Source: a virus. Taken from it: DNA of 22,928 nucleotides. The position numbers were made by a program, and so were the translations under genes. The stretch covers positions 1 to 22,928 of IMG/VR virus record IMGVR_UViG_3300045988_094583; one strand, 5' to 3'. Below the pieces are notes generated by a model. That model did no database searches and was not told the origin of the DNA. It was given only the letters and a program-made list of their open reading frames with translations. Of the stretch, positions 1 to 22,928 are shown one piece after another. The stretch's first letter is position 1. Each line of letters begins with the position of its first letter.

Positions 1-354
1 TGAAAAATCCAGCACAATGTGGATCAATGGCTGGACGTCTGTATTATCCGGTAAGACTTGCTTGTCTGTACCAGTTTTCAATAAGTTGTATTCAAACCCT
101 TTAATTCGTTCGCTAGCTTGTTCTAACGCTTGACAGTGGGCATCTAGCTCTGCACGTTGCACTCTAAGTCCGTAGATATGGACGGTTTGTCTTATCGTTC
201 CAAAATTGTCGTTATTGAGCGTAGGTGCTGAGCTATTCTCGCCAATGAAAGCGAAAGGATAGCTAGCGGATGAATCGGGTAAGTAGTCGTAAGTTGCTAC
301 CGTCTCACTAGCAATAGCAAATAGATTTCTGAATAGATCATGGCTAGGTGTCAT
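1..354 (-). CDS. Partial CDS (118 N-terminal codons, C-terminus beyond the left edge). Next head-tail joining or tail-proximal structural protein.
   Basis: ATG at 354 overlaps the stop of the upstream gene (ATGA at 351-354). My translation (MTPSHDLFRNLFAIASETVATYDYLPDSS...HIYGLRVQRAELD...) stays open to base 1. It is absent from the ORF track because it is truncated. Function is inferred from position only. Confidence 0.5.
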   Translation of the reverse strand, partial: MTPSHDLFRNLFAIASETVATYDYLPDSSASYPFAFIGENSSAPTLNNDNFGTIRQTVHIYGLRVQRAELDAHCQALEQASERIKGFEYNLLKTGTDKQVLPDNTDVQPLIHIVLDFS

Positions 355-704
355 TTAAAGGCTCCTTCCATAACTTTACGGATTTGTTCAGTGAAATAAG
401 GCTCGATTTCTGTCATCATGGGGCGCATGAATGGCGTCCCCGGCTGATAACGTGTGCCATATTCTTGATAACCACTATATGAGGCGGCAGCGTGAATATG
501 ATATTCCTCGACTTTTGGAAGACCGGTGATTTCACTCTTCAAAAAGCCGGTATCTACTGGGGCTTTACTCTGAGCAATGTTAGTACCCTTCTCCCCGGCA
601 TTTTTTAGGACATTGTTAGCTTGGGTTTTTATTTTTTGGCTTGCATTTCCTAATGCGGCAGCAAGTTCCAAATCCCCACGCCATTCAATTGAAAAATTAG
701 CCAT
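351..704 (-). CDS. HK97 gp10-family head-tail joining (tail attachment) protein
   Basis: 117 aa. MANFSIEW...VDTGFLKSEI...YEYGT pattern and its position after the head-closure gene. Start overlaps the upstream stop. Confidence 0.75.
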   Translation of the reverse strand: MANFSIEWRGDLELAAALGNASQKIKTQANNVLKNAGEKGTNIAQSKAPVDTGFLKSEITGLPKVEEYHIHAAASYSGYQEYGTRYQPGTPFMRPMMTEIEPYFTEQIRKVMEGAFK

Positions 705-1005
705 TTAGCTCACCTCTTTTCAATCTGATTGCGCCCTTAATCGGTGCGTCAATGCGTTCGATAGGGTAATACTTATTGCCCTCGTATAAAGCGTAGTCAA
801 ACGGCTTCTGCTCTTGACTGAATCGGCATATCATGACCACGTCTGACCTACTCCCATAGGCTTCAAAGACACGTTGTTGATCAATGAAGTTAACCAAACA
901 AGGCACAATCTTACTAGACTGTGCCTTTTCTTCGTGTTTATCAGTTATCGGGTTGTAAGTCGAAACGCCTTGATTCACTAACTTGATGCGGTGCGGTGTT
1001 TTCAT
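697..1005 (-). CDS. Head closure / head-tail adaptor protein (SPP1 gp16-like slot)
   Basis: 102 aa. Overlapping start and stop with neighbours. Synteny between the gp6-like connector and the gp10-like protein. Confidence 0.65.
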   Translation of the reverse strand: MKTPHRIKLVNQGVSTYNPITDKHEEKAQSSKIVPCLVNFIDQQRVFEAYGSRSDVVMICRFSQEQKPFDYALYEGNKYYPIERIDAPIKGAIRLKRGELNG

Positions 1006-1349
1006 AGGAACTTCACCTTACCTTTTCGAGCCAGCGAACCGTCCAGACCGAAATCTTTATCCAGAATCTTTCTGTAAGGTTTGAACATATCGTCCCAATC
1101 CTCGTAAGTGACTGAATAGCCGTCTACATTTTCGGTTTTGACACCCTCTGACCCCTTACGACCATAGAGTTTGTAAACAACATTTTCGATGATGAAATGA
1201 TACTTCTTGTCAATCTCGGTTGTTCCGACTAGTGCTTTGAAATAACTCTCAGCGTCGCTGACTAAGTCTTCAATCAATTTATCCTCAAGATCGTCTTTAA
1301 CGTCGATACCCAACCGACGCTTAATCTTCTCAAGTTGGATATCGTTCAT
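1002..1349 (-). CDS. gp6-like head-tail connector (DNA packaging) protein
   Basis: ATG at 1349 (MNDIQLEKIKRRLGID...) is preceded by GGAGGAGG. The track start at 1367 lacks an SD and would overlap the upstream gene. The N-terminal LEKIKRRLGIDVKDDLEDKLIEDLV pattern is typical of this family. Confidence 0.75.
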   Translation of the reverse strand: MNDIQLEKIKRRLGIDVKDDLEDKLIEDLVSDAESYFKALVGTTEIDKKYHFIIENVVYKLYGRKGSEGVKTENVDGYSVTYEDWDDMFKPYRKILDKDFGLDGSLARKGKVKFL

Positions 1350-1350
1350 T

Positions 1351-1623
1351 TTAGACCTCCTCCGCAACCTTTAGAAGTTCTTCTAAATCTGCTTTTTTCG
1401 CTTTGGCATCATACTCGATACCAGCTTCATCAAGTTTTGCTTTGAGCTCTTTGACTGTAAGCTCTTTTGACGGCTCGACTGGTTCGATACCGCCTTTTTC
1501 AAGAACCTCTGCCACACGCTCTTTAGTAGGCTCATAGCCTTCTCGTGGGTAAGTTTCCCCGACTTGGTAGATATATTCGTTATCTTGCAAATCACGGAAT
1601 GTAATCTTAGCTTTATAGGCCAT
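1351..1623 (-). CDS. Small head-associated protein with a C-terminal HeH/SAP-like (Rho-N-like) helix-extension-helix motif
   Basis: 90 aa. SD AGGAGG sits 5 nt before the ATG. TVKELKAKLDEAGIEYDAKAKKADLEELL matches the HeH/SAP motif pattern. It lies between the capsid and connector genes. Confidence 0.6.
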   Translation of the reverse strand: MAYKAKITFRDLQDNEYIYQVGETYPREGYEPTKERVAEVLEKGGIEPVEPSKELTVKELKAKLDEAGIEYDAKAKKADLEELLKVAEEV

Positions 1624-1636
1624 TTGAACCTCCTGA

Positions 1637-2569
1637 CTAGACTCCTACTGGTTGGATGGCTGCAAATGCTTCGTCGTTTGGAATAGCTACGGCAATTTCA
1701 AAGATTGCACGGAGCGCTTGCATGTCTTGTTCAAACAAATGAACATCACCAGAATCAAGTGTGCCATCGTTTTGAACCTTAGACAAAGTAGCTTGGTCAG
1801 CGATTTTAAGACGCAAGTTAGTGCCGTTTGGAATACCGTACACCAAGCCGTTGAAGTTACCAGTAATCAATGTACCTGCTGGGTAAGTTTGCCCGTCTTG
1901 CAATTGAAGTTGTGAGTATGGAAGACCATCAAGCTCACCGATTGCGTTAGGGTTAGCTGGTTTAGTGAAGATGTGTTGACCGCCGTTCACATTGTCGACG
2001 ATTCCACGAAGTGTGCGGTTGATAGTGCGGTGACCTACGAATGCGTTAGGTTCTTTTTCTGACTTATCTTCCACATCGTAAATGTTATTGAGGTTGATGT
2101 CCCCAGATACGATGTTTTGAGCACGTTTAGCAGACGCCAAAACGTTAGCACCGAATGGATTGTTATACAAACCAAGGAACGCCGCCCCGTCGATTTTCTT
2201 GTTGAACAAGTCAACAATCTTGTCCTTGATTGATTCGAAGAAGTCAGTCCAAGTGTAGTTGAGGACTTCTTCTGTAACTGGCAAGATAACTGCCAATTTA
2301 CGAGATTCAAGAACGTAAGATTTGGTTTGTACTTTTGCAGTACCGATTTTTTGACCTTCACCTACGAAGTAAGCGTCTGTCAATTGTCCAACTTCAACGC
2401 CCTTGCGGACCATTTTGCCTTCCATTTCAACTTTTTGACCAAGCTGAATGACTTTTGAAGTTTTTACAAGTTCGTCAGTGAAAAGATCAGTGATGTATTC
2501 TGATGTAATCTCTTTACCAAGAGAGTCAGACAATAGGACTGTGTCCGGATTGAATTTTTGTTGAGCCAT
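1637..2569 (-). CDS. Major capsid protein
   Basis: 310 aa. Strong SD (AAGGAGAG). Lies immediately downstream of the scaffold gene. Size and composition are typical of siphoviral major head proteins. Confidence 0.85.
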   Translation of the reverse strand: MAQQKFNPDTVLLSDSLGKEITSEYITDLFTDELVKTSKVIQLGQKVEMEGKMVRKGVEVGQLTDAYFVGEGQKIGTAKVQTKSYVLESRKLAVILPVTEEVLNYTWTDFFESIKDKIVDLFNKKIDGAAFLGLYNNPFGANVLASAKRAQNIVSGDINLNNIYDVEDKSEKEPNAFVGHRTINRTLRGIVDNVNGGQHIFTKPANPNAIGELDGLPYSQLQLQDGQTYPAGTLITGNFNGLVYGIPNGTNLRLKIADQATLSKVQNDGTLDSGDVHLFEQDMQALRAIFEIAVAIPNDEAFAAIQPVGV

Positions 2570-2587
2570 GCGCTCTCCTTTCTTTGA

Positions 2588-3139
2588 TTAGAAATTAGTG
2601 ATTTTGGCTTTATCAAACTTGTCTTTTCCACGATGTGAGTGCCCTTCCGCTCCACCGCTTGTGCGAGGTGGTAGAGCTTTGGCTTCTTCTCGTTTCTGCA
2701 AGTTTAAGATGTTAGCCATGTTTGAAACAGCTAGCTTAGTAGCTTCTTCATCGCCTTTAACAACGAAGGCAAGCGTTGACTCGTTGACGGGCACGCCTTG
2801 AGCTTCGAGCTCTTTAATAGCGATATCCTGCATTTGACGTTGAGCAATCTGAGCTTGAAGTGCTGCAATTGTGCTCTGGGCTTCTTCGAATTCTTTATCC
2901 CGCTGTTTCCGTTGCAGCTCTTGAAGTTCTTCTTCACTCATTTTAGCTTTAGCAACGGCTTCCTCGATTTGAGATTGAATACCGGTTTGCATATCAGCAA
3001 TTTCAAGAGTATGTTTTTCTTCCATCTGCTTGAGTCTACGCTGCATTTCAGCGACTGACACCATCTTCTCCTCTTTTCCTGGTTGGCTAGCTTCAACCTC
3101 TTGAGGATTCTCAACTGTTTCAAGTTCTTTTTCTGCCAT
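2588..3139 (-). CDS. Capsid scaffolding protein
   Basis: 183 aa. Highly charged, Glu/Gln/Lys-rich coiled-coil sequence. Position is between the minor head protein and the major capsid. SD AAAGGAG. Confidence 0.8.
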   Translation of the reverse strand: MAEKELETVENPQEVEASQPGKEEKMVSVAEMQRRLKQMEEKHTLEIADMQTGIQSQIEEAVAKAKMSEEELQELQRKQRDKEFEEAQSTIAALQAQIAQRQMQDIAIKELEAQGVPVNESTLAFVVKGDEEATKLAVSNMANILNLQKREEAKALPPRTSGGAEGHSHRGKDKFDKAKITNF

Positions 3140-3225
3140 GATAGGCTCCTTTCTTTACGCTTTTACGAGCAACCCCCTCGAACTCATGCAGCTTTTAACG
3201 TCGTCAGCACGGTCTGGACAAAGGG

Positions 3226-4191
3226 TTATTCACCCCACACACCGTTAACAGCTTCTTCATCAAGCGTGCTGCCGCCGGCTTTGTATTCCATTTTGATGTG
3301 TCCATACGCTGAACAACGACAGTTAGGGTGCATGGGGTACATGTTAACCCCTTTTTCTGCCTTGTTGATTGGTATGGCTTTTCTATCCAAAGGCTTACAG
3401 ATATCGCAAGCCCCACTTTCTGCAACATAGATTAAATGCGTGAAGTCGTTCTCTTTCAACATCATCAATTCTGTATCAGCATTAATACGAGCTATTTCGG
3501 TCTTGAGCAATCGTTGGGCGTTGGCTTGGCTTGTGTTATATTTCTTAGCTAACCGCCGCCGTTCCTGCTTAAAACCGTCCATATCGGCGAAGATACGCGC
3601 TAACGAGCTAAACACATCCTTCTGCATACTTGCATGAAGTCCGTTCCTGCCCCAAACTCTACGGCTAAAATTCTGTCCGTAGAAATCAGCGTCTAAGATG
3701 GCTCTCATGCGGCTTACTGCATTGACGGCAGAATTGCCCAAGATACCCGCTTGACGCTTAAATTCGGCTAAATATTCACTCTCACGCGCTTCATCGAAGA
3801 CTTCGTTAACGTCTGATATAAGACTAGCTATTTCAAGCCTTAATTCAGCTTTGAGTAGCTCCAACCGACTGACTTTCATTTTGAGGTTAAACAGTCTTAG
3901 CCATTGGTTAGTGCCGTGTGAGAAGTCTTTCTCGACTACTGCCTTTCTAGCTCGATCTCTGTACTCAGTGACATCGAACTCACTAGCCCGCTTCACAGCT
4001 TCAGCACGGCTTAGCCCCTCTTTGTCAGCGTAGCGCATGTAAAAGCCGTTTATTTGGCTCTGCATACGGTTATATGACGCTTGATAAAGCTCTTTTAAGA
4101 CCTTGTCACGCTCTATGTCACGCTTGATTAGGTCTGATTGCGCTTTTCTCTCGGCATTGTAGCGTTCATTATTCGTCATCATCCTCAACAC
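3226..4191 (-). CDS. Minor head / head morphogenesis protein (SPP1 gp7 / Mu F family)
   Basis: The C-terminal CDICKPLDRK...MHPNCRCS motif is characteristic of the family. The gene follows the portal gene. The track start is GTG at 4191, but the true start is more likely ATG at 4182 or 4179. Confidence 0.85.
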   Translation of the reverse strand: MLRMMTNNERYNAERKAQSDLIKRDIERDKVLKELYQASYNRMQSQINGFYMRYADKEGLSRAEAVKRASEFDVTEYRDRARKAVVEKDFSHGTNQWLRLFNLKMKVSRLELLKAELRLEIASLISDVNEVFDEARESEYLAEFKRQAGILGNSAVNAVSRMRAILDADFYGQNFSRRVWGRNGLHASMQKDVFSSLARIFADMDGFKQERRRLAKKYNTSQANAQRLLKTEIARINADTELMMLKENDFTHLIYVAESGACDICKPLDRKAIPINKAEKGVNMYPMHPNCRCSAYGHIKMEYKAGGSTLDEEAVNGVWGE

Positions 4192-5668
4192 CTACAATCT
4201 GACTAACTTCTAGATCAGTAGCCCCGCCCTCTTTGAGCAAACGGCTCTTTTCTTTGCGAGCGTCTGTGAAGCTAGCTGATTCCATAAGCGTCTCTTGTGA
4301 GATTTCCATGCCGGAATTGATAGCAGATTGAATCTCAGCCCATACGTCCGTTGGTAGGTTCTCATGAAACGTGAATGTCAGCATGTCAGCGTCCACCGGT
4401 TCGATTCCTTTGAGGTTGTTTGATAGCAACTCAAGCAGTTTATAGCGTCGTCTGAGCGCCTTGACAAAGAACCCACGCTTAACGGCTGTAACTTGCTGCA
4501 AATCAACTAGCTTGTAGCGGATAGCGATCCCAGACGTAGCTGAGAAAGTCGAATCGTCTTGCAAGTTAGGCAATCCAACAATGCGGAAGAAGTCTTTAAT
4601 CAAGCGCGACTTGTACGCTTCAACACCGCTCACATCATATTGCTTGTAGATATAGCCCGCATCTAAGGATGTTTGTTGTCCGTTGTGTCCAACTCCACTC
4701 TCAAGCACTAGCATGTTAGCGTGCTTCATTTTCATGATGTCGGACGCATTCATGCCGGTACTTTCAAAATCACCCTTGATAACAAGCATTGCGTCATTAA
4801 GGTCTGACATGTAGTTAGCTGTGTCCGACTCTGCTGCGTCGTAAGCGTCAATGATTGGAATGCCTTTCTCCCAGTCTCCCGAACGCTCTCGGTTATTCTG
4901 CCATTCAACCACTGGCACCATACCAAACGGATTTTCTTTTCGCTCGATTTCCTGCCAGTTTGGGTCATAGCTGACAATCTTGTTGTCGGTGTAAACTGTG
5001 ACAAACATCTCACCGTCATACACTGGACAATGCACAGCCGCAATGATATCCTTTCGGACGTCTGCGCTACGAATAGTGAACATCTCCCTTGCGTCAATCA
5101 AGACCACTGCTGGATTGCCAAACTCGTCATAGTAATGCAGCTCAAATGCTCGCCCAAAGCGTGAAGCGTCATAGACTAGCTCACGGTTAAGAGCTTCAAT
5201 GTCGTTGTAGGCGTTGAAATCATCAATAGCCGTCAAATCGCTGTTAGTGTCAGTAGCACCAATTGAAATAGGCTGCCCTACTGTATAACCAGTGAAGAAG
5301 CGGCTAGCTTGTCCCCCCAAGTCATGCCTAATACGGTAGTCAGCTTTTTCTGGTTCTAGTCGTTTGCGCCCATTTAGAATCGTGTAATTGTTCCCGTTTG
5401 AGTAGCTCTCTAGGATATTCAAGCGGTCTATCTGTCCGTCTTGAAACCGAGCTACCATCTTCTCTAACTTCTCACGCCCTTGGAACGTGTCCACTAGGTC
5501 ATCCGCTGATTGAGCCATGAAGTGTGTATTTGCTTCTTTGGGAAAATGAAGGAAGTCTTCACGTTTCTGCAAGCTAGTCGGTTCCATGTCTCGCTCGAAT
5601 TGATATGATCTAGGAATGTACTGCCCTTCATGTAAGATGTCGTCAGCACTATGTGTCGTGTTCGTCAT
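4169..5668 (-). CDS. Portal protein (SPP1 gp6-like)
   Basis: 499 aa. SD AAGGAG 5 nt before the ATG. Lies directly downstream of terL. Acidic C-terminus. Confidence 0.9.
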   Translation of the reverse strand: MTNTTHSADDILHEGQYIPRSYQFERDMEPTSLQKREDFLHFPKEANTHFMAQSADDLVDTFQGREKLEKMVARFQDGQIDRLNILESYSNGNNYTILNGRKRLEPEKADYRIRHDLGGQASRFFTGYTVGQPISIGATDTNSDLTAIDDFNAYNDIEALNRELVYDASRFGRAFELHYYDEFGNPAVVLIDAREMFTIRSADVRKDIIAAVHCPVYDGEMFVTVYTDNKIVSYDPNWQEIERKENPFGMVPVVEWQNNRERSGDWEKGIPIIDAYDAAESDTANYMSDLNDAMLVIKGDFESTGMNASDIMKMKHANMLVLESGVGHNGQQTSLDAGYIYKQYDVSGVEAYKSRLIKDFFRIVGLPNLQDDSTFSATSGIAIRYKLVDLQQVTAVKRGFFVKALRRRYKLLELLSNNLKGIEPVDADMLTFTFHENLPTDVWAEIQSAINSGMEISQETLMESASFTDARKEKSRLLKEGGATDLEVSQIVGVEDDDE

Positions 5669-5669
5669 T

Positions 5670-6950
5670 CTATCTCCTTATCAGTTTGTTAACCCATCTA
5701 ATCTTAGCGTCTACATCCTGCTTATCCTTGACGAAAATAAGGTTTTGCAGTGCGTACCTAATAGCGTCGATACAGTGGTTATAACTATCGCATGGCTTGT
5801 TGATGTACTCGTTTGTATGCTTATCTTTCTGCCATGTATAGTTCTCAAGTTCCTCAATCGTCTTGACACATCTCTCATCAACGATGATGTCGAACTGTTG
5901 CAAGAATTGAATCCCTTGTAGAACCGAACCTTTGCCCTTGTTTACCGGAATAGCTCGACGCAAGCCCAGTGTTTGCAGTTCAGCAATAGATTTCTGCTCT
6001 GCTGAGTCGGCCATAATCACCTCTTTTGAATAACCAAGGCTAGTAATAGCTTCTGCTATCTGGTTGTTAAGCAAGCCCTTCTTGACATATTCCTCTAGGA
6101 TATATAACCGCTTATTCTCTCGGTCTATTTTGACGTGCATAAACGCCGTGGGGTCGTTTGTGAATCCGAAGTCAAGACCAAAAAAGGACGGTAGCTGTTT
6201 AAGCTCGTCCTTATTGAGTAATCTCTTTTCATACTTTGGAAATACTAGCTTGTCAAGGGTGGCAAACTCACCCAAAGCATAGATTTTGTAGTAGGCTTCG
6301 TTTCGGTTTGCTAGCTCCTCGATATTCTCCTTGGTCAAGTCGTCCAGAAAGCGATTGTCCTTGTACGTCGTTTGATAAACCACTGTATTTTTAGGGTTCT
6401 TCACAAAAAACGCATTATATACCCAGTTAGCCTTAGACACCGGGTTAAACATCAAATAGATTTGTTTTTGTTTGTGGGCTTTATCTCTCAAGCGAAGCGT
6501 TAACTGCGTGTAATCATCAAGCGTAAACTCTGACGCTTCTTCCATCACAACGTCTGAAATGCCTTTGATAGACTTGATTTTCTCTGGGTTATCCATCCCT
6601 TTAAAAATCAGCTCAGCCCCGTTCGGTAACTCAATACGGAATGCGCTCATGTTAACCTTGCATAGATTAAGCACACCAAAGTAAGACAAGGCTGCTAGCA
6701 CGTCCGCAAACACCGAATCACGAACCGTAGACCCTACCTTACGCAATATCAATATTTTGCGGGGCTTATCCCACTTTTTAAGAGCTTTGAGGACTATCTT
6801 CTGGAAGACCCCGTGGCTCTTACCGCTAGACGCTCCGCCGTAATGAACCTCAGTGAATGTGTCGTAATCAAACAAATGCTCATAGATATGCCGATTAAAC
6901 ACCTTGCTTGGATTGATTTCAAGATTAATCGTCATTCCATTCACCGACAT
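5670..6950 (-). CDS. terL: Terminase large subunit (PBSX / Terminase_3-like)
   Basis: 426 aa. Walker A YGGASSGKS near the N-terminus and a nuclease-type C-terminal half. The alternative start at 6935 (MTINLE) gives a typical short overlap with terS. Confidence 0.92.
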   Translation of the reverse strand: MSVNGMTINLEINPSKVFNRHIYEHLFDYDTFTEVHYGGASSGKSHGVFQKIVLKALKKWDKPRKILILRKVGSTVRDSVFADVLAALSYFGVLNLCKVNMSAFRIELPNGAELIFKGMDNPEKIKSIKGISDVVMEEASEFTLDDYTQLTLRLRDKAHKQKQIYLMFNPVSKANWVYNAFFVKNPKNTVVYQTTYKDNRFLDDLTKENIEELANRNEAYYKIYALGEFATLDKLVFPKYEKRLLNKDELKQLPSFFGLDFGFTNDPTAFMHVKIDRENKRLYILEEYVKKGLLNNQIAEAITSLGYSKEVIMADSAEQKSIAELQTLGLRRAIPVNKGKGSVLQGIQFLQQFDIIVDERCVKTIEELENYTWQKDKHTNEYINKPCDSYNHCIDAIRYALQNLIFVKDKQDVDAKIRWVNKLIRR

Positions 6951-7368
6951 TGATGTTGATATCTTGCGTTACATCGGCTTCGACCTTATCTATCCACATT
7001 CTGTAACGTTTACCGATATCAACTGCCGCAGCTCGACGGGTGGCAACATTCGGCTTAGCTTGAGCAATGCGTTGCATACCCTCGCCATCTAGAACAAGCA
7101 AGGGTTCTTCAACCTCTCCACGCATGACGGCAGTGAGAAACTCCATGACCTCTTGTTGATCCGCAACACGTTCCGACTTTAACTGCTCCAGTCGTTCGTC
7201 TATATAAGCCTTGACCTCAGTATTTCTTAGTAGCTTACTACCATTGACTTCTGCCGTCCTTATCTTCTTAATACTAGGATAAGCCTTCTTGTACGCTTGC
7301 GTAGCGTTTAGGCTGACGATGTACTCATCGGCAAACTTTATTTGTTTTTCGGTCATCCCATTTTCCAT
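6925..7368 (-). CDS. terS: Terminase small subunit
   Basis: Start chosen at ATG 7368 (MENGMTEKQIKFADEYIVSLNATQAYKKAYP), which has AAAGGAG upstream. The N-terminal HTH pattern is typical of Terminase_2. The 3' end overlaps terL. Confidence 0.85.
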   Translation of the reverse strand: MENGMTEKQIKFADEYIVSLNATQAYKKAYPSIKKIRTAEVNGSKLLRNTEVKAYIDERLEQLKSERVADQQEVMEFLTAVMRGEVEEPLLVLDGEGMQRIAQAKPNVATRRAAAVDIGKRYRMWIDKVEADVTQDININVGEWNDD

Positions 7369-7437
7369 CAACTCCTTTCTGATATTGAAAAAGACAACCC
7401 ACAAAGTGAGCTGTCTCTGATTTTCTTCGATAATATA

Positions 7438-7446
7438 ATAATACCA
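7438..7446 (-). promoter_or_regulatory. Candidate late promoter: extended -10 (TGGTATTAT) without a recognisable -35
   Basis: Lies in the 92-bp arpU-terS gap, about 70 nt upstream of the terS start. No TTGACA-like hexamer is found 16-18 nt upstream, which would fit activator dependence. Three CGGT(A/T)(A/T) repeats lie just upstream. Confidence 0.3.
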
Positions 7447-7496
7447 CTTTAAACAGTTGTAAGATACCGAACTTTAACCGTCCAATTACCGATTTT

Positions 7497-7913
7497 TCAA
7501 CATTCTACAACTAATTTGCCATCTCTATACAATTCAGCAAATGCTAGGATAGCATTATTAAGTAGCTCTTGAAAAGCTGTCCTTTCGAATCCGATTGCTT
7601 GGGCGATTTGCCAGTTTGGTTTCGGTGGGTATGCCAGATATTTCTCTATCAGTATTCTGCGATAGTCTGGACGATATAGCCCGCTAACTGCTTGCTCTAT
7701 GGCTTCTAGCTCGTTCATAGCATCAACACGCCTAACTGCGATATTTTCCACGGGTCTACTCACTCCACTGCCACCTCTTGGCATGAAAGTGAACTCTTGT
7801 GTAATCTTCTGCTCAGCGCTATCGTGTGCTATCTCTCGCCATCTTGGATATTCTCGAAGTTTTCGCTTGCAACCTCTGATAGTTGCTTTTTCATCAATTT
7901 CCGGCAATAGCAT
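7497..7913 (-). CDS. arpU: ArpU-family late-gene transcriptional activator
   Basis: 138 aa. The MLLPEIDEKAT...KRKLREYPRW N-terminus and the sigma-region-4-like C-terminus (WQIAQAIGFERTAFQELLNNAILAFAELY) match my memory of ArpU-family phage regulators. It sits directly upstream of the packaging genes. Confidence 0.8.
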   Translation of the reverse strand: MLLPEIDEKATIRGCKRKLREYPRWREIAHDSAEQKITQEFTFMPRGGSGVSRPVENIAVRRVDAMNELEAIEQAVSGLYRPDYRRILIEKYLAYPPKPNWQIAQAIGFERTAFQELLNNAILAFAELYRDGKLVVEC

Positions 7914-7927
7914 TGTTCTGTCCTCTT

Positions 7928-7936
7928 TGGTATAAT
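7928..7936 (+). promoter_or_regulatory. Perfect extended -10 element (TGGTATAAT) on the plus strand, antisense to the arpU leader
   Basis: TGnTATAAT consensus read directly from the sequence. No good -35. It is followed 23 nt later by the hairpin and T-run at 7960-7989. Confidence 0.35.
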
Positions 7937-7959
7937 AGTAGTGTTGACTTTCAAAGAGT

Positions 7960-7989
7960 GCCGGCCATTGTGTCGGTCTTTTTTTGTTT
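7960..7989 (+). terminator. Weak plus-strand intrinsic terminator-like hairpin
   Basis: GCCGGC / loop CATTGT / GUCGGU gives 6 bp, two of them G-U that pair only in the plus-sense RNA. It is followed by CTTTTTTTGTTT. The minus-sense version has A-C mismatches. Confidence 0.3.
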
Positions 7990-8276
7990 AGCCCAAAGAC
8001 ATTAAGAAGTTTTATAAGAGAAAGATTAATGTATTTGTTTTGGGGTTGTCTCTTGGGCCTTCTATCACCTCCTTCCTAGCCATCGACACCAGCAAGATCT
8101 TTGGCTTTGTTTTTGTAACGCAATGATATCAATAAGAAAGAGGGTTGTTTCACATCCTTTTTTTCTTACATTTGCCGGGTTTTGTTTGAGCAAGGTCTGT
8201 CAGCTTGCTCGGTGTTGAAAAGTGTTCAAGCCACTAAAAATCTATATCCATTTTTTAGTGTAATTTGACAGACGAT

Positions 8277-8307
8277 AGCTAGCAAGGGAGTCGAACCCTC
8301 ACTAGCT
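8277..8307 (-). other. tRNA acceptor-stem/T-arm-like minihelix (not a complete tRNA)
   Basis: Minus strand reads AGCTAGT-GAGGG-TTCGACT-CCCTT-GCTAGCT. That is a 7-bp stem stacked on a 5-bp stem, closed by a 7-nt GTTCGAnTC-type T-loop and followed by an A. It begins inside the TAG stop of the upstream gene and has no U-tract. Confidence 0.35.
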
Positions 8308-9016
8308 ACACGCCTAACATGTAGGCTGTATATAAGGCTTTTTTAACCGTGGTCTTCTCACGACCTACCTTGCCTTTATTACGATATTTAAGAATGATGC
8401 GATCAACTTCATTGTCTAATCTCTCGTTCCATTCATAGTTATTAAATACATAATCAATAATTTCGCTGAAAAGCTCTCTTGAAAGTAGCCCTTCCATTTG
8501 AATTGCTTTTAGAGGTGTCAAAGTTGCATTTTCTGAATAGCACTGACTAATACTATTTTGGGCTTTTTGGGCTTGTTCCTTGCTGCACCCTTTGACACTT
8601 CTAATATAATCATTGATACCTCTAGAGTGTTCCTTGCGTAGTTCTTCCACTTCCGCACGAAACTCCTGGAATAGCTCCGCTGGAAGTCCTGCGTTAGTTT
8701 TATCCAAGAATTGGCGCGTGGTTTTCCCTCTAGTATAATGGCTGGCCAGATACTCTTTAAGGTCATGATAAAGCTCGTCTGAAATAATGCCTTCTAGCCT
8801 ATCAACTGTCGCTGGCGATATCCTCGCACGCTCCATGACTGCATTGTTGAGTGCTTGGTAAATGATTTTTGCTTGCGCTTCACTGCACTGTCTGACATCT
8901 TGGAAAAACTGCTTATAAGAGCCTTTTTTGTGTGTTTTTCTAAGTTCCACATGTTCACTGACTAAGCGTTGATACAGCTCCGGTGTCAGTCCGGAATATT
9001 TGTAGGTTTTGCTCAT
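8306..9016 (-). CDS. Hypothetical protein built from two tandem copies of a ~100-aa helical module
   Basis: Start chosen at ATG 9016 (MSKTYKYSGLTPELY), with an AGAGGTGAG SD and an ATGA overlap with the yopX stop. The internal repeat is visible by eye (see finding). Confidence 0.6.
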   Translation of the reverse strand: MSKTYKYSGLTPELYQRLVSEHVELRKTHKKGSYKQFFQDVRQCSEAQAKIIYQALNNAVMERARISPATVDRLEGIISDELYHDLKEYLASHYTRGKTTRQFLDKTNAGLPAELFQEFRAEVEELRKEHSRGINDYIRSVKGCSKEQAQKAQNSISQCYSENATLTPLKAIQMEGLLSRELFSEIIDYVFNNYEWNERLDNEVDRIILKYRNKGKVGREKTTVKKALYTAYMLGV

Positions 9017-9390
9017 GAGCTCACCTCTAATAGTTCCGGATTCTTGTATATATTTCCTGCAATTTCGCAGTCGGTATGTCGTAGCCACAATTCACATCCG
9101 TATTGCTTAGAATCAAGGCGATATGCTCCGCCTCGATGTCTTACAACTTCGTAATAAGTTGGCTCAGAATAGACATTCTTAGCCATTTTGACTACATCCC
9201 CTTCAAAGATTTCTTTGCCATTCTTGTCTCTGAGTCCGGTTGACTGCATGAGTACATAATTTTTTATGTCTTCTTTTACAACATTTCCATTTTTGTAAGT
9301 TGCTTTGATAATTTGTTCATCGAAAACCAGTGCGTAAACTTGCACCATCTCTTTAAACTCTTTGTCCCACGCTCTAAATCTTGGAATCAT
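9013..9390 (-). CDS. yopX: YopX-family protein
   Basis: N-terminal PRFRAWDK and C-terminal GNIYKNPELLE are hallmark YopX motifs. ATG 9390 has a GGAGAGGG SD. The track start at 9402 has none at a usable distance. Confidence 0.85.
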   Translation of the reverse strand: MIPRFRAWDKEFKEMVQVYALVFDEQIIKATYKNGNVVKEDIKNYVLMQSTGLRDKNGKEIFEGDVVKMAKNVYSEPTYYEVVRHRGGAYRLDSKQYGCELWLRHTDCEIAGNIYKNPELLEVSS

Positions 9391-9404
9391 TGCCCTCTCC
9401 ATTC

Positions 9405-9836
9405 CTAAGCCTCTACTACTGGAAAATGGATTTCCCCGACAACAAGAGAGGCCACGCTATAATAATAGCCACCATTCCCGTCATTAGCTTCACATTCAGC
9501 TAGGGCTATAGGGTTTTGATTATGATAAATAGTGACTGTGTTCTTACTTTCTGTTGTTCCACCACCGATTTCCTCTGTTACTTGTTCACCAATTTTTACA
9601 TCGGTAATAATAGCGTCTAGCTTGACATCTTTGAACTCCCCGCCCGCATAGGCGCAACAATCACTTTCTGACATTTCAATAGTGACCCTTGTGCCATCTT
9701 CAAGCAACAGAAAGTCTTTATCCCATTTCACGATGCGCTTGTGGAGCAACATCTCTTTAAGTTCTTCTAACGAGCCATACCTTGCATTCTCCCAATCGGG
9801 CTCGCAGTAGTTTGGTAGTTTAATGGTTTCTGTCAT
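9405..9836 (-). CDS. Hypothetical phage protein (143 aa, acidic, Cys pair SDCCAY)
   Basis: Long ORF in the operon frame. Abuts the upstream stop with a 1-nt gap. No family recognised. Confidence 0.6.
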   Translation of the reverse strand: MTETIKLPNYCEPDWENARYGSLEELKEMLLHKRIVKWDKDFLLLEDGTRVTIEMSESDCCAYAGGEFKDVKLDAIITDVKIGEQVTEEIGGGTTESKNTVTIYHNQNPIALAECEANDGNGGYYYSVASLVVGEIHFPVVEA

Positions 9837-9837
9837 C

Positions 9838-10170
9838 TCAACTCCCTCTCTCCTTCAAATAGCTAGGGATGTCATCCCCAACATTTACCGCATCGTACTG
9901 CTCCTTGCTGACAAGGAATTTCCCGTAAGCTCCACAATCAATAGTGTAGAGCTTTCCGACCATTGATTTTCCGGTCACCTTACCATGCATCTCTGTGCCC
10001 ACGTTATCTACACGATGGATAGTTACTGTCTCTAGCCTACGTGGCACTGTCAGGACGTAGTAGACTGACAGCATGTTAATAGCTAGACTGACGACTAAGA
10101 TAACGCTTGAAATAGTCAAGCTATCCGTGTACCACTTCTTAGAGGTCTTCTTCTTTGACAAAAGTTCCAT
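9838..10170 (-). CDS. Single-pass membrane protein (N-terminal anchor, ~65-aa extracytoplasmic domain)
   Basis: A Lys-rich N-terminus is followed by the hydrophobic stretch LTISSVILVVSLAINMLSVYYVL. The start overlaps the stop of the 27-aa ORF (TAATG). Confidence 0.65.
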   Translation of the reverse strand: MELLSKKKTSKKWYTDSLTISSVILVVSLAINMLSVYYVLTVPRRLETVTIHRVDNVGTEMHGKVTGKSMVGKLYTIDCGAYGKFLVSKEQYDAVNVGDDIPSYLKERGS

Positions 10171-10253
10171 TAATCATCTTTCCCTTTCTTAGACAGCGTG
10201 CGCAAAGCGTAAAACACAGCTATTACCATCGAGACGAATTTAATTGTTTCCAT
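10170..10253 (-). CDS. 27-aa hydrophobic peptide (METIKFVSMVIAVFYALRTLSKKGKDD)
   Basis: Not in the track (under 60 aa). ATG 10253 is preceded by GGAGG with 6-nt spacing. The stop overlaps the next start. One predicted TM helix plus a basic tail. Confidence 0.45.
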   Translation of the reverse strand: METIKFVSMVIAVFYALRTLSKKGKDD

Positions 10254-10743
10254 CCGTTACCTCCATCACTTCAACGCCCGGGCAGTCAAACACCCACCCG
10301 AAGCCGTTCGCTTCAAGTTCTTTGTGGGTGTGTTCAAGAACGGCATAGTGAGAATTTTCCTTGGTACCAAACCACCAACACTCCGCCAATTCGCTGAAAG
10401 CCAACCACTGCTTATCCCCTTTTATTCCTTTCACTCTAACCGTATATCTAGGCCCTTTATCGACCTCGTAGCCGAACTGGTGCATGTTTGCGAGGGTAGT
10501 GATGGCTTTGTTCCTGCCAGTATGGTACATCCAGTATTTGAACTCGTCCCATTTCGTATCAGCCCAGCTTGTAAGATATGCCCAAATATCCTCATTTAAG
10601 TCATTCTTATGTTCCTCATACCAGTCCGCCACGACTTGCGATACTACTGGTTTAGGGAAAAATGAATCATATAGGTCTTCTGCGTGGGCTATTGATAGGC
10701 GCCCTGCTGTTGCTAGTTTCTGTACTGCTTCATTTCTAGTCAT
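10240..10743 (-). CDS. Hypothetical phage protein, possibly DUF1642-like (assignment from memory, unverified)
   Basis: Start chosen at ATG 10743 (MTRNEAVQKL), with AAGGGAG 8 nt upstream, 13 nt after the upstream stop. Trp-rich, 167 aa. Confidence 0.6.
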   Translation of the reverse strand: MTRNEAVQKLATAGRLSIAHAEDLYDSFFPKPVVSQVVADWYEEHKNDLNEDIWAYLTSWADTKWDEFKYWMYHTGRNKAITTLANMHQFGYEVDKGPRYTVRVKGIKGDKQWLAFSELAECWWFGTKENSHYAVLEHTHKELEANGFGWVFDCPGVEVMEVTDGNN

Positions 10744-10756
10744 TCTACTTACTCCC

Positions 10757-11149
10757 TTAATCGACATTTTTAAGTTTTACAGGCACCCACATTTTAGGGT
10801 TGTAATTGATCTCATATTTGTATTTTGAAACATTCGGTACTTCAACATCTTCTACTACATAAGAGACATTATCTGACAAGCCGATAATATGCTTTTGATA
10901 TTTATTCTTGTCATTTTCTACAACAATTTCAAGTTGTTTATCACGAGTATCAGCCTTGATGGACATCCTACCGCTCATTTGGAACATTACGTCATTTGTA
11001 ATAGCATCAATAACCGTTACTTTTCGAACAACATTAAAGTTATCCGACTCTTGAGATAAATTTTCAGATACTCTATTTGCCTCCGAGCACCCAGTTAAAA
11101 ATAATAAACCACTTACAGCAATAATAGCCATTTTACTTAATTTGTTCAT
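10757..11149 (-). CDS. Prophage-encoded lipoprotein
   Basis: The signal peptide MNKLSKMAIIAVSGLLFLTG|C has a canonical lipobox (L-T-G-C). The mature part (~110 aa) looks beta-rich. SD GAGGT. Confidence 0.75.
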   Translation of the reverse strand: MNKLSKMAIIAVSGLLFLTGCSEANRVSENLSQESDNFNVVRKVTVIDAITNDVMFQMSGRMSIKADTRDKQLEIVVENDKNKYQKHIIGLSDNVSYVVEDVEVPNVSKYKYEINYNPKMWVPVKLKNVD

Positions 11150-11158
11150 CGTTTTACC

Positions 11159-11338
11159 TCACACATAATATTTGCGTTCTAAATTAATCATCTCTTGTCT
11201 AAGTTCAATTCCTAGACGTTTGATTTTTGATTTGTTAGCTGCCGATGCCGTCCACCCATTAGGTGGTTCTTTGGAAAGCTCTTCACATTCAGAAATGTAC
11301 CTATCACACATATTTTTTATGTAATCTAATTCATCCAT
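11159..11338 (-). CDS. Hypothetical protein (59 aa)
   Basis: ATG 11338 with a GGTGGA SD. The track start at 11341 is GTG. Confidence 0.5.
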   Translation of the reverse strand: MDELDYIKNMCDRYISECEELSKEPPNGWTASAANKSKIKRLGIELRQEMINLERKYYV

Positions 11339-11486
11339 CACATTCCACCATTTCTACCTTGTATTTTCGTGCATTGCGATATTCCAATCCCAATCTGTGC
11401 ATTTCATTAATCGCATCATTCTTATTCGTGAAGACATGCTCACTATCTTCCATGTTGTCGTAGTAAACGATTACTTTGTATCGCAT
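11331..11486 (-). CDS. Hypothetical protein (51 aa, MRYKVIVYYDNMEDSEHVFTNKNDAINEMHRLGLEYRNARKYKVEMVECDG)
   Basis: Not in the track. It fills an otherwise 130-nt gap in a tightly packed operon. The stop overlaps the next gene's start region. The SD is weak and distant. Confidence 0.4.
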   Translation of the reverse strand: MRYKVIVYYDNMEDSEHVFTNKNDAINEMHRLGLEYRNARKYKVEMVECDG

Positions 11487-11713
11487 AGTTTCATCATTCC
11501 TTTCAGTAATTCCTCATCCAGCAACTGCTCCAGTGTCAAGATACGGTTTAATTTCTTGGCGTTAATACCTAACTTAACGCTGATAAGCTCCATATCCTTA
11601 CGATTAGCCCAGAACCATCTCGAAAACTCTTGCGTTTGACCTAACACGCTTGTGTGGTCATAATTCCCTGGAGCATATATACCAACCAACTTGTCTTTGT
11701 ACTTGCCGTTCAT
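11471..11713 (-). CDS. Hypothetical protein (80 aa), possible HTH
   Basis: AAGGAG SD 5 nt upstream. ATGA overlap with the rusA stop. Confidence 0.55.
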   Translation of the reverse strand: MNGKYKDKLVGIYAPGNYDHTSVLGQTQEFSRWFWANRKDMELISVKLGINAKKLNRILTLEQLLDEELLKGMMKLCDTK

Positions 11714-12171
11714 TCAAGCTCCTTAATCTCAAACTCAATGCGTGGATTGGGACTGTACTTCTTACGAGCTCTTAACTCGCACACAATACTGTCATCCGTC
11801 CAGACGATACCTTTCTTATCAACTTTGTTGTACCCAGCGTTTGAAATGCTGTCAAAGAGTGCTTTAACAAGATTATCTACGTCTGGAGTTTTTGCATGCC
11901 AAAGCTTTTCGGCCATAAACCGCTTAAACTTGTCCCATGTTTTAGCTCTAGCCCTTGGCGTGGGCTTTTTTGATACACTCAAAGGTGCTTTCATGTAAAA
12001 GGTCACATCAACCGAGATAGGCCCGTCAAAGAATTGTCCGTCGTACTCTTGCTCAATGAGTTGTGAGCATTGACGTCTCCACGCTTTCATTTTTGGGTCT
12101 TCATAAGTGCCAAACTTGCTGAATCTAGGCCTTGTTTGAGGTTTGGGCTCGATGTTTAAAATCATCTTCAT
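11710..12171 (-). CDS. rusA: RusA-family Holliday junction resolvase
   Basis: 153 aa. The PKPQTRPRF N-terminus and the DVDNLVKALFDSI...WTDDSIV catalytic Asp pattern are typical of RusA. Confidence 0.85.
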   Translation of the reverse strand: MKMILNIEPKPQTRPRFSKFGTYEDPKMKAWRRQCSQLIEQEYDGQFFDGPISVDVTFYMKAPLSVSKKPTPRARAKTWDKFKRFMAEKLWHAKTPDVDNLVKALFDSISNAGYNKVDKKGIVWTDDSIVCELRARKKYSPNPRIEFEIKELE

Positions 12172-12179
12172 AGCTTCAC

Positions 12180-12509
12180 CTAATTAGAACGGCAAATCAT
12201 CATCGCTGATATCCATAGGGTTTGCGTTCCCGTATGGGCTACTATCTCTTGCAAAGTTTGGCCCTTGCTGTTGCGGTACTTGCTGACCGTAATGCCAATC
12301 AACGCCCCTTTTTTAGCCCAGTTAGCCAAATTCTCAGCTTGCTGGCGCCAGATAACACAATTGATAAAGTCTGTTTCACGTTCACCGTTAGCGTCCTTAA
12401 AGTTGCGGTTAACGGCTAGGCTGAAAGATGCTACTGCGACATTGTTTCCGGTGTATTTTAGTTCTGGATCTCTGGTTAACCTTCCGACAAGGCAAACTGA
12501 ATTAATCAT
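12180..12509 (-). pseudogene. ssb: Single-stranded DNA-binding protein gene disrupted by an internal out-of-frame deletion
   Basis: Residues 1-72 ([74 protein letters not shown]) are canonical SSB. The rest of the OB fold ([16 protein letters not shown]...) is missing. The canonical tail ...[29 protein letters not shown] is present only in the -1 frame (stop at 12184-12186). Confidence 0.75.
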
Positions 12510-12523
12510 AGTTTTCTCTCTTT

Positions 12524-13360
12524 CTATTCACGATTTAGTAAATCGTCCAATGTTAGAACCTCATGTAGCTTTTTCTGTGATTTGCAATAATCACAATGCC
12601 CGCATTTCTTAGGTTCTTCGTTTCCAAGCGATACTTGATACACTCTAGGGGCGTGCTCTGTGAGATAATTTAGCCCCTCTGTGAGCCATTCCTCAGTCAA
12701 TTCGATAATTTCTTTATCTGGCTGTTTCTCTTTTGAGACAGCAACGATAAACGGTTTATACGTTGGATAGTCCATTTGACGTAGCAGCTCTAAATATGTC
12801 CCTAACTGGACATGGTATTGAAACCCTAGAATGTTGTTGACTGCCGTTGGTACTTTAGCGTGTAATTCCTCAGACCATTCTTTAGCCCAAATTGATTTCA
12901 TGGTTTTTAAATCAACTACATAGCCTTTTGAAAAGTTGATACTATCCAACTTCCCCTTGAATGGCACGCCGGCGATAAAACCAGTGACAATCTTTTCTTT
13001 TTCAACCTTGTCACCTTTTTTTCCGTGATACAGATTATTGAAAAGTGTATCGCTCTTTAGTGTTTCGATGACTTTTTCAGCTAGTTTGAAATCTGTTAAC
13101 AGTCCATACGGTTTGCGACTAGAGAATAGAGCTTTTTTATTTTCGGTTTTAAATTTCTCGTGAGCTTCTTCGCTCTCGAAGTAGCTATGGACATAGTTCC
13201 CAAAAAGTAGTGGTTTTTGATCTCGTTCATCCTCCCAAATACCGTCATCAATTGCTTTTGCTCTGGCTTCACATTTCATGTATTCCTTGAAACGACTAAC
13301 AGACATATAGGTTTTGTCAGAATAGTAGTTTTCCTCTGTCAGAATTACTAAATCATCCAT
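12524..13360 (-). CDS. PD-(D/E)XK exonuclease (RecT partner) with Cas4/AddB-like cysteine cluster
   Basis: 278 aa. DSI...VVDLKT motif. One N-terminal Cys (MKCEA) plus C-terminal CGHCDYC. The gene overlaps the recT stop. Confidence 0.8.
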
Positions 13361-14186
13361 TTTCTACCTCTTTGATTTTGGTTGAATCACCTTCGAACAA
13401 GCTGACTTCTTCGATGATTTCACCAGTTTCAGAATCTACGCTTTTTTCTGTTTTAGGTTCGGCTTCATCACTCATAAGGTCACCTAAGAGTGTTTGGGTG
13501 TCCTCGTTTTTTGGTGTGACATCGATAGGGTCATCCTTAACTTCTTCAGTTTGATTGTCTGAGATAATACCCTCTTGCATTTCTGTTGATAGTGGGGCGT
13601 ATTTACTCAAAATACTTTTAAGCACGGTTTTTTGTGCCATTGCATCGAAGTCTGTAGACCAAGGGCCTCTTGCATAAGTCTTCGAAAAGCGTTTTCCGTG
13701 ATCCTCTACTTGTTCTTTCGTCCAAAACGTCAATTTCTTAAAGCCGTTGACAAGCTCGAATGTTGCAAAGTATCCGCAAACTTCATCCTCTGGTTGAGTG
13801 AAATCAACGTCCAATGTTTCAAATAGTGGGTCATATCCCTTGTATTGTGCCTTGTAGACCTTCCCTGAATTAATGGCTTTAAATTGACCTGAGCGGATAG
13901 CTAACTGAATAAGCCCTTTATAGCCAAGTTGAAACTGTGCATCTTGTTTGTAAGGTACGATGTAGGCGAATCCTAAACTTGGTTCGATTGGCAAATTCAA
14001 AACTGCTGCTTTCATTGCTGCTGTCATGATGGAAGTGTTGCTTGCTCGTGCTAGTAGATTGTTGTTGTTCACGATTGACAGAATACTGGCTGTAAATTGT
14101 CGCTCATTCCCGTTCAATACCTCTTGAAATTTCTGTTTTACTGCCGGTGTGTTAAAAAAATCTTTGTGTGCTAATTGATTTGTCAT
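13353..14186 (-). CDS. recT: RecT-family single-strand annealing recombinase
   Basis: 277 aa. AMKAAVLNLPIEPSLGFAYIVPY...FQLGYKGLIQLAIRSGQ is a typical RecT core, with an acidic C-terminal tail. Confidence 0.9.
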   Translation of the reverse strand: MTNQLAHKDFFNTPAVKQKFQEVLNGNERQFTASILSIVNNNNLLARASNTSIMTAAMKAAVLNLPIEPSLGFAYIVPYKQDAQFQLGYKGLIQLAIRSGQFKAINSGKVYKAQYKGYDPLFETLDVDFTQPEDEVCGYFATFELVNGFKKLTFWTKEQVEDHGKRFSKTYARGPWSTDFDAMAQKTVLKSILSKYAPLSTEMQEGIISDNQTEEVKDDPIDVTPKNEDTQTLLGDLMSDEAEPKTEKSVDSETGEIIEEVSLFEGDSTKIKEVENG

Positions 14187-14331
14187 GTTGTTCTCTCTTT
14201 CATTTTTTGTAAAAGTGTTTTCTTGCGTGTTTTTGAATTTTCATTTTTGTCCAAGGTATATTTATACCGACAAGGTGTTTCTTCTTCTCAGAAGTGCTTT
14301 CTTGATACCCTCTCGCACCTTAAAATTGATT

Positions 14332-14568
14332 TTACGGTCGTTTCTTTCTTGGCGGTCTAGCGAATGGGCTGACTGTACCTTCTTTCAATTTTGCGTGAAT
14401 GTAAATTCTGCGACCTCTATCGTCTAATTCCTCTGAAATGATTTTATAGAGTTCTAATCGTTTTTCAATCTTGGTAATATGTCTGCGTACACTTGTTTCA
14501 AAGTACCAACACTTTTCTAGTTCGTCATAACGGACAACTGTTTCTCGTTCTTCTGGTAAGTAACCCAT
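14332..14568 (-). CDS. Hypothetical protein (78 aa, basic C-terminus)
   Basis: AAAGGAG SD 7 nt upstream of the ATG. Confidence 0.6.
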   Translation of the reverse strand: MGYLPEERETVVRYDELEKCWYFETSVRRHITKIEKRLELYKIISEELDDRGRRIYIHAKLKEGTVSPFARPPRKKRP

Positions 14569-14583
14569 TTTCTTCTCCTTTTC

Positions 14584-14766
14584 CTAGCGTGCACCAAAAA
14601 TCATTGTAGATTTCTTAGCGAAATACATATATTCGTTGATTTTCTCGATGAATGAGTATAGATCTAAATCATCCATCATTTTCTGTTTGTGGCTCTCTGA
14701 GATTACAAGCCCATGAATGCGCTCATAGTCTTCAAAGAGTTTTAGTTTTACTTCTGTTTCTGTCAA
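14584..14766 (-). CDS. Hypothetical protein (60 aa), TTG start
   Basis: The TTG start overlaps the TGA of the loader gene. AGAGGA lies 7 nt upstream. Confidence 0.45.
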   Translation of the reverse strand: MTETEVKLKLFEDYERIHGLVISESHKQKMMDDLDLYSFIEKINEYMYFAKKSTMIFGAR

Positions 14767-15545
14767 AGCATCATCCTCTTGTCTTGTTGTGTCTTGAATT
14801 GATAAACATGTTCATTCGTCGTTCCAAGTCCTGTCTTCTTGAAAACCCTCGAATAGACACGTTTACCGTAAATATCTTTGATTTCTTGCGGGCTTAAGTT
14901 AGTGGTAATGATAGTCTTGGTGCGCTTGTTCAAAATGCTATATAAAATACCGTTAGACCATTCCGATGCCTTCTCTGTGCCCAAATCATCGAGAACCAAC
15001 CATTCAGCTTCAGCAATCCGTCTGATATACTCAGCTTCAAGACTGAAATCTTCTTTGATTTTGGCTAGCAAGTCAACCACGTTGATAAACAGCCCCATCT
15101 TCTTTGTGTAGTCAGATAAGCCCTTTAGCGCTGAGTAAGATAAGTGACTCTTACCGACTCCAGTATCACCAATTAAAACGATGTTGTATTCCTCGCCGTC
15201 CAAATACCCCTTGATCTGATTCCTGACATTTTTCAAGTCCTCTTTTTGTTCTCTGGTCAAGGCTTTGTAATTATCGAAAGTAGCGCTTTTTAAGTCGTCA
15301 TCCATCAAGCTAAAATCTTTCAGGAAATACAAGCGTTTCTGTTCTTGTTCTCTCTCATACTGTTCTTGCGCCTTGATTTCGTTCTGCCTTGCTTGCTCTT
15401 CACGGTGGCAAACTTCACATACTGTAAAAGGTTTGCTATTGGGAAATTGGATTGTGACATAATTCCGTTTATGCTTTTCGCAGTACTTATCACTGGTTGT
15501 CATATACTGCTTACGCATTTGTTTAGCAGTTTTTTCTAAACTCAT
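14763..15545 (-). CDS. DnaC/IstB-like AAA+ helicase loader with N-terminal zinc-ribbon-like motif
   Basis: Walker A LIGDTGVGKSHL, Walker B LVLDDLGTE. N-terminal CEKH...CEVCH. Confidence 0.85.
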   Translation of the reverse strand: MSLEKTAKQMRKQYMTTSDKYCEKHKRNYVTIQFPNSKPFTVCEVCHREEQARQNEIKAQEQYEREQEQKRLYFLKDFSLMDDDLKSATFDNYKALTREQKEDLKNVRNQIKGYLDGEEYNIVLIGDTGVGKSHLSYSALKGLSDYTKKMGLFINVVDLLAKIKEDFSLEAEYIRRIAEAEWLVLDDLGTEKASEWSNGILYSILNKRTKTIITTNLSPQEIKDIYGKRVYSRVFKKTGLGTTNEHVYQFKTQQDKRMML

Positions 15546-15556
15546 AGGCTATACCT

Positions 15557-16525
15557 CTAGTATTTGCCGCAAGCAGGCCCAAATTTGGCTTTGCCGTTAT
15601 TTCGGGGCCTAGTCAAGAATGGCTTGTGTCTATCAACGGGGTTCTTGCTCATTTCAAACTGTCGTTGGTCTTCTTCCTGCTGTGCTACTGTTTTAATTCC
15701 GTTTTGTGCCCAATTTTTCAAGATTGCTTCAACGTATCCAAAAGAGCGTTTAGAATTATCGGCTGCTTTGTCAATGGCTATCTTGATTAATTCTGTTTCC
15801 ATACCATCAACAAATTGATAGGCTTCGAGTCTTTGTAGTTGCGAACCACTTAACACCCCGATTTGTTCTTGATAGTACTCAGCAAGGTTGAAATCTACAT
15901 TTTTGCCTGATGTTTCAGAATCAATTAAGCCAGATAAATCATTAGGATTGTGAGCAGTAGCAGAAGAAGATAGCTTTTTATTCTCTTCTACTTCTACTGC
16001 TTTATATTCACTTAGGTTAGATTCACTTTTATTCTCTTCCACTGACTTACCTTTACTTATATTGTCTTTACTTATATTATCTTTACTTATATTGGGGCAA
16101 CCAGTGGTTGTCATTTGGTTGTCATTTGGTTTACCAGTGGTTGTCATTTGGTGAGAATTTTCTGAAACATCGGAAGTTGAGTTATAAGTTATTGCTTGAC
16201 TATTGGATTCTTCAACGTCATTTTCTAATAATTTCTTGTAAACACTAGGAACATATCTATCCTTTCTGATAATGTTCTGTTTATGGAAATCGACCACGAA
16301 ATAAACCATTTCATCATTAAGAGGTTTTACGAATTGCTTGATAACTAGAAGTCCTAAGTTATCCTCGTTAGCTCCTATCATTCTAAGAATAGGGAATGCT
16401 TCCACCACTCCATCATCGTCGCAATTTTGGATGAGGTGAAAATAAAGAGCTTGTGCTTCTAGGGGTAGACGTAAGAAACGATGCGTTTGAGTAACAGTTT
16501 TACTTATCATTCTACGGTTTCCCAT
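15557..16525 (-). CDS. Replisome organiser / DnaD-domain replication initiator
   Basis: N-terminus FLRLPLEAQALYFHLIQNCDDDGVVE (phage replisome-organiser type). C-terminus FGYVEAILKNWAQNGIKT (DnaD domain). The low-complexity linker is encoded by DNA iterons. AGGAGG SD. Confidence 0.85.
   Translation of the reverse strand: MGNRRMISKTVTQTHRFLRLPLEAQALYFHLIQNCDDDGVVEAFPILRMIGANEDNLGLLVIKQFVKPLNDEMVYFVVDFHKQNIIRKDRYVPSVYKKLLENDVEESNSQAITYNSTSDVSENSHQMTTTGKPNDNQMTTTGCPNISKDNISKDNISKGKSVEENKSESNLSEYKAVEVEENKKLSSSATAHNPNDLSGLIDSETSGKNVDFNLAEYYQEQIGVLSGSQLQRLEAYQFVDGMETELIKIAIDKAADNSKRSFGYVEAILKNWAQNGIKTVAQQEEDQRQFEMSKNPVDRHKPFLTRPRNNGKAKFGPACGKY
16051..16151. repeat. Iteron cluster, putative phage origin of replication inside the initiator gene
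   Basis: CTTTACTTATATT occurs three times at 15-bp period (16051, 16066, 16081). TTGTCATTTGG occurs three times (16108, 16119, 16141). ACCAGTGGTTGTCATTTGG occurs twice (16100, 16133). Confidence 0.6.
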
Positions 16526-16598
16526 TTTCGCCTCCTGTATAATTGTATTTCTGATTATCTGCCATATTCAATGCCTGCCCTCCCACCACTTCAATTAT

Positions 16599-16919
16599 TT
16601 AATTAATTATTTTTCTCAAAAATGCTTTGATTTCGTCTTTTGTAACTTCGTTACGTTCTGTGCGTTCGAAGTCCGAGCCGTCAAGTTTAGTTACGTTGTA
16701 TTCGACTTCTACGATAAGCACTTCACAGCCAAACACTTCAGCGAGCTTGTCAAGATCGTTTTTTTGTTCTTCGTATGGTTCAAGCGGCAGAAATAGAGCA
16801 CCAATTAAATCAGTAGTGAAACCAGCTTCGAAAGCCAGAGTGCCTCTGTCTTTGTATTTCCCAAGGAATGCATCTTTTTCAGCACTGTAAAATACGACTT
16901 GTTTGTTATTCTCTTTCAT
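16599..16919 (-). CDS. Hypothetical protein (106 aa, acidic)
   Basis: GAGGAA SD. Starts 5 nt after the stop of the LPXTG gene. Confidence 0.6.
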   Translation of the reverse strand: MKENNKQVVFYSAEKDAFLGKYKDRGTLAFEAGFTTDLIGALFLPLEPYEEQKNDLDKLAEVFGCEVLIVEVEYNVTKLDGSDFERTERNEVTKDEIKAFLRKIIN

Positions 16920-16924
16920 GGTTG

Positions 16925-18763
16925 TTATTCCTCACCTTCGTTAAACTTCTTAAATCCAAGAGTTAGAGCAGCGATGCCGGCTGCAATGACTACGAGTCCA
17001 AGAGTGCTAGCAATTCCTTCTTTCTCACCAGTGTTTGGAAGAGTGCCACCGTAAACCGTCGTATTTGGTGCCTTATTTGGCTCAGAATCGTTTTTATACA
17101 CAACCTCGGTAATTTCTACCTCTTTTGTTTTCGGAGCGTCTACGGGCTTGTTAGGGGTATTTTCTGACGGTGTAGTTGGTTTAACTGGTTCATCAGGAAT
17201 TTCGATAATCAACTCAGGTTTATCGAGGATTGGAGCTTCATTAGGTACTACCCCTCCAGACCATTCTGGCTTATCAATGCTAGGTGCATCGAATGGAGTA
17301 GTTCCGCCATTCCATTCGGGTTTATCATACTGTGGCGCATCATTCGGGATAACGCCACCGTTCCATTCAGGCTTATCGTATTGTGGAGCGTCAAACGGTA
17401 CTGTTCCACCATTCCACTCCGGTTTTTCCAAAACCGGTGCATCGTTAGGCACTGTACCGATTGGTTCAGTGTATTCTGGTTTCACACGTTCTTCTGGAAT
17501 CCCTGGGATACCACCTTGGAACTCAGGAATTTCAACTTTTGGAGCTTCACGAGGAATTTCAAACGTTGGCTCCGGTTTGTTCTCGCCTGATGCATCGCCT
17601 TTACCACCGACAAGTTGAACATAACTGTATGAGATAGCACCGTCTGACTCAGCTTTCAACTCAACCTTATTGGTTGGGTTAGTTGAGTCTTTTACTGCAT
17701 TTGTTAGTTTAGTCTTGTACCAGATGTAAACCATGCGGTCTAATCTGTCCATTTTAAGCTCGAAGCCATGTTCAGACTTGCTGATTGATTTAACGAGTTC
17801 CATTGCTGAGCCTTTATCAATCCAAGGATCAGTGCTGTCGATATAATTCATGACAAAGTAGTCATCAACTAATTTCTGATTGTCTGACATGGTATCAATC
17901 AATGTCACATAATTAAGGACACGTCTAGCATAGTTCAAACGAACAGTCCAGTTGATAACAGTTGGGTCATTCTCGTCTTGGCTGCCCCATTTAGAAAGTA
18001 ATTCATCTTTACCGATTTCTTGCTCTTTTCCAATGTTTACAGTAACCACCGTACCATTGAAATTAACGTTAACTGGCTTGCCACTTTCAACCTTGTCAGT
18101 CCACTTAGCATCGAGCTTAAGACTCATTTGCTTGTTGAGTGGATGAGTAGCAAAGTAGTTATTGAATACAGTCGTAACTGTTTGTGTCTTAGGGTCAGTT
18201 GAAGCCTTACCCACAACAGCTTTTTCTGGGTTATAGACATCAAAATCATAGTTTGTTTGGAAGTTGATTTCTTTTGGAAGGTTGAATGTTACCTTATCCC
18301 CTTCGTTGATAGGCATATCATCAGGGAATTTTACGTCTTTATATTCAACGGTAAACCCTGAATACTTACCAGTTCCATTTGATTGATCAACGACAACATC
18401 TGGATTAGTTACTTTAATTTCGTTGTCTTCTTTGACAAATTCAGTAGGTTGTTTAGGTGTTTCTGCTACTGGGGCAGTAGTTTCCACTGGTTGCGCTGTT
18501 TCAGTAACTGGTGCAGTTTCAGTAACTGGTGCAGCTGCCACTGTTTCAGACGGTGTCACTGTCACGTTGCCGGCATTGTCAGCTGTGTAGACATTAGACA
18601 CCGCTGGTTGTGCATCTACCACTGGTGCAGCAGTTTCGTCCGCTGACACTGACCCAGCACCAATCAATAGAGCTGTCGCAATAGCAAGCGTGCCACACAA
18701 TCCAAATGCTTTTGATTTTACATAACCTGGTTTAGCGACTGTTTGAGTGTTAAAAGATTTCAT
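16925..18763 (-). CDS. LPXTG cell-wall-anchored surface protein, MSCRAMM-like adhesin with C-terminal 17-aa repeats
   Basis: ATG 18763 (MKSFNTQ...) has AAGGAG 8 nt upstream. Signal peptide ...ALLIGAGSVSA|DE. APVTET-type short repeats. A ~290-aa domain with Cna/Sdr-like motifs (TVTTVFNNYF, VINWTVRLNY). Repeats KPEWNGGxxPxDAPxxD. LPNTG, a hydrophobic helix and the KKFNEGEE tail. Confidence 0.85.
   Translation of the reverse strand: MKSFNTQTVAKPGYVKSKAFGLCGTLAIATALLIGAGSVSADETAAPVVDAQPAVSNVYTADNAGNVTVTPSETVAAAPVTETAPVTETAQPVETTAPVAETPKQPTEFVKEDNEIKVTNPDVVVDQSNGTGKYSGFTVEYKDVKFPDDMPINEGDKVTFNLPKEINFQTNYDFDVYNPEKAVVGKASTDPKTQTVTTVFNNYFATHPLNKQMSLKLDAKWTDKVESGKPVNVNFNGTVVTVNIGKEQEIGKDELLSKWGSQDENDPTVINWTVRLNYARRVLNYVTLIDTMSDNQKLVDDYFVMNYIDSTDPWIDKGSAMELVKSISKSEHGFELKMDRLDRMVYIWYKTKLTNAVKDSTNPTNKVELKAESDGAISYSYVQLVGGKGDASGENKPEPTFEIPREAPKVEIPEFQGGIPGIPEERVKPEYTEPIGTVPNDAPVLEKPEWNGGTVPFDAPQYDKPEWNGGVIPNDAPQYDKPEWNGGTTPFDAPSIDKPEWSGGVVPNEAPILDKPELIIEIPDEPVKPTTPSENTPNKPVDAPKTKEVEITEVVYKNDSEPNKAPNTTVYGGTLPNTGEKEGIASTLGLVVIAAGIAALTLGFKKFNEGEE
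17222..17425. repeat. Four in-frame 51-bp tandem repeats (plus two degenerate copies up to ~17539) within the LPXTG gene
   Basis: The DNA repeat ccattccattcrggyttatc... is read directly. It encodes KPEWNGGTVPFDAPQYD, KPEWNGGVIPNDAPQYD, KPEWNGGTTPFDAPSID and KPEWSGGVVPNEAPILD. Confidence 0.85.
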
Positions 18764-18771
18764 GGTATAAT
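18743..18771 (+). promoter_or_regulatory. Strong-looking plus-strand promoter antisense to the LPXTG gene start (-35 TTGAGT, 17 bp, extended -10 TGGTATAAT)
   Basis: Hexamers and spacing read directly. The -10 overlaps the LPXTG start codon and SD spacer on the opposite strand. Confidence 0.4.
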
Positions 18772-18791
18772 CTCCTTGGTGTATTTTTCTT

Positions 18792-18817
18792 GCATGGGCC
18801 CTAACCCATGCTTTTTT
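18792..18817 (+). terminator. Plus-strand intrinsic terminator in the LPXTG leader
   Basis: GCATGGG / CCCTAA / CCCATGC (7-bp perfect stem) followed by TTTTTT on the plus strand only. On the minus strand it is followed by AAGAAAAA. Confidence 0.45.
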
Positions 18818-18967
18818 AGTGCCTTCAATCCGCACCCAACGCCCACCGTGTCATGTTTTTCAATGTTTTTTTAGAAAGATAAGTGTGGGAAAAGTAAAGT
18901 TTATATTTTTGGGGAAAAGTATAAGTTACACTCTACGGTGAGCCGTGGCTACGGATTGAAGATGTTG

Positions 18968-19087
18968 CTATTTGCTATATTTCTGCTTGAGTCGTTCCTG
19001 TTTTTCTTCGGGCGTCTCCACCCACTCAAAGAAGGGCTCTGGTTGTTTCGGTTTCTTCTTGGAAAAAAGTTTTCTTAGTAGCTTCAT
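18968..19087 (-). CDS. Hypothetical 39-aa protein (MKLLRKLFSKKKPKQPEPFFEWVETPEEKQERLKQKYSK)
   Basis: Not in the track. Starts 4 nt after the upstream stop. Weak SD (TGGGGT). Confidence 0.35.
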   Translation of the reverse strand: MKLLRKLFSKKKPKQPEPFFEWVETPEEKQERLKQKYSK

Positions 19088-19090
19088 GAG

Positions 19091-19237
19091 TTACCCCACT
19101 AATTGATCTAATGGCAATCCGTGGTCAGCATTGAACTCTCTGACCTTTTCGTCAATCATTCGATGTGGACGAACTTCAAATACTTCCACTTCTTCGTTTT
19201 GTTTTTTAGACCAAATCCAATTGATAAGTTTTTTCAT
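19091..19237 (-). CDS. Hypothetical 48-aa protein (MKKLINWIWSKKQNEEVEVFEVRPHRMIDEKVREFNADHGLPLDQLVG)
   Basis: Not in the track. AAGGAG lies 8 nt upstream of ATG 19237. Confidence 0.5.
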   Translation of the reverse strand: MKKLINWIWSKKQNEEVEVFEVRPHRMIDEKVREFNADHGLPLDQLVG

Positions 19238-19250
19238 TGTTGTTTCTCCT

Positions 19251-19433
19251 TTAATTTAGAATTTCACCGTTGCTGAACACACCAAAACATGTCCCGTCTT
19301 TCATGATGACGTCAATGCCAACGTGGTGAGCACCATTTCTGTCAAAACGGATATCGTCAGTCAAGAAAGCTTTTTTAATTCCAAAGTTTTTGAAAAAAAT
19401 GACCATGCCTTTATTTGTTTTTAGGTTTCTCAT
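19251..19433 (-). CDS. Hypothetical protein (60 aa)
   Basis: ORF track entry. AAAGGAA upstream. First gene after the structured gap. Confidence 0.55.
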   Translation of the reverse strand: MRNLKTNKGMVIFFKNFGIKKAFLTDDIRFDRNGAHHVGIDVIMKDGTCFGVFSNGEILN

Positions 19434-19456
19434 GATGTTAATTTCCTTTCTGTTTT

Positions 19457-19582
19457 CCCTAACCGCACTAGAGAGCTAGTGAGGTTCATATATATTTAAG
19501 GAGACTTATGAATATCAAATCGTTGTTGCTTACTTAGTTGGTATCGTTCAGTTTCCTCACTAGCTCACTGCTACGGCTAGGG
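19457..19582. repeat. Composite imperfect inverted repeat (9-bp outer arms plus 12-bp perfect inner arms) enclosing ~70 bp
   Basis: Inner arms GAGCTAGTGAGG (19473-19484) and CCTCACTAGCTC (19555-19566). Outer arms CCCTAACCG (19457-19465) and CGGCTAGGG (19574-19582). The single mismatch in the outer arms becomes a G-U pair in minus-sense RNA. Confidence 0.6.
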
Positions 19583-19591
19583 GTGTTAATG

Positions 19592-19831
19592 TTATTTGAA
19601 TCTGTTTCTAGTTTTCCATTCGATGAAGGACTTAAACCCTTCATAGTTGATGAATACCAGTTTATGTGTTGGGTTGAATACGAACTTTTGAAAGTCTTTG
19701 TTATCCCTCATCTCTCGGACAAGGTTCTTTGCCATCGACTTCCCTAGACCTTCCCACCGCTGCATGAGGTGGTCGTAGTCTCCCCACTCAGCCGTCTCGT
19801 TAACCCCGACTGGTTTGTAGGTGATTTCCAT
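19592..19831 (-). CDS. Hypothetical protein (79 aa)
   Basis: AAAGGAG SD 6 nt upstream. No family recognised. Confidence 0.6.
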   Translation of the reverse strand: MEITYKPVGVNETAEWGDYDHLMQRWEGLGKSMAKNLVREMRDNKDFQKFVFNPTHKLVFINYEGFKSFIEWKTRNRFK

Positions 19832-19843
19832 TGGTTGCTCCTT

Positions 19844-19984
19844 TCAGGTCAACTTAGCAAGTAAGGTTAATTTCACTTCAGCATAGCCGTCCTCGGTTGT
19901 GCTTTTTATTTCAAACTCCGTAAGAGTTTGTAACTCTTGACCGTCCAAGGATACTTTATCTTCGCGGATTTTGATTTCATTCAT
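19844..19984 (-). CDS. Hypothetical 46-aa protein (MNEIKIREDKVSLDGQELQTLTEFEIKSTTEDGYAEVKLTLLAKLT)
   Basis: Not in the track. AAAGGAA lies 7 nt upstream of ATG 19984. It fills the gap between the antirepressor and the next gene. Confidence 0.5.
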   Translation of the reverse strand: MNEIKIREDKVSLDGQELQTLTEFEIKSTTEDGYAEVKLTLLAKLT

Positions 19985-20001
19985 AGCGTTTCCTTTCTGA
20001 T

Positions 20002-20727
20002 CTAAACTGTTAAGCGTTCTTGATTAAGAAACTTGTTGATGAAATACTGTTGGCCCTTGCCAGTAACCTTAGTTGTCGTGTTGGTAGTTGTATGGCCGTC
20101 AGCGTGATTAATATTTGTCTTTTTCAACTCAAACAGCTTTAAGTCCATGCTCTTTTGCGTTGGTTGATTCCAAGAATCTCCACGACGACTGATTAGATAG
20201 CCGTTAGAGCGTAGCCACTGAAAGAGCTTGTTTTGGCCGATATCAATCCCATTCTGTTTCAAGATTTTAGCCAGCTCACCAATTAGACAAGATGACTTGC
20301 TAGCACTGACAGCGTCAGCAAACAGCACTTTAGGACGGTCAGCTTCGATTTGTGCTTCTAGCTTATGGACTTTCTTATCAGCCATTAGCAACGCTCTAGC
20401 CATGATTTTCTCTGGACTGTTGAAGTCCTTTTCTACTTGGATGAAGTAAGTTCGAACTTGCTTGCCTTTATCTGTCCGCTGAATCATTGCGATTTCTTTT
20501 GCCATGTCCAACTTTAAGACGTGGTCAGTCATATCTTGTAGACCTCCAAGGGTATGACATTTTTGGGTCACCCTTAAATAGTCTTCGTTTTCAGCGAATC
20601 CATATTCTGTCATTCGCTTAAACCATTTCTTGTATTCCGTTTTAACTTCTAGTGTTTCATGGAGTTGTCTACCAGAAACAACTGGTTCATTATTTTCGTT
20701 TAATGATACGTTAATCAATTCGTTCAT
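20002..20727 (-). CDS. Phage antirepressor (AntA/ORF6N-type N-terminal domain plus KilAC/ORF6C-type C-terminal domain)
   Basis: 241 aa. SGRQLHETLEVKTEYKKWFKRMTEYGF...MAKEIAMIQRTDKGKQVRTYFI in the N-terminal part. RPKVLFADAV...IGELAKILKQNGIDIGQNKLFQWLR in the C-terminal part. Confidence 0.85.
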   Translation of the reverse strand: MNELINVSLNENNEPVVSGRQLHETLEVKTEYKKWFKRMTEYGFAENEDYLRVTQKCHTLGGLQDMTDHVLKLDMAKEIAMIQRTDKGKQVRTYFIQVEKDFNSPEKIMARALLMADKKVHKLEAQIEADRPKVLFADAVSASKSSCLIGELAKILKQNGIDIGQNKLFQWLRSNGYLISRRGDSWNQPTQKSMDLKLFELKKTNINHADGHTTTNTTTKVTGKGQQYFINKFLNQERLTV

Positions 20728-20746
20728 TGCTTGTTCCTTTCTTAAT

Positions 20747-20974
20747 TTATCGTTGCGTTTCGGGAACGGTTTGTTTAAAAAAAATACCGATTTCGTCTTT
20801 GCTATACCCTAAAAGGTCAGCTAGTGTGATAAGTTCGTCAGCAGAAAATGAGATTTTCCCATTCTCTCTCTTATTATACTGGTCACGAGCCAAACCCATT
20901 CGTTCAGCCATTTGTGCCTGCGTATAACCTTTTGCTACTCGCTCGGCTTTCACACGAAGCAAATCAACTTTCAT
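20747..20974 (-). CDS. Cro-like XRE-family HTH regulator, first gene of the lytic operon
   Basis: 75 aa. HTH GYTQAQMAERMGLARDQYNKRENG. GGAGG SD. Divergent from the CI-like gene. Confidence 0.85.
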   Translation of the reverse strand: MKVDLLRVKAERVAKGYTQAQMAERMGLARDQYNKRENGKISFSADELITLADLLGYSKDEIGIFFKQTVPETQR

Positions 20975-21005
20975 AGATTACCTCCGTTCGTTTGATTTTT
21001 ATTAC

Positions 21006-21046
21006 TTGTTCCTTAGAACAATTATAGTATATCTAAAGTGTTCCCA
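21006..21046. promoter_or_regulatory. Operator candidates in the lytic promoter region
   Basis: Palindrome TTGTTC-CTTA-GAACAA (21006-21021) lies in the cro leader. An inverted TGGGAAC copy (GTTCCCA, 21040-21046) lies in the -35/-10 spacer of the lytic promoter. Confidence 0.45.
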
Positions 21047-21054
21047 TTTGTCAA
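21026..21054 (-). promoter_or_regulatory. Early lytic promoter (-35 TTGACA, 17-bp spacer, -10 TATACT)
   Basis: Minus strand reads TTGACA-AATGGGAACACTTTAGA-TATACT, about 50 nt upstream of the cro-like start. Confidence 0.6.
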
Positions 21055-21084
21055 CACAAAAATAAAAAAAATATAAAAAAAGTT

Positions 21085-21118
21085 TATTTTTGGGAACGTA
21101 TTGTGTATTTTTGGGAAC
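21085..21118. promoter_or_regulatory. Two direct 13-bp operator-like repeats (TATTTTTGGGAAC) at 21-bp spacing, overlapping the CI promoter
   Basis: Copies at 21085-21097 and 21106-21118. They flank or overlap the -35 (21101-21106) and fill the spacer. Confidence 0.5.
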
Positions 21119-21129
21119 TGATGTATAAT
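21101..21129 (+). promoter_or_regulatory. Lysogenic (CI) promoter (-35 TTGTGT, 17-bp spacer, -10 TATAAT)
   Basis: Read directly. Lies about 30 nt upstream of the CI-like start, with an A/T tract (21055-21090) upstream. Confidence 0.55.
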
Positions 21130-21160
21130 GTATTTACTATTAAATAAAAGGAAAAAGTGC

Positions 21161-21514
21161 ATGAGAAACAACGAGGAAATTATTTCACTAATAAAAAGCT
21201 ATTTAGATAATAGTTCTATGTCGATGTCTGAACTAGCTAACAAAGCAGGGGTTTCAAAATCGACTTTATCAAGATATCTTTCTGGGAGTCGAGTGTTCCC
21301 ACTGAACAAAGCGGACGATTTCGCTAGTGCTTTAGGTTTAACAACAGAACAATTCTTAAATGTGACCCCTAGCCCGAAAGACACTGCTTCAAACGATATT
21401 GACGAGATCATAGCCAATGCCATGATGTTCGATGGTAAACCTCTTACAGAGGAAGATAAACGTGCCATTCGTGGCATAATTGCCGGCTATATGAGTAGCA
21501 AAGGGGATGTGTGA
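21161..21514 (+). CDS. CI-like XRE-family repressor
   Basis: Start chosen at ATG 21161 (MRNNEEIISL), with AAAGGAA upstream. The track start at 21128 lies inside the -10 box. HTH MSMSELANKAGVSKSTLSRYLSG. 117 aa. Confidence 0.85.
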   Translation: MRNNEEIISLIKSYLDNSSMSMSELANKAGVSKSTLSRYLSGSRVFPLNKADDFASALGLTTEQFLNVTPSPKDTASNDIDEIIANAMMFDGKPLTEEDKRAIRGIIAGYMSSKGDV

Positions 21515-22401
21515 TGGTTCGCAAACCCAAACAATCTTATAGAGATTTAGTTACTTTGCTTGACAACAATGGGGTTAGTTTTGAGCTTATGTCTAAAGGT
21601 AAAGCTATTACTTTTTTAGAAAAGAACAACTACTACTATAAAGTCTCTGCTTTTCGAAAAAATTTTAAAAAGAAAAACGGGAAGTATCAACATCTTGATT
21701 TTCAGCATCTTGTAGATCTAGCCACAATTGATATGTATTTGCGAGACACGCTTCTGGATATTGCTATTAATGTTGAACATTTTATAAAAGTCGAGTTATC
21801 TAGGTTAATTACTAACAATCCTGATGAAGATGGTTATACAATTGTTCAGGAATTCGCTGTCAATTATCCAACATACTATAACAGCACCTATAATAGGTTC
21901 AGACAATCTCGATATCAAAAGGATATGTTTCTAAAACGTGGGTCTGATATCCCGATTTGGGCGTTGATGGAGCACATGGATTATGGTTGCTTGTTAAAAT
22001 TAGTAGGACTTTATTTTGATAAGTATAGGCCCAGCTCTCTTCAAAAGGCTGTGACATTGGGTGATAACTCGAGACATCTCAGAAACGCTTGCGCTCACAA
22101 TAATGTCCTGATGGTAAATGTATTTAGAGATGACGAAAAATTGAATAGAGTTAATGCCGTAGTTAATACGTTTGCTAGACAAAAGGGTGTTCTCAAATAT
22201 CGTCAATACCGCAAAGTGAATGACCTTCTTTCACTCATTGCCTTATCAAATGCCTACTGTTCCACTGCGGTTCAATATCATCAAGGTTTAAAGATCCAAA
22301 ATCTTATTGACCGAATGCAAAGATATGCATCTGATTACACAAAAACGCCAGAACTGGTTAAAATGTTTACTATTTTTTGTAAAATCATTGACAATAAGTA
22401 A
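21514..22401 (+). CDS. Abi_2-family (AbiD/AbiD1/AbiF-like) abortive-infection protein
   Basis: 295 aa. SYRDLVTLLDNNGVSF...AITFLEKNNYYYKVSAFRKNF...LDFQHLVDLATIDMYLRDTLLDIAINVEHFIKVEL follows the Abi_2 N-terminal pattern as I remember it. The ATG overlaps the CI stop (TGATG). SD AAGGGGA. Confidence 0.75.
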   Translation: MVRKPKQSYRDLVTLLDNNGVSFELMSKGKAITFLEKNNYYYKVSAFRKNFKKKNGKYQHLDFQHLVDLATIDMYLRDTLLDIAINVEHFIKVELSRLITNNPDEDGYTIVQEFAVNYPTYYNSTYNRFRQSRYQKDMFLKRGSDIPIWALMEHMDYGCLLKLVGLYFDKYRPSSLQKAVTLGDNSRHLRNACAHNNVLMVNVFRDDEKLNRVNAVVNTFARQKGVLKYRQYRKVNDLLSLIALSNAYCSTAVQYHQGLKIQNLIDRMQRYASDYTKTPELVKMFTIFCKIIDNK

Positions 22402-22498
22402 AACATTTTGTAAACTATTTTTAGTGGAAGACTGATTAAGTTCAGCGCCCTATGGCTTGTGCGTGCGCAAGTGTAAGGGAACAAAACGTCTAAAAAGG

Positions 22499-22536
22499 GC
22501 CAGTTCGTTTGTCGAATTGGCTCTTTTTGCTTTTTT
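22499..22536 (+). terminator. Rho-independent terminator after the Abi gene
   Basis: GCCAGUUCG / UUUGU / CGAAUUGGC (9 bp, one G-U) followed by TCTTTTTGCTTTTTT. Confidence 0.7.
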
Positions 22537-22559
22537 ATAGAAACTGGTACGAGGAAGCT

Positions 22560-22928
22560 ATGCCTGAAAAAGAATTACTTGAGCAGTTTAACGTGTCTCT
22601 TTGTGAGTTCGACTCTAGCCAGTGGCCACGAGATGGGTTTCTAGACCCTGTTAACCGTGTGGTTTACATCAATAGGGATTTGTCTGCCGAAAGGCGTTTA
22701 AAGGTCCTACTGCACGAGTTAGGGCACCTAGAACACAATCCTAAACACTACGAGCGTCTGCGAGAAAAATATGAGGCTCAAGCTAATAGAGACATGATCC
22801 GTGGATTGCTCGAAAACGAATCCCTGGACGACTTTAACTACGTCCACTTTATGGAAAAATATAATCTCACCACGATTTGTGATGAGACTTTTGTAAAAAA
22901 TGAGTATTTAAAAATTAAAGGAGATTGA
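22560..22928 (+). CDS. ImmA/IrrE-family zinc metalloprotease (anti-repressor protease type)
   Basis: Start chosen at ATG 22560 (MPEKELLEQF), with a GAGGAA SD. The track start at 22509 lies inside the terminator hairpin. HEXXH motif LLHELGHLEH. 122 aa. The stop is the last codon of the window. Confidence 0.8.
   Translation: MPEKELLEQFNVSLCEFDSSQWPRDGFLDPVNRVVYINRDLSAERRLKVLLHELGHLEHNPKHYERLREKYEAQANRDMIRGLLENESLDDFNYVHFMEKYNLTTICDETFVKNEYLKIKGD

Follow-up and report, generated by a model that had tools for sequence, protein, structure and literature searches.

A predicted MSCRAMM-type surface adhesin gene between a conserved structured leader and the replication module of Streptococcus salivarius-group phages

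The window analysed here, a stretch of 22,928 nucleotides comprising positions 1 to 22,928 of IMG/VR record IMGVR_UViG_3300045988_094583, covers the left half of an S. salivarius-group temperate siphophage, in reverse orientation. It carries an intact minus-strand gene, in lytic orientation, whose product is predicted to be a Sec-exported, sortase-anchored surface protein with an MSCRAMM-type head (Table 1). Comparison with related phages indicates that this gene was inserted exactly at the junction where a conserved non-coding leader, which supplies the ribosome-binding site, meets the gene that opens the replication module. We consider it probable, at roughly 60%, that the adhesin is early-operon cargo, transcribed with the Cro-side early operon and made upon infection or induction. 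The first-pass annotation had already proposed a sortase-substrate, MSCRAMM-like protein encoded between the small early ORFs and the replication module in lytic orientation; the position is as described, and the class assignment is supported by Pfam domains, an AlphaFold model searched with Foldseek, and a profile match to SdrE.

Table 1. Positions of the adhesin gene, its protein regions, the leader elements and the flanking features within the window
Feature	Coordinates	Strand	Evidence
Adhesin CDS, 612 aa	16925..18763	minus	ORF and translation; Pfam, NCBIfam, dN/dS
Signal peptide, aa 1-41, predicted cleavage after VSA	18641..18763	minus	Basic N-terminus and hydrophobic core aa 19-41, ending VSA/DE
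Pro/Thr/Glu-rich spacer, aa 42-112, with APVTET duplication	18428..18640	minus	Translation
A-region, aa 100-400, two tandem MSCRAMM-type Ig-like subdomains (predicted)	17564..18466	minus	Pfam, AF2, Foldseek, SdrE profile match
SIALI-17 repeat stalk, aa 412-531	17171..17530	minus	NF043031; regex positions
Cell-wall sorting signal (LPNTG, hydrophobic segment, KK-containing tail)	16928..17041	minus	TIGR01167, hydropathy
Conserved structured non-coding leader, 204 nt	18764..18967	minus	Upstream of adhesin in 81 loci
5' arm of 26-bp long-range RNA helix	18929..18959	minus	RNAalifold and pair counts, 70 distinct leaders
3' arm of long-range RNA helix	18825..18855	minus	RNAalifold and pair counts
Antisense sigma-A-type promoter TTGAGT-17-TGGTATAAT, overlapping the adhesin start codon (predicted)	18743..18771	plus	Promoter scan, 10/12 with TG
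Hairpin H3 (7 bp) and T6, intrinsic-terminator-like, antisense strand	18792..18817	plus	Terminator scan
Small early ORF, 39 aa, directly upstream of leader	18968..19087	minus	Sequence
106-aa ORF, phrog_2486, putatively translationally coupled to adhesin	16599..16919	minus	PHROG match 5e-32; 5-nt gap
P_R-like early promoter TTGACA-17-TATACT, ahead of Cro-like gene 20747-20974 (predicted)	21026..21054	minus	Promoter scan, 11/12

The longest ORF call on the minus strand runs from 16925 to 18835 with a GTG start (636 aa). The ATG at 18763, preceded 8 nt upstream by AAGGAG, is the credible start and gives a protein of 612 aa. The interval 16925-18960, initially read as a single gene, consists of this CDS (16925-18763) and most of the 204-nt non-coding leader (18764-18967). 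All the listed parts of a surface adhesin (signal peptide, APVTET spacer, head, 17-aa repeats, LPNTG, hydrophobic segment and charged tail) were located in the translation, and hydropathy analysis finds two hydrophobic segments only, at aa 19-41 and aa 582-605. The spacer reads AAPVTETAPVTET... and contains an exact 18-nt x 2.1 tandem repeat at 18498-18534; this APVTET duplication is the only repeat returned by Tandem Repeats Finder, the 17-aa repeats having diverged at the codon level. Within the head, Pfam recognizes Big_8 at aa 143-225 (46.9 bits, cut-off 22.9) and Collagen_bind at aa 254-367 (49.8 bits, cut-off 27.5). The stalk comprises four near-identical 17-aa repeats, KPEW[NS]GGxxPx[DE]APxxD, at aa 447-514, flanked by degenerate copies at aa 412-446 and 515-531. 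These repeats had been likened to fibronectin-binding repeats; they correspond instead to the catalogued SIALI-17 repeat (NCBIfam NF043031, 73.3 bits against a cut-off of 30, five stretches matched), and the Pfam families recovered at E <= 0.01 are limited to Collagen_bind, Big_8 and Gram_pos_anchor, with neither a fibronectin-binding repeat family nor Cna_B. The full name of NF043031, ‘SIALI-17 repeat-containing surface protein’, denotes the repeat only and says nothing on phage carriage or function; a literature search found no paper on the family. At the C-terminus, LPNTG (aa 575) is followed by the second hydrophobic segment and the tail KKFNEGEE, scoring 16.6 against a cut-off of 15.9 for TIGR01167 (LPXTG anchor) and 17.6 for Gram_pos_anchor, just below its 20-bit cut-off. 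No lipobox is present, since FGLC does not fit L-[AS]-[GA]-C, and neither PHROG nor PADLOC returned a match for the adhesin.

The head shares just 12-17% identity with any solved adhesin, and searches of PDB sequences with the single protein or with a shallow family profile returned nothing. A diverse family profile matches SdrE (E 7e-6), and the alignment places VTTVFN(D/N)YF, which covers the VTTVFNNYF motif of the first-pass annotation, on the MSCRAMM motif TYTFTDYVD of the first subdomain. A first AlphaFold model built on a shallow alignment (pLDDT 63.6, TM ~0.3 to adhesins) was superseded by one from a broader alignment, with pLDDT 84.5 and pTM 0.74. With the latter, the top 50 Foldseek matches in the PDB are all two-domain adhesin A-regions, among them RspB (9e-17), SdrE, Cna (TM 0.52), ClfA, SdrG, Cnm and Ace, the range for MSCRAMM adhesins being E 1e-17 to 1e-12 with TM up to 0.52. 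The predicted protein thus shares with Cna, SdrE/SdrG/ClfA, S. mutans Cnm, E. faecalis Ace and Erysipelothrix RspB a signal peptide, two Ig-like subdomains, a stalk and an LPXTG anchor, together with Big_8, Collagen_bind and a TYTFTDYVD-like motif. Unlike those adhesins, it lacks Cna_B and Ser-Asp repeats, its stalk being built of SIALI-17 repeats, and it is encoded in a phage early operon rather than on the chromosome. The most probable ligand of the head is a component of the host matrix, of saliva or of a bacterial surface.

Genomic neighborhood analysis defines the slot precisely. Tiny ORFs lie upstream, the one next to the leader belonging to the same family in 74/74 readable loci, and DnaD-like and DnaC-like genes lie downstream. 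The next ORF (16599-16919) begins 5 nt past the adhesin stop, as had been noted, and its SD GGTGAGGAA lies inside the last adhesin codons. The adhesin is found downstream of the leader in 152/167 leader hits, and the genes that follow it belong to six unrelated families, i.e., different replication modules. In empty-site contigs, the RBS-ATG of the leader is joined straight to the 106-aa ORF. An insertion spanning 16599-18960, as proposed earlier, is therefore wrong at both ends, since the 204 nt upstream and the 106-aa ORF also occur in adhesin-less phages; the variable cargo is the adhesin ORF only, without the leader or the 106-aa ORF. The placement had also been described as unusual. The gene does not encode a replication protein, so the oddity stands, but it is not a one-off: more than 100 related phage contigs have the adhesin gene in this slot, intact and in lytic orientation throughout, which makes the placement a rule of this phage group.

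A homologue search gave 8000 hits, the best 120 of which are 78-88% identical. The S. salivarius phages YMC-2011 (Ssal_phage00024), SA-TP2 (gp23) and Javan534/535/536/539 encode, at the corresponding place after this leader, proteins that are 59-68% identical and are labelled variously as ‘LPXTG cell wall anchor domain-containing protein’, ‘sialidase’ or ‘hypothetical protein’; a close relative, P0057, bears the NCBI name of the SIALI-17 family. Most of the S. salivarius temperate phages examined carry the gene, and in prophages of S. mitis, S. parasanguinis and other streptococci, too, the homologues sit within the early/replication region. A genome collection scan, with one genome per species, yielded just four loci. 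Literature searches found no paper on the YMC-2011 LPXTG gene, SIALI-17 or S. salivarius prophage adhesins, and no functional or positional analysis of the homologues in YMC-2011, SA-TP2 and the Javan phages.

The adhesin is under purifying selection, with dN/dS about 0.2 (0.11-0.22 in every region across 104 alleles, dS being saturated); diversifying selection is unsupported at this ratio. The LPxTG-type motif is kept in 104/104 alleles, as LPNTG in 61, LPNAG in 9 and other LPxTG variants in the rest. The head is the most variable part of the family, the signal peptide and anchor are among the best conserved, and the copy number of the SIALI-17 repeat varies from 1 to 5 among relatives. These data bear on whether the gene is a functionless passenger, a remnant of a chromosomal adhesin acquired by illegitimate recombination at a module boundary and tolerated since. 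The mosaic junction with six different downstream modules would suit such an origin, as would the absence of the gene from some relatives (empty-site contigs, SVep1 and S. thermophilus phages). However, the ORF is full-length in 103/109 distinct first ORFs behind the leader, the constraint just described covers the export and anchoring signals, and homologues recur in the early regions of unrelated streptococcal phages. The evidence already disfavours this explanation, which we regard as very improbable.

The leader itself is found in 159 phage records, mostly of S. thermophilus, including about 150 S. thermophilus phages without the adhesin; it also occurs in adhesin-less S. vestibularis phages. 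In these adhesin-less phages it precedes the replication genes, and in phage 2972 it lies between ORF32 and ORF33. Its predicted minimum free energy is -60.1 kcal/mol (z -5.0), and no Rfam 15 covariance model matched at E <= 1 within 16400-21300. The dominant element is the long-range helix, whose 5' arm begins about 9 nt past the stop codon of the upstream ORF and which encloses a variable AT-rich loop (here 73 nt, 18856-18928). Across 70 distinct leaders, 99.3% of the cells of the helix are paired and 14/23 pairs of helix 1 show compensatory changes, a value reached by 0/500 shuffles, with slid controls giving 22-46%. The strand bias is pronounced, with 267 G.U against 11 A.C, which indicates that both arms reside in one sense-strand RNA; transcription must therefore enter from upstream of the leader. 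The same bias disfavours a MITE. An adhesin-specific promoter was rejected as the role of the leader on account of its presence in the adhesin-less S. thermophilus phages and of the lack of a conserved sense promoter in the 70 aligned leaders. A replication origin was likewise rejected, because in these phages the origin is predicted to follow the replication module (PMC13575424). The helix is a plausible RNase III or stability element.

Superimposed on the leader is a conserved unit on the opposite strand. The extended -10 TGnTATA(A/C)T is present in 70/70 leaders and TTGAGT at 17 nt in 52/70. The terminator-like hairpin H3, with two covarying pairs, is followed by T6-8 in all 70 and lies 20-24 nt downstream. 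Promoter and hairpin together predict a cis-antisense RNA of ~40 nt, from 18778-18817 on the plus strand. P22 sar RNA and lambda oop RNA are small phage cis-antisense RNAs, and RNase III sites are known in phage early polycistronic mRNAs (T7, the lambda N leader and SP82). At the sequence level only, the unit resembles sar and oop in layout, as a short convergent transcript with its own promoter and intrinsic terminator over the 5' region of an early gene, while the helix resembles the RNase III sites as a long, near-perfect duplex inside an early polycistronic RNA. The leader differs from all of these in having no sequence relation to them and no Rfam family, and in that its predicted RNA is only about 40 nt long.

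The wider architecture points to transcription from the early region. A Cro-like HTH protein is encoded at 20747-20974, with a divergent CI-like HTH at 21128-21514, and the terminator scan detected no minus-strand terminator-like site between the P_R-like promoter and the adhesin; a hairpin at 19880-19903 was rejected as a terminator cutting the adhesin from P_R because it lies, on the sense strand, inside a coding ORF and lacks a T run. The earlier impression that the gene has no promoter of its own upstream was upheld, with no minus-strand sigma-70-type site in 18764-18967, and no minus-strand terminator-like site was detected after the gene. The absence of a dedicated promoter from leader and adhesin, together with the structured slot before the replication module, would place adhesin transcription within the Cro-side early operon. 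In phage 2972, early transcription at 0-5 min stems from the cro (ORF31) promoter, and the replication genes count among the early genes (PMC13575424). Early timing of the adhesin would follow from this analogy and from the architecture described above.

The adhesin would then be cargo, yet not an autonomous moron, having no promoter or terminator of its own. Carried by transcription of the Cro-side early operon, it would be synthesized when a cell is infected or a prophage is induced, also where a fraction of a lysogenic culture induces spontaneously, and infected cells could carry it on their wall in the latent period. The helix would act on this transcript as an RNase III or stability element, and a constitutive ~40-nt antisense RNA beside the ribosome-binding site would damp leaky expression in the lysogen. 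Infected or induced cells might consequently become stickier in their oral or gut niche. The analysis thus shows the architecture and fold of the protein, its conservation under purifying selection, the slot, the RNA helix and the lack of a dedicated promoter and terminator; from these we infer the early timing, the antisense RNA, the involvement of RNase III, the type of ligand and the benefit, the antisense RNA and the RNase III role being predicted from sequence only. One consideration counts against early lytic expression: the pay-off of anchoring an adhesin to the wall only minutes ahead of lysis is not evident.

Classical lysogenic conversion would supply such a pay-off. Here the stable lysogen would produce the adhesin, either from a cryptic promoter within the AT-rich loop or through leaky or episomal early transcription, and the protein would aid colonization of mucosa, saliva-coated surfaces or partner bacteria, the phage gaining through host fitness. 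Homologues are confined to phages whose hosts are commensal streptococci (S. salivarius, S. mitis, S. parasanguinis and others), and none was found in any dairy S. thermophilus phage of the collection, including those with the leader. This absence fits a benefit tied to the mucosal niche of the host, the logic of classical lysogenic conversion. The strong purifying selection is compatible with such a benefit, and a most variable head is expected of an exposed ligand-binding or antigenic domain. Phage-borne LPXTG colonization factors exist, SasX of S. aureus being one, and YMC-2011 reportedly (Chou et al. 2017) persists as a multicopy episome. Weak 8/12 promoter matches are scattered through the AT-rich loop, which could hide a weak or activator-dependent promoter missed by consensus scans. 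However, the 70 leaders contain no conserved sense sigma-A promoter, and the strand-specific helix needs transcription from upstream. Moreover, no minus-strand terminator-like site follows the adhesin and the next ORF appears coupled, so that constitutive adhesin transcription would also run into the replication genes, and the conserved antisense unit over the 5' UTR would oppose leaky expression. Expression in the stable lysogen is therefore a serious though rather unlikely alternative.

A third possibility keeps the early timing and changes the purpose: an early wall-anchored adhesin might mask or bind the phage's own cell-wall receptor, excluding superinfection and saving progeny from adsorption to debris, as with the early lipoprotein Llp of T5 or the lipoprotein Ltp of S. 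thermophilus phages. The early-operon position and the surface exposure of the protein are compatible with a shield, and the alleles of the head differ deeply, as might be expected if they followed the diversity of receptors or phages. Against this, the protein resembles no PADLOC model or Ltp-type protein, has no lipobox, adopts in the model the fold of host-ligand adhesins, and shows no sign of an arms race in dN/dS; a large fibrillar protein would also be an unlikely coat for so abundant a molecule as a wall polysaccharide in the time of a single latent period. We judge a shield function to be improbable.

Synthesis with the early operon, the reading we prefer, sets this adhesin apart from other cases in which a phage supplies surface adhesion to a Gram-positive host. 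SasX is a small LPXTG protein of a phiSPbeta-like prophage, without an MSCRAMM head and encoded at the prophage end, while PblA and PblB, from S. mitis phage SM1, belong to the virion tail and attach to the cell surface again once lysis has occurred; neither system is embedded at the head of a replication module. A more far-reaching and distinctly tentative proposal is that phages of oral and gut streptococci deliberately alter the stickiness of a cell about to be killed. The adhesin gene would come first after an RNA control region not described before (the helix and the ~40-nt sar-like antisense RNA), where the replication module begins; its product would be displayed in the latent period and tether cells to surfaces or to neighbouring cells, so that progeny are released into dense hosts.

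Beyond the adhesin, the leader control region appears to be conserved across Aliceevansviridae, including the model phage 2972, which with DGCC7710 forms a well-developed experimental system. It joins an RNA structure with strong covariation to a conserved antisense unit, has no counterpart among described RNA families, and forms part of the early operon in S. thermophilus phages of industrial importance. S. salivarius dominates among the early colonizers of the human mouth and small intestine, and the adhesins that phages carry in its niche may form a pool that is large, mobile and highly diverse. If the adhesin is made in the early lytic programme, this would be an unusual, virus-timed change of bacterial surface adhesion rather than a standing lysogenic-conversion trait.

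The window spans half of a temperate siphophage in reverse reading, with its nearest phages in the S. salivarius / S. thermophilus group according to both DNA and protein searches. All genes outside the plus-strand lysogeny genes at its right end lie on the minus strand. Among these lysogeny genes, the AbiD-like abortive-infection gene has the CI-like repressor on one side and the M78 peptidase on the other, a site where cargo expressed by the lysogen is expected.

Features of the window in and around the early operon, in order from the lysogeny genes to the structural genes, followed by the antisense elements of the leader
Feature	Coordinates	Strand	Remarks
M78/ImmA-type peptidase	from 22509	+	right end of window
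AbiD-like gene	21511-22401	+	Pfam Abi_2; PADLOC AbiD 1e-21
CI-like HTH repressor	21128-21514	+	right end of window
P_R, early promoter	21054-21026	-	near-consensus, TTGACA-17-TATACT; promoter scan
Cro-like HTH	20747-20974	-	after P_R
Antirepressor	20002-20727	-	after Cro-like HTH
Excisionase-like ORF, then several tiny ORFs		-	after antirepressor
Leader (204-nt gap)	18764-18967	-	after tiny ORFs
Adhesin ORF	16925-18763	-	after leader
106-aa ORF	16599-16919	-	after adhesin ORF
DnaD-like, DnaC-like, RecT, PD-(D/E)XK nuclease, SSB, RusA genes		-	after 106-aa ORF
Terminase, portal, capsid genes		-	after RusA
Antisense extended -10 promoter	18743-18771	+	overlaps adhesin start codon region; window promoter scan
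Hairpin H3 + T6, terminator-like	18792-18817	+	window terminator scan

Translation of the window confirms an intact minus-strand adhesin gene. The first-pass annotation had placed it at 16925-18960; the gene is real, and positions 18764-18960 lie outside it. A mechanical ORF list starts the frame at a GTG at 18835, and the ATG at 18763, with AAGGAG 8 nt upstream, gives a 612-aa product with a normal signal peptide at its N-terminus. Domain scans together with repeat and hydropathy checks recover from this product every part listed for it earlier, from signal peptide and spacer through head and repeats to the LPNTG motif, transmembrane helix and charged tail. The 5-nt gap between the adhesin stop and the next ORF is likewise as described, and the Shine-Dalgarno sequence of the 106-aa ORF (GGTGAGGAA) lies within the last adhesin codons.

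In the head, Pfam recognises Big_8 (aa 143-225) as well as Collagen_bind (aa 254-367), each scoring comfortably over its curated cut-off. An AlphaFold model built from an alignment of close relatives was poor (pLDDT 63.6); widening the alignment by a second homologue search, which added relatives of 30-50% identity, gave a model with pLDDT 84.5 and pTM 0.74. The 50 best PDB matches of this model are without exception A-regions of two-subdomain adhesins, among them RspB (9e-17), SdrE, Cna (TM 0.52), ClfA, SdrG, Cnm and Ace, as well as Bbp, SdrC/D, ClfB, UafA and the fungal Als. SdrE is also reached at the sequence level by the adhesin family profile (E 7e-6), with VTTVFNNYF aligned opposite the MSCRAMM signature TYTFTDYVD. 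Domains, fold and profile thus bear out the adhesin-type head with Cna/Sdr-like motifs proposed from the sequence. The suggested likeness of the 17-aa repeats to fibronectin-binding repeats did not hold: these are SIALI-17 repeats (NF043031, 73 bits), and a Pfam scan of the protein matched no fibronectin-binding family. Because of the Pfam domains, the fold matches of the model, the SdrE profile match and the NF043031 hit, the protein is predicted with high confidence to be a MSCRAMM-like, sortase-substrate surface protein. Its stalk is unlike the stalks of Cna and the Sdr proteins, and identity to the matched adhesins is 12-17%, so the ligand cannot be inferred. In a library of predicted viral structures, the sole look-alike is a 'clumping factor' from a metagenomic siphovirus. 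In protein P0220 (S. sanguinis, 279 aa), the SIALI-17 stalk and LPXTG anchor are joined to a phage YopX domain (PF09643); stalk and anchor thus appear to form a module that also serves other heads.

The position of the gene, which had been singled out as unusual, is real and is the rule for these phages. The adhesin lies directly downstream of the leader in 152 of 167 leader matches on IMG/VR contigs, and a homologue occupies the same place in the GenBank phages YMC-2011, SA-TP2 and Javan534/535/536/539, whose replication modules are of three different kinds. The small ORF upstream of the leader belongs to one family in 74/74 cases, and the gene downstream of the adhesin to six unrelated families. 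In three 'empty-site' contigs, the leader's ribosome-binding site and ATG are continuous with the 106-aa ORF. In S. mitis (Javan311), S. parasanguinis (Javan371) and three further genomes of streptococci, the homologue lies within or beside replication genes in lytic orientation. An LPXTG adhesin from this family occupies that kind of slot, in that orientation, in the record 'Campylobacter phage CJLB-5' (MW057932.1, 4923-6353). The Campylobacter host label of this record is doubtful, since its close relatives carry the source names Streptococcus sp., S. panodentis and S. sanguinis. The slot is therefore shared by related phages, and its occupant is plainly not the conserved replication protein that the first-pass annotation had weighed as an alternative.

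Other occupants of the site are also found. In the S. vestibularis phage SVep1, a 191-aa ORF with NAWVYG-type repeats (3204-3779) fills the adhesin slot, and the same family comes after the adhesin in three IMG/VR contigs, so the position following the leader is a general slot for cargo. Phages 2972 (~2925-2969) and P7954 (~3198-3248), both adhesin-less, carry a 14-codon mini-ORF (MKTFKITTIREGRN) after the leader's ribosome-binding site, the first 24 nt of which match the adhesin gene start at 17 positions. The mini-ORF may be an adhesin deletion scar or an ancestral upstream ORF.

The adhesin protein search returned at least 8000 matches. The best 120 of these show only 78-88% identity overall and are nearly all singletons at 90% clustering; many are carried on 37-45 kb contigs. 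Among 104 distinct alleles recovered with their flanks, the head varies most, and the best-kept regions include the signal peptide, the proximal stalk and the anchor. SIALI-17 copy number ranges from 1 to 5, and an LPxTG-type motif is present in 104/104 alleles (LPNAG in 9). Between pairs of alleles, dN/dS stays at 0.11-0.22 in all regions, with dS saturated, as in the neighbouring ORF, and positive selection was not detectable by this measure across the 104 alleles. Together these results describe an old, functional and diverse gene, not a decaying passenger; the idea that the gene is cargo with no function is disfavoured.

Upstream of the adhesin, 81 loci keep the leader at the DNA level, and it recurs in 159 phage records, mostly of virulent or temperate S. 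thermophilus phages without the adhesin, where it lies ahead of the first replication-module gene. Phages of S. salivarius and S. vestibularis thus have it in common with about 150 records of S. thermophilus phages; in phage 2972 it lies between ORF32 and ORF33 (2724-2966), and it is also present in P7954, SVep1 and locus L203. An adhesin-specific promoter is rejected on its presence in adhesin-less phages and the lack of a conserved sense promoter, and a replication origin is rejected because the predicted origin of these phages lies downstream of the replication module (PMC13575424). The leader matched no Rfam family, and its fold is far more stable than shuffled sequence (z = -5.0). RNAalifold on 70 distinct leaders gives a long-range helix of 26 bp (18929-18959 with 18825-18855, minus strand) closing a variable, AT-rich loop of 73 nt in the window. 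Pair counts over the 70 leaders show 99.3% of helix cells paired; sliding the partner by 1-3 columns lowers this to 22-46%. Compensatory changes occur at 14 of the 23 pairs in the main helix, and 0/500 shuffles match it. The helix contains 267 G.U cells versus only 11 A.C cells, so selection acts on it as sense-strand RNA.

The 5' arm of this helix starts about 9 nt past the upstream stop codon, so the folding RNA must start further upstream and the adhesin is predicted to be read from the early polycistronic transcript. As the first-pass annotation had remarked, there is no convincing sigma-A promoter upstream: neither the promoter scan of the window nor the 70 aligned leaders reveal a conserved sense promoter in the leader, and the window scan finds no sense-strand terminator between P_R and the adhesin gene. 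In phage 2972, the cro (ORF31) promoter is active at 0-5 min, and the downstream genes, replication genes among them, are early (PMC13575424). The absent promoter, the absent terminator and the 2972 timing all agree with early polycistronic reading, and early expression of the adhesin is proposed with moderate confidence. The main rival is lysogenic conversion, in which expression would come from a cryptic promoter or from leakage of early transcription; in its favour, the gene is confined to phages of commensal streptococci and is missing from dairy phages. A candidate weak secondary early promoter (TTGATA-18-TATATA, 19489-19518, minus strand), with two short inverted repeats close by, lies in the gap that follows the excisionase-like ORF, ahead of the next small ORF; it is absent from the promoter-scan list because its last -10 position is not T.

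The antisense strand of the leader is conserved in its own right. An extended -10 (TGnTATAAT or TGnTATACT) lies over the SD-ATG spacer in 70/70 leaders, with TTGAGT 17 nt upstream in 52/70, and a GC-rich hairpin followed by T6-8 begins 20-24 nt downstream in 70/70. The hairpin has two covarying pairs. At one stem position, phages 2972 and P7954 show C.A when the sense strand is read but G.U when the antisense strand is read, as would fit a hairpin that acts in the antisense transcript. From these elements a ~40-nt cis-antisense RNA with constitutive expression is predicted, whose sequence would be the complement of the 5' UTR beside the ribosome-binding site; it recalls sar of P22. In one phage locus (L015, 5790-6003), the H3 loop is exactly inverted (GCATGGG-CCCTAA-CCCATGC versus GCATGGG-TTAGGG-CCCATGC), as if the hairpin had been flipped by recombination within its stem.

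The protein kind is already known, and the gene is annotated, inconsistently, in several GenBank phage records; a literature search turned up no work on where the gene sits, how it is regulated or what it does. What is new is the conserved position of an MSCRAMM-type adhesin in front of the replication genes, the evidence for its reading from the early transcript, and the structured leader with its antisense unit, shared with S. thermophilus phages. A role in receptor masking or exclusion is less likely. In the best reading, the adhesin is early-operon cargo that would be exported and then anchored by sortase to the surface of the infected or induced cell; confidence in any biological role is low. 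It would be under post-transcriptional control inherited from the phage's own leader, where the antisense RNA may damp leaky expression of whichever gene comes behind it.
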